Shown: positions 1-64,000 of the stretch, piece by piece
Position numbering within the stretch: the first letter of the stretch is position 1
Layout of the letters: each line of letters opens with the position of its first letter
NCBI GenBank assembly: GCA_011364925.1
Contig: RDOA01000013.1
Coordinates: 16,205 to 80,204, forward strand
Length of the DNA: 64,000 bases
From: Promethearchaeota archaeon
GTDB taxonomy: Archaea > Asgardarchaeota > Lokiarchaeia > Sigyniarchaeales > SOKP01
Direction: 5' to 3'
Position numbers and translations under genes: made by a program
The notes under the pieces: model-generated
Told to the model about the DNA's origin: nothing
Databases searched by the model: none
What the model saw: only the letters and a program-made list of their open reading frames with translations

Positions 1-927
1 GAAGAGATTGCCAGGAGGTTTTTATCTGGATTTCCTCCAGTTATTCAATTTCTTCTTAACCAAGGATATTTAGAATATCTTAATAAAGAAGAATTAGAAG
101 TGTTATTAGATGAGTTTGAGAATATTTTAGATAATCCTATATCAGATCTTCATGATGTCAAAAATTCAGCTATTCTTACAAATTTAACAGATTATTACTT
201 AAAACGAGGTTTGTACTATAATTTTGTAAGGTCAATCAAACTTGCTGCAAAAGAAACTTCGTTAGATAAAAGAACATTAAACAAACTCGGTGAAGCTTAC
301 ATTTTTTTAGAAAAATTCCATAAAGCAATTGATGTATTAAAAAAATGCATAGAACTCCCACCGTTTGACCCAAAACCATATTTGGAGCTCGCTTATATCT
401 ATGATGAGATTGGGGAATATGATAATGCTAAAGTTATGTGCAATACTGTTTTAAACTTTCACTATTATAATAAGATTGCCTGGATTAAACTAGGTGATAT
501 CTATATTCATAACAACGAATATGATAAAGCTATCGAAGCTTGTAACATTGCTTTAAGCATTGATGATCAAAATCCAATTCCATGGTGTACACTTGGTTCT
601 GCTTATTTCTATAAGGGAAAATATGAAAGAGCAATTGAATTGGTCAAAAATTCTATGGAAATCGATCCAAAATATGTAGATGGATGGAAAACTTTAGGAG
701 ATATTTACAGCACGATAAATGATCTTGACAATGCTATTGATGCCTATAGGACATTGACACTATTTCGCCCTACTCACATTGGCGCATGGTATGATCTAGC
801 GGAGATATACTTTAAAATGGAATTATATAACGAATCAATGAAAGCATGTAAAAAATGTTTAGAACTTGATTCGAAATTCGAGAAGGCATCAATACTTTTA
901 CAGAAATTAAAAGCCTTGAACATCTAA
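1..927 (+). CDS. TPR-repeat protein (5' partial)
   Basis: Frame is open from base 1 (EEIARRFLSGFPPVIQF...); tandem TPR motifs (W..LG..Y....Y..A...). Confidence 0.85.
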   Translation, partial: EEIARRFLSGFPPVIQFLLNQGYLEYLNKEELEVLLDEFENILDNPISDLHDVKNSAILTNLTDYYLKRGLYYNFVRSIKLAAKETSLDKRTLNKLGEAYIFLEKFHKAIDVLKKCIELPPFDPKPYLELAYIYDEIGEYDNAKVMCNTVLNFHYYNKIAWIKLGDIYIHNNEYDKAIEACNIALSIDDQNPIPWCTLGSAYFYKGKYERAIELVKNSMEIDPKYVDGWKTLGDIYSTINDLDNAIDAYRTLTLFRPTHIGAWYDLAEIYFKMELYNESMKACKKCLELDSKFEKASILLQKLKALNI

Positions 928-1701
928 ATTCTTTTTTAAAAACGCTTTAAAATCTTCCAGTATGATCTCTGAGTCAGAATTTTCGTATATTTTATTTTTT
1001 ATAAATGATTTTCTATAATCTAATATTTTTTTTTTGGATTTACGATATTTTGGATTACTTAGAAGTTCACCAACATATTTTCGTGTGATCACATCTAACA
1101 TCTCTCGAGTTGAGTTAGCGGTTTGGATTTGTAATGATTTATTACTTTTACTTTGTTTTTGAAGGATTGAAGCAATTTTATTGCTTAAATTCTCTGTAAA
1201 TTGAATAATATCCTCTTTTTCAGTGAGTTCATAGGTATCGAAAGGAGTATCCCATTTGTACTTATTGAATGTGTCAAATTTTTTGTATACTTTCTTAATG
1301 ACTTCATTTGGTATAGGTTTACCTCTTTCGTTGTTCCTTTTCAAACAAATGTCAAGAGGAGTTGAAATATGAATGATAAAGAATTTGATTTTTAAATCAT
1401 CAGCAATTGATTTTAAATCGTGTCGCATGCTTGAATAATAATTTAAATCGTCGCTAATAACGATATATCCTTTTAAAAGATTTTCTTTAACTAAGTCTAT
1501 GTTTTTTTCTCGTATTTGAGGTTCATTTCTATAATCAAAACTTTTAGGGAATGCGATATCTCTGATAGCGTCTGGATCGATAATTTTTACTTGTTTTTGA
1601 AAAGTCGACTCCAGTATTTCTTTTAACTTAATAGCAAAAGTAGTTTTTCCCGATGCAGGTAATCCTACTAAAATAATTAGAAAATTAGAGTTACTATTCA
1701 A
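907..1701 (-). CDS. pstK: O-phosphoseryl-tRNA(Sec) kinase / KTI12-family P-loop kinase
   Basis: LIILVGLPASGKTT Walker A; DDLNYYSSMRHDL and RNNERGKPIP motifs typical of PSTK; C-terminal helical domain. Confidence 0.75.
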   Translation of the reverse strand: MNSNSNFLIILVGLPASGKTTFAIKLKEILESTFQKQVKIIDPDAIRDIAFPKSFDYRNEPQIREKNIDLVKENLLKGYIVISDDLNYYSSMRHDLKSIADDLKIKFFIIHISTPLDICLKRNNERGKPIPNEVIKKVYKKFDTFNKYKWDTPFDTYELTEKEDIIQFTENLSNKIASILQKQSKSNKSLQIQTANSTREMLDVITRKYVGELLSNPKYRKSKKKILDYRKSFIKNKIYENSDSEIILEDFKAFLKKNLDVQGF

Positions 1702-1975
1702 TTAGATCCTCTTTATTAAATGTTTTTATCAGTTGAATTTTTTGTTTTCTCGTAAAAGTTTTAATCTCCATCTCTCTTTTCATGGCATCGCTTCTTTCAG
1801 AAAAGGTCTCAAAATACTTAAGCGAAATATTTTTCTTGCCCCGACAAAATCTAGCACCAGTTCCATTTTTGTGCTCTTCTAATCTTCTAAGAAGGTTATT
1901 AGTATATCCTGTATAGAATCGTTTTTTATTATTTTTCGCTATTGTTTCTAAAATATAGACGTAAAAAAGTGACAT
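1694..1975 (-). CDS. GIY-YIG nuclease superfamily protein (YhbQ/UPF0213-like)
   Basis: YVYIL...YTGYTNNLLRRLEEHKNGTGARF, A.KRE..IK motifs. Confidence 0.9.
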   Translation of the reverse strand: MSLFYVYILETIAKNNKKRFYTGYTNNLLRRLEEHKNGTGARFCRGKKNISLKYFETFSERSDAMKREMEIKTFTRKQKIQLIKTFNKEDLIE

Positions 1976-2184
1976 GCCAGAATCACTATTAATTAGATCT
2001 GTTTTCTTTTATTTATTTTTAATGGCAAATACTTAACCAAATACTTTCTACTGTTATATTTAGAGAGAAAAGTGTTCCTCTGAAATATATTATGTTTGTT
2101 ATCTTAAACAATTAAAAATTAAATTTATTAATAAAAACTTTTATAATTTTTAAAGGAAGATTTAGGTTTTTCTGGTGAGTTACT

Positions 2185-2823
2185 TTTCCTCTCGGTATAT
2201 GTCTAATTAAGTGGGATGAGGTTCTTGGTGGAAACATCCACATGAAGTTTCCGGAAGATTTAGATGTTCCAGATAATGTCGTTCAACAAATACAAATATC
2301 ACACAATTTTGTTGAGTCGTATATTACTATCGAAGAAAAAGATTGGAACTCAATTTCTTACTATAATGAAAATAAAGAAATTATCATCGTTATGGTTTTA
2401 GATAAATATGACGATAGCTCTGATTACACAGGTATTTTAGATGAATTTAAGAAAAAACTTGAATTAGATTTAACCGATTCAAAACTTAAAGAGCAACTGG
2501 AACAAATCTACAACCTTTCTTTACCTAAAGTATTTAGAACTCGAGACGAAGTAATAGGAAAACTAAGTAATGAAGTAGCTCAATTAAAGACATCAGATTA
2601 CGATTTAAAAAAAAGATTTGAGAAAATCTCAGAATCAGATCACCTTAAAGTTAAAAGTAAAATCCAATTCTTACTAGCTATTAATAATGAAATGGGGTAC
2701 AAAGAGTTAAAAGATTCCATTAATACCAGTAAAAGCTGGTTAGATACTGTGTTAAAAACCCTTTCTGAAAATAAAATCATCAGTTATAATAGTAAAAACG
2801 ATTCTTATTACCTTAATGTATAA
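2185..2823 (+). CDS. Hypothetical protein, uDENN/longin-like N-terminus plus C-terminal winged helix
   Basis: ORF track 2242-2823; frame open upstream to 2179 encoding FPLGICLIKWDEVLGGNIHMKFP; GGTGA at 2174-2178; C-terminal wHTH-like (SKSWLDTVLKTLSENKII...YYL). Start position uncertain. Confidence 0.6.
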   Translation, partial: FPLGICLIKWDEVLGGNIHMKFPEDLDVPDNVVQQIQISHNFVESYITIEEKDWNSISYYNENKEIIIVMVLDKYDDSSDYTGILDEFKKKLELDLTDSKLKEQLEQIYNLSLPKVFRTRDEVIGKLSNEVAQLKTSDYDLKKRFEKISESDHLKVKSKIQFLLAINNEMGYKELKDSINTSKSWLDTVLKTLSENKIISYNSKNDSYYLNV

Positions 2824-2924
2824 ATATGTTGAAATGCCTTTTTATAAAGAATTAGATTATTAAAAAGGCTACTATTCTATCTATCATACCATAAATTTAC
2901 TTTTTCAAATAGTTTTAATCAATT

Positions 2925-4058
2925 ATGAATCTTTCAGACGAAGAAGAGCAAGAAGTTTTAAAAGTAATGAGATCTCAGATGTTAACATTACTCCATGGAG
3001 AGTATGTTAAGAAGTTTGAGGAAGAATTCGCCCATTATATTGGAGTAAAACATGCCATTGCTGTGAATACTGGAACGGCAGCACTTCATATAGCAATAGC
3101 AGCGTTAGATATCGGTCCAGGAGATGAAGTTATAGTTCCACCATTTACTTTTATCGCTTCTGCTAGTTCTATCCTGCATAATAACGCAATTCCTATCTTT
3201 GCAGATATTGACGATAAATCCTACACTTTAGATCCAAATTCTGTCAGAGAAAAAATAACTGACAAAACTAAAGCAATAATTCCCGTCCATTTGGCTGGAA
3301 TTGGAGCAGACACGAAAGCTCTTACTGAAATCGCTGAAAAAAAAGGGTTATTCATTATAGAGGATGCAGCACAATCTATAGGAACAAAATGTTATAACAA
3401 AAAAGTTGGAGCTATGGGTCATCTTGGATGTTTTAGTTTTTATCCTTCAAAAAACATGACTACAGGAGAAGGGGGTATGATCACTACCAACGATGATTTA
3501 CTAGCTGAACAATGTCGATTAATAAGGCACCACGGTGAACCTGAATGGTATGTATATAATAGATTAGGTTATAACTATAGAATGACTGAAATCCAAGGGG
3601 CAATTGGGAGAGTACAGTTAAAAAAAATAAACGATTTCATTGAAGTAAGAAATCAAAATGCCCAGTATTTAACAAAAGCCACTTTAGATATCCCTGGAAT
3701 CGAACCACCCTTTGTACCTGACTATTGTGAACCCGCGTTTAATTACTGGATTGGGCGCATCAATCCAGACATATTAGGTTTGACGAAACCTCAATTTCTA
3801 AAGGTTTTTCCTCGAAGTAAAGTGTTATATCCAAAACCTCTTTATGAAACCAAAATATTTCAAGAAAAAATAGCGTATTCAAAAGGTTGTCCTTGGTCGT
3901 GCCCTTACTATGGGAAAAAGATCGATTACACAAAAATAAAATTACCAGTCGTAGAAAAAGTTACACAAGAAATATTCGCTTTAGACATCCATCCAAAAGT
4001 TACGAAAGAGATTCTTGACGAAAATATTGAAATCATGAGAAATTTATCAAAAGAATAA
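2925..4058 (+). CDS. DegT/DnrJ/EryC1/StrS PLP-dependent aminotransferase
   Basis: GTAALH, GDEVIVPPFTF, IEDAAQ, SFYPSKNMTTGEGG, GYNYRM. Confidence 0.95.
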   Translation: MNLSDEEEQEVLKVMRSQMLTLLHGEYVKKFEEEFAHYIGVKHAIAVNTGTAALHIAIAALDIGPGDEVIVPPFTFIASASSILHNNAIPIFADIDDKSYTLDPNSVREKITDKTKAIIPVHLAGIGADTKALTEIAEKKGLFIIEDAAQSIGTKCYNKKVGAMGHLGCFSFYPSKNMTTGEGGMITTNDDLLAEQCRLIRHHGEPEWYVYNRLGYNYRMTEIQGAIGRVQLKKINDFIEVRNQNAQYLTKATLDIPGIEPPFVPDYCEPAFNYWIGRINPDILGLTKPQFLKVFPRSKVLYPKPLYETKIFQEKIAYSKGCPWSCPYYGKKIDYTKIKLPVVEKVTQEIFALDIHPKVTKEILDENIEIMRNLSKE

Positions 4059-4070
4059 TCATTGGCATTT

Positions 4071-4343
4071 ATGAAAAGAATTATTATCCATGTGTATGGG
4101 CTTGTGCAAGGAGTATTTTTCCGATATACCACACGTAAAATTGCTCGGAACTTAGGAATAACGGGCATTGTTAAGAATTTACCCGATGGTAGTGTCTATA
4201 TTGAAGCTGAAGGTCCAGAAGATAAGCTAATAGAATTAATAAGGTTCGCTAAGAAAGGTCCAAAAGCCGCTAATGTCGAATTAGTTGAATTTGAATACAA
4301 GGAACCTCAGTATAAATTCAAAGGTTTCGAATACTCTTTTTAG
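4071..4343 (+). CDS. acyP: Acylphosphatase
   Basis: GLVQGVFFR and GIVKNLPDGSV signatures; ATG at 4071. Confidence 0.95.
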   Translation: MKRIIIHVYGLVQGVFFRYTTRKIARNLGITGIVKNLPDGSVYIEAEGPEDKLIELIRFAKKGPKAANVELVEFEYKEPQYKFKGFEYSF

Positions 4344-4394
4344 CTTTAGCGTTTTGGTATTGTGTATGCTCTAGGTATTATCTAAATATTATTC

Positions 4395-4781
4395 ATGATG
4401 ATAAATAATATTCTAATATTAATGATTATGTCATTATCATTAAAGAGGAATAAATTCCTTCAATTATTTGAAACTATTAACAATAAGAGCGTTAAATATC
4501 GAGGTCCTTTAATTTTAAGAATATTCGGCTTAATGAATGAACTAGAATTATCTAATGAGAATCGGTATATACTCTGTAATTTTATAGATCAAAATAGTGA
4601 TACATTCAATCTTAAAAAAGATATATACGATATTAGTAACGATGTATCTTTAAATCAACTGTTTCTCTTCGCGTATAGCAAGGCTAGAATAAATAACTTA
4701 ATTCCGAACTTATATTCCGAATATATTAATAGTGTTAACGCGCTCTCGCAAAAAATAGAGATTCAGACTATACTTTCATAA
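4395..4781 (+). CDS. Hypothetical protein
   Basis: 128-aa ORF filling the gap; true start may be a later ATG. Confidence 0.6.
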   Translation: MMINNILILMIMSLSLKRNKFLQLFETINNKSVKYRGPLILRIFGLMNELELSNENRYILCNFIDQNSDTFNLKKDIYDISNDVSLNQLFLFAYSKARINNLIPNLYSEYINSVNALSQKIEIQTILS

Positions 4782-4916
4782 GTCATAACTTTAGGAAGTG
4801 GGAATTCATTTTAAAAAAATTATTCAAAATTTATTCATAGTTTCGACATCAAAATGATTAATAAGGATAATTATTATTATGAAAATATAAAATATCATTT
4901 TATATGGTGAATTGGT

Positions 4917-5441
4917 ATGACCGTTGATTCTAACTATATTATAAAAATTTGCCTTCTCGGAGAAGCAAATGTCGGAAAAACCTCTTTAGTGTATCGTTAT
5001 ATTGAAAACAAGTTTAGGGGGAATTATAAAAGTACCTTGGGGGTAAACTTATTAAAGAAAGATATGCACTTGGAGGAGTATGGAAACGTATCTGCGCAAA
5101 TTTGGGATCTTGGAGGCCAAGAAAGTTTTCGAAGCCTTCGAAAGCTATATCTAGAAGGTGCAAATGGAGCTTTAATAATATATGATTGTACTAATAGAAG
5201 TAGTTTTGAGAAACTCGAGGACTGGATAAACGACTTCAAGGATGCAAGGGGAGATGAGCCTTTACTACTAATCGGAAACAAAACCGATTTGATAGACACT
5301 ATAAAAGTTCAAGAAAGCGAAGGTATCGACCTTGCGAAAAAATTTAACATGAAATTCGTTCCTACTTCCGCTAAGACGGGTTCAAATGTTGAAGACGCTT
5401 TTATCGGAATCATTAAAAAAGTGTTGGAAAAGAAAGTATGA
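4917..5441 (+). CDS. Rab-like small GTPase
   Basis: G1 GEANVGKTS, G2 STLG, G3 WDLGGQE, G4 NKTD, G5 TSAK; GGTGA 6 nt upstream of ATG; no C-terminal Cys. Confidence 0.95.
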   Translation: MTVDSNYIIKICLLGEANVGKTSLVYRYIENKFRGNYKSTLGVNLLKKDMHLEEYGNVSAQIWDLGGQESFRSLRKLYLEGANGALIIYDCTNRSSFEKLEDWINDFKDARGDEPLLLIGNKTDLIDTIKVQESEGIDLAKKFNMKFVPTSAKTGSNVEDAFIGIIKKVLEKKV

Positions 5442-5625
5442 ATTAGCTTTCAATATTTCACCCCTTAAAAAGGTTATAAATGTGAAAATGTAAAAAATAA
5501 AAATTAATGGCATTCATTTATAAATGCCTTTATAAATAAAAAATCATTTATAAAGAAATATCATTTTCACAAGAAATTAATTTTTCTTAATTAGTTCAAA
5601 TCATATTTATTAAGATTGATGTAAG

Positions 5626-6285
5626 ATGGCAGAAGAAGAAGAAGATTTTGATGAAGATTTCGAAGAAGAGGAAGAAGAAGAAGGCGAGGAAGAAGAAGGA
5701 TTAGACTACAAGATTGAAAATGTTGTAGCGACTGTTGTCGTCGAAATCACAGAAAAAATCGATTTAAATCAAATTGCTCGCAAGCACGCAGATGTTGAAT
5801 ATAATCCTGAAAGATTTCCAGGATTAGTTATGAGAATTGAGAAACCTAAAGCAACCATTTTAATTTTCTCAACAGGGAAGATGGTAGTTACTGGGTTACG
5901 AAAAGCTTCAGAAGCAGAAAGGGTCGTAGATAAAGTTGTGAAGAATATTAGAAAAGCGGGGATTAAAGTTTCCAATCCTGAAATCACTATTCAAAATATC
6001 GTAGCTAGTGGTGATCTCCATACAAATATAGATTTAAACATGGCGGCTATAGTTATGGAATATGCTATGTATGAACCAGAAGTTTTTCCTGGATTGATCT
6101 ATAGAATGCAAGATCCTAAGACAGTATTTTTAATATTCAGTACGGGAAGGATAGTTTGTACTGGAGCAAAACAAAAAGAAATTGTTAAAGAGGCTGTAAG
6201 TAAATTAAATATACAAGTACGGGAATTAGGTGTCGCTAAAAAGGAACTTGGCGATACTGATTACCAAGATATTACTTTCATTTAA
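5626..6285 (+). CDS. tbp: TATA-box-binding protein
   Basis: Two TBP repeats (IENVVA...YNPERFPGL...LIFSTGKMV; IQNIVASG...YEPEVFPGLIYR...FSTGRIVCTGAK). Confidence 0.98.
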   Translation: MAEEEEDFDEDFEEEEEEEGEEEEGLDYKIENVVATVVVEITEKIDLNQIARKHADVEYNPERFPGLVMRIEKPKATILIFSTGKMVVTGLRKASEAERVVDKVVKNIRKAGIKVSNPEITIQNIVASGDLHTNIDLNMAAIVMEYAMYEPEVFPGLIYRMQDPKTVFLIFSTGRIVCTGAKQKEIVKEAVSKLNIQVRELGVAKKELGDTDYQDITFI

Positions 6286-6301
6286 TTTATTTTATTTTTT
6301 T
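6286..6301 (+). terminator. Oligo-T terminator after tbp
   Basis: T-rich run immediately after the stop codon. Confidence 0.5.
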
Positions 6302-6425
6302 AAATTTACAGAATGATAGCATATTAAGGATTTATAAGTAAAAATTTAGTAGTTTTTGAATTTAGACTACCTATCAATTCAATTTAGCACAAATTTTCTT
6401 CGTTTAAGTGATATTTAATTTTTTA

Positions 6426-6905
6426 TTAATCTTGCTGAAATACAATCATAAACTCGCAATAACTCTTACCTGATTGTAAGCTACATTCTACTTCTTGTGC
6501 AAAACAATGTATGTTAGTCATTTTCTCGACTATACCTGCCAGAAGTCCCGCTTCGAAGGAACAAAAACTTCCTTCAGTTTTAATTCCTTTATTGATAAGA
6601 TCTTTTATTGAAGAATGGCCTTTAAGTCTCAACTGAACTATTTCTTCTGAACTCTCCGTTATTTCAACATCTCCAATGTTAAATTCAGCGATTTTCTCTT
6701 TAATCGCATTAGGTATCGTAGTAACATCACCAATCGGCTTAACATTCAAATGAGTCCCTAACTCGTGCCCTAAATAGTAAAATATAGCTTCCAACTGGTG
6801 ACCGAGAGCTAATAAAGCTCCCACCTTCATATCTCCAATCTCTTTTCCCTCTTTTAAATGGTTTCTCATTTGTACTAAAATTTTTGATAGTAATTGTCGA
6901 TCCAT
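6426..6905 (-). CDS. V4R (4-vinyl reductase) domain protein
   Basis: FCSFEAGLLAGIVE...EVECSLQSGKSYCEF is the V4R C...G...E..C....C.F pattern; ATG at 6905 behind GAGTGA. Confidence 0.85.
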   Translation of the reverse strand: MDRQLLSKILVQMRNHLKEGKEIGDMKVGALLALGHQLEAIFYYLGHELGTHLNVKPIGDVTTIPNAIKEKIAEFNIGDVEITESSEEIVQLRLKGHSSIKDLINKGIKTEGSFCSFEAGLLAGIVEKMTNIHCFAQEVECSLQSGKSYCEFMIVFQQD

Positions 6906-6932
6906 TTTTTTCACTCTCTTATTTTAAATTTA

Positions 6933-7223
6933 CTAAATTTTTACGGAGGAAATAAACCCATATAAAATAGCGTCAATGATATCTTCCTCCTGAATATTGA
7001 CGCTTAATCTTCTATCCGCTACAATAATCGTTGGTAATGATGTAATTTTATATTCTTTTGTTAATTGGTAGTTTTTTTCTACATCTATTTTTTCAACATA
7101 TAATTTCTTTCCAAACATTGAAATATTTATTCTCTTTAGCATTTCTTCGATCGGTAAGCAAGGTCCACAATGAGACGATGAAAAGAATAAAACTTTCGGA
7201 TAATCTTTCTGTAGCTTTTCGAA
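6933..7223 (-). CDS. Thioredoxin-fold protein (CGPC), non-standard start
   Basis: Frame of ORF 6933-7142 extends upstream through KVLFFSSSHCGPCLPIEEM; downstream KIDVEKN...YKITSLPT (cis-Pro loop). Confidence 0.85.
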   Translation of the reverse strand, partial: FEKLQKDYPKVLFFSSSHCGPCLPIEEMLKRINISMFGKKLYVEKIDVEKNYQLTKEYKITSLPTIIVADRRLSVNIQEEDIIDAILYGFISSVKI

Positions 7224-7265
7224 CTTAAATCACCATTAAATACTAAGAGATTAATTAATTATGTT

Positions 7266-7814
7266 TTATTGATCTTTATATTTCTCGTAAAGATTTTTAA
7301 TGATAGCTTGGAATGCTTCATACACGCCGCTTCCCGTTTTTGCGCTAGTTTTATAGTACCCTAGAAAATGTCTTTTATCAACTATTTCCTTTATCTTTTC
7401 ACTTTCGATGGAATGTTCGCTAATTAGATCGATCTTATTGCCGAATAATATAATAGGAATATTTCCACAATACTTTTTAATATCTTCGTGCCAATTCAAG
7501 ATATGATTAAAACTCTTCTCAAGTTCATTTGGTGCGTGTGAAAAAACTATAATAGCAGCTTTACTACCCTTGTAAAATGTAGGTCTCATAAATGAAAATT
7601 CTGCTTGGCCAGCAATATCCCAAAAAAATAATTTGACTGTGTTTCCTTCAATTTTTTCGTCGTATTTAGAGAATTGTGCTCCTAACGTTTTAATATACTC
7701 CTTTTTAAAACTTCCTTTAGTATATTTTTTAATTAAGGATGTTTTACCTACACCACCGTCTCCAATTACAGTAATTTTGAATACAAAATCCTTCCGTTCG
7801 TCCTCATCACTCAT
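7266..7814 (-). CDS. Rab-like small GTPase
   Basis: GDGGVGKTS, KTLG, WDIAGQ, NKID, TSAK. Confidence 0.95.
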   Translation of the reverse strand: MSDEDERKDFVFKITVIGDGGVGKTSLIKKYTKGSFKKEYIKTLGAQFSKYDEKIEGNTVKLFFWDIAGQAEFSFMRPTFYKGSKAAIIVFSHAPNELEKSFNHILNWHEDIKKYCGNIPIILFGNKIDLISEHSIESEKIKEIVDKRHFLGYYKTSAKTGSGVYEAFQAIIKNLYEKYKDQ

Positions 7815-7998
7815 AAAATCACATTATAGTTTTTATTCAATATCTATTTACGGTCTCTTATACATCTTTAAAATATAAATTATAAATATTATTTTTTATT
7901 TATATTGCTTTTTATTATTAAATAGTTTGCTTTAAATCTTCAAGATTTTTAGTATATTAACCAGATAAATGTAATTTCCATAGGGTAATAGAATCATC

Positions 7999-8475
7999 AT
8001 GGACAGTTTAGATGTCATAGAAGAAATTATCGCGAAATTTACAAAGCATAAAATTACTTTAGCAGTTGCAGAATCTTGTACAGGAGGGTACATTTCGAGT
8101 ATGATAACCAATGTTTCTGGTGCTTCTAATGTATTTGAACGTGGTATAGTTTGCTACAGTAATTCATCAAAAATGGACCTCTTGAATATTAATCCCGATT
8201 ATTTGATCCAATTTGGAGCTGTATCGGAAATTGTCGCCAAACATCTGGCTAACAACATTCGAATCCTTTCAAATGTCAATATTGGAATTGGGGTTACTGG
8301 AATAGCAGGACCTACTGGAGGTACACCCGAAAAACCAGTAGGGTTAGTTTATATAGGATTTTCAACAGAAAAAGAAACTATAGTAAAAAAATATCAATTC
8401 CAAGCTGATCGGATTAACTTCAAAAAAGCGGTCTTAAATGAAGTCCTTGCATTTCTCCAAAATTTAGAATTTTAA
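7999..8475 (+). CDS. cinA: CinA/PncC-type nicotinamide mononucleotide deamidase
   Basis: AESCTGG, GAVSE, TGIAGPTGGTPEKPVGLV. Confidence 0.92.
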   Translation: MDSLDVIEEIIAKFTKHKITLAVAESCTGGYISSMITNVSGASNVFERGIVCYSNSSKMDLLNINPDYLIQFGAVSEIVAKHLANNIRILSNVNIGIGVTGIAGPTGGTPEKPVGLVYIGFSTEKETIVKKYQFQADRINFKKAVLNEVLAFLQNLEF

Positions 8476-8562
8476 TCTTAATTTGTTTTCATTTTCTATT
8501 ATTTTCATATCTTTTTATAGATTGAGTCGAAAGAATTAATACAAACTAAGAATGTTGAGCTT

Positions 8563-9756
8563 TTGGATATGTATTTACTAAAATCAAATTATATTTCGTT
8601 CTTCGTTGTTTATTTCATTATAAGTCTTATTAATACGCTTGTAACGCTATACATCCCTATCTTCATGTTAATTACTTTAGATGTGAACAGAATTGAATTA
8701 GCATACATTCAATTCCTCTCTTATTTATCGCTCTTCTTAGGACCAATCACTGGTTTTTTTTTTGATAAATTTACGCATAAGAAGAAACAAATAATTTTAA
8801 TCTCAAGTGTGCTTCTTTTTTGCAGTTTCGCTTTTTTCAATTTAAATTTTGATAATTTATCATTTTTTGGAATATTTTTGGCTTTAAATTTTACCTGCGG
8901 TCTTCTAATCAAAGCTGGAATGAGCAAACTAATGTTGGAAGCTTCAGAACAAAAAAGCATTCAAAAAAACATAATTTTAATATCAAATGCTAGCGGTTCG
9001 TTTGGAAGTATTATTCCTATTATTGTGTTTAATGTGTTAATTTCGGATGTAGAATCTATTAATTTATGGACTCTATTTTTTAATATCTGCTGGATATTAT
9101 CTTCCCCTATTTTAACGAGTTATGCTCTAATTAAAGATAAACATCCGAAAATCAATATCAAAGTTAAGAGAATAACTTTAGATCAAAAAGATCCTACTAA
9201 AATTAAAGAGCGAAAATATGGTTTAGTGCTTATGTTTTTAACTAACTTTTTTATTTGGGGTGATAAACTTCTTGAGTATCCTTTTACATCATGGATTCTC
9301 TCTAAATATGGCGAGATTGGACTTTTAAACTATACCTATCTATTTTTTATTTTTTCGTATTTATATATGGGCGGGTGGTTTATTTCAAGACGCCTTATAA
9401 ACCAATATAGGTCAAGAGTGTATCTTTCGAGTTCAATTGTTTTATACGCTCTTTTAATGTTTCCTCTTATTTATTCTAATATAACATTATTCCTATTACT
9501 TAATGCGATAAATAAAATAGTTTCAGGTGTTATGATGTCGCAACTTACTGAACGAAATGTTGATGTTTCAAAATCGAATAATAACAGTGCTCTGGCGTAT
9601 GAAATCATAAGGAGTGCGAGTTTGCTAGCTAACTTTATATTTGTTCCCTTAGGAACTTTGTTAAGTTCCTTTGTGCCTACTGAAATTATAGTTATAATTG
9701 TTGGATTTATGGCAATATTTTCAATAACGCCGATTTATGTAAGTAAAATTAATTAG
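8563..9756 (+). CDS. MFS transporter
   Basis: About 12 hydrophobic segments; GFFFDKFTHKK resembles MFS motif A. Confidence 0.75.
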   Translation: MDMYLLKSNYISFFVVYFIISLINTLVTLYIPIFMLITLDVNRIELAYIQFLSYLSLFLGPITGFFFDKFTHKKKQIILISSVLLFCSFAFFNLNFDNLSFFGIFLALNFTCGLLIKAGMSKLMLEASEQKSIQKNIILISNASGSFGSIIPIIVFNVLISDVESINLWTLFFNICWILSSPILTSYALIKDKHPKINIKVKRITLDQKDPTKIKERKYGLVLMFLTNFFIWGDKLLEYPFTSWILSKYGEIGLLNYTYLFFIFSYLYMGGWFISRRLINQYRSRVYLSSSIVLYALLMFPLIYSNITLFLLLNAINKIVSGVMMSQLTERNVDVSKSNNNSALAYEIIRSASLLANFIFVPLGTLLSSFVPTEIIVIIVGFMAIFSITPIYVSKIN

Positions 9757-10933
9757 TTAAATTACCATTCTCCATTATCTGTTTTTTAGTTCCGTCCTTA
9801 TATTCCACAGTAATGTTAGCTCGGGGTGCGGTGACGAAATCCCAATGAACCTGGGAAACTGAAGTGCCTCCCATCATTCTATTAGATCCAAATGCGACAT
9901 GGATACTTCCGTTGATTTTTTCGTCTGTAAGTATATAACCGATCGCCTTTGTTATTTCTGGATTGCATCCAATTCCTAATTCAGCAACATTATAAGTTCG
10001 TATTTCTGGTAAATTCTTATCTCTATCTATTTTTTCACCCTGCTTAAATGTATTAACTAAATCATTTAGATTCTCATCAGCAGTAACTTCATCAAGTAAC
10101 AGTTTCCCATCTTTGAATTTCAGATCTATATTTTTGACAATTTTATTACTTAATCTATCTCTTGTTAATGGACAAAATAGAGATCCTTCTCCCATTTTCT
10201 CGTGCGGAGGAAAAAATACTTCACCAGCTGGTAAATTCCCACCTAATAAACCTATTGCTATTCTCTCATTAGTTAATAACCCGTTATCAAGAATTTTTGC
10301 TCGATCTTGGATGTTCACCCAAAAATTAGTTCCTAATTCGTCTGTGACGTAAACTTTCTTAGCGTTTATAAAGCGACTCCCTAAACTCTCCGTTATTTCA
10401 TTCATTTTCTCTTGTGGAACGCTTGTACCCCCTACAATGAACTTTTCTAATAATTCGTATTCGACGTTATAATAATTCGCAGCTTTTTTAGAAGGCCAAC
10501 CTGCGTAGCACCATTTCTTTCCTGGTGCATACTCTTCTTTACCTCCATAAAGCACATCTCTAATTGGAGCTGCATATTTATTTCTTGCATTCAATTTTTC
10601 TCTTGGAGCCCTACTTCGAACTCCTGGATCTTCATTAGGTTCAATAACAATATAAGCGTCAATATTTTCAAGCAATTTCAAATAATGGAGAGGTGTAATC
10701 TCTAAAATGTTGCTACTGATTCTCGAGTCTTGAAACATAGTTTCATCGAAATAATCGCTATTAGATGTAATTACAGGTATTCCATCGTTTCGGTAGACTT
10801 CCAGCGCTATTTCTTCCAATAGATCTTGACAATAAATTCCGCCCTTCACCAGGACATTTTCGCCAATATTTTGAATATTTATTGCGTTAACAATGTTTTT
10901 AGCACAAAGCATAATTTTTTCTTTGTCAACCAT
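9749..10933 (-). CDS. Aminopeptidase, thermophilic metalloprotease M29 family
   Basis: GNLPAGEVF, AELGIGCNP, TDEKINGSIHVAFG, VHWDF. Confidence 0.9.
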   Translation of the reverse strand: MVDKEKIMLCAKNIVNAINIQNIGENVLVKGGIYCQDLLEEIALEVYRNDGIPVITSNSDYFDETMFQDSRISSNILEITPLHYLKLLENIDAYIVIEPNEDPGVRSRAPREKLNARNKYAAPIRDVLYGGKEEYAPGKKWCYAGWPSKKAANYYNVEYELLEKFIVGGTSVPQEKMNEITESLGSRFINAKKVYVTDELGTNFWVNIQDRAKILDNGLLTNERIAIGLLGGNLPAGEVFFPPHEKMGEGSLFCPLTRDRLSNKIVKNIDLKFKDGKLLLDEVTADENLNDLVNTFKQGEKIDRDKNLPEIRTYNVAELGIGCNPEITKAIGYILTDEKINGSIHVAFGSNRMMGGTSVSQVHWDFVTAPRANITVEYKDGTKKQIMENGNLTN

Positions 10934-11123
10934 AACTGAGAAAATTATTGTTCTTTAATATTAATTACTCTGAATTTAGTTTATCACTTTAAATAAGGTT
11001 TAAAAGTATCTTTAATCAACAGTAGATTTATTACATATAATTGTTAATATTAAAATATCAGTCGATTGAATTCTTAGTAAAATAAACTAAGACTATTACT
11101 TTAATAACAAACACATCAGAAGT

Positions 11124-11588
11124 ATGGTTATACGAGAAGTAGGCTTATTATTTCGAGGTTTTACTCTAGTAAAGAAAAGCTTTCATAAAACTACTGTTGG
11201 AAAAATTGATGCTGATCTAAGAAGTGGATTACTCACCGCACTTTTAAATTTCGCAGAAACAGCATTTTCTACAGGATCAGTTGAATATTTTCAAGGAAAT
11301 AGATTTACAATAGCGTTTATAAATTCGACAATCATTTCAGAAGATTCTATGGAGCCAGAATTGTTATTATCATATGCGATCATAGATAGGCAAAAAAAAA
11401 TTGATAAATTCATCCGTAAAACCATTAATCCTTTATTACAAAAGGTTACTCAAGAATTCAAGTCGCAAAATGATGGGAAAAATCTATCAGAAGTCTCTCA
11501 ATTTAAAAATTTTAAAACTTCACTTGATAAAATCTTTGGTTCAAGTACAAAAGTAGTAGATCAGAAGCTCGACGGCGTTTTTTTTTAA
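11124..11588 (+). CDS. Longin/roadblock-like domain protein
   Basis: DADLRSGLLTALLNFAE helix after an N-terminal beta hairpin, as in Asgard longin-like proteins. Confidence 0.6.
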   Translation: MVIREVGLLFRGFTLVKKSFHKTTVGKIDADLRSGLLTALLNFAETAFSTGSVEYFQGNRFTIAFINSTIISEDSMEPELLLSYAIIDRQKKIDKFIRKTINPLLQKVTQEFKSQNDGKNLSEVSQFKNFKTSLDKIFGSSTKVVDQKLDGVFF

Positions 11589-11605
11589 TTTAACTTAAAA
11601 TTAAC

Positions 11606-12559
11606 TTATTTAGTTGCTTTTTTCAAATACCATAATATTAAAGGTAATGCGATTGTAGCATCAGCAATAACCGTTGAATATTTAGCTTTTTCATTTACCT
11701 TTCCCCAAGATACTGCTTCGGTCAATGTGGCACCAGATAAACCACCTTGTTCTGGACGGTCCATTGTTATCTGAATTGCATACGATGCTGAATTAGGACA
11801 AAATTGAAGCGATTGCATTATAAAATTTTTTGGTACTCCTCCTCCAACGATACACACTCCAGCTTTTTTTGCATCCCACGCTAAATCTACCATTTTTAAC
11901 ATGTCTATGAAATGATTAAAATTTAAATTCTGGTGATGAAATCCTAATTGCAATGCCAAACCTGAATCAGTAAACGCTGGACAAAAGATAGGAATATTCT
12001 TTTCTGCGCAAATTTTTAAAATAGAATTATCGTTTTTTGGGAGTGTGTCTCCAAGGAACTTTAAAAATGAGCTTACAGGCATATTTGGATCAGGAATTTC
12101 CAATTTTGATACAAATCCCTCAATGCCCTCGTACACATTATTAGGCAAAAACACATCATAAATCCGGTTTAAATCTTGGTTATGTAGCTCAGAATCGCTC
12201 ATTTCTGTAACATTTAAATTCCCTTGTAAATGATGAAAACCTAGAGTTTCTGCGATATCATGAGTTAAAGAAGCTCCCGTAGTAACAAGAATATCAATAT
12301 ATCCCTCTTCTATAAAATCGTGGATAATTTTTTGCATTCCTGCTGGAACTAACGCTCCTGCTAATCCAAAAAATTTTACGCAATCCTTATCCCGAATCAT
12401 TTGTTTATAAATTTCGCACGCAATAGCGAGGCGTTTCGCGTTAAATCCCGTACTTTTTAAAGAAGACATTAAATTAACAATATCATCATCATCTTCTATT
12501 TTAAACTGATTTACTTCCTTCATTAATTCTCTAATATTCTCTTTTGTTATAATTATCAC
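11606..12559 (-). CDS. dys: Deoxyhypusine synthase
   Basis: TGFNA, CPAFTDSG, GGGVPKN, GGLSGATLTEAVSWGK (catalytic Lys), DATIALP. Confidence 0.95.
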   Translation of the reverse strand: MIIITKENIRELMKEVNQFKIEDDDDIVNLMSSLKSTGFNAKRLAIACEIYKQMIRDKDCVKFFGLAGALVPAGMQKIIHDFIEEGYIDILVTTGASLTHDIAETLGFHHLQGNLNVTEMSDSELHNQDLNRIYDVFLPNNVYEGIEGFVSKLEIPDPNMPVSSFLKFLGDTLPKNDNSILKICAEKNIPIFCPAFTDSGLALQLGFHHQNLNFNHFIDMLKMVDLAWDAKKAGVCIVGGGVPKNFIMQSLQFCPNSASYAIQITMDRPEQGGLSGATLTEAVSWGKVNEKAKYSTVIADATIALPLILWYLKKATK

Positions 12560-12560
12560 T

Positions 12561-13463
12561 TTATTTTGTTGTGGAAATAAAAGAAATTAATTCAATTATT
12601 AATTTGGCTGCAAGGTTTGAAGTTACATTATTAGCGAGATCTAAATTAGGATATACTTCTACTAAATCAAAACCAATTATACTAATGCTTTTTGTGAGTT
12701 GTCTAAAAATTTGCCATAACTCACGATAGGAAAGTCCACCAGGGATAGCATATCCTGTTCCAGGTGCTATGGAGGGATCCAAAACATCGATATCTATTGA
12801 GACATAAACGCTGTTTATTTGAGTTTTCTTAAAGAATTCAATGATTTTTTCGGCGAATGAGTCTACTCCGATGTCGTGAAGCAAATACGCGTTCAAATGG
12901 GATATGTGTTCGTTTTTAGCGATATCTAACTCCGGGATGTCTATATCTCTCGTGCCAACAATAAGCAAATTGTTTTGGGAGATGAAATCTAAATCGTAAA
13001 TACGATGTGAGACAGTTGCGTGAGAATATTCACCCTTATCGTAATTATCGTATAGATCGAGATGAGCATCGAAGATAAGGATTCCCACATTGTCTTTATC
13101 ATCTATCAAATACTCAATTGTTTTTATAACGGGGTATGTGCAGAAATGATCACCTCCAACCATTATTGGGATCGCATTTTTATTTTGTTTAAATATCGAG
13201 TTTATAAAACGGGAAATCTCTTTAATGTTGGTTTCTGTATTCAATGGGTCAATGCGTACGTCTCCAACATCTACAACTCTCAAATTTGGTATCTCTATTC
13301 CCATTTCAGTTGTTAAAGCTAAATTTTTTGTTATTTCACGTATCTTTTGTGGAGCTTTTGAGGAATCTGCCCCTTCAAGAGTACTTAGAGAGTCCCAGGG
13401 GATTCCAAAAAACACAAATTCTGTAAAACTATCAATCATTTCGCCAAAATCAAAAAATGTCAT
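12561..13463 (-). CDS. speB: Agmatinase (ureohydrolase)
   Basis: GGDH, DAHLD, SIDIDVLDPSIAPGTG, DLVEV. Confidence 0.92.
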   Translation of the reverse strand: MTFFDFGEMIDSFTEFVFFGIPWDSLSTLEGADSSKAPQKIREITKNLALTTEMGIEIPNLRVVDVGDVRIDPLNTETNIKEISRFINSIFKQNKNAIPIMVGGDHFCTYPVIKTIEYLIDDKDNVGILIFDAHLDLYDNYDKGEYSHATVSHRIYDLDFISQNNLLIVGTRDIDIPELDIAKNEHISHLNAYLLHDIGVDSFAEKIIEFFKKTQINSVYVSIDIDVLDPSIAPGTGYAIPGGLSYRELWQIFRQLTKSISIIGFDLVEVYPNLDLANNVTSNLAAKLIIELISFISTTK

Positions 13464-13485
13464 GATAAAATCTCGTTTTTTTAAA

Positions 13486-15219
13486 TCACATTTGATTTAA
13501 TGTGTCTATGCCCATTATATCTAGTCCAATTTTGATGACAATTTGGACACACATAATAAGCAAGAGTCTTGCTTTTTCTAGTTCTTTATCATCAGATAGC
13601 ACTTGACACACAGAATAAAATGAATTAAAGGCTTGACATAAGGTAAGTAGATATTGAGGGATTAAATGAATAAGGTACGTTTTTTCCACAGTTTCAATTA
13701 TTTCAGGAAAATATGCGAGTTGTTTAATTAAAAATCGTTCCTTTTCATGGGTCAATAATTGCCAATTTATGTTCAAATCTATATCTTGATCAGTTTTTGA
13801 GATTATAGATGCGATTCTAGCGAAACAATACTGAATATAAGGACCTGTTTCACCCTCAAATGATATGCTCTCATCTGGTTTAAATATAAATCCTTTAGCA
13901 TAATTATACTTCAATATATAGAATATGATTGCTGCCAAACTAATTTTTTCTGCTCTACTTTTCTTTTCACTATCAGATAACAATGGATACCTTTTATTAA
14001 CCTCTTCAAATGCGAGTTTTTCTACTTCTTCTATAACATCATCTGCATCAACAATCGTTCCTTCTCGGCTTTTCATTTTTCCGCTAGGTAAATCGATCAT
14101 TCCATACGATAAGTGGAAATTATCTTCCTTAAAACCCAGCATATCCAAAAGAGCAAAAAGCCACTTGAAGTGTTGTATTTGTTCATCAGCCACTACATAA
14201 ATGGATTTGTCGTAATTGAAATCTTCCTTCTTCCTATAAGCTAAGTAAATATCTTGGGTTATGTAGATAGAAGTCCCATCACTTCTAATTAAGATTTTAT
14301 CTTCAAGATTATATTTATCTTTTAACCTCGCAATAACGGCTCCATCATCAGTATATTCAAATATTCCTTCCTTAAGTCCATCTAGAATCTTCTCTTTGCC
14401 TGAAAGATACAACTCATGCTCATAATATTCTTTGTCAAATTTTATGTCAAATTTAGCAAATGTTTTCTTAAAACCATCTATAGCCCATTGATTCATCTTA
14501 TTCCATAAATCAAGTGTTTCTTTATCTCCAGCTTCCCAGGATATCAATAAATCTTGAGCTTCCTTGGCTAAGGATTCATCTTCTTTAGCCTTATTATTAT
14601 AAAGCACATAAAAATCTCCGACAAAATGATCGCTTTTTCTATCTGGTTCTATTCCATTTCCCCATTTTTTATAAGCAAGCATACTTTTACAGATATGAAT
14701 TCCACGGTCATTATATAAATTAACTTGAAAAACTTCATGCTTTTTGTATTGTAACAAATTGGACAAAGATTTTCCTAAAACAATATTTCTTACATGACCA
14801 AAATGGAGTGGTTTATTAGTGTTTGGAGAAGGATACTCAATTACAATCCTTTGTTTATTTTTTTTTTCTGAGTCATATCTTCCTATTCCGTAATCACTTT
14901 TTAACTCGAAAATATTTTGAAGTATAGACTTTGGATTAATTTTAAAATTTAAGTACGGACCAGTTGCTTCTATTTTTTCAATGAACTCTGGTTTAACAAT
15001 CTTACCTAATAATTCTTGAGCTATTTGATTTGGAGCTTTTTTGAGAAATTTTGAAAGTTTGAAACAAGGAAATGCGTAGGTGAAGTCAATTTCCGGAGGA
15101 GGAATTTCAATTGATGATTCTATTTCTTCTACGCTAAGCCCTGAAATATATTCTTTCAGAAGCTCTGCTATTGATCTTTTATCAATCAGTTTCATTTTCA
15201 GTTTCCTTTCGACTTCCAA
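13486..15219 (-). CDS. argS: Arginine--tRNA ligase
   Basis: EYPSPNTNKPLHFGHVRN (HIGH-like), KMKSREG, GETGPYIQY; start may be the ATG 8 codons downstream. Confidence 0.97.
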   Translation of the reverse strand: MEVERKLKMKLIDKRSIAELLKEYISGLSVEEIESSIEIPPPEIDFTYAFPCFKLSKFLKKAPNQIAQELLGKIVKPEFIEKIEATGPYLNFKINPKSILQNIFELKSDYGIGRYDSEKKNKQRIVIEYPSPNTNKPLHFGHVRNIVLGKSLSNLLQYKKHEVFQVNLYNDRGIHICKSMLAYKKWGNGIEPDRKSDHFVGDFYVLYNNKAKEDESLAKEAQDLLISWEAGDKETLDLWNKMNQWAIDGFKKTFAKFDIKFDKEYYEHELYLSGKEKILDGLKEGIFEYTDDGAVIARLKDKYNLEDKILIRSDGTSIYITQDIYLAYRKKEDFNYDKSIYVVADEQIQHFKWLFALLDMLGFKEDNFHLSYGMIDLPSGKMKSREGTIVDADDVIEEVEKLAFEEVNKRYPLLSDSEKKSRAEKISLAAIIFYILKYNYAKGFIFKPDESISFEGETGPYIQYCFARIASIISKTDQDIDLNINWQLLTHEKERFLIKQLAYFPEIIETVEKTYLIHLIPQYLLTLCQAFNSFYSVCQVLSDDKELEKARLLLIMCVQIVIKIGLDIMGIDTLNQM

Positions 15220-15325
15220 ACTTTATATTTCTCTATTGAATGAAACTTTTATCTGTTTTGTTAAATTTATTTAGAATAACTCATAAAATTTATGATTGTC
15301 TATTAATAAAAGGGTTGATTTACTT

Positions 15326-16540
15326 ATGCCGTTTGAACAAGAAGCGAGAAAAAATTTTCCTAAATGGCCTATTTACAACGATGAAGATATAGAAGCTCTA
15401 ACAAATGTTATAAACTCGGGTAATTGGTGGTGTGGGGCTCCCGGTGCGCACCAAGGAAATAATGTTTGGGCGTTTCAGGAAGAATTTTCAAAGCTTCAAG
15501 GAGCAAAATACTGTGTAGCGGTTTGTAATGGCACTGTGGCGATAGAAGCTGCGCTAATGGGGTTAGATATCGGTCTGGGTGACGAGGTAATAGTTCCTGA
15601 TTATACTTTCGTAGCCTCGGCCTCAGCAGTAATTGCAACGAATGCGATTCCAATATTTTGTGATATAGATCCCGAGACTCTCGTATTAGATGTTAATAAG
15701 ATTGAGAAATTAATCTCAAAAAGAACCAAAGCTATCGTACCCGTTCACTTAGGAGGGAATCCTACAGATATGGAACCTCTAATGGAAATTGCTACCAAAC
15801 TTGATTTGTGCGTGGTCGAGGATTGTGCTCACGCGCATGGTTCAGTATATAAAGATAAAAAAGTGGGAAATTGGGGCAACGCGGGCGCCTTTAGTTTTCA
15901 AGCGTCAAAAGTTCTTACAAGTGGAGAAGGGGGAGCTATACTTTGTAATACTGAAGAATTAGCCGATAAAATTTATTCTTATATTGATTGTGGGAGGAAG
16001 AAGAATCAACACTTTTATAAGCATTTCTCTTATGGGACGAATTATAGAATGACAGAATACCAAGCAGCAGTTTTAAGAACTCAAATAAAGAAATTTCCCA
16101 CGCAACATGAGCTTCGAAATGAAAATGCCCGTTACTTGATGAATAAATTAAACGAAATTGATGGTATAAAAACAATGAAACCTACTCTGGGAACTACTAG
16201 TTTAGGATGGTATGTGTTTCCTATCGTGTTTGAGCCTGATAAATTTGGAGGAATGACCAAATTAGAATTTAAAAGAAAACTGAACAGAAATGGAATCCCA
16301 ACCGATGATAATTATCCTCCTCTTCACAGTTTAGATTGTTTTAAAGTTCCCAATTTAAAAAAAGGAATTGATTATTCTGATGCTAATTGGGGTGGAGAAA
16401 AAAGCAGCGATATAAATTTCCCTATTGTATCTGATATTTTCTCAAGAAGTATAGAATTCCCCCAACAAATGCTTTTAGCTAGTAAAGAAAAATTGGATAA
16501 TGTAGTAGACTTTGTTAAATCATTAAAACAAATGTCATAA
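15326..16540 (+). CDS. DegT-family aminotransferase (RifK/BtrR-like)
   Basis: NGTVAIE, EDCAHAHG, FSFQASKVLTSGEGG, NYRMTEYQAA; ATG at 15326. Confidence 0.9.
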   Translation: MPFEQEARKNFPKWPIYNDEDIEALTNVINSGNWWCGAPGAHQGNNVWAFQEEFSKLQGAKYCVAVCNGTVAIEAALMGLDIGLGDEVIVPDYTFVASASAVIATNAIPIFCDIDPETLVLDVNKIEKLISKRTKAIVPVHLGGNPTDMEPLMEIATKLDLCVVEDCAHAHGSVYKDKKVGNWGNAGAFSFQASKVLTSGEGGAILCNTEELADKIYSYIDCGRKKNQHFYKHFSYGTNYRMTEYQAAVLRTQIKKFPTQHELRNENARYLMNKLNEIDGIKTMKPTLGTTSLGWYVFPIVFEPDKFGGMTKLEFKRKLNRNGIPTDDNYPPLHSLDCFKVPNLKKGIDYSDANWGGEKSSDINFPIVSDIFSRSIEFPQQMLLASKEKLDNVVDFVKSLKQMS

Positions 16541-16549
16541 AAGAAACAC

Positions 16550-17593
16550 TCAAACTACTTCTTCTAGCTTTTTTGATTTTGCACTCTTATACAGTGTTTC
16601 AACTATATTTAAAATTTTATAACCAAATTCGCTATTAGTAAGAGGTTTTTGATTCTTTAACATACAATCGATGAAGTAAGCAATCTCTTGAGGATAACCA
16701 AAAGACCAAGCTTCAGAAGGCACTGGAAAGGTCCAACCCTTCGTAGTTTCAGCTTTTTCTACCGCGTAGCCGTATCCGTTTTTGCTATACACACTCATTA
16801 AATTAGAGAAAGTAGGAGCCACTTTTATTTGACCCTCTGTCCCAAATAATTCAAATCTCATATCGTACCCTCCAGGAGCCGTCCAAGACTCTTCAATTAT
16901 TACCTGTGCGTCGTTTTCAAAATACATTACTCCGATTGCGTTGTCTTCCACTTCGCAAGCTCCAAAAATCCCTCGATCTGGTTGAATAGTCTTAACTTGA
17001 CAGAAAACTTCTCTAACATCACAATCAAGGTACCAAACTAAGCACGCAACATCGTGTATTCCTAAATCTAATAAAGCACCACCTCCAGAATCTTCCAGCT
17101 TGTAAAACCAGCTAGAGTGCGGTCCTGAATGTTGTTCTTTACCTCGCCCCATATAAATATTTCCTAAAGCACCCTCCTGAACAATTTCTTTAACTTTGCT
17201 GAACGAAGGAGCATACATATTGTTTTCGCAATAAAAAATCACTTTTTTCGATGATTTTTCCATGTCTAACATTTCACTTGCTTCTAAAGTGTTTTTAGCT
17301 AAAGGTTTTTCTACAAGTGCGTGTTTACCAGATTGCAAAATATCACAGGTAATATCCTTATGTAAGTTATTTGGAACACAAGCAGAGATGGCATCACACT
17401 CCATTCGTAATAGTTCTCTATAATCTTTATAGTAGTTTTGGTCAATATTGTATTTCTTTAAAAGAATTTCGGCTTCTTTTTTGTTATTCGAGGCTATTCC
17501 TACAATTTCTACATTTGGTAATAATGAATACGAATAGCAATGGTGATCAGCAATAAAACCAGAGCCAATTATTCCTACTTTAATTTTAGTCAT
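16550..17593 (-). CDS. Gfo/Idh/MocA family oxidoreductase
   Basis: GIIGSGFIA, VEKPLA, GGGALLDLGIH. Confidence 0.93.
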   Translation of the reverse strand: MTKIKVGIIGSGFIADHHCYSYSLLPNVEIVGIASNNKKEAEILLKKYNIDQNYYKDYRELLRMECDAISACVPNNLHKDITCDILQSGKHALVEKPLAKNTLEASEMLDMEKSSKKVIFYCENNMYAPSFSKVKEIVQEGALGNIYMGRGKEQHSGPHSSWFYKLEDSGGGALLDLGIHDVACLVWYLDCDVREVFCQVKTIQPDRGIFGACEVEDNAIGVMYFENDAQVIIEESWTAPGGYDMRFELFGTEGQIKVAPTFSNLMSVYSKNGYGYAVEKAETTKGWTFPVPSEAWSFGYPQEIAYFIDCMLKNQKPLTNSEFGYKILNIVETLYKSAKSKKLEEVV

Positions 17594-17663
17594 AAGAAGA
17601 ATCCCTATACAATTATAAATTAATTATAATTTAGGTTTTCAAATTTATAATTATAGCTGGAAT

Positions 17664-18776
17664 TTACTTCCAAAATTCAGAAGAAGTGCTGAAGCTTTGA
17701 ATCTTAGAAAATGGACACGCTGCTATACAATTGCCACAATCTCCCGAATTTTCAATCCAAAAATCAAAACATTTCTCTACATCTACATAGTATTTTCTAA
17801 CACATGAATTGTTGGAAATAGAAGCTGGTTCGAACGTAGGATCTATTTCTTTTGTAATAGCTCCAGTTTCACAAGCATCAGCGCACTTATAACATGTTCT
17901 ACATACTTCTTTAACCTTTTCAATAAAGCTTAAGTTTATATCATCAGTTATTAAAGGCATATCTGTAAAAACTTTACAGATCCTAACTCTCGGACCATAT
18001 TCTGGTGTGAGTAATAATCCATTTCTCCCAAGTGCCCCTAAACCAGCATCAATCGCGAGTGGAATACTAAGTGCAGTGTCATTACCGCATTGGACTGCTC
18101 GATATCCTAAATTTCTAATGAATTCTCCAAGGCAAGCAATTGCGAAAGCCATTTTTGAATAGCCCACAGCAGCAGCTGCCGAAGCCGGTTGCGCAGGAGC
18201 TGTTGAAATTGCCACTTGATCCATTTCGATGGCCATTACTATTACTTTATCCATCCCTTCTGGTAATTCTATAGGAGTTTCTAATATTGAAACGGGTGCG
18301 TCCCCTTTTCTAATAGCTTCTTTTGAATCTGTTTCGCTAGTTGCTGCTGGCCTTATAAATCCTGATTTATAAATCCATTTCGTATCAACATTCGCAACAC
18401 CAACTAGAGATGCCCCGTAAAATTTGGCTGCTTTTTTCACTTTTGCGGTAAATGTTTTTAAATCACTTATACGATATTTTTTTCTCATCCAGTTTACGCC
18501 ATATCCAATGTCCATTAAATCCTCTCTACGCCAAGTGAAAGCAAATGGAAATTTTTCATATACGGTCCATCCTGCTGCAACCAATGCAAAATCTATTCTT
18601 GAATATCCGTCCTCTCCTGAGTTAATATGTTTATCAATATTATATTCAAACATCTTTCCATACGTAGGTAAGGATTTATCCCATAATCTCCTATAAATCA
18701 TGTTAAATTTCTGCTCGAAACGATTGTAAGATGTTTCATCAATTTCATAGGGAAATACTTGCTTTTTTGCTTGCAT
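17664..18776 (-). CDS. rdhA: Reductive dehalogenase-like cobalamin/Fe-S protein (no TAT leader)
   Basis: VKKAAKFYGASLVG, IPLAIDAGLG..GRNGLL.TPEYGPRVR, CRTCYKCADAC and CFDFW...CGNCIAACPF. Confidence 0.85.
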   Translation of the reverse strand: MQAKKQVFPYEIDETSYNRFEQKFNMIYRRLWDKSLPTYGKMFEYNIDKHINSGEDGYSRIDFALVAAGWTVYEKFPFAFTWRREDLMDIGYGVNWMRKKYRISDLKTFTAKVKKAAKFYGASLVGVANVDTKWIYKSGFIRPAATSETDSKEAIRKGDAPVSILETPIELPEGMDKVIVMAIEMDQVAISTAPAQPASAAAAVGYSKMAFAIACLGEFIRNLGYRAVQCGNDTALSIPLAIDAGLGALGRNGLLLTPEYGPRVRICKVFTDMPLITDDINLSFIEKVKEVCRTCYKCADACETGAITKEIDPTFEPASISNNSCVRKYYVDVEKCFDFWIENSGDCGNCIAACPFSKIQSFSTSSEFWK

Positions 18777-18909
18777 CTCAATCCTTATTCTCTATTAAAT
18801 TCTTTTTAACTACTTCTTAAAAGATAATCTTGTATTAAATATTATCTTAAAGCATGTAATATAAAATTTTGAGAAGAAATTTATAAGTAAAAGAATCATC
18901 TATTTCTCT

Positions 18910-19203
18910 ATGCCGATATTTATTTTAGCAACTAAACTTCAAAACCCTAATTTAGTGAAAAATCGGAAGGAACACGGTGAAGAATTCTTAAGATTAGTTA
19001 AAGATAAGGTGCCTAGTGTTTCGTGGATCGCACATTACGCGATTCTTGGACCGTATGACTTTATAGATATTTTTAAAGCCGAAAACGAGCACCAAGCAGC
19101 GAAAGTGTCTTTACTTTCCCGTACTACTGGCGCTGCCTTTGCTGAAAGCTGGACAGCAATTAAATACCCCGAATTTCTCAAATTAGTAGAAGATTTAGAA
19201 TAA
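18910..19203 (+). CDS. GYD domain protein
   Basis: YAILGPYDFIDIF motif, ~97 aa. Confidence 0.8.
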   Translation: MPIFILATKLQNPNLVKNRKEHGEEFLRLVKDKVPSVSWIAHYAILGPYDFIDIFKAENEHQAAKVSLLSRTTGAAFAESWTAIKYPEFLKLVEDLE

Positions 19204-19221
19204 TAGAATTGTTGTTTTGCT

Positions 19222-19590
19222 ATGAAGAGGTTTCTAGTACAAATAGGGTCAGGTGTAGATCAACATGGACATAACGACGATTGCACTAATGCTGCGATAA
19301 AGGCAATTAAAAACGCAATCTCAAATAATTGTTTGACAGGATTATCAGAAATCTGTGAAATAAAAGAACCAAAAGACCTGAATAAAATGTTTGTCCATGT
19401 AAAAATTGGTGCTCCATATCCTGATAAAATCAAAAAGGAGAAAGTATTGAAAGCTATCCCATTTGGTACAAAATCAGTTGAAATAGAAAAGGGAGGTTTA
19501 GTCGCTGAGGGAATAATGATTAAAGAACTAGGAGATACTACTGATAAAATACTTGTTTGTAACGCAGCAGTCACAGTGTTAATTAACTAA
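19222..19590 (+). CDS. Lin0512 family protein
   Basis: G.GVDQHG..D.T.AA.KA...A, IPFG, GGL, NAAV. Confidence 0.85.
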   Translation: MKRFLVQIGSGVDQHGHNDDCTNAAIKAIKNAISNNCLTGLSEICEIKEPKDLNKMFVHVKIGAPYPDKIKKEKVLKAIPFGTKSVEIEKGGLVAEGIMIKELGDTTDKILVCNAAVTVLIN

Positions 19591-19595
19591 AGTTT

Positions 19596-20180
19596 TTGGT
19601 GAATAAAGTGGTTGAAAGGTGCAAGTGGGCAGATTACGACGATCTAATGAAGGAATATCACGATAAAGAATGGGGAACTCCTCAACATGAAGATAAAATG
19701 CTCTACGAACTTTTGATCTTGGAAGGTATGCAAGCAGGACTGAGCTGGAACACCATACTTAAAAAAAGGGTTAATTTCAAAAACGCTTTTGATGATTTTG
19801 ATTATGAAAAAATCGTGAAGTACAGTGAGAAGAAAGTTGAAGAATTGATGCAGAATGAAGGGATTATCAGAAATAGACTCAAAATACAATCCATAATCAC
19901 GAATGCTAAAGCTTTTATAAAGGTTCAAGAAGAATTTGGCTCGTTCGATAATTATATTTGGGGTTTTGTTAATTATAAACAGATTCAAAATTCGTGGAAA
20001 AATCTTGAAGAATTACCATCAAGTACAGATCTTTCCAATAGTATTAGCAAAGATATGAAAAAAAGAGGATTTAAATTCATCGGGACTACGATTATTTACG
20101 CTTTTTTACAAGCAATTGGCGTTGTTAATGATCATACCACTAATTGCTTCCGTTATAAAGTACTGCTAAAATCACCTTAG
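19596..20180 (+). CDS. tag: DNA-3-methyladenine glycosylase I
   Basis: RCKW, YHDKEWG, LEGMQAGLSW, IIRNRLKI, VNDHTTNC; probable GTG start at 19608. Confidence 0.95.
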   Translation: MVNKVVERCKWADYDDLMKEYHDKEWGTPQHEDKMLYELLILEGMQAGLSWNTILKKRVNFKNAFDDFDYEKIVKYSEKKVEELMQNEGIIRNRLKIQSIITNAKAFIKVQEEFGSFDNYIWGFVNYKQIQNSWKNLEELPSSTDLSNSISKDMKKRGFKFIGTTIIYAFLQAIGVVNDHTTNCFRYKVLLKSP

Positions 20181-21484
20181 TTTGCCTTAAGATTCTCTAA
20201 TCCGATTTCGTTCTCCGCGTAATTCTTCAAGGCAATCCATTGGGATTCACTCGTTCCATAGTACTTGAATACACCTATTCCTAATCCGAAATCAAAAGTT
20301 CTAATTTGTTTTAACATCTCTTGAGCATTACACTCGACCGAGTTCGTAACTGCTAATACCGGATTCTTGTATTCATGGATTCTTTTTTTCATATTTCTTT
20401 TGAAATACCAGTAGAAAAGATCGCCCACTTTACCCCAATACCACCCATCGTCTCGCGTCCCCATTAAGTAAGGATATTCCATAGGAATTGAGATGTCCAA
20501 GATAGACGATAATTTTCCCCAATCTTGTCCGTGTCTCTTTAAAGTGAATAATTTTTTTGGTCCAACCTGGCTGTACCATCCTGTTATACAGCTTTTGTCA
20601 ATACTTTTTACAGCGTTCTGAACTTTCTGAGCATAACTAGCAATTGTATTCGTTTTAAAATCAATCCAATCGTTGCTTTTAATAATTCTTGCGTTTTCGC
20701 CGTATTCTATTTTGAACTTCTTTACACATCGTTCACATGCGCATAAATCCGTAAAGGAACCATCATATCTAATGTAATCAGCTGTAAAAGCTTTAATCGG
20801 GTAATTTTTGACTATCTCTTTAATAAGTTCTACTAAATAATCGACATGAGTGCTATTAGGGCACATAAAACTTTCGGTAGGAATAAAGCCACTGCCTCTG
20901 GCATTCCTCTTCTTACCAATCTTTTCATCCTTTCTATTTGTTAGAAACGGAATCTTTTTCTGATATTCTTCCAACGAAGTTCCCTCGGGTAAATCTATTC
21001 TCATTTCTCCCGCATCATGAGTAGAAATTTCTCCTTTGTAGTGTTTCCTGCCGAACTTTTCACCATTTTTACCATGGACGCTAACCCTTTCAGGATGCAA
21101 ATATCCTTGATAAGCATCGTTCATACTAGTAAAAGAAACCATAATACGAATATTTCTATCTTTACCAGCGTCACAGAATTCTCCTAAAAGATCTCGTTTA
21201 ATTGGATTCCAACCTATTCTAGTATCCCAAGTACAAGCTCCGTCCGTGTCTTTTATCACTAAACCAAAAGTATTGAAATGACACTCTTCAAGTTTATTCA
21301 TAATTTTTACTACATCAAGTTTTTTCTCAGCAAACTCGTAATCTAGTTTTCTAAACCCTATTGGTCCCCTTACGGGCATTAATCCCATAGCGAATACTTT
21401 ACTGGCTCCTAAATCGTTGCGTATGACTTCAAGTTGATCACTTGTAAAAGTCATGTATTTCGACCAGTCTATTTTGTCGACCAT
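20177..21484 (-). CDS. Putative glycoside-hydrolase-like TIM-barrel protein
   Basis: RDLLGEFCDA, MCPNS, DYIRYDG...CACERC..KF, GQDW, PMEY patterns seen in GHL-type families. Confidence 0.55.
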   Translation of the reverse strand: MVDKIDWSKYMTFTSDQLEVIRNDLGASKVFAMGLMPVRGPIGFRKLDYEFAEKKLDVVKIMNKLEECHFNTFGLVIKDTDGACTWDTRIGWNPIKRDLLGEFCDAGKDRNIRIMVSFTSMNDAYQGYLHPERVSVHGKNGEKFGRKHYKGEISTHDAGEMRIDLPEGTSLEEYQKKIPFLTNRKDEKIGKKRNARGSGFIPTESFMCPNSTHVDYLVELIKEIVKNYPIKAFTADYIRYDGSFTDLCACERCVKKFKIEYGENARIIKSNDWIDFKTNTIASYAQKVQNAVKSIDKSCITGWYSQVGPKKLFTLKRHGQDWGKLSSILDISIPMEYPYLMGTRDDGWYWGKVGDLFYWYFKRNMKKRIHEYKNPVLAVTNSVECNAQEMLKQIRTFDFGLGIGVFKYYGTSESQWIALKNYAENEIGLENLKAN

Positions 21485-21768
21485 AGTATCACTTGAATCT
21501 TTCGAATGTTGTATTAGTTAAATTCTAGGTTCAAAGTAATTATTTCATTATACATATTGAAATCGATAATTTTTTAAGAGAATTTTTTTAGTAAATTTTT
21601 AAGAAGTTATAGAATTTTTAATAATTCATTCATTTAAACATTTATATATGTCAAAACGATTAATATATAATTGAAATCAAATTAAAATACATACTGAACC
21701 CATTATTTCATTAAAGAAGACGAAATAGAAGGACTTTAAATATGAGCTTGGAGGAATATTGAACTAAA

Positions 21769-22299
21769 ATGTACGACGCTACTTTTAAGATCATCATTTT
21801 TGGAGATGCTGGTTGTGGAAAGACAACTCTAACTCAAAGATTTTTAACCAACTTATTTGTATCTGACCAAACAATGACAATTGGAGTCGATTTTGAAGTT
21901 AAAAGCCTTTCAGTTGACAACCAAAAAGTAAAGCTGCAAATTTGGGATTTTGGGGGAGAAGAAAGATTCAGATTTTTACTTCCGACTTACGTAAGGGGGG
22001 CGCGTGGTGGGTTATTTTTATACGATATTACAAACTATTCATCGATCGCTCATATAGACGATTGGTTAAGTGTTATAAGGAAAGAAATTAGAGCTGAAGA
22101 TATTTTTCCTATAATCGTAGTTGGTGGTAAGGCAGATCTAGTAGAAAATAGAGAAGTATCCTCCGCGGATGGAATAAAAATAGCGAAATCGAGAAATGTT
22201 AATGGATTTATTGAGACAAGCTCCAAAACTGGAGAGAATGTAGATAAAGCTTTTGAAGCATTAACAAAGCTCATGCTTGACCAATTCTCACCTCCATAA
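21769..22299 (+). CDS. Rab-like small GTPase
   Basis: GDAGCGKTT, MTIGVDF, WDFGGEERF, GGKAD, TSSK. Confidence 0.95.
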   Translation: MYDATFKIIIFGDAGCGKTTLTQRFLTNLFVSDQTMTIGVDFEVKSLSVDNQKVKLQIWDFGGEERFRFLLPTYVRGARGGLFLYDITNYSSIAHIDDWLSVIRKEIRAEDIFPIIVVGGKADLVENREVSSADGIKIAKSRNVNGFIETSSKTGENVDKAFEALTKLMLDQFSPP

Positions 22300-22370
22300 C
22301 AATTCTCACATCTGGGTGCGACTCTTCAGCAGAAGGGAAATTATTTAAATAAATAAAAATCCATTTATTT

Positions 22371-23240
22371 CTAAAATGAGCTTAATTGCTTATTATCTCC
22401 GTTAATTTTTTCAGAAATACGAGTATTTATTCTTCGATTTAAAACCATTGTTTGAAATTCCATATCTTTCTTATATTGATTTGCTAAGCTAATTAATTGT
22501 TCAACAATCTCAATTTCTTGATTACTCTCTTCAAACTGATATCCTCCGAAATTTGGAATTTCAGCGTATTTCTTGATCAAAATTTCTTGAAGTTCACTCG
22601 GTAAAACATCCGTTCTATCCTTAATTGCAGAGTTAATTGCCTCTAAAAGATCAAAATATTTCTCTTGTTTACCAAATTGGCACAAAATACATTTTAAACT
22701 TCGATTTTTAAGAATGTATAAAATTATTACTCCTGTTAAGTATGTAAAACAATCAACGATTTCATCATAATTTCCCTTTTTCATATGTTTTTTAACAATG
22801 ACATCAGCTATAGAAAATAAGCTCGAAAAATATATTGCTCTATGGAAATAAGCAGGATCAACACAAAACAATCTTGTGAACCAAAATGGACTAAGTTCAC
22901 ACGGAGGATTCTCATAAAAAGTGTAATATACTAATCTACCATCTCTTTCCTTGGCTAAGGTTCCTTCCTTTTTCAGTACATTTAAGTAAGTTGAAATTGT
23001 TGAACGTGCGATGTCTTTATAAAATTTCTTATATTCTAATTCTACATCTCTCGTAGTTACTTTCTTTCTACCTTCAAGGTAGAATTTCAACATTATTCCT
23101 AAAATTCGATTTTCGTGAAGTTGTCCGGTTTTTATTTGTTGTTCTTCTGATTCGTCTTCTCTGATATTATAGACATTTAATAATTCCGGTGCTATTTCAT
23201 GAATTACTTTTTCCAGAATATAGATGGTAAGTTCAGTAAT
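22371..23240 (-). CDS. Winged-helix DNA-binding protein
   Basis: ARSTISTYLNVLKKEG...RDGRLVYY wHTH; frame open 49 codons upstream of the track ATG to ATT at 23240 behind GAGGA. Confidence 0.7.
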   Translation of the reverse strand: MTELTIYILEKVIHEIAPELLNVYNIREDESEEQQIKTGQLHENRILGIMLKFYLEGRKKVTTRDVELEYKKFYKDIARSTISTYLNVLKKEGTLAKERDGRLVYYTFYENPPCELSPFWFTRLFCVDPAYFHRAIYFSSLFSIADVIVKKHMKKGNYDEIVDCFTYLTGVIILYILKNRSLKCILCQFGKQEKYFDLLEAINSAIKDRTDVLPSELQEILIKKYAEIPNFGGYQFEESNQEIEIVEQLISLANQYKKDMEFQTMVLNRRINTRISEKINGDNKQLSSF

Positions 23241-23455
23241 TTTTAACTATCCTCAAAATTAATTAGCATTATCTTTATAAAAAAAATGTATATTTTTAAT
23301 AATTTATATTCTAATCGAATAGAATTTTTAATCTACTATAATAAACCACAACAAAAATTAATTAAATTAATCAAAATTGTCTAAGTTCAATCTAAAAATG
23401 AAAATATAAAGAAAGTAAATAAAATTTGTATTGATAAAATGATTTATTTAAAATT

Positions 23456-25285
23456 TCAGCTGCCATATTTCTCTTTCCAAAGAGGATCGTTAATTTGAAG
23501 GATTCTACGCTGAACTTTTCCAAGAATATCTTTTGGAACGCTGGGAATAAATTCAATTATTGCAGGACATTTCCATTTTGTCATATTTTCTTGAGTCCAA
23601 GCGATTAGTCCTTCTTCCGTGATCTTTCCAACATAATCGGGTTTCAATTCAACCCACGCTTTTGTAACTTCTCCAACTTTTCCCGCTGGATCGGGTAACC
23701 CTGAGACAGCAGCTTCTGAAACCGCTTCGTGTTTCATCAACATCGATTCAACTTCTTTTGGGAATACTGAGTGCCCAGCTACTTTAATTAACTGTTTTTT
23801 GCGATCTCTTATCTCAATAGTTCCATCATCGTTCATAAAACCTATATCTCCAGTTAATAACCATAATTTACCGCCATAATTTTTAATCGTATCATCTGTT
23901 TCTTCAGATTGATTGAGGTATGCATACATAACTTGCGGGCCGTGAACACAAATCTCACCGGTATGTTCTTCTCCAAACTGAGTATCATCTGGGTTTCCTA
24001 AGCAAATAGGACCATCATCAAAATTTTCTGTTGGCCAAATTCCCCATTCTGTACCAGGAACTGGTAACCCAATAACTCCAATTGGACTTTCACCAAAAAG
24101 ATTTCCAGCACTAACAAGAGGCGATGACTCTGTTAATCCATAACCTTCTACAATATTTCCACCCGTGTTCTTTACAAAAGCATCTCGTACAGGGCGATGT
24201 AAAGGACCAGCTCCCGAAGCACATAACTTTAATTTGCCCATGACTCCCGGATACTTTTCTTTTATATCAGGAAATTCTGCTAAACGCTTAAACAAAATTT
24301 CAGCACCTGCGTAAACTAAACCTTCAGGAGCAGGTAATTCTTCAATGTGTTCCAATAATTCTTCCGTGGGTGGAGGCGTTGGAAACATCATTATCCATCC
24401 TCCAAATGCAATAGTTGCATTCATCACTATTGTATGAGCAAAACTGTGGAAAAAGGGAAGGACTGCAACATTCCCTATCCCTGGTTTTTCACCACCTAGC
24501 CAATACTTGGCTTGTTCTGCGTTAGAAACCGCGTTGAAATGTGTTAATACAGCGGCTTTTGGCAAACCCGTAGTTCCACCAGTCATAATATATGTAGCAG
24601 GATGTGTTTTAACATCTAGATCCACTTTAGGTACATTTGGTTCTGCTTCTATTAAATCCATAAAATTAACCGCTCCAGGAACTTTCACTTTCCCCGTGGG
24701 AATCACTCCTAACCTCTTTCCTAACGCCCTCTTGATTCCTAAACCATGGGCTAAATCAGCAAGATTAGTATAAATGACTTGTTTAACTGAACTTCTACCG
24801 AGAATTTCTCCTATGTAAGGCAATCCCTTTTTTATACGAGATTTACTTTTTTCGTCGAAAAAAGCATCGTATGCTATTAAATATTTAGCGTTAGTCACTT
24901 CTAATTGGTGAAGTATTTCAAGTGGTTTATAAGTCGGATTAATTCCAGATGCAATTGCTCCTAATCTCGTAATTGCGTAATAGGAAACAACGTATTGAAT
25001 ACAATTTCCCATAAGCATAGCTACAACATCCCCCTTTTTAACTCCAAGCTTGTGAAGAGCCGTAGTTAAACTTAAAACATAATCGTGGAATTGATGATAA
25101 GTTACCCATGTCTCTAAAAACCAGATAAAATTCTGATCGCCATATTTTTCCACTTGCTCATCTAAAAATTGATTAAGCGTTTTATCTTTAAAAGCAACAT
25201 TTTTTGGAACGCTTTGTGGCCACCATTTTTTAAACCATATCTTATTTTCATTTACTTGGTACGTATCTTCTTTAATAATTGGCAT
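23456..25285 (-). CDS. Long-chain fatty-acid--CoA ligase
   Basis: TGGTTGLPKAA, EGYGLTE, TGDIG, RDRKK, GKVQRR. Confidence 0.93.
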   Translation of the reverse strand: MPIIKEDTYQVNENKIWFKKWWPQSVPKNVAFKDKTLNQFLDEQVEKYGDQNFIWFLETWVTYHQFHDYVLSLTTALHKLGVKKGDVVAMLMGNCIQYVVSYYAITRLGAIASGINPTYKPLEILHQLEVTNAKYLIAYDAFFDEKSKSRIKKGLPYIGEILGRSSVKQVIYTNLADLAHGLGIKRALGKRLGVIPTGKVKVPGAVNFMDLIEAEPNVPKVDLDVKTHPATYIMTGGTTGLPKAAVLTHFNAVSNAEQAKYWLGGEKPGIGNVAVLPFFHSFAHTIVMNATIAFGGWIMMFPTPPPTEELLEHIEELPAPEGLVYAGAEILFKRLAEFPDIKEKYPGVMGKLKLCASGAGPLHRPVRDAFVKNTGGNIVEGYGLTESSPLVSAGNLFGESPIGVIGLPVPGTEWGIWPTENFDDGPICLGNPDDTQFGEEHTGEICVHGPQVMYAYLNQSEETDDTIKNYGGKLWLLTGDIGFMNDDGTIEIRDRKKQLIKVAGHSVFPKEVESMLMKHEAVSEAAVSGLPDPAGKVGEVTKAWVELKPDYVGKITEEGLIAWTQENMTKWKCPAIIEFIPSVPKDILGKVQRRILQINDPLWKEKYGS

Positions 25286-25456
25286 TTTTACTAACTCTAG
25301 TTGTAATATAAATTGTTTTAATTGCTTTAATGCATCATACTATATTATTTTCGTTGTTTTAGATTTTGTTAATAAATTATCTTTTCTCGATTCACTAAGG
25401 AGAAAATCATCTCTAAAATCATTTAAGACTAAAACTTAACTACGAATAATAAGTAG

Positions 25457-27253
25457 TTAGGTTCTATCTCCATATTTCTCTTTCCAAATTGGATCGTTTA
25501 TTTGAAGCGCTCTCCTCTGAACTTTCCCAACAATATTCTTCGGTAAATCTCCTACTATTGCAATGTGTTGGGGAACTTTGTAATGAGCCATGTTATCCAA
25601 AGCCCACTCTTTGATTGATTTAGGAGACAAATCAGAATCCTCTCTAATTGAAACCCACGCTTTTATAACTTCTCCGTATTCATCGTTCGGTAAACCGGAC
25701 ACAGCTACTTCTAAAATATCAGGATGTTTCATTAGAAGTTCTTCAACTTCTTTTGGGAAGACTGAGAAACCTTTAAATTTAATGAGTTGTTTCTTACGAT
25801 CTCGTATTTCAATCGTACCATCCTCGTTCATAAATCCAATATCTCCCGTTAAAAGCCAAGTTTTTCCATCGTATTCAAGCAATGTATTCTTAGTTTCATC
25901 TAGCTGTTCTAAATACCCTTTCATTATCTGAGGACCGTGAACGCATATTTCTCCCGTATTTTCAACTCCAAACTTAGAATCATCAGGATTTCCTAGGCAT
26001 ATTGGACCCTTCGAAAAATCATCCGGATAAAAAATACCCCACTCAGTTCCTGGAAAAGGCATACCAATCACTCCTACCGGACTTTCACCAAACAAATTAC
26101 CAGCACTTACCGCGGGACTTGCTTCACTTAACCCGTACCCTTCGACAATCCTGCCCCCAGTATTCTCAATGAAAGCGTCTCGCACCTGTTTGTGTAAAGG
26201 ACCCGCGCTTGATATACACAGTTTTAGTTTTCCCATAACTCCAGGGTATCTTCTATTTAAATGTCTCATTTCAGCAAACTTGATAAACAAGATCTCAGCA
26301 CCCGCATAAATCAATCCTTCAGCACAAGGGAGTTTTTCTATAAGTTCGCATAACTCATCCTGAGACGGTGGAGTTGGAAACAGAATCATCCATCCTCCTA
26401 CTGCTATAGAAGTGTTCATAACAACAGTATGAGCAAAACTGTGAAATAACGGAAGAATTCCAATGTTTCCCATACCTGGCACTTCACCACCCAACCATAA
26501 CCTGCATTGTTCAGCATTGGAAACAACATTAAAATGTGTTAGTACTGCCGCTTTAGGTAAACCCGTGGAACCTCCTGTCATTATATAAGTAGCAGCATCA
26601 TTTTTAACATCTATCTTCACATTGAGATCTGAATCTCTTGGTTCCGTTTTCATTAAGTCTTTAAATTTAACTGCCCCCTCATAATCGCATTTACCTGTAG
26701 GTATTTTTTTTAGGAATTTTCCGAGAATTCTTTTAGTGCTGAACATTTGCGCTAAATCAACAAGATTAGTATACACGACTTTTTCAATTTTTGTGTTGTC
26801 AATAATTGGTTTTATGCTTGATTCGTATAACGAATCTAATACAATCAGCACTTTTGGTTTTATAATTTCGATTTGATGAAGGATCTCCATAGGTTGATAG
26901 TTTGGATTAATCCCGCTTGCGATCGCTCCTATTCTAGTTGTAGCGTAATATGCTACTACATATTGAATGCAATTTGGTAGGTGAATTGCGATAACATCTC
27001 CCTTCTTTATACCTAGATCAACTAGCGCTGTGGCAAACCTCTTCACATAATCTTGAAACAATTTATATGTTACCCATGTTCCGAGAAACCAAATTAAATT
27101 ATGATCTGGATATTTCTCAACTTGCTCGTCTAACATTTCATTTAACGATTTTTCTTCAAATTCTGCATTGTATGGTACATTTTCGGGCCACCATGTATGA
27201 AACCAACGCTTTTTCTCGTTCACGCGGAACGAACTGTCTATTTTAGGATGCAT
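25457..27253 (-). CDS. Long-chain fatty-acid--CoA ligase (tandem paralog)
   Basis: TGGSTGLPKAA, EGYGLSE, TGDIG; ATG at 27253 matches the paralog's length. Confidence 0.93.
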   Translation of the reverse strand: MHPKIDSSFRVNEKKRWFHTWWPENVPYNAEFEEKSLNEMLDEQVEKYPDHNLIWFLGTWVTYKLFQDYVKRFATALVDLGIKKGDVIAIHLPNCIQYVVAYYATTRIGAIASGINPNYQPMEILHQIEIIKPKVLIVLDSLYESSIKPIIDNTKIEKVVYTNLVDLAQMFSTKRILGKFLKKIPTGKCDYEGAVKFKDLMKTEPRDSDLNVKIDVKNDAATYIMTGGSTGLPKAAVLTHFNVVSNAEQCRLWLGGEVPGMGNIGILPLFHSFAHTVVMNTSIAVGGWMILFPTPPSQDELCELIEKLPCAEGLIYAGAEILFIKFAEMRHLNRRYPGVMGKLKLCISSAGPLHKQVRDAFIENTGGRIVEGYGLSEASPAVSAGNLFGESPVGVIGMPFPGTEWGIFYPDDFSKGPICLGNPDDSKFGVENTGEICVHGPQIMKGYLEQLDETKNTLLEYDGKTWLLTGDIGFMNEDGTIEIRDRKKQLIKFKGFSVFPKEVEELLMKHPDILEVAVSGLPNDEYGEVIKAWVSIREDSDLSPKSIKEWALDNMAHYKVPQHIAIVGDLPKNIVGKVQRRALQINDPIWKEKYGDRT

Positions 27254-27392
27254 TATGAAATCAACCTTTATTTTACAAAAGTGATTGTTAAAGATCATTT
27301 TGATAAGACTAAATATAAAATTATCCTAAAAGGTATAAACACTTGAAAAAATCGAAGGAAAAAAAAAATAAAATTAAATATATAGTTGAGAT

Positions 27393-29540
27393 TTAAAATC
27401 TCATATCTTTACGCCTTTTGATTAAAATGGTAGCAATACCAATTAAACCGACACCAGCGATTAAGAGGATCAAAGCCCAGAAACCTGTCGCTTCAAACAC
27501 CATGAAAACACTGAAAGTAGGATCGTGCCAAATTCCACTTCCATCTTCAAACATTGGGAAACATACAGCGTAAACCATTACGCTAAAAGAAATATTTAAC
27601 CCAATATCTGCAGCGAAAGCTTCTACTTCACCAGGTGTTCCTTCAAAAGTCTCGTGCGCTTGGGTCTCAGCTTCAAACAAAGCGACTGGTAAAATGCTTG
27701 TGGAAGCAGGTGCACTCGTCGAAGTTCCTTCTGGGCCATAAAGATAATCAGGACCAGCGATATCAACAAATGGGAGTTTATCTCGTATATTTTGAGGTAG
27801 GTAATTTCCGATCTTAAGCGAATGGGTTGTCTCATCGTAGTCATCTGCAGGATTTAAGGGATCGACTGGATTATCACCAATAGTATCGATTTTAAGGTGA
27901 AAATGCAAAACTGTCGAAACATATATGATAGCAAGATCTAAACCTGCAATAGGATTATTCGCACCTGGAGCTGTAGGTCCATTCCAAGGAGCGAAAAATT
28001 GATCCAACTTTACAGCTCCATGTAAAACAGGTACAGTACCGCCATCTGTAGTTGCAAGGTTTTCTTCTTTTGGTTCGAAAGTGAAACCAAAATGGATGTA
28101 AGCAAGAGATTCTGCAGTTGCTCCCAAATACGAATCTAACTCAACTCCAACTGGTACCGGAATTATTGTAGCGCGATCCAAAGTCAAACCCCATGAAATA
28201 CTATTACCATTTTTAGCTGGTTTAGCGAAATTGAAATCATCTACGCTTCCTAGTATCAATCTATGGGTTAATTCTGAACTACGAGGTATTTCTACTGGAT
28301 CTCCTTTATCATCATGCACAGGAACACCAAGATTGTCAGTCACTTGCGTATAATTAACAGATAACTTACCATCAGGAATAGGACCATTAGCAGTATCATT
28401 GTACAAGAATGCTCCTGTTAAGTGATGTGTGAATAAGAAGAATTCAATATCTAAACCTTGGAAAATTGCGGCAGGATTAACTGAATCTCCTTCCATTCCA
28501 TAATTCACTAAGTTTAATATCTCACCGACGTCAATGTGAATTTCAAAATTTTTAACCCATAACTGAAATAGATCGAATGTAAAAGATGTAAATTCCTTCC
28601 TCACATTAGCATCGACATCAAGTTCGGTTAACAACCACTCCATATAGCTATCATTTTTCCGTTCAGCTGTTTGATTCCAATAGGCTAATATAGCAGTTCC
28701 ATTTACCAATGAACTAACATCGAGGTCATTTCCATTAGCCATTTGCCAGTCGTTAGTTACCTTCCAGGTTTTGGATATAGAAAATCCGGCACTAGTTTTA
28801 ATCTCTAACTTTTGCCAAGTAATAGGATTTAAAACAAACAATTCGTCCCCAGTGAAGATATCGTTGATATGAATTAAAAACCAAGTAATTAATTCAACAC
28901 CTTCTTGAATTAATTCTTCTGGAATTCCTCCAAATTCAGATGGAGATGAAGTAGATGGGCTTGAAGAAAGGGGTACATTAATATATAGAGCAATTTTATT
29001 GAAAAAATTTATAATCTTTTTCACTGCATTAACAAAAGTACCGTCATGATCCCAGATTACTAAAGTGACTCCAGCTCCTAAGGTAAAATTAAATGCGTAT
29101 GAACCAGAAGTTGTCACCTCGCAATATGCGTATCCGTAGGTATTAGGATCATATACACCTTCATAATAATCATAAGGAAGCATATATGTATCTCTTTTAG
29201 GACTCGAGTAATCTTGCGTACCATTAATAGTTTTTTCGTAACTTGCACTTAAGGCATAAACACCAGGTAATATTTCCTTACCGCTAAAGTTAGTGAGTGT
29301 CTGCATAAACAACATTTCAAAAACGGTTGCTAAAACATTACCCCCGGGACCTAAACCCCTAAATATGCCTCCCATAATAGTTCCAAAACCCCCAATAAGA
29401 GAACTAGGATCTACTCCTCCTAATTGGTCGTAGGTATAATCGTTGTTGTAATCGTAACCCGTCGCCATAATCGGCGCGGCTGTAAAAGAAGCTACCATTA
29501 AAGTCATAACCATTAAGGCTTTAGTGCTTACTTTTTTCAT
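27393..29540 (-). CDS. Large secreted, C-terminally anchored surface protein
   Basis: N-terminal signal peptide (MKK + hydrophobic), multiple N-x-S/T sequons, WHDP then TM helix and KRRK tail. Confidence 0.8.
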   Translation of the reverse strand: MKKVSTKALMVMTLMVASFTAAPIMATGYDYNNDYTYDQLGGVDPSSLIGGFGTIMGGIFRGLGPGGNVLATVFEMLFMQTLTNFSGKEILPGVYALSASYEKTINGTQDYSSPKRDTYMLPYDYYEGVYDPNTYGYAYCEVTTSGSYAFNFTLGAGVTLVIWDHDGTFVNAVKKIINFFNKIALYINVPLSSSPSTSSPSEFGGIPEELIQEGVELITWFLIHINDIFTGDELFVLNPITWQKLEIKTSAGFSISKTWKVTNDWQMANGNDLDVSSLVNGTAILAYWNQTAERKNDSYMEWLLTELDVDANVRKEFTSFTFDLFQLWVKNFEIHIDVGEILNLVNYGMEGDSVNPAAIFQGLDIEFFLFTHHLTGAFLYNDTANGPIPDGKLSVNYTQVTDNLGVPVHDDKGDPVEIPRSSELTHRLILGSVDDFNFAKPAKNGNSISWGLTLDRATIIPVPVGVELDSYLGATAESLAYIHFGFTFEPKEENLATTDGGTVPVLHGAVKLDQFFAPWNGPTAPGANNPIAGLDLAIIYVSTVLHFHLKIDTIGDNPVDPLNPADDYDETTHSLKIGNYLPQNIRDKLPFVDIAGPDYLYGPEGTSTSAPASTSILPVALFEAETQAHETFEGTPGEVEAFAADIGLNISFSVMVYAVCFPMFEDGSGIWHDPTFSVFMVFEATGFWALILLIAGVGLIGIATILIKRRKDMRF

Positions 29541-29847
29541 TATTTTTGTTCACTCTTTTTTTTTTTAAAAATTAGTGCTTAAATCACAAATAAATTTTTT
29601 GTTTTTAATTGTTTATATTCTATTTCACTAGAAATTTTAAAATTATAGAATTAAGTAGAATAAATATAAAAAAAGTTCTCTTATTTGTATCTACTTATTT
29701 TTACTTTTATTATTTTTGATCTAGATTGATTGAGAATACTTATCTTAAGGATTATCTTTAATTTAATACTCTATTTATCTTATATAGTTTCATTTAATCG
29801 TTGAACATAAAAAAGCTACGACATAATATTGGTTTTATTTGAAAAAA

Positions 29848-30855
29848 TTAGTCTTCAATCGTAATAAAGGTATAAAACAAAACGAAGATGTATAACATTG
29901 CTGAAATTAATAAACTCCATGATCGCAATATCAAAGAGAATTCACCCGCTAATATTACGTTTGAACCGATAAATACAGCTGCAATGAGATAACCTACAAA
30001 ATAACTTTTAAAATTACCATATTTAGATTTACCTCTAACCATATTAACGATAAATGTAAATACCACGATTATCAGACCCGCAGTGTAAATCAAGCTTATG
30101 ATCGGAAAATTGTAAAAATCTAAGAGAAAAAAGATGACAAAAAGGAATACTTCCAGAACTTTAACTTGAACAAAACTTTTTTTTTGCGATGTATCTGTAA
30201 AGAGTTGTTCGTATTCGCTTATCCCTGAATTCGAAAATAGTATTATCAATGAACCTATTGCTAATGCTGTAAATAAAGAATAGGAAATCATGTAAAGATA
30301 ATCAATTAACTTTAACCAAACATTATTCCATAGAAATAGGGGTAATTTTAAGAATTCGGGTATTATACTCACTGTGCAGAAAATGGGTACTATTGCTGCC
30401 ACCACCATTGCTATCTTAGTCAACAGCGATATTCGCGAGTCATCTTCCCAACTTTCTTTTTTAAAAGTTGTCAATCGCCACGCAAAAGAAGCAAAACTTA
30501 AAATAGAAATGAATGGTGTTATTAATGGAAATACGAAGATTAAGAGAATATATACCGCGTTAATGCCATAAAAGAATTTAAGCCTTGAAGGTACTACGCT
30601 AATTTTTTCATCAAACGAGTCCATGGTGTTAGCGAAGCGATTGGCAAATAAAATTAAAAAAAACAACCAAGAGACGCTAAATACCGTAGGGCAGAGAATC
30701 TTAATAATCCAAAAAGTTAAGACAGTATCTTCTGGTGAATACCATAAAGTAAAATCCACTAAAGAAAAGATTAAGAAGATGCTTACGGGTACTAATATAA
30801 TAGCAAGCAAGACAATTAAACGGGTAACTATAACGCCTTTAACTGTTTTTGACAT
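29848..30855 (-). CDS. Polytopic membrane protein
   Basis: About 9 hydrophobic segments. Confidence 0.8.
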   Translation of the reverse strand: MSKTVKGVIVTRLIVLLAIILVPVSIFLIFSLVDFTLWYSPEDTVLTFWIIKILCPTVFSVSWLFFLILFANRFANTMDSFDEKISVVPSRLKFFYGINAVYILLIFVFPLITPFISILSFASFAWRLTTFKKESWEDDSRISLLTKIAMVVAAIVPIFCTVSIIPEFLKLPLFLWNNVWLKLIDYLYMISYSLFTALAIGSLIILFSNSGISEYEQLFTDTSQKKSFVQVKVLEVFLFVIFFLLDFYNFPIISLIYTAGLIIVVFTFIVNMVRGKSKYGNFKSYFVGYLIAAVFIGSNVILAGEFSLILRSWSLLISAMLYIFVLFYTFITIED

Positions 30856-31021
30856 TAGTTTGTTTTGGCTATAGGTTATTAATAATTATATATATAATGA
30901 TGATAAGGTATTTTAAAATCTCTGTTTTATGACTATTTTTTTTTAGATATTAAAAAAAATTTATAGATCTATATTATAAAAGAAAAAATAAAGATGTATA
31001 ATCACAATTTTAATACTATTG

Positions 31022-31759
31022 TTATAACTTCATTCCACAATTAGTACAAAAATCATTACCTGGTACCAGTTTTGCTCCGCAATTAGTGCAATGGGCGCCA
31101 TCTAGCGTAGGTTCTTCATCGTATTCAATCTTAGATTTCCCTTTCTTGGATTTCAGCTTACCACCCTCTCCTGTCGGTTTATATTTCAAAGCTCCTATAA
31201 ATCCTCCAAACACTGCGCCTACTAGGCAACCTTCTAAAATCGCTGTAGAAACTGCTAACACGTACGGTAAATCCGTTAAACCGGTTACAGCACCGTTAAT
31301 TAATCCTCCCAAAAGAGGTCCAACCACTGGTATCATGGGGAGCACGAAATATAGCACAAGGGCTATAATTAAATATCCTATTCCAATTGCCAAACATGTG
31401 CGAATGCCTTTTCCAGGGCTTTTCGCATTGATAGCGCATATTGCTGAACAAGCTATTATCCACGGTAAGGTTACTGATAAAAGCAACATTACATCATCAG
31501 GGCGATACATCAAACACCAATGAATTGGGAACATTAGTACTAAGAGTAATCCCATAAAAGCTCCAATTAAGAACCCTAATACAGTTCCAATACCAGGTAA
31601 AAGTGTACCTAAACCTAGTAGTAATTCATTTATATCCTCTAATAAACCACCGGATACTCTTGATGGCAAATCAAATGGTTCAAACATCATAAGGAGGGAT
31701 GCAAAAAACAGAAAGATCATTCCAACGATTCCCGTCCACACTACTCTTCCAAAACCCAA
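31022..31759 (-). CDS. Membrane protein with C-terminal zinc ribbon
   Basis: Gly-rich TM helices; CTNCG...FCTNCG; GGAGG upstream of TTG start. Confidence 0.85.
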   Translation of the reverse strand: MGFGRVVWTGIVGMIFLFFASLLMMFEPFDLPSRVSGGLLEDINELLLGLGTLLPGIGTVLGFLIGAFMGLLLVLMFPIHWCLMYRPDDVMLLLSVTLPWIIACSAICAINAKSPGKGIRTCLAIGIGYLIIALVLYFVLPMIPVVGPLLGGLINGAVTGLTDLPYVLAVSTAILEGCLVGAVFGGFIGALKYKPTGEGGKLKSKKGKSKIEYDEEPTLDGAHCTNCGAKLVPGNDFCTNCGMKL

Positions 31760-32006
31760 AAGAAATATCCTCCAGTTCTAATTAATAAAATTTTAAACAT
31801 TAAAATTATACTTATCTTACTAATTCAGACATGATTCATATATTTAAAATTATGTTTTTAACAATTCTTTAGATTCTCTCTTTAATAACTACAATAAAAA
31901 ATGAGAGCGAGGAACGCTGTTTAAGGTTTTCTATGACTTCTATGTCTATAGCAATATAATTTCTTAGGATAATATAGAAATTTAAAGAAAAAAATTTGAA
32001 AAAAGA

Positions 32007-32702
32007 TTATTTTTGAATATTCGTAATTACTCCTTTATCCATTTTAATAATTTTACTAGCGTATGAAGATAAGGAACCTCTGTGGGTTACTACTATTATT
32101 GTTGTTTCCATATCCTTATTGATTTTCTTAAGAAGGTCCATAACTTGTTTTTCTGATTCAGGATCAAGATTTCCCGTTGGTTCATCGGCTAAAATTACTC
32201 TCGGACGATGGATGATAGCCCTTGCAAGACCACACCTTTGTTTTTCACCACCAGACATTTGCACTGGGTAATGATCTTTTCTTTCGAGTAAGTTCACATC
32301 TCTCAGTGCCGCTATTGCTCTGTTTTCTATCTCTTTTTCTCTTAGAACGGTCGGCCATAACAAAGCCTCTATGTTCTCAATAGCAGTCAAAGTTGGAATT
32401 AGATTAAAATCTTGAAATACGAATCCTATTTTTTGTCTTCTCAGCTTACTCAATCTCGCTTCTTGAGCTCTGGCAATATTTTCTCCGTCAAATATTATTT
32501 TCCCTGAATCTGGTAAGTCGATACCGCTAAGCACGTTAAGAAGGGTACTTTTTCCGCAACCTGTGGGACCTTGTACTAACACAAATTCTCCAGATTTAAT
32601 CGTTAGGTTAATATCACCTAACGCTCGAATAATAGCACCTGCTCTTCTGTATTCCTTATTTACATCGATAGCCTCAATCATAGTATCTTTATCTACTGGC
32701 AT
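32007..32702 (-). CDS. ABC transporter ATP-binding protein (LolD/MacB type)
   Basis: GPTGCGKST, GFVFQDFNL, MSGGEKQR, ADEPTGNLD, VTH. Confidence 0.95.
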   Translation of the reverse strand: MPVDKDTMIEAIDVNKEYRRAGAIIRALGDINLTIKSGEFVLVQGPTGCGKSTLLNVLSGIDLPDSGKIIFDGENIARAQEARLSKLRRQKIGFVFQDFNLIPTLTAIENIEALLWPTVLREKEIENRAIAALRDVNLLERKDHYPVQMSGGEKQRCGLARAIIHRPRVILADEPTGNLDPESEKQVMDLLKKINKDMETTIIVVTHRGSLSSYASKIIKMDKGVITNIQK

Positions 32703-32714
32703 ATTCTTCCCTTC

Positions 32715-33290
32715 TTATTCACCTACTCTTTTTAATGCAATAATTGGCCTGACTTTCAAAACTTTTCTATTTGCTAAAAGAATCGCAATAATTTGAAAGG
32801 TTAGAAAAATTAAAAAAGTCGCAAAAACCGGCAAAAGGCTGACTAAAGGTAATATCAACGGAGAGATCATATAACCGGGGTTGAGTTCAGCAGTTGCAGC
32901 TTCAAGATAACCCACAATAGCTGCGTAATGGAATAGAACTTCAATCACTATTATAAAACCAATTATAGTTGTGAACAAAATGAATCCAGAGATTAAGGAG
33001 TTAAGGTCTCTATTCGTCCATCCGATGCATTTCAATGTTGCAATTGTTTTAGAATTGCGTCTAACTATTATCCAAGAATATAATAATGACAAAAATATAC
33101 CCACACCTAGAGCAATAAAAAAACTAGTGCTCGCAATACCAGAACCCGGTTGAGCCAAAACTAACTTAATTGAATAACTCGTCCAAAATATCAATATAGT
33201 GTACATTAAACAAAATACAGTAAATTGCTTTTTCTCCCGTAATACCATTAAAATTGATTTCTTAAACAATCTAAAAGCCACAAAATTCAC
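32715..33290 (-). CDS. FtsX-like ABC permease (short)
   Basis: RRNSKTIATLKCIGWT coupling helix, 4 TMs, C-terminal RPIIALK. Confidence 0.8.
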   Translation of the reverse strand: MNFVAFRLFKKSILMVLREKKQFTVFCLMYTILIFWTSYSIKLVLAQPGSGIASTSFFIALGVGIFLSLLYSWIIVRRNSKTIATLKCIGWTNRDLNSLISGFILFTTIIGFIIVIEVLFHYAAIVGYLEAATAELNPGYMISPLILPLVSLLPVFATFLIFLTFQIIAILLANRKVLKVRPIIALKRVGE

Positions 33291-33369
33291 CGTTTAATAA
33301 AAATTAATTTTTTAAATAAATTCTTTTATAAGAAGATATAATAAAATCAGAATAAAAATTTTAGTAATA

Positions 33370-33774
33370 ATGTCAGCAGAAATTGAAGCTATTATTGATG
33401 AGTTGCTCTCTGAAGAACAAAATGTTTTTGGAGTTGCGATTATTAACAAATCTGGTTCTCTTCTTACACAAACTCAGAACTGGAACCTTAGCAACGATTT
33501 AGACCAGATTAACAAATTACTTAATACTCAGCTCGCTCTAGGGCAAAAAGGTATGTCAAGCATAACAATTCAAGGAATTAAATTCATGATGGTTGAAAAT
33601 ACTGAAGAAAGAAAGATTGGCACGAATATTACGGGTAAAGGGCACATTATTATTGCCCCGATTCCTATAGGCGGTACTGGTGCGTTAGTTTGCTACATTA
33701 ACCCCCAAGTCGGTCCCCGAGACGCTCTGTTTACCGTTCAATCTTACGCTTTAAAATTACAAAACTTAGTTTAA
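33370..33774 (+). CDS. Asgard (Loki-type) profilin
   Basis: QTQNW, IQGIKFMMVENTEERKIGTNITGKGHI, PIPIGG.GAL, GPRD match my recollection of characterised Loki profilins. Confidence 0.92.
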   Translation: MSAEIEAIIDELLSEEQNVFGVAIINKSGSLLTQTQNWNLSNDLDQINKLLNTQLALGQKGMSSITIQGIKFMMVENTEERKIGTNITGKGHIIIAPIPIGGTGALVCYINPQVGPRDALFTVQSYALKLQNLV

Positions 33775-33897
33775 ATTTTTCTCCTTTTTTTAAATTGAAT
33801 TAGTTAGTATCTTCATTAGCCTTTTAAAAATAAGATTTAAATAACAAAATATAATCCATAAATTAATAAAAATTTATTTCATAAAAGAGGGATTGAA

Positions 33898-34266
33898 ATG
33901 CTAAATCAGTTGACCGTTATAGGGTTTTTAATAACTTATTTACCAACTATAGCGTTTCTTACATTCGATATAATCATATTAGTCTTTGGAATTCTTATAT
34001 TCAAAAAAAATTCTTATAGATACGGAATTCTTCTTATGTTTTCCTCCATTCTATCAATAGTCTACTATATACTCTACTTTTCTATTCAATATCCAGTGTT
34101 AATTTATCTGTTAGTTGACGATTTAGGCTTATCTTATAGTCTTGCTAGCATGATAATGATGATTTGGGGCGTTGTATTTACGATTTTAAACCTAACCAGT
34201 GCATTACTACTAGTCATTTCAGTTTATCTGATATACAAAACTCATAAAGTAGAAAGAAGTAGTTAA
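33898..34266 (+). CDS. Small membrane protein
   Basis: Three hydrophobic helices. Confidence 0.7.
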   Translation: MLNQLTVIGFLITYLPTIAFLTFDIIILVFGILIFKKNSYRYGILLMFSSILSIVYYILYFSIQYPVLIYLLVDDLGLSYSLASMIMMIWGVVFTILNLTSALLLVISVYLIYKTHKVERSS

Positions 34267-34323
34267 AATCAATAACTTCAACAAAATTAAAAAAAATTTT
34301 TATTTTATTCTTTAATCAAATCG

Positions 34324-35421
34324 TTAAAAGCTTCCCCAATAAGGATTTAATAAGCTCTTAAGGATTGTCTTTATTTTTTCTAACTCGTTGCGCTTAGAAT
34401 CATTTAGAAATGACAGATTGTCCTCAAATTCGGGAGGATCATAGCGTTCATTTAGTAAAGCCTTAATTATAGCTTCGATACAATAAGGTAAGCCAATTAT
34501 ATCGTATCCTCCTTCTAAAATAAATGCAATTTTACCTTCACATAGGTTTTCAGCAATTCTCATAATCTTCTTTGCAAATTGGAAGTAAGTAATACTAGTT
34601 AACAAGCAATTACCGATAGGATCAGCATAATACATGTCAAATCCAGCAGCAACAATGATTAATGCGGGTTTGAATTTTTTAAGAATGGGATCGATTAATT
34701 CTAGACAATATAAAAAATCATCATTTGTAATTCCTTCTGGCACTGGAAAATTAATATTTTTTCCAATCCCTTCATCAATTCCAAGTTCATTCATCAAACC
34801 TAAATCTCCTTCAGTGAAATCGAACTCGTGGATAGAAAAGTAAAGAACGGTTGGATCATCGTAGAAATATTGAGCTAAACCATCACCAAAGTGGTTATCA
34901 ATGTCAATTATTGCTATATTTTCGTGAAAATCCAATTTTTCTCTTAAATAAAGAATGGAGTTAGCAATATTATTGAATATACAAAGACCAGAAGCTTTTT
35001 CTCTAATCGCGTGGTGCCCTGGAGGTCTAATCAAAGCAAGCGATTGTGAGTACTTATTCCCTATAACACCCTCAATAGCTTCTATAGCGCCACCGATTGC
35101 TTTTTTTGCAAGATTGAAGGTGTCTTCCGTGAGAAATACCTCGTCATCGAGTAAACCACCACCCATTTTAGAAATTCGCTTAATCGTTTCGATATGGTAT
35201 TTAGAATGAGCTAATTCTAAAGTTGCCTCTAAAATTTCTTTAGGTTTTACATTAACAATACGCTTATGAGAGAAAATTTGAATCCTTTCAAGGTGATTTA
35301 GAATCGCTTTTATCCTCAGAGGATTTTCAAAGGAGATAAAAGATGGTTTTGGATACGGAGGGATATGTCCAGATGTGAAATCATCGTCCACGATTATTCC
35401 GATTGGTTTTTCTACTATCAT
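34324..35421 (-). CDS. Histone deacetylase family protein
   Basis: E.P.RI, RPPGHHA, GLCIFNN, DIDNHFGDG, AGFD, LEGGY. Confidence 0.95.
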   Translation of the reverse strand: MIVEKPIGIIVDDDFTSGHIPPYPKPSFISFENPLRIKAILNHLERIQIFSHKRIVNVKPKEILEATLELAHSKYHIETIKRISKMGGGLLDDEVFLTEDTFNLAKKAIGGAIEAIEGVIGNKYSQSLALIRPPGHHAIREKASGLCIFNNIANSILYLREKLDFHENIAIIDIDNHFGDGLAQYFYDDPTVLYFSIHEFDFTEGDLGLMNELGIDEGIGKNINFPVPEGITNDDFLYCLELIDPILKKFKPALIIVAAGFDMYYADPIGNCLLTSITYFQFAKKIMRIAENLCEGKIAFILEGGYDIIGLPYCIEAIIKALLNERYDPPEFEDNLSFLNDSKRNELEKIKTILKSLLNPYWGSF

Positions 35422-35511
35422 ATCAAAAATTACACCATTAGAATAACTAGCTTCTTATAGTTATATTTGCATACTAATATTAAAAAATAATATCAATTTA
35501 CCCAAAAAGGT

Positions 35512-37743
35512 TTGAGTTTTGAAATGGATGTTATTGAAATTGTAGCATTATATTTACTAAACGCTCTCCCTATTATTTTATTAGGAATACCCTATTTTTT
35601 CATAAGAAAAAAACTTGCTGGAAAGATCTACTTAAGAGTAATGCTAGGAGTTATGGTGTTTTATGTTGTCTATTGGATCTTGCCAATAATATTTCAACTG
35701 GGAAGCACTCCAATAGAATTAGAAATACAAGCTGGAGACGATATTGGATTAGGAATTGGTTACATTGTCGCTCATATTGGCTCGCTTCTCTCACTCTTTG
35801 CGTATTATCCACTCGTAACTCTACCATTTATCTTCTTTGTAGCACCTTTTATCGCTATCATTTATGTGCGAAATCGGCTTAGAAAAGAAATAGGGACTAA
35901 AAGCGAAAAATTGAAGAGTTTAACTTATCATGTCGTTGATAGCCCCTACAAGCGCGTTAGGACCGATTTATTCAAAAATGATTGGTCTCGAGAAAAAGAC
36001 ATTATGAAATTGCTCATCGTGTTGTTGCCAATATCTCTCTACTTATTACAGGTAATCCTGAAGATACTTCAAATCAAATCAGTATCAATTACAACCGGAG
36101 AAACTGCCTTAGGATGGTTTATCGAAATCTTATTTGTTTACCTTGCGACGTTCATCTTTAGTTTGGAACTTCTTTTTAGCTCGCAAATCGCACTCAGAGG
36201 AAGGTATTTTGGAGAAAATATCAGACAACAGACGTACAAAAGTCTATACACAGTTGGGGCACCAATTTCAATCTTATCTATCATATTATTTCTTGTCGAG
36301 GATATTGGCTCTTTCAATTTAATCCTTTATTTCTTTGCTTATTTTATTATGGCTTCAATTATATTCGTGTTGTTTCTTAAAATTTTTGAACCAATTTCTT
36401 TGTTAATATTTATCAAAATTATTGATTGGTGGAAAAATAAGAAAGAAAAAAGGAAGAAAATGAATAGATCTAACATCTATTACGGAATTGTGTTTGCATG
36501 TTTGGCGGTTTTCGTATTTTTCATCATTAATAACTTCGTTTTTGGTCTAACTATCCAATCAATCTTTGCTGATCCTAATAGCATTACTAACTCAGCTAAT
36601 TTTGCTGTGAGTGGAACAGTCTATTTATACGAAAGTCTTGGATTTGACCTTTTAAACATTTTAAGTTTTGTAGCTTTAGTGGTCGTATCTTTGTTCGTAG
36701 CTGTGCTTTTCTTAAACTTTAGCTTGAAATACATGAAAAGTACATTTCTAAGTATTACAACATACATGCCTATCCTAATCGTCTTGTCGGTAGTGTTTGT
36801 AACAATAGGTATAAACGCAATAATAAATTTTTCCCCTGAAATTTATTGGATTACAGGACAAACGAGTTTTACTCCTATTTTTGGTTTTAATTTTTACACA
36901 TTAAGGACTGCTGCATTCGATGCTGAGTTAACAGGAGTTTTATATATTCTAGCGATTCCTTATCAAACTACACAATATATTTTTAATATAATATTCTGGA
37001 GCTTAGTTATATTCTACATGAAAAAGAACTTCAAAGCCAAAAATATACCTATTGATGAAAAACACTTAGAAAAGGTCATTTTTTCTTCCGTCCCAGAATT
37101 CCCATCTTACGATGAATATGCGAAAATCAAAACGCGTTATTTAATCATACGAAGCGAGGATATAGATTTAAAGGACTTCGAACAAGAACGAGAAGAAGTG
37201 AAGGCCCTGGTAAAAGAATTAGAAACAGAGCAAATGCTAGATAAATTAAAACCAGATGAAGAAAAGGAAATGCAAAGATTTTACTTTACTCTTAAATACT
37301 TGTACAATAACGGCTTGATCGATGTTTTAAAACAAGAATTTAGCTATATTTTCGAAAAAGCAGAAAAACAAGGATTATACATCATATACGACGATGGTCG
37401 AGGCATTTTTGATTACAACTTTTCTAAAGAATTTCAACACGATCCTGGAATCATATCTGGTATGTTTTCAGCAATTACTTCTTTCATAAAAGAAACTACC
37501 AAATCTCAAGAACTCCTAAAAACCATAGACCACGGAGATATAACTATTCTTATAGAGTACGGAAAACGCATTTTTGGTGCGTTATTTATTAAAGGTAAAC
37601 AGACTTCTGAGGTTCGATCTTCCTTAAAAGAACTTGTTACCAGATTTGAAGCTAAATATGAAGATGTTTTAGCTGATTGGAGCGGTGCTCTCATATATTT
37701 TAAAGAAGACAACAAGTTAGTTGAAAGTATATTTAAAGATTAA
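35512..37743 (+). CDS. Polytopic membrane protein with C-terminal longin/roadblock-like domain
   Basis: About 10 TM segments, then GLYIIYDDGR...DPGIISGMFSAITSFIKE...IDHGD...IEYG...FEAKY..VL.DWSG. Confidence 0.8.
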   Translation: MSFEMDVIEIVALYLLNALPIILLGIPYFFIRKKLAGKIYLRVMLGVMVFYVVYWILPIIFQLGSTPIELEIQAGDDIGLGIGYIVAHIGSLLSLFAYYPLVTLPFIFFVAPFIAIIYVRNRLRKEIGTKSEKLKSLTYHVVDSPYKRVRTDLFKNDWSREKDIMKLLIVLLPISLYLLQVILKILQIKSVSITTGETALGWFIEILFVYLATFIFSLELLFSSQIALRGRYFGENIRQQTYKSLYTVGAPISILSIILFLVEDIGSFNLILYFFAYFIMASIIFVLFLKIFEPISLLIFIKIIDWWKNKKEKRKKMNRSNIYYGIVFACLAVFVFFIINNFVFGLTIQSIFADPNSITNSANFAVSGTVYLYESLGFDLLNILSFVALVVVSLFVAVLFLNFSLKYMKSTFLSITTYMPILIVLSVVFVTIGINAIINFSPEIYWITGQTSFTPIFGFNFYTLRTAAFDAELTGVLYILAIPYQTTQYIFNIIFWSLVIFYMKKNFKAKNIPIDEKHLEKVIFSSVPEFPSYDEYAKIKTRYLIIRSEDIDLKDFEQEREEVKALVKELETEQMLDKLKPDEEKEMQRFYFTLKYLYNNGLIDVLKQEFSYIFEKAEKQGLYIIYDDGRGIFDYNFSKEFQHDPGIISGMFSAITSFIKETTKSQELLKTIDHGDITILIEYGKRIFGALFIKGKQTSEVRSSLKELVTRFEAKYEDVLADWSGALIYFKEDNKLVESIFKD

Positions 37744-37800
37744 TTCAATTTTTTCTTTTTTCTTTTCTCTCAACATTCCCTAAGAAGGAGTAAATTTATT

Positions 37801-38397
37801 CTACTTTTTTCTTTCTTTATCCTTTTGAATCGCTTCCATTAAGCGTTTAACCTCGTAAGAATCAGGATATCTCTCAAAGATTTTTTCACAGCACTCAATT
37901 CCTAAATCATATTCTCCAAGTTCTTTATATGCAATCCCTAAATTGTACCAAGTTTCATATTTATCGGGTTTTATTTCCAGAGCTTTCTTCCAACATTCAA
38001 TAGCCTGTTCTATATCTCCCTTTCCATTATACGCATTAGCCATATTATTCCACACTTCGTGGTCATTTGGAGCCAGTTCCACCGCTTTTTTGTAACTTTC
38101 AATTGCATTATCGTATTCCTTAAATTCTCTATAAGCGTTGCCCATGTTGTACAACACATCAACATCGTTTGGTTTAAGCTCCAATGCTTTCTTCCAACAA
38201 TCAATTGCTTTTTCAAGATTACCCTTCCCTAGGTGATAAACATTTCCCAAATTATACCACCCTTCAAAGTGGTTAGGGTTCAACTCCACTGTTTTTGTCC
38301 AACATTCAATTGCTCCATCAGCGTCACCCTCTTGACCGTAGTCTAAGCCCTTTTGATAAAATTCTTCTGCTTTCTTTGTTGTCTCTTTATCAACCAT
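37801..38397 (-). CDS. TPR-repeat protein
   Basis: About five TPRs (WYNLG..Y...G....AIECWKKALE.KP). Confidence 0.92.
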   Translation of the reverse strand: MVDKETTKKAEEFYQKGLDYGQEGDADGAIECWTKTVELNPNHFEGWYNLGNVYHLGKGNLEKAIDCWKKALELKPNDVDVLYNMGNAYREFKEYDNAIESYKKAVELAPNDHEVWNNMANAYNGKGDIEQAIECWKKALEIKPDKYETWYNLGIAYKELGEYDLGIECCEKIFERYPDSYEVKRLMEAIQKDKERKK

Positions 38398-38529
38398 TCT
38401 TTTCGAACTTCATCTAATATTCCTAATAATTAATTATAGGTATTGATATTAGGACTTATAAAGGTTACATGAAAAAAATAAAGGAATCTCTATTGTCAGA
38501 ACTTTTAGATTTGCAAATTTTCAGATTTT

Positions 38530-38829
38530 CTAATCCTGAGATTTTCGTTCTTCTCTCTTTTTCGAAAGGACTATTTTATAATAATTGAGGAAAGAAACTA
38601 CAATTAAACCTACACCAAAAAAAGCTAAGAGCATTAAGCCATTAAAAGATAAAAAGACCACGCTTTCACCACGATCGATCACTGACAAATCCGATCCTAC
38701 TCCGTATCGTAAATAGTTGTAAAAACTGTTCCAAGCCAATATTGCCCACATTAAAATTGGTAATGAAATAGCACTCATTATTATCCCTATCCCGCCTATT
38801 TTCCAATCAAAATCAGTCCAAAAACTCAT
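38530..38829 (-). CDS. Small membrane protein
   Basis: Two TM helices and a basic tail. Confidence 0.65.
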   Translation of the reverse strand: MSFWTDFDWKIGGIGIIMSAISLPILMWAILAWNSFYNYLRYGVGSDLSVIDRGESVVFLSFNGLMLLAFFGVGLIVVSFLNYYKIVLSKKREERKSQD

Positions 38830-38898
38830 CCGATTTCATCTTTTCAGCGATTCAAATTCTATTAGTTTATAGAAGATAAGAAGGAAAAAAAAATATTT

Positions 38899-39786
38899 CT
38901 AAATATATGCTTTATCAGTATTTTTAACTATTGCTCCTACGACCTGAGGCCAAGTCTCACGAGGTAAACTATGGCCCATGCCCTCAATGATTAACAATTC
39001 TGCTTCAGGAATTGAAGCTGCTGTTTCCTTGCCACCTTCAACCGGAACTAAAGGATCATCACCTCCATGAATTACAAGCGTAGGAACTTTTATCGAGCTA
39101 AGTTTCGGCACGCGGTTTTCAGCACCTAATATTGCAAACAATTGACGCGACATACCTTGTGGATAAAATGAGCGGTCATACAAAGTAGCCGCTTGCTCCC
39201 GAAATTCTTCTTCAGGATAAGGAAAACCTGACCCATAAAGAATTCGCCAACGTTTTACTGATTCTTCAATATATGCATTACGTTCGGTTGGTGCAGGTTT
39301 TAATAGAGTCTGCATAGCTTCTGGCCTAGCTTGAGGCAGGTTAGGATTTCCAGTTGTACTCATAATTGAAGTTAAACTCAGAACACGGTCTGGATGGCGA
39401 AACGCAATTATTTGAACAATCATACCCCCCATTGACGCACCACAAATATGAGCCTTCTCTATATTTAGGGCATCTAAGAGACCAACTGCATCATCAGCCA
39501 TATCCTCTACTGTGTATGGAGGGAATATTGGGTTTCCTCGCATGCGTGCCATATATTCTTTCATAATATCTGGTACACCAACCTCCTCGAATTTAGTAGA
39601 TAAGCCTATATCTCGATTATCAAATCGAATAACGTAAAATCCCCTATCTACAAACATCTTACAAAGACCCTCGTGCCACCTAAGCATTTGAGCTCCTAAA
39701 CCCATTACCAAAAGTAAGGGTTTTGCTGAGGGATCCCCGAATGTATCATACTCTAATTCAATATTGTTAGCTTTCGCTTTTGGCAT
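38899..39786 (-). CDS. Alpha/beta hydrolase
   Basis: FDNRDIGLS, GASMGG nucleophile, HG..DPLVP, GMGH. Confidence 0.95.
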   Translation of the reverse strand: MPKAKANNIELEYDTFGDPSAKPLLLVMGLGAQMLRWHEGLCKMFVDRGFYVIRFDNRDIGLSTKFEEVGVPDIMKEYMARMRGNPIFPPYTVEDMADDAVGLLDALNIEKAHICGASMGGMIVQIIAFRHPDRVLSLTSIMSTTGNPNLPQARPEAMQTLLKPAPTERNAYIEESVKRWRILYGSGFPYPEEEFREQAATLYDRSFYPQGMSRQLFAILGAENRVPKLSSIKVPTLVIHGGDDPLVPVEGGKETAASIPEAELLIIEGMGHSLPRETWPQVVGAIVKNTDKAYI

Positions 39787-39965
39787 TAATATTACCTTTA
39801 TCGATTTTATTCTTATAATAAATTATATATAGATCAGTATTGCTTTCATCATTTTTAACAATTATTTTCTAAAAATTTTCTTCAGAAGAATGACTTCTGA
39901 GAAGAATAGAATTTAAAAAGAAGTTGAATAGATGAAATATGTTTTTGAATGTAATAATCAATAAC

Positions 39966-40076
39966 CTATTTCATACTTTCTTCGCAACAAAACTTAAGAT
40001 ACTGAAGTTCGTGTGAATTGAACTTTGATCGTGCTTTTAAAGCTTTAAATTCTGATTTTTCCATAAGATTTGCCAT
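39966..40076 (-). CDS. Putative small protein (36 aa)
   Basis: MANLMEKSEFKALKARSKFNSHELQYLKFCCEESMK with GGAGG at 40077-40081; below the ORF-track cutoff. Confidence 0.3.
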   Translation of the reverse strand: MANLMEKSEFKALKARSKFNSHELQYLKFCCEESMK

Positions 40077-40394
40077 CCTCCATTTATTTTTTTTTCATAT
40101 TTCTTTGTCCTTAATTAAATTAGGAGTAGAATACATATTTAGTTATCAAAACTAAACTAATAATGAACTCTTAAACAATTAGTAAAGTAAATTAAAAACA
40201 ACCAAAATTGTTAGTAATTCAGAAAAATAGAAAGAAAAAAAAAATAACCAGAAGAGGAATTCATTTTTTCATTTTTGCTCAAACTTCTTAAATAGAAGCT
40301 CCTTCTTTCCGCAACAGTTCAAAAAGCTCCTCTTTTAAGCTCAGAAATGATGGAATGTTCCAAGATGCTATTTCTGGGTAAAAGGAAATAAAAT

Positions 40395-40784
40395 TTAAAA
40401 CTTAAATTTAGTAAACTCTTCTTGTTTCTTCATCCATTTTTTAATTGAATTTATTGTCCTACTGCAATCAAAATAATTAAAATTATTATTGGATTTGTCC
40501 TTTCCTGAAACGAACTTAACATTATACATCCCTGGAATTTTTTGATAAGCAAACCGGCAACTGTTCCTTTCCGCTTCTTTCACAATTTCTAAAGCTAATT
40601 TATATATTCCTTCCGAAAAATAAAACTCACAGGGTACAACGGTTTCATTAAAGAGTTCAGCTGCTTGGACCCACGTAGGATCTTGGTACTCGTTCATATT
40701 GGATTCTAACAAATGCCTTACTTTTTGTTCAATAAAGTTTTGGATACGACCTCTAGCATCAATTTTATGATCAGTTCCCGCCAT
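40395..40784 (-). CDS. Hypothetical protein, possibly frameshifted near its end
   Basis: 129-aa ORF; protein-like -1 frame continues to 40288. Confidence 0.6.
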   Translation of the reverse strand: MAGTDHKIDARGRIQNFIEQKVRHLLESNMNEYQDPTWVQAAELFNETVVPCEFYFSEGIYKLALEIVKEAERNSCRFAYQKIPGMYNVKFVSGKDKSNNNFNYFDCSRTINSIKKWMKKQEEFTKFKF

Positions 40785-40932
40785 TTTTAATTATTACTTC
40801 TTTTAATTGTTTGATTTAATTACTATTTATTTCTTTATTTTTAAAGAGAAAAATCTCAAGATATTTATGATTTTAGAGATATAAAAATTTAAAAGAAAAA
40901 TAGAAAGAAATAAAAAATAAAACTAATAGTTA

Positions 40933-42621
40933 TTAATACATATCGGGGGGCATTCCCATACCACCCATACCCGGACCACCCATACCACCCATCCCTGGTG
41001 GCATACCACCAGGAGGCATTCCAGGCGGGCCAGCACTTTTAGCTCCTGCAATAACATCGTCTATACGAAGAATCATAGAGGCTGCTTCAGTGGAGCTTTT
41101 AATTGCTTGCACTTTAACTATGGTAGGTTCGACTACACCAACGGACATCATGTTATCGATGACATCGCCCGTTTCGAGGTCGTGTCCTGCAAACTTGTTT
41201 CCTGCTTGGTGAGAGGCTCGTAATTTCATGAGCACTTCGATTTGGTCTAATCCAGCGTTTTCTGCGAGCGTTTTAGGGATAATGTCCAGGGTATCAGCGA
41301 AAACTTCGACAGCGAGTTGTTCGCGACCGCCTAGAGTCTGAGCAAATTTTCTCAACTGAATGGCAGTTTCAATCTCTGGAGCGCCACCGCCTCCAACAAC
41401 TTTTTGATCTTCTACGACATCTCTGACTACGCATAAAGCGTCGTGAATTGCTCTTTCCACTTCGTCAATGATGAGATCGGTTCCACCTCTGATAAGAATT
41501 ACCACAGACTTAGGATCTTTACATTCTTCAATGAAAATCCAGCTATCGTTCATAATTTTGCGTTCTTCGACTAAACCAGCGTAGCCAAGCTTATCTTCGG
41601 TCACATCGTCAAGGTTGGTGAAAATCATTCCACCAGTGGCTTTTGAGAGTTTTTCCAAGTCAGATTTCTTAACGCGTCTGACGGCCATTACATTTGCTTT
41701 TGTGAGAAAGTGTTGCGCCATATCATCAATTCCCTTCTGACAGACTACAACATTAGCTCCCGAATTCACGATCTTTTCGACCATGGTTCTGAGCATTCGT
41801 TCCTCTTCGTCGAGGAATTGTTGAATCTGATCTGGGCTGGTAATCTGAAGTTTCGCGTCAAATTCCGTTTTCTCAATTTCTAAAGCGCTTTGTAATAAGA
41901 GAATCTTGGCGTCTTTAATGAGTTTAGGCATTCCAGGACTGACAACTTCTTTGTCCAAAATAATCCCTTTAATGAGGGAAGTTTCATCAATTGATTCTCC
42001 TTCCTTCTTTTGAATTTGGACTTTTTCAATGTCAGCGTCCCACTTACCATTCTCATCTTTTACGGCGATTGCTTTTATTGCGTCAATACAAATTTCAGCA
42101 AGCATTTCTTTTGACTCTGAAACGATTTTAGAGGACATACAAGTCATTGCAGAATTCTTTAATCCATCATTATCTTCAATTCCGCTTTTAATAGACATTT
42201 TATCTAAAATTTCAACGGATTTCTCAGCAGCTTTTCGAAAACCTTCGGTAATAACTGTTGGATGTATTTTTTGTTGTAAAAGTTTTTCAGCGCGTTTTAA
42301 CAATTCACCGGCAAGGATTACGGAAGTAGTAGTGCCATCGCCTACTTCAGTATCTTGAGTTTTAGCGACTTCGACCATCATTTTTGCAGCTGGATGTTGA
42401 ACATCGATTTCTTTTAGGATTGTAGCCCCATCGTTGGTAATAACTACGTCGCCAAATTGATCGACGAGCATCTTATCCATTCCTCGAGGTCCTAAAGAAG
42501 TTCGAACAGCTTCAGCAATAACTTTCGCAGCTGTGATGTTATTTTCCATAGCGTCTTTTCCACGGGTTCTTTCGGTCCCTTCCTTCATAATTAGGATAGG
42601 TTGACCGCCTAATTGTGCCAT
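40933..42621 (-). CDS. ths: Thermosome subunit (group II chaperonin)
   Basis: LGPRGMDKML, TNDGATIL, GDGTTT, GGM-rich tail. Confidence 0.98.
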   Translation of the reverse strand: MAQLGGQPILIMKEGTERTRGKDAMENNITAAKVIAEAVRTSLGPRGMDKMLVDQFGDVVITNDGATILKEIDVQHPAAKMMVEVAKTQDTEVGDGTTTSVILAGELLKRAEKLLQQKIHPTVITEGFRKAAEKSVEILDKMSIKSGIEDNDGLKNSAMTCMSSKIVSESKEMLAEICIDAIKAIAVKDENGKWDADIEKVQIQKKEGESIDETSLIKGIILDKEVVSPGMPKLIKDAKILLLQSALEIEKTEFDAKLQITSPDQIQQFLDEEERMLRTMVEKIVNSGANVVVCQKGIDDMAQHFLTKANVMAVRRVKKSDLEKLSKATGGMIFTNLDDVTEDKLGYAGLVEERKIMNDSWIFIEECKDPKSVVILIRGGTDLIIDEVERAIHDALCVVRDVVEDQKVVGGGGAPEIETAIQLRKFAQTLGGREQLAVEVFADTLDIIPKTLAENAGLDQIEVLMKLRASHQAGNKFAGHDLETGDVIDNMMSVGVVEPTIVKVQAIKSSTEAASMILRIDDVIAGAKSAGPPGMPPGGMPPGMGGMGGPGMGGMGMPPDMY

Positions 42622-42941
42622 TTTAAATTCACACTAATTTGTTTTTTTTTATAATTATTAATAGTTATATAATGATCTCTAAGTCATAAAATTAAAAAAG
42701 TTTACGAAAATTGTAATTTTTAAACCATGGCAGGGTGAGCTTTTAAAGTATTTCTTCAAGGGAATTTTTTTTCTATTTTTTCAATTGAATATTCATCGAA
42801 CTCAGACGCTGAATTTACTTTTCCATTCCGATTTCAAAGTAAATTGGGAGAAAATTTAAATTCAATATAAATTCTATATGCTAGGTGTAAATATTTTCAA
42901 CATAGTACTATTTTATGATATTGCTCTGAGAATGGTTAGCT

Positions 42942-43853
42942 ATGAGTAAAATAAAATTTGGAGTAACAATAAATGGAGCGGTAGAAATGCAACATAGGTC
43001 AGATTACAATGCACTTAAAAAAATAGCAAAAGAATGTGAAAGTTTGGGTTATGATTCACTTTGGGCAATGGATCATCTTTTATGGGGAAATAGCAATGAG
43101 GGGAATGTTTTCGAAGTATGGGTGCTACTTTCAGCACTTGCAATGGAAACCAAATCTATTAAACTCGGACCCTTGGTGGCTTGTAATTCTTTTAGAAATC
43201 CCGCTCTTACAGCTAAAATTACATCCACACTTGATGTTATCTCTAATGGAAGATTAATATTTGGTTATGGTGCTGGTTGGAAGGTAGAAGAATACGAAGC
43301 TTATGGTTTTCATTTTGAAGATTCAATCACAAGGGTGAACCAGATGAGGGAAGGAATAGTTTTAATAAAAAAGCTCTGGACTGAAGAAAAAACAACTTTT
43401 AAAGGAAATTACTATGAAGCAAAAGACGCGATCTGTAATCCAAAGCCAATACAAAAACCACATCCTCCTATCATGATTGGTGGGGGAGGTGAAAAGTATA
43501 CTCTAAAGGTTGCAGCCGAAATTGGAAATATTTGGAATGTATGGGGTCCTAACGCGGAAGATTATAAAAGAAAGGTGAATATTCTACAAAAGCATTGCGA
43601 TACCATCGGAAGAAAAATGGAGGATATCTCTCTATCATGGACTGGTAATATTTTAATCGGGAAAAATGATAAAGATTTGAATGACAAAGTTAGAAAATTT
43701 GGAAAAGATATTAGTTTTGTATGTACCTATAACAATTGCATAAATTTGCCACAAGATTATATAGATGTGGGATGTAATGAATTCATTTTTTCATTGTATA
43801 CTTTTAATGAGGAAAAAGAGACCTTTATGGAAGAAATTGCTTCGTCATTTTAG
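42942..43853 (+). CDS. LLM-class (probably F420-dependent) oxidoreductase
   Basis: W.MDH, FRNPAL.AK, SNGRL..G.GAGW, PKPIQKPHPPIMIGGGGEK. Confidence 0.9.
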   Translation: MSKIKFGVTINGAVEMQHRSDYNALKKIAKECESLGYDSLWAMDHLLWGNSNEGNVFEVWVLLSALAMETKSIKLGPLVACNSFRNPALTAKITSTLDVISNGRLIFGYGAGWKVEEYEAYGFHFEDSITRVNQMREGIVLIKKLWTEEKTTFKGNYYEAKDAICNPKPIQKPHPPIMIGGGGEKYTLKVAAEIGNIWNVWGPNAEDYKRKVNILQKHCDTIGRKMEDISLSWTGNILIGKNDKDLNDKVRKFGKDISFVCTYNNCINLPQDYIDVGCNEFIFSLYTFNEEKETFMEEIASSF

Positions 43854-43917
43854 ATAGAATTTTATATAATATTGGGGATGCGGATTAGCGGAAGATATCA
43901 AGGAGAGTAATAAAAGA

Positions 43918-44424
43918 ATGAGGATTTTAGTATTTCTCCATGGAACCTGTATCATGCACAGGAATGCCTTAGGTCTATCAAGAATGCAAATAGTACGGCA
44001 AGTTATTGAGAATACTGATGAATCAATCTCAGATTTTGCTTCCTATATTCCAATTGGTAGAGCTGTTAAGAAATTAACATCATGGCAAAATCAAGGGGCT
44101 GAGATTTCATATCTTAGTTCTCATTTAACTATTGAAAATATGAAAAAGGACGAAATGGTATTAAAAAAATATAATTTCCCTAATGGTACTATATTTTATC
44201 GGCAAAATGAAGAAGATTGGAATTTACAAATTGAAAAAGCAAAACCTGATCTAATAATTGAAGATGACTGCGAGAGTATTGGGGGAAAATATCAGATGAC
44301 ATTCCCTAATCTTAAGCCGGAATTTCAATCTAATATAACTTCAATTGTTACAAAAGAATTTGCTGGAATTGACCATCTTCCTGATGATATAGATAAGCTA
44401 AAGGATTTTGCTGCTGAACTATGA
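43918..44424 (+). CDS. Hypothetical protein, HAD-like fold
   Basis: ILVFLHGT, YLSS, LIIEDD; canonical motif-I Asp absent. Confidence 0.65.
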   Translation: MRILVFLHGTCIMHRNALGLSRMQIVRQVIENTDESISDFASYIPIGRAVKKLTSWQNQGAEISYLSSHLTIENMKKDEMVLKKYNFPNGTIFYRQNEEDWNLQIEKAKPDLIIEDDCESIGGKYQMTFPNLKPEFQSNITSIVTKEFAGIDHLPDDIDKLKDFAAEL

Positions 44425-44590
44425 TATTATCCATAAGATTCTTCAAATGAATTTTCATTGAAATCAGACATTGAATGTCCCTTTCCCTTTTAAGACAAAA
44501 GTTTTTGATAAATTTGTAAAAACTTTTATTGAATAGAATTATAACTAAACTTACCTTTGAATCCAAATATTAAAAATTAAAGTAAAAGAG

Positions 44591-44905
44591 GTGTGTTTCA
44601 TGATTTTTATGGTAACGAATTGGTACCCATTTCATAAAGAAGAAGAAGTAGCCAAAATACAACTAAAAGTGCCTCAACAATTTCCACCTTATATTAAAAA
44701 ATGGCAATTGTTTGGAACTGCTGACGGAAGAAGGGGTCTTAAAGGTTATGGTATTGTGTATACAGATCCCGAAAAAGTGGATGAAGCAGGAAGATATATA
44801 ACAAAAGTAATGAGTTTATTTAATGAAGTTGAAGGATATACCTGGAAAGTAGAACCGTTAATGGGTATGAAAGACTTTCAAAAAATGCAATCTCTGAAGC
44901 TGTGA
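44591..44905 (+). CDS. Hypothetical protein
   Basis: About 100-aa ORF; probable ATG start at 44600 behind GAGGTG. Confidence 0.7.
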   Translation: MCFMIFMVTNWYPFHKEEEVAKIQLKVPQQFPPYIKKWQLFGTADGRRGLKGYGIVYTDPEKVDEAGRYITKVMSLFNEVEGYTWKVEPLMGMKDFQKMQSLKL

Positions 44906-45177
44906 TTTTTTATCTGAAATATGCTATTTAGAAAACTAAATTTCTTTTTTTATTCTTTTTTTTGAAAATATAAGTTTTTAAACTTGAAGTAGTGCTTAAT
45001 TTTCATTTTCAAAATAATCAAATATAAGAATAAAAAACCTATATGATGCTCTCTCGACGAAATTTCTGAAAGAGAAAAAAGGCACTGATATTAGGATTCA
45101 GCTTAGGTTTTTATATTTCAAACGAATATTATAAATTAACATCTTGAAATGAAGAATCGAAATACTTACAATAGAGA

Positions 45178-46467
45178 ATGAAGAAATATAAACAAATCCT
45201 ATATCATTCAAATAGGTTAAGCACAGTTAAGAAGTGCTTAATTTCACTAATATCAGTCAACCTTTTTCTGGTAGTTCTATTTCAAGGACTACTTATCTCC
45301 ACAGATGTTTTACCTCTTAATAAAAAGATTGGTATTAAAGCATCAGTTCCACAATATTGGCCAACTAATGGCTGGCGCACCTCCCAACCTGAAATTCAAG
45401 GAATGAGTTCTGCAAAACTACAAGAATTGCATGCGTATATTCGTGATGCGGATTTACCGCTAGATTCAGTAATAGTGGTTCGGAATGGTTACATTGTTTA
45501 TGAAGATTATCCTAACTCTCCTAGATATAGAGAACATACACTTCACATTCTCCATTCTGTAACAAAGAGTTTTACATCTGCTCTGACGGGAATTGCTATT
45601 CAGGAAGGTTACATCGGAAGCGTTCATGATACTGTTCTCTCTTACTTCCCTAACAGAACAATCGCCAATGTTGATGCATGGAAACAGAATATGACACTGG
45701 AACATTTACTTAATATGATGGCAGGAATGGAATGGGATGAATGGACCTACCCATATTCAGATCCACGTAATGATCTTAACCAAATGGTTAACAGCGGTGA
45801 TTGCATCCAATTTATGCTGGATAGAAATATGACGGCACCCCCAGGATCAGTCTGGCTTTACAATACCGGTGCTTCTCACCTTTTAGCAGGAATTATTCGC
45901 CAAACTACGGGAAAAACACCACTTCAATACGGTTTTGAAGTCTTGTTTACCCCACTTGGTATAACAGATGTACAATGGACGAGTGATTCTCAAGGTCTCA
46001 ATTTTGGGGGCAGCGAATTACGCCTTAAACCTCGTGATATGGCAAAGTTTGGATTCCTTTACCTTAATAATGGTACGTGGGATGGGCAACAGATTGTTCC
46101 AGAAGCTTGGGTTTCCCAATCACGCGAATCCGCAGTAATTCCTTGGAGTGGGACAGGGTATGGGTATCTATGGTGGAAATCTCAAAGCTTGGGTACATTT
46201 GAGGCTCGGGGACTTTATAATCAATGGATTATTGTAAATCCTGAAAACGATCTTGTAATTATTTTTACAGCAACTGATATCTACGGACATATTCCAATTG
46301 TTTATCTAGTTAGAGATTTTATTATTTCAGCTATAGGGGTATTTCCCTTAGACGATGCGGTATTTCCGTGGGAAATGACATTAACTTTGTCTTTCATTAT
46401 TGGAGTTCCTAGTACAGTAATTATTATAGTAATGGTGCGAAAAAAAAAGCGGGTCAATAAAAATTGA
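45178..46467 (+). CDS. Serine hydrolase, beta-lactamase/AmpC-like, membrane anchored
   Basis: HSVTKS (SxxK), YNT, PRDMAKFG.LYL, YGYLWW; N-terminal signal/TM and C-terminal TM with KKKR. Confidence 0.9.
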   Translation: MKKYKQILYHSNRLSTVKKCLISLISVNLFLVVLFQGLLISTDVLPLNKKIGIKASVPQYWPTNGWRTSQPEIQGMSSAKLQELHAYIRDADLPLDSVIVVRNGYIVYEDYPNSPRYREHTLHILHSVTKSFTSALTGIAIQEGYIGSVHDTVLSYFPNRTIANVDAWKQNMTLEHLLNMMAGMEWDEWTYPYSDPRNDLNQMVNSGDCIQFMLDRNMTAPPGSVWLYNTGASHLLAGIIRQTTGKTPLQYGFEVLFTPLGITDVQWTSDSQGLNFGGSELRLKPRDMAKFGFLYLNNGTWDGQQIVPEAWVSQSRESAVIPWSGTGYGYLWWKSQSLGTFEARGLYNQWIIVNPENDLVIIFTATDIYGHIPIVYLVRDFIISAIGVFPLDDAVFPWEMTLTLSFIIGVPSTVIIIVMVRKKKRVNKN

Positions 46468-46560
46468 AGTAGGCGTTTCGAATTTGGGAAGGAGATTTCG
46501 AATAGTTTAATAATAGGATTAGAAGACTAAATCTTCAAAATTAAAAATGCAAAAATTTCT

Positions 46561-46722
46561 TTATTTTTGAAGTTCTCTTTTCTTTAAGCGTAAATCTTTA
46601 GATCTGCATCTACGACATTTTTTTGCTCTTAAGGGATTTAAAGCTCCGCATTTGCGACACACCGTTTTCATTAATAAGTGATGTCGCGCTATTTTTCTTT
46701 TATAAGGGTCATCGATCGGCAT
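46561..46722 (-). CDS. rpl40e: 50S ribosomal protein L40e
   Basis: Not in ORF track; [53 protein letters not shown]. Confidence 0.95.
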
Positions 46723-46963
46723 CTGATATTCACATTTATCTACTGATTTTTCTGTTCAATTTAATAATTTTTTAACTGTTATTCTTTTTGAAACTATTAT
46801 ACTAAGCTTTTAATTTAGTTTCATTTAAAGAATAAATTGAAAAACATTGGAAAGCTAAAAAATTTTATGATATGATTACAGACTATAAAGAAATAAAGTA
46901 AAAATTAAAATTTTATAAATAATTTTAAGCTATAAGTTAGAGTCAAATTAATAACAAATTTAG

Positions 46964-47167
46964 TTGAAAAAGTTGCCAAGCGAGATATTTAACGAGGAAA
47001 AGTTTTTAGAATTAGCAAAGACTGCTGTCCATTGTCGGGTTAAACGAGTAAAAGATGTTGTGAAGTTGAAACTAAGGACCAAAAATCAGCTTTATACATA
47101 TAAGACGGATCCTGAGACTGCTGATCGACTTGTAAGAAATCTTACATGTGATATTTTAGAGATATAA
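46964..47167 (+). CDS. rpl38e: Ribosomal protein L38e
   Basis: PSEI....FLE.A....RVKR....VKLKLRTKNQLYT. Confidence 0.85.
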   Translation: MKKLPSEIFNEEKFLELAKTAVHCRVKRVKDVVKLKLRTKNQLYTYKTDPETADRLVRNLTCDILEI

Positions 47168-47183
47168 GTGGAAAAGAAGCTAA

Positions 47184-47693
47184 ATGAAAAATCTTCCTGC
47201 GTGTAAAACATGTATAAATTCTGGATTTTTATGTACTAGTTGTCAAGATAAACTAGATACAGGAATTCTGACTCAATTTGAATTAGATTTAGCAAAAGAT
47301 TTACTAGTTTTGGAAGATGAAGAACGTTTTGGATTTCTAAAAGAAATTTCTTTCTTCAAAGCAATTGACTTCGAAGACGTTGTTATATTCGTTATTGGAA
47401 AGAAAGATAAAATCAAAATCTCTCAAAACTTAATAAACTGGATAAAAGAAACGTACGAAATAGACGAGTTAATAATAGTCGAACAGACAAAAAATCCTCG
47501 AGTTGCTTTAGAAAGTATAATTGCTCCAAGCAAATTAATTTCACTTAACGAAATTTTTCTCGCTACTGGAGACATTGAATTTAAAGGAGTTCTCTCTAAA
47601 AAAGATCAAGATACTATCTTATTTACTAAGGAAGAACTTGAAGAATTAATTCTTGAACTCACCGGCAAAATTATTCGAATTGAATTTGAATAA
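47184..47693 (+). CDS. Archaeal NusA-like protein with Zn finger
   Basis: PACKTC..SG.LC.SCQ.K N-terminus followed by a KH-like region. Confidence 0.75.
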   Translation: MKNLPACKTCINSGFLCTSCQDKLDTGILTQFELDLAKDLLVLEDEERFGFLKEISFFKAIDFEDVVIFVIGKKDKIKISQNLINWIKETYEIDELIIVEQTKNPRVALESIIAPSKLISLNEIFLATGDIEFKGVLSKKDQDTILFTKEELEELILELTGKIIRIEFE

Positions 47694-47753
47694 GAGTAAT
47701 TGCTTTATTTCTCAATTTCTTAATTTCATATTATCGAATAGGTTTGATATATT

Positions 47754-48110
47754 GTGGATGAATATAAACAGATTATCTTAGTGCGGACTGATTTAAAGAT
47801 GGGCACAGGGAAAAAGTGTGCTCAAGCCTGTCACGCTTCGCTATCTTCAGCTGATTTAGTTAGGGTACAAAATAAAGACGTCTGGAAAAAATGGAAGAAT
47901 ACAGGGCAAAAGAAAGTAATTCTGCGAATCAGTGGTATGGAAGAATTACATGAAGTTGTATCAAAATTGGAAAAGAGTAAAATCCCTTTCTTTTTAGTTA
48001 GAGACGCTGGTTTAACTCAGCTTACTCCGGGGACTACTACTGCATTAGGAATAGGTCCCGCGCTCTCGGAATCTTTAGATAAAATTACAGGGGAATTTAA
48101 GTTATTGTAA
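47754..48110 (+). CDS. pth2: Peptidyl-tRNA hydrolase Pth2
   Basis: [31 protein letters not shown]. Confidence 0.96.
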
Positions 48111-48136
48111 AATAAAATACTTTTAGGCTATTAAAA

Positions 48137-49522
48137 TTGGAAGAATATAGTGATAATAATTACGACGCAAATAATGTTAGTAATAGAGATATAGAGCAAG
48201 TTGTAGGAATTGAAGTTTATTCCACTTCTGGAATAGAAGGCATTCAAGGAACTATAAAAAGTCGGTATAAAGACTTCATAGTTAAAGAGATCACTCATAC
48301 GGGGCATGTTTTAGAAATCAACGAGGATTACACTCCTCCTAATTATTCTGAGGAAACTAAGGATAATTATACTACTTTTAATCTAATAAAAGTTAATAAA
48401 GATACGTTCGAAGCTGTAAGAATAATTAGCAAAGCATTAGGTATAGCTCCTAAAATGATCAGCTATGCTGGATTAAAGGATAAACGAGCAATAAGCGTTC
48501 AACAAGCATCTGTTCGTGGAAATTATATCGAAGAGTTAATGAATTTGAAAGTACAAGACATCTTTATTAGAAACATTAATCCTACAAAAAATCCTGTTAA
48601 ATTAGGAAGTAACTGGGGAAACTATTTTGAAATTACTATTCGTAATATTGAGGATACTGGAAGTGAAAAAAAGAGAATTGATGATATCTTAGAAAAATTG
48701 CGCAGTAATGGATTTCCGAATTATTTTGGGCTTCAAAGATTTGGAACTTTTAGACCAAATTCACACCTAATAGGAAGATATATCCTAGAGAACGATTTTA
48801 AGAAAGCCTTTGAGGAATTCGTCACGAAAACTTATCCATCAGAAGTTCCTCAATCTCTCAAGGCAAGAGCGGATCTAAAAAAGACAGGCAATCTCGAGAG
48901 TGCATACGATGCGTTTCCTAAAAGTTTAAATTATGAGCGCTGGCTCATCAAATATATGATAGATAACCCTGATGATTACGAGGGAGCTATCAACCATTTA
49001 CCAAATTATCTCATAAAACTACTTTTAAGTTCATTTCAGTCATATTTATTTAATCGAATGTTATCTCTGAGATGCGCAAGAGGCCATTCTTTAAACTCCC
49101 CAGTTACAGGAGACATTTTTAGCATTTTAGACGATGAAAATGGTAATATTACGCAAACTAATTACAATTACGATGGACCATATGATAAATATCTTCTAAA
49201 AGCACGGGATTTAAATCGAGCTAAAATTGTATATCCATTAATAGGATACAATACAGACTTGGACGAATTTCCTCCTCTAAAAAATTTATTATTAGAAATA
49301 TTTGATAAGGAAGGAATTTCTGTAGAAATTTTTAGGAATAAATTGTTAGAGTTATACGAATTCAAAGGCTCCTTCAGGCCTATAATCACTAAGCCTATAG
49401 GCGTAAATGTTTTAGAATATTCATTAGATGATGTTTTTCAGGGAAAATGTAAGTTAAAAATCGAGTTTTCTCTACAAAAAGGCTCTTACGCGACATTACT
49501 TTTGCGAGAACTCATAAAATAA
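48137..49522 (+). CDS. truD: tRNA pseudouridine(13) synthase
   Basis: DFIVKE, YAGLKDKRAISVQ, GFPNYFGLQRFG, FSLQKGSYAT.LLRE. Confidence 0.96.
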   Translation: MEEYSDNNYDANNVSNRDIEQVVGIEVYSTSGIEGIQGTIKSRYKDFIVKEITHTGHVLEINEDYTPPNYSEETKDNYTTFNLIKVNKDTFEAVRIISKALGIAPKMISYAGLKDKRAISVQQASVRGNYIEELMNLKVQDIFIRNINPTKNPVKLGSNWGNYFEITIRNIEDTGSEKKRIDDILEKLRSNGFPNYFGLQRFGTFRPNSHLIGRYILENDFKKAFEEFVTKTYPSEVPQSLKARADLKKTGNLESAYDAFPKSLNYERWLIKYMIDNPDDYEGAINHLPNYLIKLLLSSFQSYLFNRMLSLRCARGHSLNSPVTGDIFSILDDENGNITQTNYNYDGPYDKYLLKARDLNRAKIVYPLIGYNTDLDEFPPLKNLLLEIFDKEGISVEIFRNKLLELYEFKGSFRPIITKPIGVNVLEYSLDDVFQGKCKLKIEFSLQKGSYATLLLRELIK

Positions 49523-49526
49523 AAAG

Positions 49527-51074
49527 CTAATCTATATGTATCTCATATTTTTGAATTGTTTCAATTCCAAGTATATTGTGAACTTTTACTGCAATAATAT
49601 GGTCTCCAATTTCGTTATAGGTATACCTTATCGAGGTTAAATTCAATTCACGATTTTTTAGAGTTCGAAAAGCTATCCAACTCGTAGAAAAATAATCTTG
49701 TTGACATTTAAAATCTATTGCCCAACTATCTATCCAATCAACGAACGATTCTACCTTTGCTTTAAGACTATCGTTAATAAATTTGAGATAAGGCATTGAA
49801 TATCCAATCAATTCAATAGTAACATTGTTGTTGTCTATATTCACCTTAATTTCAAACGAAGTTTGTTTAGATAAAGTATTTTGTGTTAAAGTCTGTTCGT
49901 TTTCAACTATATAGCTTTTGTGTATTTCAGAATCCTTTTGAGAATTGTCGATCTTTAAAATTTTAAATGGATTGGGAATTTGTTGATACTTTTGATCCCA
50001 ATCCAATAAGTTGTTACTGTTCCAAACATCTAGAATTCTTTTACGACATATTTCAATTGAATTTGGTTCTATATCTGTTCCTATCCATCTACGTCCGAGT
50101 TTCTCAGCCACAACTAAACTTGTACCAGTTCCACAAAAGAAATCTGCCACGATGTCGTTTTTATTCGATGATGCGAGGATTATCCGTTTCAATAGTCTTT
50201 CTGGCTTTTGTGTTGAAAATGCTTGATATTCAAGTGTGTTTGCCCTGATATAAGGCAAATCCGTCCAAACATCGCGAGGAAAAATACCATTTTTTGAAAC
50301 ATATACTTTTTGGGAAAGTTTCTTCCCATTATGACTTCCTCCCCTATAATAGAAAGTTCCCTTCTCGTCTTTTTTAAGAGCAAATTTCACTCTGTTAGAG
50401 TACTCCATGTAAATGTTAGGATTGTCGTTGAATGTATAGTCCGTAGATTTCGTATAGAATAAAATCGTATCAAAAGAGCGGATAAAAAACTTCCTTGTTT
50501 TAGCTGAAGCAGCAGGATAAGCCCATATTATTTCATTTTTAAAATTCTCTTTACCGAAAATTTCATCCAATACTATTTTTATGTAATGGGAAACATGCCA
50601 ATCTAAATGTACATAAATACTTCCATTTTCAGCAAGTAATTCCCTCATTAAAACTAGTCTTATATATAAAAAACTTATATATTCATCAATTCCTCCATCC
50701 CATGAATCTGAATAAGCTTTAGAGTTCTCAAACGCGTCAGTCTCTCCTATAAATGTTTTGGATTGAAAATCACTCCCCGTAGCAAAAGGTGGATCGATAT
50801 AGATTAAATTGATTTTTTTTTCAAATTTTTTCAAAAGAGATATCATGATCTCTTTGTTGTCTCCTTGGATTAAGTTATTTTCCCAAGTTTTTGAGGGTAT
50901 TTTAACCCTTTGATGATCTTCAATCGCCTTTTTCATTTTTTCATTTTCCAATCCAATGTTGTCTATAATTGGATATCGATTCAATTCCAAAGTAATACAA
51001 GGATAAATGGGGGGAGATTCGTTATCATAGGGTCTTACTGATCTATTTTTGTCTTTCCAATAAAGTTCCGGCAT
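49527..51074 (-). CDS. Site-specific DNA methyltransferase (N6A/N4C, beta class)
   Basis: IYIDPPF precedes TQKPERLL..II and DFFCGTGTS; probable ATG at 51074. Confidence 0.92.
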   Translation of the reverse strand: MPELYWKDKNRSVRPYDNESPPIYPCITLELNRYPIIDNIGLENEKMKKAIEDHQRVKIPSKTWENNLIQGDNKEIMISLLKKFEKKINLIYIDPPFATGSDFQSKTFIGETDAFENSKAYSDSWDGGIDEYISFLYIRLVLMRELLAENGSIYVHLDWHVSHYIKIVLDEIFGKENFKNEIIWAYPAASAKTRKFFIRSFDTILFYTKSTDYTFNDNPNIYMEYSNRVKFALKKDEKGTFYYRGGSHNGKKLSQKVYVSKNGIFPRDVWTDLPYIRANTLEYQAFSTQKPERLLKRIILASSNKNDIVADFFCGTGTSLVVAEKLGRRWIGTDIEPNSIEICRKRILDVWNSNNLLDWDQKYQQIPNPFKILKIDNSQKDSEIHKSYIVENEQTLTQNTLSKQTSFEIKVNIDNNNVTIELIGYSMPYLKFINDSLKAKVESFVDWIDSWAIDFKCQQDYFSTSWIAFRTLKNRELNLTSIRYTYNEIGDHIIAVKVHNILGIETIQKYEIHID

Positions 51075-51163
51075 TATTAATCGCCTATAAGATGGCAAAA
51101 GATTTATTCTTAATTTCCTTCACAAATTTAATTTAAGAAAAATTATGAGATTAGAAGGTTAGT

Positions 51164-52486
51164 ATGTCTTTTGATGAATTAGATGGATGGAGAAAAACTC
51201 ATTACACCAAGGATGTAACCTCAAAATTACACGACGAAGAAGTAATTCTTGGTGGGTGGGTGAGAAATTTCAGAGATTTAGGCGGATTGAAGTTTATAAG
51301 TTTACAAGATAAGTATGGCGAACGGCAGATAACTCTAAAAAAAGGTGTTGTTTCTGACGAGTTATTTGAAAAGGCAAAACTAGGATACCAATACTGCGTT
51401 ATGGTTAAAGGAAAAGTGAAGGATTTTGAAGCTGCGCCTGGTGGAGTCGAAATAGTACCATCAGAAATTAAAATTTTGAATAGAACACCGGAAAAGCTTC
51501 CTATTGATATGACGGGAGAGACGATTTCAGAACTTGATCTTAGATTAAATAATAGAGCTCTGGATCTAAGATCCTTAAGAAACCAGGCAATTTTTGAAAT
51601 CCGTGGGCAGGTATTGAAATCAGTAAGGAATTTTTTACTTGACCGAGATTTTACTGAAATAACAACACCAAAAATAATAGGTTCTGCTACTGAGGGTGGA
51701 ACGGAACTATTTCCAATTATGTATTTCGATAGAGAAGCCTTTTTAGTTCAATCAGCTCAATTGTATAAAGAACAATTAAGTGGTGTATATGAACGGGTGT
51801 TTGAGATAAGTCCAGCTTTCCGAGCAGAAAAAAGTCATACGAAAAGACACATTTGTGAGATTTTTACGTTGGATGTGGAGTTGAGTTTTGTTGATATGTA
51901 CGATGTTTTAAAAGTTTTAGAAGAACTTGTCCAAAACGTAATAATAAACATTCGAGAGAATAATATGACTGCTTTGAAGACCCTTAACATGGAAGATAAG
52001 ACAATTGTTCCAGAATTACCCCTCCCTCGTTATAAATACGATGAAATCCTTGAATTACTAGAAAGTAAATTCAATATCTCTACTGAATGGGGAGAAGATA
52101 TATCAACAGATGCATATAGAAAATTGGGTGAAAGCTTAACGGGCTATTACTATATAACTCATTGGCCTATGCTGATAAAGCCGTTTTATATTCAGCCATC
52201 AAAAGATAAGAGGTATAGTGAATCTTTTGATCTTCAAATGGGGTGGCTTGAATTGACTTCTGGAGGTACTCGAGTCCATAACAGAGTACAATTAGAGAAC
52301 GCAATCGAAAGTAAAGGTTTAAATGCTTCTTCATTTGAATCTCACCTTATTGCGTATGACTTCGGAATGCCTCCTCACGCGGGATTTGGGTTAGGAATTG
52401 CCCGTTGGATAACATTTCTTTGCGGTTTAGATGATATTCGTGAAGCAGTGATGTATCCAAGAACACCCGAACGATTAACACCTTAA
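51164..52486 (+). CDS. aspS: Aspartate--tRNA ligase, archaeal type (probably non-discriminating)
   Basis: GWV...RDLGG, APGG loop (Pro typical of ND enzymes), FRAEKS, GMPPHAGFGLG. Confidence 0.96.
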   Translation: MSFDELDGWRKTHYTKDVTSKLHDEEVILGGWVRNFRDLGGLKFISLQDKYGERQITLKKGVVSDELFEKAKLGYQYCVMVKGKVKDFEAAPGGVEIVPSEIKILNRTPEKLPIDMTGETISELDLRLNNRALDLRSLRNQAIFEIRGQVLKSVRNFLLDRDFTEITTPKIIGSATEGGTELFPIMYFDREAFLVQSAQLYKEQLSGVYERVFEISPAFRAEKSHTKRHICEIFTLDVELSFVDMYDVLKVLEELVQNVIINIRENNMTALKTLNMEDKTIVPELPLPRYKYDEILELLESKFNISTEWGEDISTDAYRKLGESLTGYYYITHWPMLIKPFYIQPSKDKRYSESFDLQMGWLELTSGGTRVHNRVQLENAIESKGLNASSFESHLIAYDFGMPPHAGFGLGIARWITFLCGLDDIREAVMYPRTPERLTP

Positions 52487-52517
52487 TCCCATAAAAATTA
52501 TAGATCACTAAATAACA

Positions 52518-53441
52518 ATGTCAAATGAATGGTTTGATTCTTATATAAAAGCCGGCAAAGCAGTTATAGCCGCTAAGAAGTTAGCTGAAAAACTCGTAAG
52601 GCCAGGAACCTCATTTCTAGAAATTGCGAAAAGCTGCGAAGAAGAAATCATAAATCAAGGATGTGAGTTATCATTTCCAATAAACATGTCGTTAAACGAG
52701 CTTGCAGCTCATTATAGCCCTCCTATTGATGATCCTACAATAGTTCCAAATAAGGGATTATTAAAGATTGATCTAGGTTCTCATCACAATGGGTATATTG
52801 CGGATTCAGCAATCACTTTTAACTTAGATAAAGATCCAAAGTTACAGAATTATATTGTCGCTGCCCAAGAAGCACTCGATGCCGCAATTGAATTATTTAA
52901 ACCAGGAATTAAGCTGTATGAAATAGGTGAAGTAATTGCAAATAAAATTCATAACCATGGATTAAGACCAATAAGAAATCTTGGAGGTCATGAATTGAAA
53001 CAATACAATCTGCATGCTGGACCGTTCGTTCCTAATGTGAAAGATTTAAGTCATAGAGAAGTTTTGAAACCTGGAGATGCCTACGCCTGTGAGCCTTTTT
53101 CGACATCAGGGGAAGGATTAGTCACTAATGGTAAACATTCTTACATTTACCGATTTGTTAGACATATAAAAAAGAATATGCCTTACGAAGAGATAAGCTA
53201 TATGAAGAAAATTGAGGAATTAACCAAAAATCTACCTTTTTCTCCTCGATTATTAGAAAAACACGATATCATCCCCAAAAACAAAATTCAACGGATAATA
53301 GAGACCTTTAAACGGAAAAGAATCTTAGATGATTATCCCGTACTAGTAGAAGTCACTGGAGCCCCAGTTGCACAACAAGAACATACAATTATACTTGATT
53401 TGGATGGAACTCCATTTGTCACAACACGAATTAAGAATTAA
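52518..53441 (+). CDS. map: Methionine aminopeptidase type II
   Basis: AAHYSP, KIDLGSH.NGYIADSA, NLGGH, EPF, AQQEHT. Confidence 0.96.
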   Translation: MSNEWFDSYIKAGKAVIAAKKLAEKLVRPGTSFLEIAKSCEEEIINQGCELSFPINMSLNELAAHYSPPIDDPTIVPNKGLLKIDLGSHHNGYIADSAITFNLDKDPKLQNYIVAAQEALDAAIELFKPGIKLYEIGEVIANKIHNHGLRPIRNLGGHELKQYNLHAGPFVPNVKDLSHREVLKPGDAYACEPFSTSGEGLVTNGKHSYIYRFVRHIKKNMPYEEISYMKKIEELTKNLPFSPRLLEKHDIIPKNKIQRIIETFKRKRILDDYPVLVEVTGAPVAQQEHTIILDLDGTPFVTTRIKN

Positions 53442-54285
53442 GGAAAAAATCACAAGTATCATTTTATGTGCTGGTAAAGGAACGCGCGCCAAAGAGATTG
53501 CGCAAAGTATTCCAAAACCACTTGTTAAAATTAAATCTTTAGGTAATCAATCTATCCTCTCTTTAATGATTCAATCACTAAAGTATTTGAAATTGGATCA
53601 AATTGTGGTTGTAACGGGACATTTAGGTAATAAAATAGCGGATTTTGTAAACTCGCAACGATTTAAGAGTCGTTTTAATGAAGAAAGTATTACAATTCAT
53701 AGTTCAGGGGAAATGTACAAATTAGGGCCCTTATATTCTCTGCTAAGTATAACAAAAAGTCCTCAAATTTTTAAAGATGACCGATTTTTTATGATTTTAC
53801 CAGGAGACACTATATTCGATACCGAGCTTTTGCAAGAAATTCTCGATTTTATATTATTGAACCATTCAGTTTTAATCCAGAATTCAATTATTTTTTATAG
53901 AGAGTTTAGACCTAATATTTTATCAAAAGAGTTTGAAAAATATTATGTTAATTACGGAAAAATTATTTCCTATATAAAAGTGAGAGAAAAGAACGCAAAA
54001 GCAGTTGTTAAAGAAATATCTCAAGATAATTTGAAATCTCTTTACAATCAGCGCATTGTTTATCAAATTATTCCAGTCTTCATATTTAACAATGCACATA
54101 TAAATATAATTAAGGATCTCGCAAAAGAGGTCAATGTTCGTTCCATACGAGAAGTGGTTAATCTATTGATTAAGAAAAAAGAGCAATTTCTTGCTATACC
54201 AGTAAACCCTAATTATAACTTTTATGACATTGATTCTAATTTAGATTTAAAAATCCTAAATGATAAAAAAAAAGGTGGACAATAG
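53368..54285 (+). CDS. Sugar-phosphate nucleotidyltransferase family protein
   Basis: ILCAGKGTR, PKPL, GD, DID..LD; true start probably near 53437 (ATT) after map. Confidence 0.8.
   Translation: MHNKNIQLYLIWMELHLSQHELRIKEKITSIILCAGKGTRAKEIAQSIPKPLVKIKSLGNQSILSLMIQSLKYLKLDQIVVVTGHLGNKIADFVNSQRFKSRFNEESITIHSSGEMYKLGPLYSLLSITKSPQIFKDDRFFMILPGDTIFDTELLQEILDFILLNHSVLIQNSIIFYREFRPNILSKEFEKYYVNYGKIISYIKVREKNAKAVVKEISQDNLKSLYNQRIVYQIIPVFIFNNAHINIIKDLAKEVNVRSIREVVNLLIKKKEQFLAIPVNPNYNFYDIDSNLDLKILNDKKKGGQ
54265..54273 (-). terminator. U9 terminator of candidate ncRNA
   Basis: Nine T on the minus strand 2 nt after the terminal helix. Confidence 0.6.
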
Positions 54286-54761
54286 CAGCTCCGATTATCT
54301 CAGAAAACATGTTTCAATGGAAATCAACTCTTACTCCCATGAATCGTATCTGGATCAAAGCGCTATTGAAGAAGCTTATAATTTTATTTTAAAGACATGT
54401 AAAGTTTGAATGTCTCGTGTAGCAAAAAAACTGCTAAATTCAACAAGAACTCATGTAAAATTGTTTCAATTTACACCATCATTCATGTCAATTTAAACTT
54501 AATTGTATTTCTTCATAAAATTAATGCTTCAATGCGATAAATATTAGAAATCTCCTAAAGTAATACTAATTTTACAGTAAATAAGGATTCAGTACTATTT
54601 GATCGTAATTATATCAAACCGTGGAAATCAAGGTGTTAAGATTAACTCTGGTAAAAAAAAACGCTCCAGACTTTATGAATCATTTATCAATTTTGGAACA
54701 ACAAAGTCGTTATCTAAATTGTAATGCTGTATCATAAACCAATGATTTAAACTATTGTCCA
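54274..54761 (-). ncRNA. Candidate large (~490 nt) structured non-coding RNA, family unassigned
   Basis: No ORF >=60 aa; 11-bp terminal helix (54751-54761 with 54276-54286); nested helices 54665-71/54348-54, 54527-36/54361-71, 54515-22/54380-87, 54484-89/54394-99; hairpins; G-U pairs favour the minus strand. Confidence 0.75.
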
Positions 54762-54783
54762 ATTAGACATATACATAATCATC

Positions 54784-54801
54784 TATTTAAATTTATTTAT
54801 T
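54784..54801 (-). promoter_or_regulatory. TATA box with A-rich upstream element for candidate ncRNA
   Basis: TTTAAATA at 54791-54784, i.e. -31 to -24 from the 5' G at 54760. Confidence 0.55.
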
Positions 54802-54897
54802 AATTCTTGAAATATATTCACTAAATTAATAGGAGAAAGTTTAATACATTCCAATATTATTTACCAAAACGAAGTGTAAATAAGAAGTAATAATTAA

Positions 54898-55281
54898 GTG
54901 AAAATGTCAATAGATATAGAGATAGAACTCTTCGGAATAGGAACTCTTAAAGGTGAATTATCAAGAGTGTATGCCCCCCTATCCACAGATGCTATCGTTA
55001 ATAAACTTCCTATTGTATTACGAGGACGATTCAGTTTTGGTTCAAAAGCTTATTGGACGCTCCCTGGGATTGAAATCTATAAAGGGCATAACCCAAAATC
55101 AGTGAAAAATGTCGAAAAAGGAGAAATTATTTATAATCCTAAAACTGAAGAATTGCTCATAATACTACAAGATGGTGAAATGCCTAATAAAGTAAATAAA
55201 ATTGGAAGAGTCACTGACAACTTACAACTCCTTCTAAACGCTAAAAATGGCTTAAATACTAAAATAAATAGAATGAAGTAA
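54898..55281 (+). CDS. Cyclophilin-like fold protein
   Basis: L.R..AP.S..AI...LP, V.KGEI.Y.P, VNKIGRV pattern. Confidence 0.6.
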   Translation: MKMSIDIEIELFGIGTLKGELSRVYAPLSTDAIVNKLPIVLRGRFSFGSKAYWTLPGIEIYKGHNPKSVKNVEKGEIIYNPKTEELLIILQDGEMPNKVNKIGRVTDNLQLLLNAKNGLNTKINRMK

Positions 55282-55308
55282 TATAGAAAGGATATAAAGA
55301 AGGTCATT

Positions 55309-56124
55309 ATGGCGATTTCTAATAAGTTAACCATTGTTTTTACTTTTTTTTACTTAGGTGTTATGATTTACTTGATTTTATTTTTTACAGTTCCACCATT
55401 TCAAGATGCCATAATTCAATCAAGACATGATATATCAGGACTTACTGAAGGCTCTAACTACTTCATTGTGCTTTTAATAGCTTTTTTTATATGCCTTATA
55501 GGAAATGCAAGTGTAGGCTTTCCGATACCATACCCTTTCGTAATATTTTCTTTTTCTAACTCAATATTTACCCGCTACATAAATATGGGATTAAATTTTG
55601 GGGAAACTTTAATGAGTGGTCCATTCTGGTTAGAAATTTTAATACTAGCTGTTGTGGGAGGCCTTGGAAGCGCTGCAGGTGAACTTGTAGGATACTTAAT
55701 AGGAATAGGGGCTAAAAAAGTCCCTAAAATATCTCAATCAAAAACATTTGACAATGTCCAAGGATTTGGAAGACTTGTCTTAGATTACCCAAAATCTCTG
55801 CATTTTTTTATTTTCCTTGCCGCAGCTTTACCTATACCGGATGATCCTTTATGGATCGCGTTAGGAATGTCGAAGAAAAAAATTCACTTACCTATTTGTT
55901 TTATTTGGGCTTGGTTGGGGAAAAATGTGACCACTATCTTTTACGTTATCATTCCTATTTTGATATCGCTTGGATTTGGCTTTACCGGTATAGAATTTGA
56001 TGATTTTTCAAGTGTTATTACTGAGGCTTTTATGCTTTTGCTAACTTTAGCTGTTATGCAATTTATTTTATCATTCAACTGGGAAAAATATCTAAATAAC
56101 AGAAGAGCGAAAAGGAAAGCTTAA
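55309..56124 (+). CDS. DedA/VTT-like membrane protein
   Basis: GLGSAAGELVGYLIG, F.AAALPIPDD...I.LG, WLGK. Confidence 0.75.
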   Translation: MAISNKLTIVFTFFYLGVMIYLILFFTVPPFQDAIIQSRHDISGLTEGSNYFIVLLIAFFICLIGNASVGFPIPYPFVIFSFSNSIFTRYINMGLNFGETLMSGPFWLEILILAVVGGLGSAAGELVGYLIGIGAKKVPKISQSKTFDNVQGFGRLVLDYPKSLHFFIFLAAALPIPDDPLWIALGMSKKKIHLPICFIWAWLGKNVTTIFYVIIPILISLGFGFTGIEFDDFSSVITEAFMLLLTLAVMQFILSFNWEKYLNNRRAKRKA

Positions 56125-56128
56125 CCCC

Positions 56129-56296
56129 TTATTTCTTATTGTTTTTTAGGCAATTCTTACACACAAAGACCGTTTTCTCTTTGTTTTTCGAATTTTCATC
56201 GTGGTAGATTCTTTTGTAAATATAATCACCACATATTTGACACAGCGCAACTGTCCTCGTTTCGCCTAATAATGGACCTAAATTATCAAAAGTCAT
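56129..56296 (-). CDS. Small Zn-finger protein (55 aa)
   Basis: Not in ORF track; MTFDNLGPLLGETRTVALCQICGDYIYKRIYHDENSKNKEKTVFVCKNCLKNNKK, two CxxC, starts 9 nt after the Alba-like stop. Confidence 0.75.
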   Translation of the reverse strand: MTFDNLGPLLGETRTVALCQICGDYIYKRIYHDENSKNKEKTVFVCKNCLKNNKK

Positions 56297-56305
56297 ATAT
56301 TAAAT

Positions 56306-56632
56306 CTATATTTGTGATTTGGAGATTGTTATCTCGATTTTCGAAATTAAATCCTTCTTGTTTCTTTGAGATCGATTATCTTTTTTATTATAATTTTTAC
56401 GTGGATTTCTTTCGAAATATGGGCGGCTACCTAGTGATATATTAGCAATTTCTACACCAGGGTAGAGACGATTTTTTAAAATTTCAGCAACCTCAACAGC
56501 GGTGGAAATCTCTTCTCCTTCCCCCGTTATTAATAATGATTTTGTCCCTGCTGAAAAGGCAAAAATTGCATCTTTTATTGTTTTTTCCCGATCAGCACGA
56601 TTTTTAACTTTAAGGGTAGTATCGTTAGGCAC
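56306..56632 (-). CDS. Alba-family nucleic-acid-binding protein (divergent)
   Basis: G..ISTAVEVAEILKNR...V.I..I.LGS...ISKIEITI pattern of Alba. Confidence 0.75.
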   Translation of the reverse strand: MPNDTTLKVKNRADREKTIKDAIFAFSAGTKSLLITGEGEEISTAVEVAEILKNRLYPGVEIANISLGSRPYFERNPRKNYNKKDNRSQRNKKDLISKIEITISKSQI

Positions 56633-56809
56633 GAAAGAACCTCATTACCATATATTTGCTAAATTAGATTCAAAAGTAGTCTAACATATAAAAGTTATCC
56701 AAACAATATAAAATTTATTTAAATTCGATGATTTGTTTAATAATAAATAAGTAATATAACTGACATTATGCTTGTTAGAAGCACGAATTTTTACAATTCA
56801 AAATGTTTA

Positions 56810-58063
56810 TTATAAGTTAAATTCAGAACGAGCATTTAGATCATCAAGTACTTTTTGATATTCAGAACTCCTACCTTCGAAATGTTCAATAATTTTTCTT
56901 TCATCCGTGTCTAAATAATCGTATAATGGAGATATAATTTCTATTCTTTTCGTAAAATCCTTTATAATTTTCTTATAGAAATCATTAGGTTTTTGAAGCA
57001 TCTCCTTAATTTTCTTACTAAATTTCTCCTTCTTTTTCTTATAATTGGCTGCTTGATCCGTTTTCTTTATCTCAATTAGAATATCCTCATACTTCTTTAA
57101 TTCTTTTTCTATTTTTTCTCTAAATTTGGGAATACGGTAAATTTTTTTATCAATATCAGGATCCCATTCATATAAAAAATAATCGTCTTCTTCCGCTTCT
57201 TCTTCATCTGCTGTGATTTTAATGTCTCTTTTTAAAACCATAATTAGTCCGAAGTTTCTTTGAAGTTGTGCTAATGCTTTTTTACGCAAAATCTCATCGA
57301 TATATTCGATTTGCTTTAAAGTGTGTTTAATAGATTTATTAATCTCTTTAACATCTTTTTCGACCTTCTGAACCATTTCTTCTTTCGTAAATTCACATTT
57401 TAATTTAATTGCATTCGAATAAGTAGCGAACATGCCTCGATCGGGGTTATTCAATCTTATTCCCGCAACTCCAAGATAATTTCTCTTTGATCCTTTCTGA
57501 CAATGGTCAAATACTAATGCTATAGCGTAGGGATTTACACCTTGATAAAAAAGTTGAGTTTCGATGTCTCTTGGAGAAAATATAAAGCCAATACCGGGGT
57601 GAGTGTGCCACCATCCTACAAAGAAGTCCTCTTTATTATCTTGGATTGCTCTCTCATATATTGCAGTATTAAATTCAGCAGTGTCAACATAATGTTTACT
57701 TTTATACTCAACATAAGCCCTTCCTCCTACCATTACGGGGATTGCGTCCTTGATAATCACATCCTTATTATCTTTTATAGATCCTATCAGGATACCATAG
57801 ACTTCTCGCCAATTTCGTTGAGGTAAATCATCATTTCCATATCTCATTGCATACCCAACAATTCGCCTGTAGGCATTATATGATATAAAGACAGGAGTTT
57901 TGGTAGGGTCAATTCCATACTTCTGAATGTATCGTTCTTTAGTTGAAAATTCAACGAAATCATCTGAATCTGATGCTTTCGCATTCAAAACCGTATTTTC
58001 TTTACTAGGGTTTTCAAAATTGTTATTTTCCGCTTCGGCGCCATAACTCTCTTTTTTAGTCAT
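56810..58063 (-). CDS. JAB1/MPN+ (JAMM) metalloprotease with coiled-coil C-terminus
   Basis: REVYGILIG and VGWWHTHPGIGFIFSPRD (E-HxH-S-D). Confidence 0.85.
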   Translation of the reverse strand: MTKKESYGAEAENNNFENPSKENTVLNAKASDSDDFVEFSTKERYIQKYGIDPTKTPVFISYNAYRRIVGYAMRYGNDDLPQRNWREVYGILIGSIKDNKDVIIKDAIPVMVGGRAYVEYKSKHYVDTAEFNTAIYERAIQDNKEDFFVGWWHTHPGIGFIFSPRDIETQLFYQGVNPYAIALVFDHCQKGSKRNYLGVAGIRLNNPDRGMFATYSNAIKLKCEFTKEEMVQKVEKDVKEINKSIKHTLKQIEYIDEILRKKALAQLQRNFGLIMVLKRDIKITADEEEAEEDDYFLYEWDPDIDKKIYRIPKFREKIEKELKKYEDILIEIKKTDQAANYKKKKEKFSKKIKEMLQKPNDFYKKIIKDFTKRIEIISPLYDYLDTDERKIIEHFEGRSSEYQKVLDDLNARSEFNL

Positions 58064-58203
58064 TAACTAATCAAACGATTTTCTAAATTCTTAATAATCT
58101 CAACTATATTATTGGATAAATTTAAAACTTTTAAATTTATCAATCTTTTTAACCTATAAGAAAGTTCTTACTTTATATTCCCTTCTAGATTAATTGAACG
58201 CTC

Positions 58204-58746
58204 ATGAAAGTTATTGGTTTTGTCGGATTACCGGGTTCTGGTAAATCAGAAGTATTAAATGCTATTAAAGATCTAGGTGTTATAATTACAATGGGAGATG
58301 TAGTAAGAAACGAGGCGCGAGAAAGAAATATTGATCCAAGTGATGAAAACTTAGGGAAAATTGCTCAAGATCTACGAGAAGTTTTTGGTCCAGAAATTAT
58401 TGCTGAAAAGTGTGAGAAATTAATTAGAAATTTAGATGCTAATGTAATATTTATAGATGGATTAAGATCAAATGCTGAAGTTAAAGTGTTTCGAAAATCG
58501 TGGAAATTTCCTGTTATAGCAGTAGTAATTGATGACAAGACTAGATTTGAGAGACTCTCGAAGAGAGGAAGACCTGACGACCCAAATACTTTGGAAGATC
58601 TAAGGGAGAGAGATTTACGTGAGATTTCTTTTGGTTTGAAGGAAGTAATTGATACAGCAAACTACAAAATAGATAATACCGATCCTAAAATCGAAGTTCA
58701 AAAAAAGATACGAGAATTAGTTTTAAATATAATTTGCAATTATTAA
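58204..58746 (+). CDS. P-loop kinase, UPF0200/dephospho-CoA kinase-like
   Basis: GLPGSGKS, MGDVVR, IDGLRS..E, R.RLSKRGRPDD, RD.RE..FGL. Confidence 0.85.
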   Translation: MKVIGFVGLPGSGKSEVLNAIKDLGVIITMGDVVRNEARERNIDPSDENLGKIAQDLREVFGPEIIAEKCEKLIRNLDANVIFIDGLRSNAEVKVFRKSWKFPVIAVVIDDKTRFERLSKRGRPDDPNTLEDLRERDLREISFGLKEVIDTANYKIDNTDPKIEVQKKIRELVLNIICNY

Positions 58747-58749
58747 ATG

Positions 58750-59652
58750 CTATTTCAAGTAATCTACTATTGCTTTTGCTAAAGAAACTTTACTTACTTC
58801 ATTATCAATAGAATCTGTTCCAATAATATCATCTGCACCTGCATCAATGATTCTAAACTTAGCATTTTGCAATAATAATGCGTGAGTTGCGACAGCGAAT
58901 ACTCTATTAGCACCACTTTCCTTGGATAATCTAATGGCTTCTGCCATCGTTCCACCAGTTGCAATAATATCATCTGATATAATTACATCTTTATTTTTTA
59001 AACTTAACTTGCCAGACATCGTAATTTCTCCCGTTTTTACATCTCTCCTTTTTTCAAAGTATTCAACGGGAATGTTTTCTCCGAAATGCTTTGCAAATGC
59101 TTTCGATCTTTCAATAGCTCCTTTATCGGGAGCAACCACTACAACATCTTTAACATTTAATGATTTAATATAATCAGCTAATAATTTCATTGAATCAATG
59201 TTAATCCACTTGCACTGCACATCTTCGAAAATTTTTGGAGCGTGAACATCAACTACATAGATTTCGTCAATTCTCATAGAATCGATAAGACATAGCAATA
59301 AATTAGCAAATTTACTCTCACCGGGTCTAAAAATATGGTCTTGGCGAGCATAAGCGAGATATGGGATTACTACAACTATTTTTTTAGCACCCATTCTCTT
59401 TATAGCGTCAATCATCATGAGAAGCTCGAATAAACGAGCATTTTGATTTCCTCTTGAATTCGGTCCCGTTGATTGGACTATAATAACTTCTTTTTCTTCA
59501 ATTAATGACTCATTATCTATGTTAATCCTAAGATAGTTTTCTCCGTCTGGGAAATTTTTCGATTCTGTATTATAGTATTTGATATTTAATTCTTTTGCTA
59601 TTCTAATCCCAAGTATTTGACTTGCTGGACCTACAATTAATATTCTTTCCAT
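58750..59652 (-). CDS. prs: Ribose-phosphate pyrophosphokinase
   Basis: FPDGE, PYLAYARQD, APDKGA, DDIIATGGT. Confidence 0.96.
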   Translation of the reverse strand: MERILIVGPASQILGIRIAKELNIKYYNTESKNFPDGENYLRINIDNESLIEEKEVIIVQSTGPNSRGNQNARLFELLMMIDAIKRMGAKKIVVVIPYLAYARQDHIFRPGESKFANLLLCLIDSMRIDEIYVVDVHAPKIFEDVQCKWINIDSMKLLADYIKSLNVKDVVVVAPDKGAIERSKAFAKHFGENIPVEYFEKRRDVKTGEITMSGKLSLKNKDVIISDDIIATGGTMAEAIRLSKESGANRVFAVATHALLLQNAKFRIIDAGADDIIGTDSIDNEVSKVSLAKAIVDYLK

Positions 59653-59705
59653 CAGTATTCACATTAAAGATTTAAAATAGTTAATTTTTCTTTTTATACC
59701 ATTTT

Positions 59706-60425
59706 TCAAATATTTTTTATAAACTTAAGAGAAATATTAAAAATATCCTCTCGATGTCCTTTAAAAGAATGGCCTCCATCCTCGAATTCAATCACATTTT
59801 CTGTATTTAACCCTAGTTGCTTTTTGATCTGAGCAAGATTCGAAAATGGGATTCTCTCGTCATCTTTACAGTGAGCTATCAGAATTCTTTTATTATTTAA
59901 TGGGTCTTCTTTTAAAAAATATTTTGGGCTGATTTTCTGAACAATTTCCTCTTGAAACTTTACACCAGTCGTGTGATAATCATATCTTGTACATAGAGCA
60001 ATTAAAGCTTTTACATTATTATTAAGTAAACCTTGAGTTAAAATAATTGCTCCCCCGATACTTCTTCCAAATAGGATTATTTTTTCGTCCAAAAGTCTAG
60101 AAGATTGATACTTTAAAACCCAATCAATCACAACGTCGAGATCGGAAAAGATCTGGACAATCATTTTATCCCATCTAGAACCTGTTTGTTTTTTTGTTTG
60201 TCCATGAGCACGATAATCGTATGATAATACATAATATCCAGCACTGACAAATTTCTGCGTGAAATATTTAACAAAATAACTATCACGATGATCCAATAGT
60301 CCTGCTAAATTAATTACAAAAGGAGCCTTTTTAGGCTTGTCAGAACTAAAATAAATCGATCCCTTTAAATTTAGGTTTTCACCTTCGATGGAAATGTCGA
60401 TATTTTCAACTTCTAAGCTACTCAT
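59706..60425 (-). CDS. Alpha/beta hydrolase
   Basis: YDYRAHG, GRSIGG, H.KDDERIP, GGH. Confidence 0.85.
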   Translation of the reverse strand: MSSLEVENIDISIEGENLNLKGSIYFSSDKPKKAPFVINLAGLLDHRDSYFVKYFTQKFVSAGYYVLSYDYRAHGQTKKQTGSRWDKMIVQIFSDLDVVIDWVLKYQSSRLLDEKIILFGRSIGGAIILTQGLLNNNVKALIALCTRYDYHTTGVKFQEEIVQKISPKYFLKEDPLNNKRILIAHCKDDERIPFSNLAQIKKQLGLNTENVIEFEDGGHSFKGHREDIFNISLKFIKNI

Positions 60426-60892
60426 TTTGTATCCGAATTCTTTTCTTTGCCTTTATATTTCATAATAAGATTCTTTAGTGTTTTTACAGCAAGCTCTAAA
60501 CTATGCTTATGATCTTCTGGTAGCCCATATAGAGCATCGTCAATATCTTCTTTTTTCAAATTTTCAGCGTATTCAATGGTTTTACCCTCAATTAATAACG
60601 TTGTTTGGCTTCCAGTTGCCACTGTAGCTCCACAACCATCAGTAAAAAAATTTGCTTTCTTGATAATTCCGTTTTCGATTGTTAAATAAAATTCCATTGT
60701 ATCATTATGGGATCCCTTATACGAATTCGAAATTGTGAAGTAAGAAGGTTTTCCCCAATTTTTAGGGCTATGAGAGAGATTTACAATATGGTCATTAAAA
60801 TCGCTTATTTCTCGATCTATTACCTCTTGCTGAAGCCTTTCCACAAAATCATCAAAATCATCCCCTTTTTGAGGCATTCTATTTATGTTCAC
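60422..60892 (-). CDS. IscU/NifU-N-like protein with degenerate Cys ligands
   Basis: PKNWG, DTMEFYL, F.TDGCGAT.A.GS, GLPEDHKH. Confidence 0.85.
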   Translation of the reverse strand: MNINRMPQKGDDFDDFVERLQQEVIDREISDFNDHIVNLSHSPKNWGKPSYFTISNSYKGSHNDTMEFYLTIENGIIKKANFFTDGCGATVATGSQTTLLIEGKTIEYAENLKKEDIDDALYGLPEDHKHSLELAVKTLKNLIMKYKGKEKNSDTK

Positions 60893-61166
60893 CTATATGT
60901 TTTAAAACGTGCTTTTTTACGCGCTCTAATCGTATAATTTCTTCGGTTGTTTTATTATATTTTTCTAGAATGTTCACAATTTCTTGATTTAAATCGTTAT
61001 GTTCTAATGTACAAGTGCTTTTTTCTAAGAAATCTTCACCGTGCCTTAAAGCAGCCAAATTTTCCGTAATTTTAACTAACTCACTAGCGATAATGCTGTT
61101 TATGAAAATCAAGTCCGAAAACATATTTTTCATATATAATACTAATTTCAGTTGGTCACTAGACAT
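60879..61166 (-). CDS. Hypothetical protein
   Basis: 95-aa helical ORF overlapping the next gene start. Confidence 0.7.
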   Translation of the reverse strand: MSSDQLKLVLYMKNMFSDLIFINSIIASELVKITENLAALRHGEDFLEKSTCTLEHNDLNQEIVNILEKYNKTTEEIIRLERVKKHVLKHIGEHK

Positions 61167-61225
61167 AATTTATATAATTTCTACAGAAATTAATTAGTTG
61201 CTATTTATGAGCTATTATGATTGGA

Positions 61226-62926
61226 TTAAAAGGTAAAAACAAAATAAATTGCAACATATAACATTGCTCCGAAAATCAACAATATTATAGCTGTCATTCT
61301 TATTAGAAAAGTTTTTTTCAAATCAGCGTGTAAAGCATCCTTTGGGAATTTTATTAAACTGCGATAATATTTTGAAACTAGATTTTTCTCATTCAATTTT
61401 AGTGTAATCGGTATTCTATAAGTGATGGTTTGAGTCTTTACTTCAATTACATCGATAGGAAGGCATAGGAACAGAGAAATGATAACGATTATACTTATCC
61501 ATAATGCTGTACTGATTAAATTATCCAGTAGTAAATTAATTGTATCAGCAATTAACCATCCCTCTAATTGTTGCACTGTTAAGAAAACTAACAATCCACT
61601 TATTCCAAAAATATCAAAGAAATCTAATTTCCGGAACCATTTTGTTACTTTTATGGAATCTACATTATTAGCACCAACATAATGAAATTTGTTGCTGAAA
61701 ATTCGTCTAAACCGAAATTTTTTTAAGGCTTTGCTATATTGTAGAGTATCCCCCCCCTTTTTACTGAAATCATAGAATAAGCTTTTTACTAATAGCATTA
61801 TGCCGTACATTAAAGCGACCCACCATACTAAAGGACCAAATAAGATCATCTGTGTCAACATGAGAATCGCTATTATAATTAAAAGCAATCCAAATACCAA
61901 ATTAAATAGTTGAAAATTAGACGAACTTACTTCCGAAAATAAATTATTATCTGTTCCGACCTCAATGTCTCGCAAATTTGGAGAACACTCTAAAAATTCA
62001 CTAAAATCTTCCTTAAATTGAGATTGCCTAAATTTAATAGGAGATAACCACATTTCATAAAGTTTATCTGTCGTTGCTATTTCAAAGTAATTCTGTGGGA
62101 ATAAGATTAATATACCTAAAGCGCTTATATCCAAAATTGAGAGTATTAGAAAGGTCCATGACAAGACAAAATCTGGACCTGCTCGTTCGGCATTAAATAA
62201 CGGAATTGCTGTCGTAAACTGTAATACAATAAACGGGATGAAAAGTATAATCCAAATAAGTTTCGGACCTATATGATTGTTTTGATATCGAACGACTTCG
62301 ATGTCTCTCTTAGGAATTTCTGTTAACCAAGGAAATCCAGGTCTCAATTCATAAAAAAAGAGAAAATTCTTTGATTTAGAAAAAATACCTCCAAATTGAC
62401 TTAGAAAGAAATAAATTAACAAACTAAATCCTGTTATTAACATAGGAAGGCCAGTAACATAAAACCAAGATGGACCTCCGAGAAAAATAGCACTTCCCAA
62501 CTTGATTTCGTGACCTACATCATCTCCAAAAATAACATAAGATATAATTCCGTTTGTAATTAACAGTATCGCAGCAATTAGCCTTGATAGAGCTAGTGAA
62601 CTAAAGTTAATATGATAATCGACGGGTTCCCTTAAATCCCGCATCTTTTTAATTGTTAGAGAATTTTCCCGTAAATAATATGACGCTATGAAAAATTTTG
62701 AGGTAATAATTCCTCCAAATATAATGATTATAACATCTATGATTAGTGATAAGTTAAAACCGTTGAGAGTTATCTCAAAATCAAATCCGATAAAAGTAAA
62801 CAAACATCCCAGAAAAATAATTAACAGACCTATTGAGAGAAAAATATACCTTAAAATTCGCTTCTTTGGATGTATTAATTTTAAATTTTCAATTTCTCTC
62901 TCTGATAATATAGCCATCGAAACCAC
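61226..62926 (-). CDS. Polytopic membrane protein
   Basis: About 11 TM segments separated by short beta-rich soluble stretches. Confidence 0.8.
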   Translation of the reverse strand: MVSMAILSEREIENLKLIHPKKRILRYIFLSIGLLIIFLGCLFTFIGFDFEITLNGFNLSLIIDVIIIIFGGIITSKFFIASYYLRENSLTIKKMRDLREPVDYHINFSSLALSRLIAAILLITNGIISYVIFGDDVGHEIKLGSAIFLGGPSWFYVTGLPMLITGFSLLIYFFLSQFGGIFSKSKNFLFFYELRPGFPWLTEIPKRDIEVVRYQNNHIGPKLIWIILFIPFIVLQFTTAIPLFNAERAGPDFVLSWTFLILSILDISALGILILFPQNYFEIATTDKLYEMWLSPIKFRQSQFKEDFSEFLECSPNLRDIEVGTDNNLFSEVSSSNFQLFNLVFGLLLIIIAILMLTQMILFGPLVWWVALMYGIMLLVKSLFYDFSKKGGDTLQYSKALKKFRFRRIFSNKFHYVGANNVDSIKVTKWFRKLDFFDIFGISGLLVFLTVQQLEGWLIADTINLLLDNLISTALWISIIVIISLFLCLPIDVIEVKTQTITYRIPITLKLNEKNLVSKYYRSLIKFPKDALHADLKKTFLIRMTAIILLIFGAMLYVAIYFVFTF

Positions 62927-63000
62927 ACAATTAAATATTAATTAATAATACAAATTTTGATTTTATCTTTAATAAAACTTCAATTTTAATTGAGCTAAAA

Positions 63001-63477
63001 ATGGATTTTAAATACTTTCGTGAAGGCTTAATCTCATTATCAACGATTTTATTCATTATTTCTTTGACATTTTTGTTTAGCTCAATTTTATTAAAACCTT
63101 ATATCGCTTTAGAACCAAATGATAGAGATTTCATTATTATTTTGACAACCACGAATATGGTGTTTTGTATTTACTACTTAATTGAAGCTATCAGATTTGA
63201 AAAGATCTATAAACTGGAAGAAAAACATATTCGAAGGTTCGGAATACGTATTGGAATTGTGTCTATCTTATATTTACCTCATATTTTCCTTTTTTTTACG
63301 CTTTTATTGTTGGATTTACACAATTTACAAGTTATGATGATATGGTTAAGTCTTATAATACAGGGGCTCTTACTAGGACTGCTTTTCAAAGAAACCTACG
63401 ATCTTCTCTTAAAAAGAGAGGATGAGAGAAAGTTTGAAATTAACCAGAATAGAGAAATTTATTTAGAGCGGAAATAA
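63001..63477 (+). CDS. Membrane protein (4 TM)
   Basis: Four hydrophobic helices, charged C-terminus. Confidence 0.75.
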   Translation: MDFKYFREGLISLSTILFIISLTFLFSSILLKPYIALEPNDRDFIIILTTTNMVFCIYYLIEAIRFEKIYKLEEKHIRRFGIRIGIVSILYLPHIFLFFTLLLLDLHNLQVMMIWLSLIIQGLLLGLLFKETYDLLLKREDERKFEINQNREIYLERK

Positions 63478-63512
63478 AGATATGAAATGCTTAAAGTTAT
63501 CTTCCTATTATA

Positions 63513-63998
63513 TTATTGTTTAGTGGTTTGTGCTAGTTTTTCTATTGCAGTATCTATCATTTTAAGTTTAGTCGAATATTTTTCCATCAGTTCAGCGAAC
63601 TTTTCCACATCAAGTTCTTTGTTTTCATTTAACACTTTCAATTCATTAATCGTTCTTACTATTCCTGCCTTTTTATCTATTAATCTCTCTCGTTTACTAT
63701 AAGGTATTTTCTGTTCGATTTTCTTTTTCTGAAAAGATTTGAATCTCTTGATGTTTAAATCTTTAGGTACGAATTTGGTTAAGTATATTGTACTTTTTGG
63801 GACAAACGGCGCTAGATTCTCGGGGATAAGGATTATAGGTTCAGGATCCTGTATCCGTTTAATCTCGTCATACTCTAAAGGTTCAAAGTTAAACTCTTTC
63901 ATGATATCCTTAACAACGGATAAATTAAGCTTGACATTATTTCTCTCTTCATTTGATATATCAGAAACGCTATTGAGCATTTCGTTCCAAATTTCCTC
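63513..63998 (-). CDS. Hypothetical protein (5' partial)
   Basis: Frame open to the window edge; coiled-coil-like C-terminus. Confidence 0.7.
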   Translation of the reverse strand, partial: EEIWNEMLNSVSDISNEERNNVKLNLSVVKDIMKEFNFEPLEYDEIKRIQDPEPIILIPENLAPFVPKSTIYLTKFVPKDLNIKRFKSFQKKKIEQKIPYSKRERLIDKKAGIVRTINELKVLNENKELDVEKFAELMEKYSTKLKMIDTAIEKLAQTTKQ

Positions 63999-64000
63999 TG

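Follow-up and report, generated by a model that had tools for sequence, protein, structure and literature searches.

A structured non-coding RNA gene in one Lokiarchaeia family, possibly a ribonucleoprotein scaffold

Gene neighbourhood and transcription unit

The DNA analysed here (64,000 nucleotides, the window) contains on its minus strand a predicted RNA of 488 nt and 29% GC, at 54274–54761, whose ends are inferred from TATA spacing, a terminal helix (P1), and a U tract. In the direction of transcription, the unit consists of an A-rich, BRE-like stretch (54792–54801), the TATA box TTTAAATA (54791–54784), 22 nt, the 11-pair P1, CC, and a U9 terminator tract (54265–54273) directly after the RNA 3′ end. 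All strings listed in a preliminary description of this DNA, the U9 included, were found in place when checked on the sequence; only the spacing of the TATA box has to be corrected by one base, to −30 to −23 from the first U of P1 instead of −31 to −24. The same description called this stretch the largest ORF-free gap, which is true at a 60-aa cut-off (54286–54897, 612 nt; the next is 608 nt) but not at 100 aa, where it comes second. The other AT-rich, ORF-free gap of 608 nt (39787–40394) gave no Rfam match at the gathering threshold, and a further apparent gap is mostly filled by small ORFs at about 46550–46710 (minus strand) and 46950–47170 (plus strand), which, judged by eye, resemble ribosomal proteins L40e and L38e.

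A sugar nucleotidyltransferase-like gene (53368–54285, plus strand; PF12804/PF00483) converges on the RNA and adjoins it in 111/111 loci with enough flank. The end of this ORF (stop codon 54283–54285) overlaps the last 12 nt of the RNA and the U tract, and the 3′ arm of P1 shares DNA with its last four codons. The divergent cyclophilin-like gene (54898–55281, plus strand; PF04126 below cut-off) adjoins the RNA in all 99 loci with enough flank. In g21, the locus is rearranged so that the RNA stays with map and the cyclophilin-like gene has moved away, and g22 has kept the RNA at a locus that lacks the nucleotidyltransferase gene. Farther along lie genes for a 271-aa membrane protein (55309–56124, plus strand), for which Pfam and NCBIfam gave nothing at the thresholds used and which looks DedA/VTT-like by eye, for a second Alba paralogue (56306–56632, minus strand; PF01918), 1.5 kb from the RNA, and for a 417-aa protein with a JAB/MPN domain and a long, charged C-terminal region (56810–58063, minus strand). 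An N6/N4 DNA methylase gene (49527–51098, minus strand) sits between truD-like and aspS-like genes in an otherwise conserved translation cluster. The place of the RNA after map and the nucleotidyltransferase gene is taken in the sister family by a 54-aa ORF with two CxxC motifs (L203:5478–5642, G050; similar in L213 and L214), for which tblastn gave no match in the present genome. Tandem 19-nt repeats extend across an assembly gap right after the nucleotidyltransferase gene at about 5060–5370 of L213 (G053).

Considered singly, the sequence is only moderately unusual. Its folding z-score is −1.91 for the minus and −0.89 for the plus strand, and a 10-bp inverted repeat alone was found in 16% of shuffles. 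The case for an RNA rests on comparison with relatives, and the significance of P1 on its position and covariation, not on repeat length alone. The early preference for the minus strand is borne out by the better folding and by conserved U.G pairs, which fit one strand. The 10-mer repeat, which had been pointed out as a feature, is at chance level: 38.5% of dinucleotide shuffles contain such a repeat (8% if three or more G/C are required).

The arrangement of promoter and terminator is conserved. A TTTAWATA-type box stands at near-fixed spacing from the start of P1 in homologues of all 13 genera, and the arrangement is one-sided, with a box beyond the other P1 arm in just 2/93 homologues. The TATA-like word on the plus strand at 54246–54253 is unconserved (2/93). 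At least seven U residues occur within 12 nt after P1 in 92 of the 93 homologues.

Distribution and evidence for an RNA

The homologue set comprises 100 sequences of 345–790 nt (median about 486) from all 13 genera of one Lokiarchaeia family, which we take to be GTDB SOKP01 (Loki-3). The element is single-copy in this genome. BLAST matches were obtained in 34 of the 36 same-genus genomes, and a covariance model of the 3′ 216 nt matched 87/126 family genomes from five genera, with one copy as a rule. Diverged copies in the model-negative genera were reached via the flanking genes and lie at the same place. Between distant genera the RNA interiors are unalignable, and the ends stay fixed. Searches outside the family gave 0/24 genomes of other families for the 3′ model, 0/265 for the promoter-motif pattern, and weak matches only (up to 22.8 bits) for the 5′ model, 0/8 examined having the partner helix; likewise, no such unit was seen in 16 syntenic loci of other families. 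Because of its fast divergence, the RNA should be regarded as not found outside the family, rather than absent. The possible new Asgard class that had been proposed is in keeping with the lack of an Rfam match but narrower than its name, since the RNA was found in one Lokiarchaeia family and not across Asgard. A pattern scan of GTDB genomes returned 56 records, nearly all of them titled as Promethearchaeota, other Asgard or uncultured archaeal MAGs, and one with the accession prefix SOKP01; 60 metagenome contigs and no viral contigs matched the element.

Some records deserve mention in their own right. The longest version (790 nt; L169:672–1461, G003) comes from the same genus and has an interior unrecognised by the 3′ model, and the shortest regular ones (359–364 nt) are those of g21 (L202, L351, L355, L356), with an invariant internal stretch of their own. 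Two copies in G013 (contigs C117 and C57), each beside a cyclophilin-like gene and one with an internal TGA, probably represent two strains in a bin that is 9% contaminated. Record L250 (DATKTW010000163.1) bears the title ‘Candidatus Nanopelagicaceae bacterium’ but contains the complete Loki locus (map 73% and cyclophilin-like protein 73% identical) and is mislabelled or misbinned.

Several lines of evidence speak for an RNA gene. Folding z-scores, calculated with 12 shuffles per homologue, were negative in 23/23 homologues, with a mean of −3.1 compared to −2.0 for the opposite strand. Between close pairs, 112 of 136 indels have lengths not divisible by three, and the homologues have no ORF in common. 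Expression is suggested by two mangrove metatranscriptomes of one study, which contain contigs 100% identical to 54426–54738 and 54371–54642; these libraries are unstranded and without end or level information, and a DNA origin is possible in principle. The contigs cover 54371–54738 only, and the other 5.6 kb compared had none; as contigs show presence and not absence, the empty flanks were not counted toward relative abundance. As a whole, the RNA diverges about as fast as the adjoining coding DNA, and its ends diverge more slowly. Covariation within the molecule is modest, the score for a 36-sequence alignment being equalled in 44 of 500 shuffles, and many helix pairs never vary among the homologues.

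The one-sided TATA box and U tract at fixed spacing, the covarying P1, the non-coding indels, the single copy, the synteny, the RNA-library contigs, and the null result with Rfam together support an independently transcribed large non-coding RNA of an uncatalogued family. The unit is almost certainly a stand-alone structured RNA gene on the minus strand, single-copy and family-wide, with its own TATA promoter, oligo-U terminator, and a selected end helix. The preliminary description had reached this reading from one sequence, and the conserved spacing, covariation, and synteny now sustain it. None of the outcomes named there as telling against it was observed: Rfam gave no match, 100 homologues from 13 genera conserve the element with covariation in P1, all 23 homologues folded better than their shuffles, and the element occurs in one copy with no target-site duplication. 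A large archaeal non-coding RNA family thus appears real and apparently undescribed, as no description was found in the literature on Asgard and Lokiarchaeia non-coding RNAs, with subscription journals mostly outside the scope of the search.

Terminal helix, hexamer, and internal helices

Only the promoter, P1, a near-invariant CAWUGG hexamer, and the U tract are kept family-wide. P1 joins 54751–54761 (5′ arm) to 54276–54286 (3′ arm), with 99.4% of cells paired. This is the terminal 11-bp inverted repeat reported earlier, and in this genome it has 10 Watson–Crick pairs and one U.G pair. Double-sided changes, arising in different genera, are found at five of the nine core pairs (1, 2, 4, 6, and 9). 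Pair 4 changes from C-G to U-A, G-C or A-U, and pair 6 from A-U to U-A or G-C; U.G variants also occur among the homologues.

The motif NCAWUGG (54739–54745) follows P1 after 2–13 nt, and CAWUGG is present in 98/100 homologues. In most lineages, the hexamer forms part of a small hairpin (G-C, C.A, A-U, U-A, U-R) with a loop of 5–7 nt starting with GG, and a 3-bp stem of this hairpin was found in 70/93 homologues, compared to 43 in controls. For g18 and g22, it is instead predicted to pair with the 3′ region in a helix of 10–11 pairs nested in P1 (probability 0.5–1.0). Complementarity between the hexamer and the 3′ region exceeds that of interior controls in 11 of 13 genera and is strong only in g18, g22, g25, and g29. 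The preservation of the same sequence in two structural contexts points to sequence-specific recognition. A pseudoknot of the hexamer with a YYRR word before the U tract was also considered and discarded, being indistinguishable from a background of 56%.

The interior is far less constant. Near the 5′ end, a hairpin at 54647–54670 with a 5-bp stem and a U-rich loop (U9) is 80–83% paired in close relatives, and a tract of at least six U residues occurs 59–152 nt (about 95) from the 5′ end in 81/93 homologues. A long-range helix between 54665–54671 and 54348–54354, proposed in the preliminary description, is not supported. It crosses and overlaps the best-conserved 3′ hairpin, and its 5′ strand is better paired locally with 54647–54651, both in 15 relatives (83% vs. 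74%) and genus-wide (68% vs. 58%). The three other long-range helices proposed there fared better, as they form one central stem in close kin (54515–54536 with 54371–54399; whole domain 54371–54536), although genus-wide the pairing of these helices falls to 37–56% and that of the stem to 37–59%. This lineage-specific stem has 15 pairs, 92% paired, in an alifold of six close homologues, and is 68–95% paired, partly in a shifted register, in the five closest relatives. Of the two apical hairpins that it carries, the one at 54454–54475, with a GAAA-containing loop, comes from the sequence and the minimum free energy structure and is weakly kept in relatives. The other, at 54411–54448, has a non-canonical GA/UAC internal loop followed by a conserved GACA and is 85.6% paired in 36 homologues of five genera. 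Its internal loop may be loop-E-like or K-turn-like. A K-turn, the target of L7Ae, has tandem G.A/A.G pairs next to a bulge of 3 nt, and in place of the second GA that this requires, the present genome has GC; both tandem GA are present in 19/87 homologues, counted with a strict pattern that misses some, and GC, AA, and AG variants are common. An H/ACA sRNA was rejected here, as the conserved ACA does follow one hairpin but lies about 8 nt from the GA motif, which leaves no room for a pocket; in H/ACA sRNAs, the hairpin has a pocket and a K-turn or K-loop, and 14–16 nt separate pocket and ACA.

A long 3′ hairpin (54288–54361) is stacked on P1. Its base helix of eight pairs with tandem U.G pairs (54361–54354 with 54295–54288) is 97–98% paired in homologues, and the hairpin, 89–95% paired and with one- and two-sided changes, is not predicted in g18, g20, and g26. 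This hairpin, the GA/UAC hairpin with GACA, and a helix with a 4 × 3 internal loop are common to a five-genus clade; the last shows double-sided changes in 31 sequences and is degenerate in this genome. Family-wide covariation is restricted to P1, and that of internal helices is clade-limited.

Possible functions and comparison with known RNAs

What the RNA does can be approached from its design. The explanation that fits best, with a probability of roughly 0.5, is a stable structured RNA that serves as the scaffold of a ribonucleoprotein particle, as the tiny invariant core, the freely varying arms, and the family-wide single copy are what would be predicted for a scaffold read by protein at the junction of P1 and the hexamer. 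P1 and the adjacent CAWUGG, together with the helix that stacks on P1 or nests within it, would form the site read by a protein partner, and the interior arms, varying freely in length and sequence, may act as flexible spacers or secondary binding sites. Yeast telomerase RNA and the variable parts of RNase P RNA likewise have freely varying arms.

The neighbouring Alba paralogue is a speculative candidate for the partner. It was found in 124/134 family genomes, covering all 13 genera, and with this query not in 19 genomes from the order's other families; the canonical Alba is encoded separately, on contig C38, and two other-family genomes tested have a single canonical Alba. The last β-hairpin of the second Alba is lengthened by about 14 mostly basic or Asn residues (Arg/Lys/Asn-rich). 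In eukaryotes, the P3 domain of RNase P RNA is a binding site for the Alba-family proteins Rpp20/Rpp25 (Pop7/Pop6; PMC3001073), which makes an Alba paralogue with a distribution matching that of the RNA a plausible partner. However, this match counts as a single co-occurrence event, and the adjacent membrane-protein gene shows a comparable restriction, having close orthologues in this family only and weak paralogue-level matches elsewhere, so the pairing is put forward tentatively. It is doubtful that the RNA is the core of an undescribed, essential archaeal RNP machine, with a dedicated Alba paralogue on a large flexible scaffold; if true, this would be an independent archaeal parallel to the eukaryotic Alba-containing RNase P, MRP, and telomerase particles.

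Among the alternatives, the one that survives best, unlikely as it is, assumes a trans-acting guide or antisense RNA, in which CAWUGG pairs with a conserved target (the tRNA 3′ NCCA, rRNA or mRNA) and is carried by the remainder of the molecule. The sequence UGGN is complementary to NCCA, and T-box antiterminators pair with the tRNA 3′ NCCA end. The near-invariance of the hexamer and the exposure of its GG in a hairpin loop in most lineages are as expected for a guide. Nevertheless, no CCAAUG occurs in one family member's 23S rRNA (full length) or 16S rRNA (5′ half), one 16S site pairs only with the AUUGGUUU part and not with the invariant C, and the structures predicted for g18 and g22 bury the hexamer in an intramolecular helix.

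It is still less likely that the RNA forms an RNA-only multimer or cage. ROOL/GOLLD-type bacterial RNAs assemble without protein (10.1101/2024.12.08.627333), and the present RNA resembles them in size class and number of hairpins. Those RNAs, however, are named for extensive covariation-supported structures, whereas here the interior is unconserved across genera, and no conserved kissing-loop pair was found among the homologues.

Descent from a known RNA by duplication, giving a degenerate copy with an altered role, either of RNase P RNA (as an MRP-like paralogue) or of SRP RNA, is improbable, and as a functional member of either class such a duplicate is largely refuted. The element is end-paired, of similar size and located in a cluster of translation and tRNA genes, its long central stem, capped by two hairpins, is reminiscent of the SRP S domain, and the nearby Alba recalls Rpp20/Rpp25 (PMC3001073). 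Paired 5′ and 3′ ends are, however, unspecific to RNase P/MRP, and the defining motifs are missing. The CR-I motif of RNase P (GAGGAAAGUC-like, P4 strand) was found in 4/93 homologues in sense and three in antisense orientation, and not in this genome, and CR-V in the last 45 nt in 0/93; a control RNase P RNA matched both. The SRP54-binding motif of SRP helix 8 was found in 0/93 homologues and in three of six control SRP RNAs, and profile comparison with the RNase P RNA of this genome and with relatives' SRP RNAs gave no match. These pattern searches agree with the absence of RNase P, SRP, and tRNA/tmRNA motifs noted previously. Rfam 15 gave no match for the interval at E up to 10, nothing for this element in the whole window, and for 19 diverse homologues five scattered matches (E 0.3–6.3) far below thresholds. 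The expectation that both RNAs would be encoded elsewhere proved right for RNase P RNA (contig C27, 131.5 bits), whereas SRP RNA was found only in relatives' contigs: in 28 of 36 same-genus genomes at loci other than the element, and on other contigs of G013 and G014, the element being 85% identical in such relatives. An SRP RNA reading of the element was rejected on these two grounds, the helix-8 result and the other loci. This assembly, despite 100% marker completeness, yielded no SRP RNA or 23S rRNA and a partial 16S, which look like assembly gaps.

Other classes found no better match. ARAGORN detected no tRNA or tmRNA in 93 homologues, the T-arm pattern was present in 0/93, and the 3′ ends vary; box C of C/D sRNAs occurs in 1/93; and Ro60, the partner of Y RNAs (TROVE, PF05731), was not found in this 100%-complete genome. 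Possible likenesses to the ACAGAGA box of U6, group II domain V, the tRNA D-loop, and the yeast MRP 3′ end gained no support from the homologues.

Also improbable is a role in cis, as an antisense or termination device of the convergent nucleotidyltransferase/map operon. It would account for the overlap of the 3′ ends and for the RNA staying with map and the nucleotidyltransferase gene in rearranged loci, but the short overlap leaves a folded RNA of 350–790 nt, the 5′ hexamer, and the P1 covariation unexplained, and in g22 the RNA persists without the nucleotidyltransferase gene.

A DNA element with incidental transcription, such as a replication origin with ORB-like boxes or a set of transcription-factor sites, is very unlikely. 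The stretch is AT-rich, single-copy, and intergenic, with inverted repeats, and both CAnTGG and the interval 54313–54327 resemble the palindromic ORB core. ORBs often flank an AT-rich unwinding element in inverted orientation, and a G-string is their signature (PMC7776575). No G-string occurs here, none of the three cdc6/orc1 genes lies on this contig, and the one-sided promoter and U tract and the conserved U.G pairs fit an RNA from one strand. An ORB-like string is located instead upstream of a cdc6/orc1 gene on contig C101 (G000), near the gene start, in about 340 nt of AT-rich intergenic DNA, and that stretch is a candidate replication origin. Finally, a MITE or the remnant of a mobile element or retron, to which a terminal inverted repeat of 10–13 bp might be attributed, has a negligible chance in view of one copy in the genome, a locus fixed across 13 genera, no target-site duplication, no reverse transcriptase found, and no viral-contig match, and an active mobile element is refuted.

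Whether or not the scaffold reading is correct, the novelty lies in the RNA family itself and not in a mechanism. To our knowledge, no large stand-alone RNAs other than rRNA, RNase P RNA, and SRP RNA are common in archaea. A further RNA of such size, kept as a single copy across an Asgard family of 134 species, would imply that a hitherto unrecognised process dependent on RNA operates in the archaeal group that gave rise to eukaryotes, and it bears on the question of whether fast-evolving scaffold RNAs predate eukaryotes. The reach is limited to one family, apparently not the one holding the cultured Lokiarchaeia.

Among known systems, the large bacterial RNAs OLE (RF01071), ROOL, GOLLD, and the raiA motif are alike in being structured stand-alone genes of several hundred nucleotides, here at a fixed locus; the biochemical function of such orphan RNAs is poorly understood (10.1101/2024.12.08.627333). 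In contrast to these RNAs, the element is archaeal, without an Rfam match, and poorly conserved in its interior across genera, with no conserved ornate core. RNase P RNA (RF00373) and MRP RNA (RF00030) share with it P1, a similar size, a TATA promoter, and a U terminator, and the Alba-fold neighbour parallels Rpp20/Rpp25, but the element lacks CR-I, CR-V, and the P4 pseudoknot signature. Archaeal SRP RNA (RF01857) is also end-paired, and in this genome's subgroup the long stem leads to two hairpins, one with a GAAA loop; the element, however, is 40–60% longer and without the helix-8 motif. No sequence relation connects it to yeast telomerase RNA or 7SK, a tandem repeat of the complement of the hexamer motif was not found, and reverse transcriptase (PF00078) was not found in this 100%-complete genome. 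The resemblance to these two RNAs is one of design only: paired ends, short conserved motifs, and fast-evolving arms of variable length.
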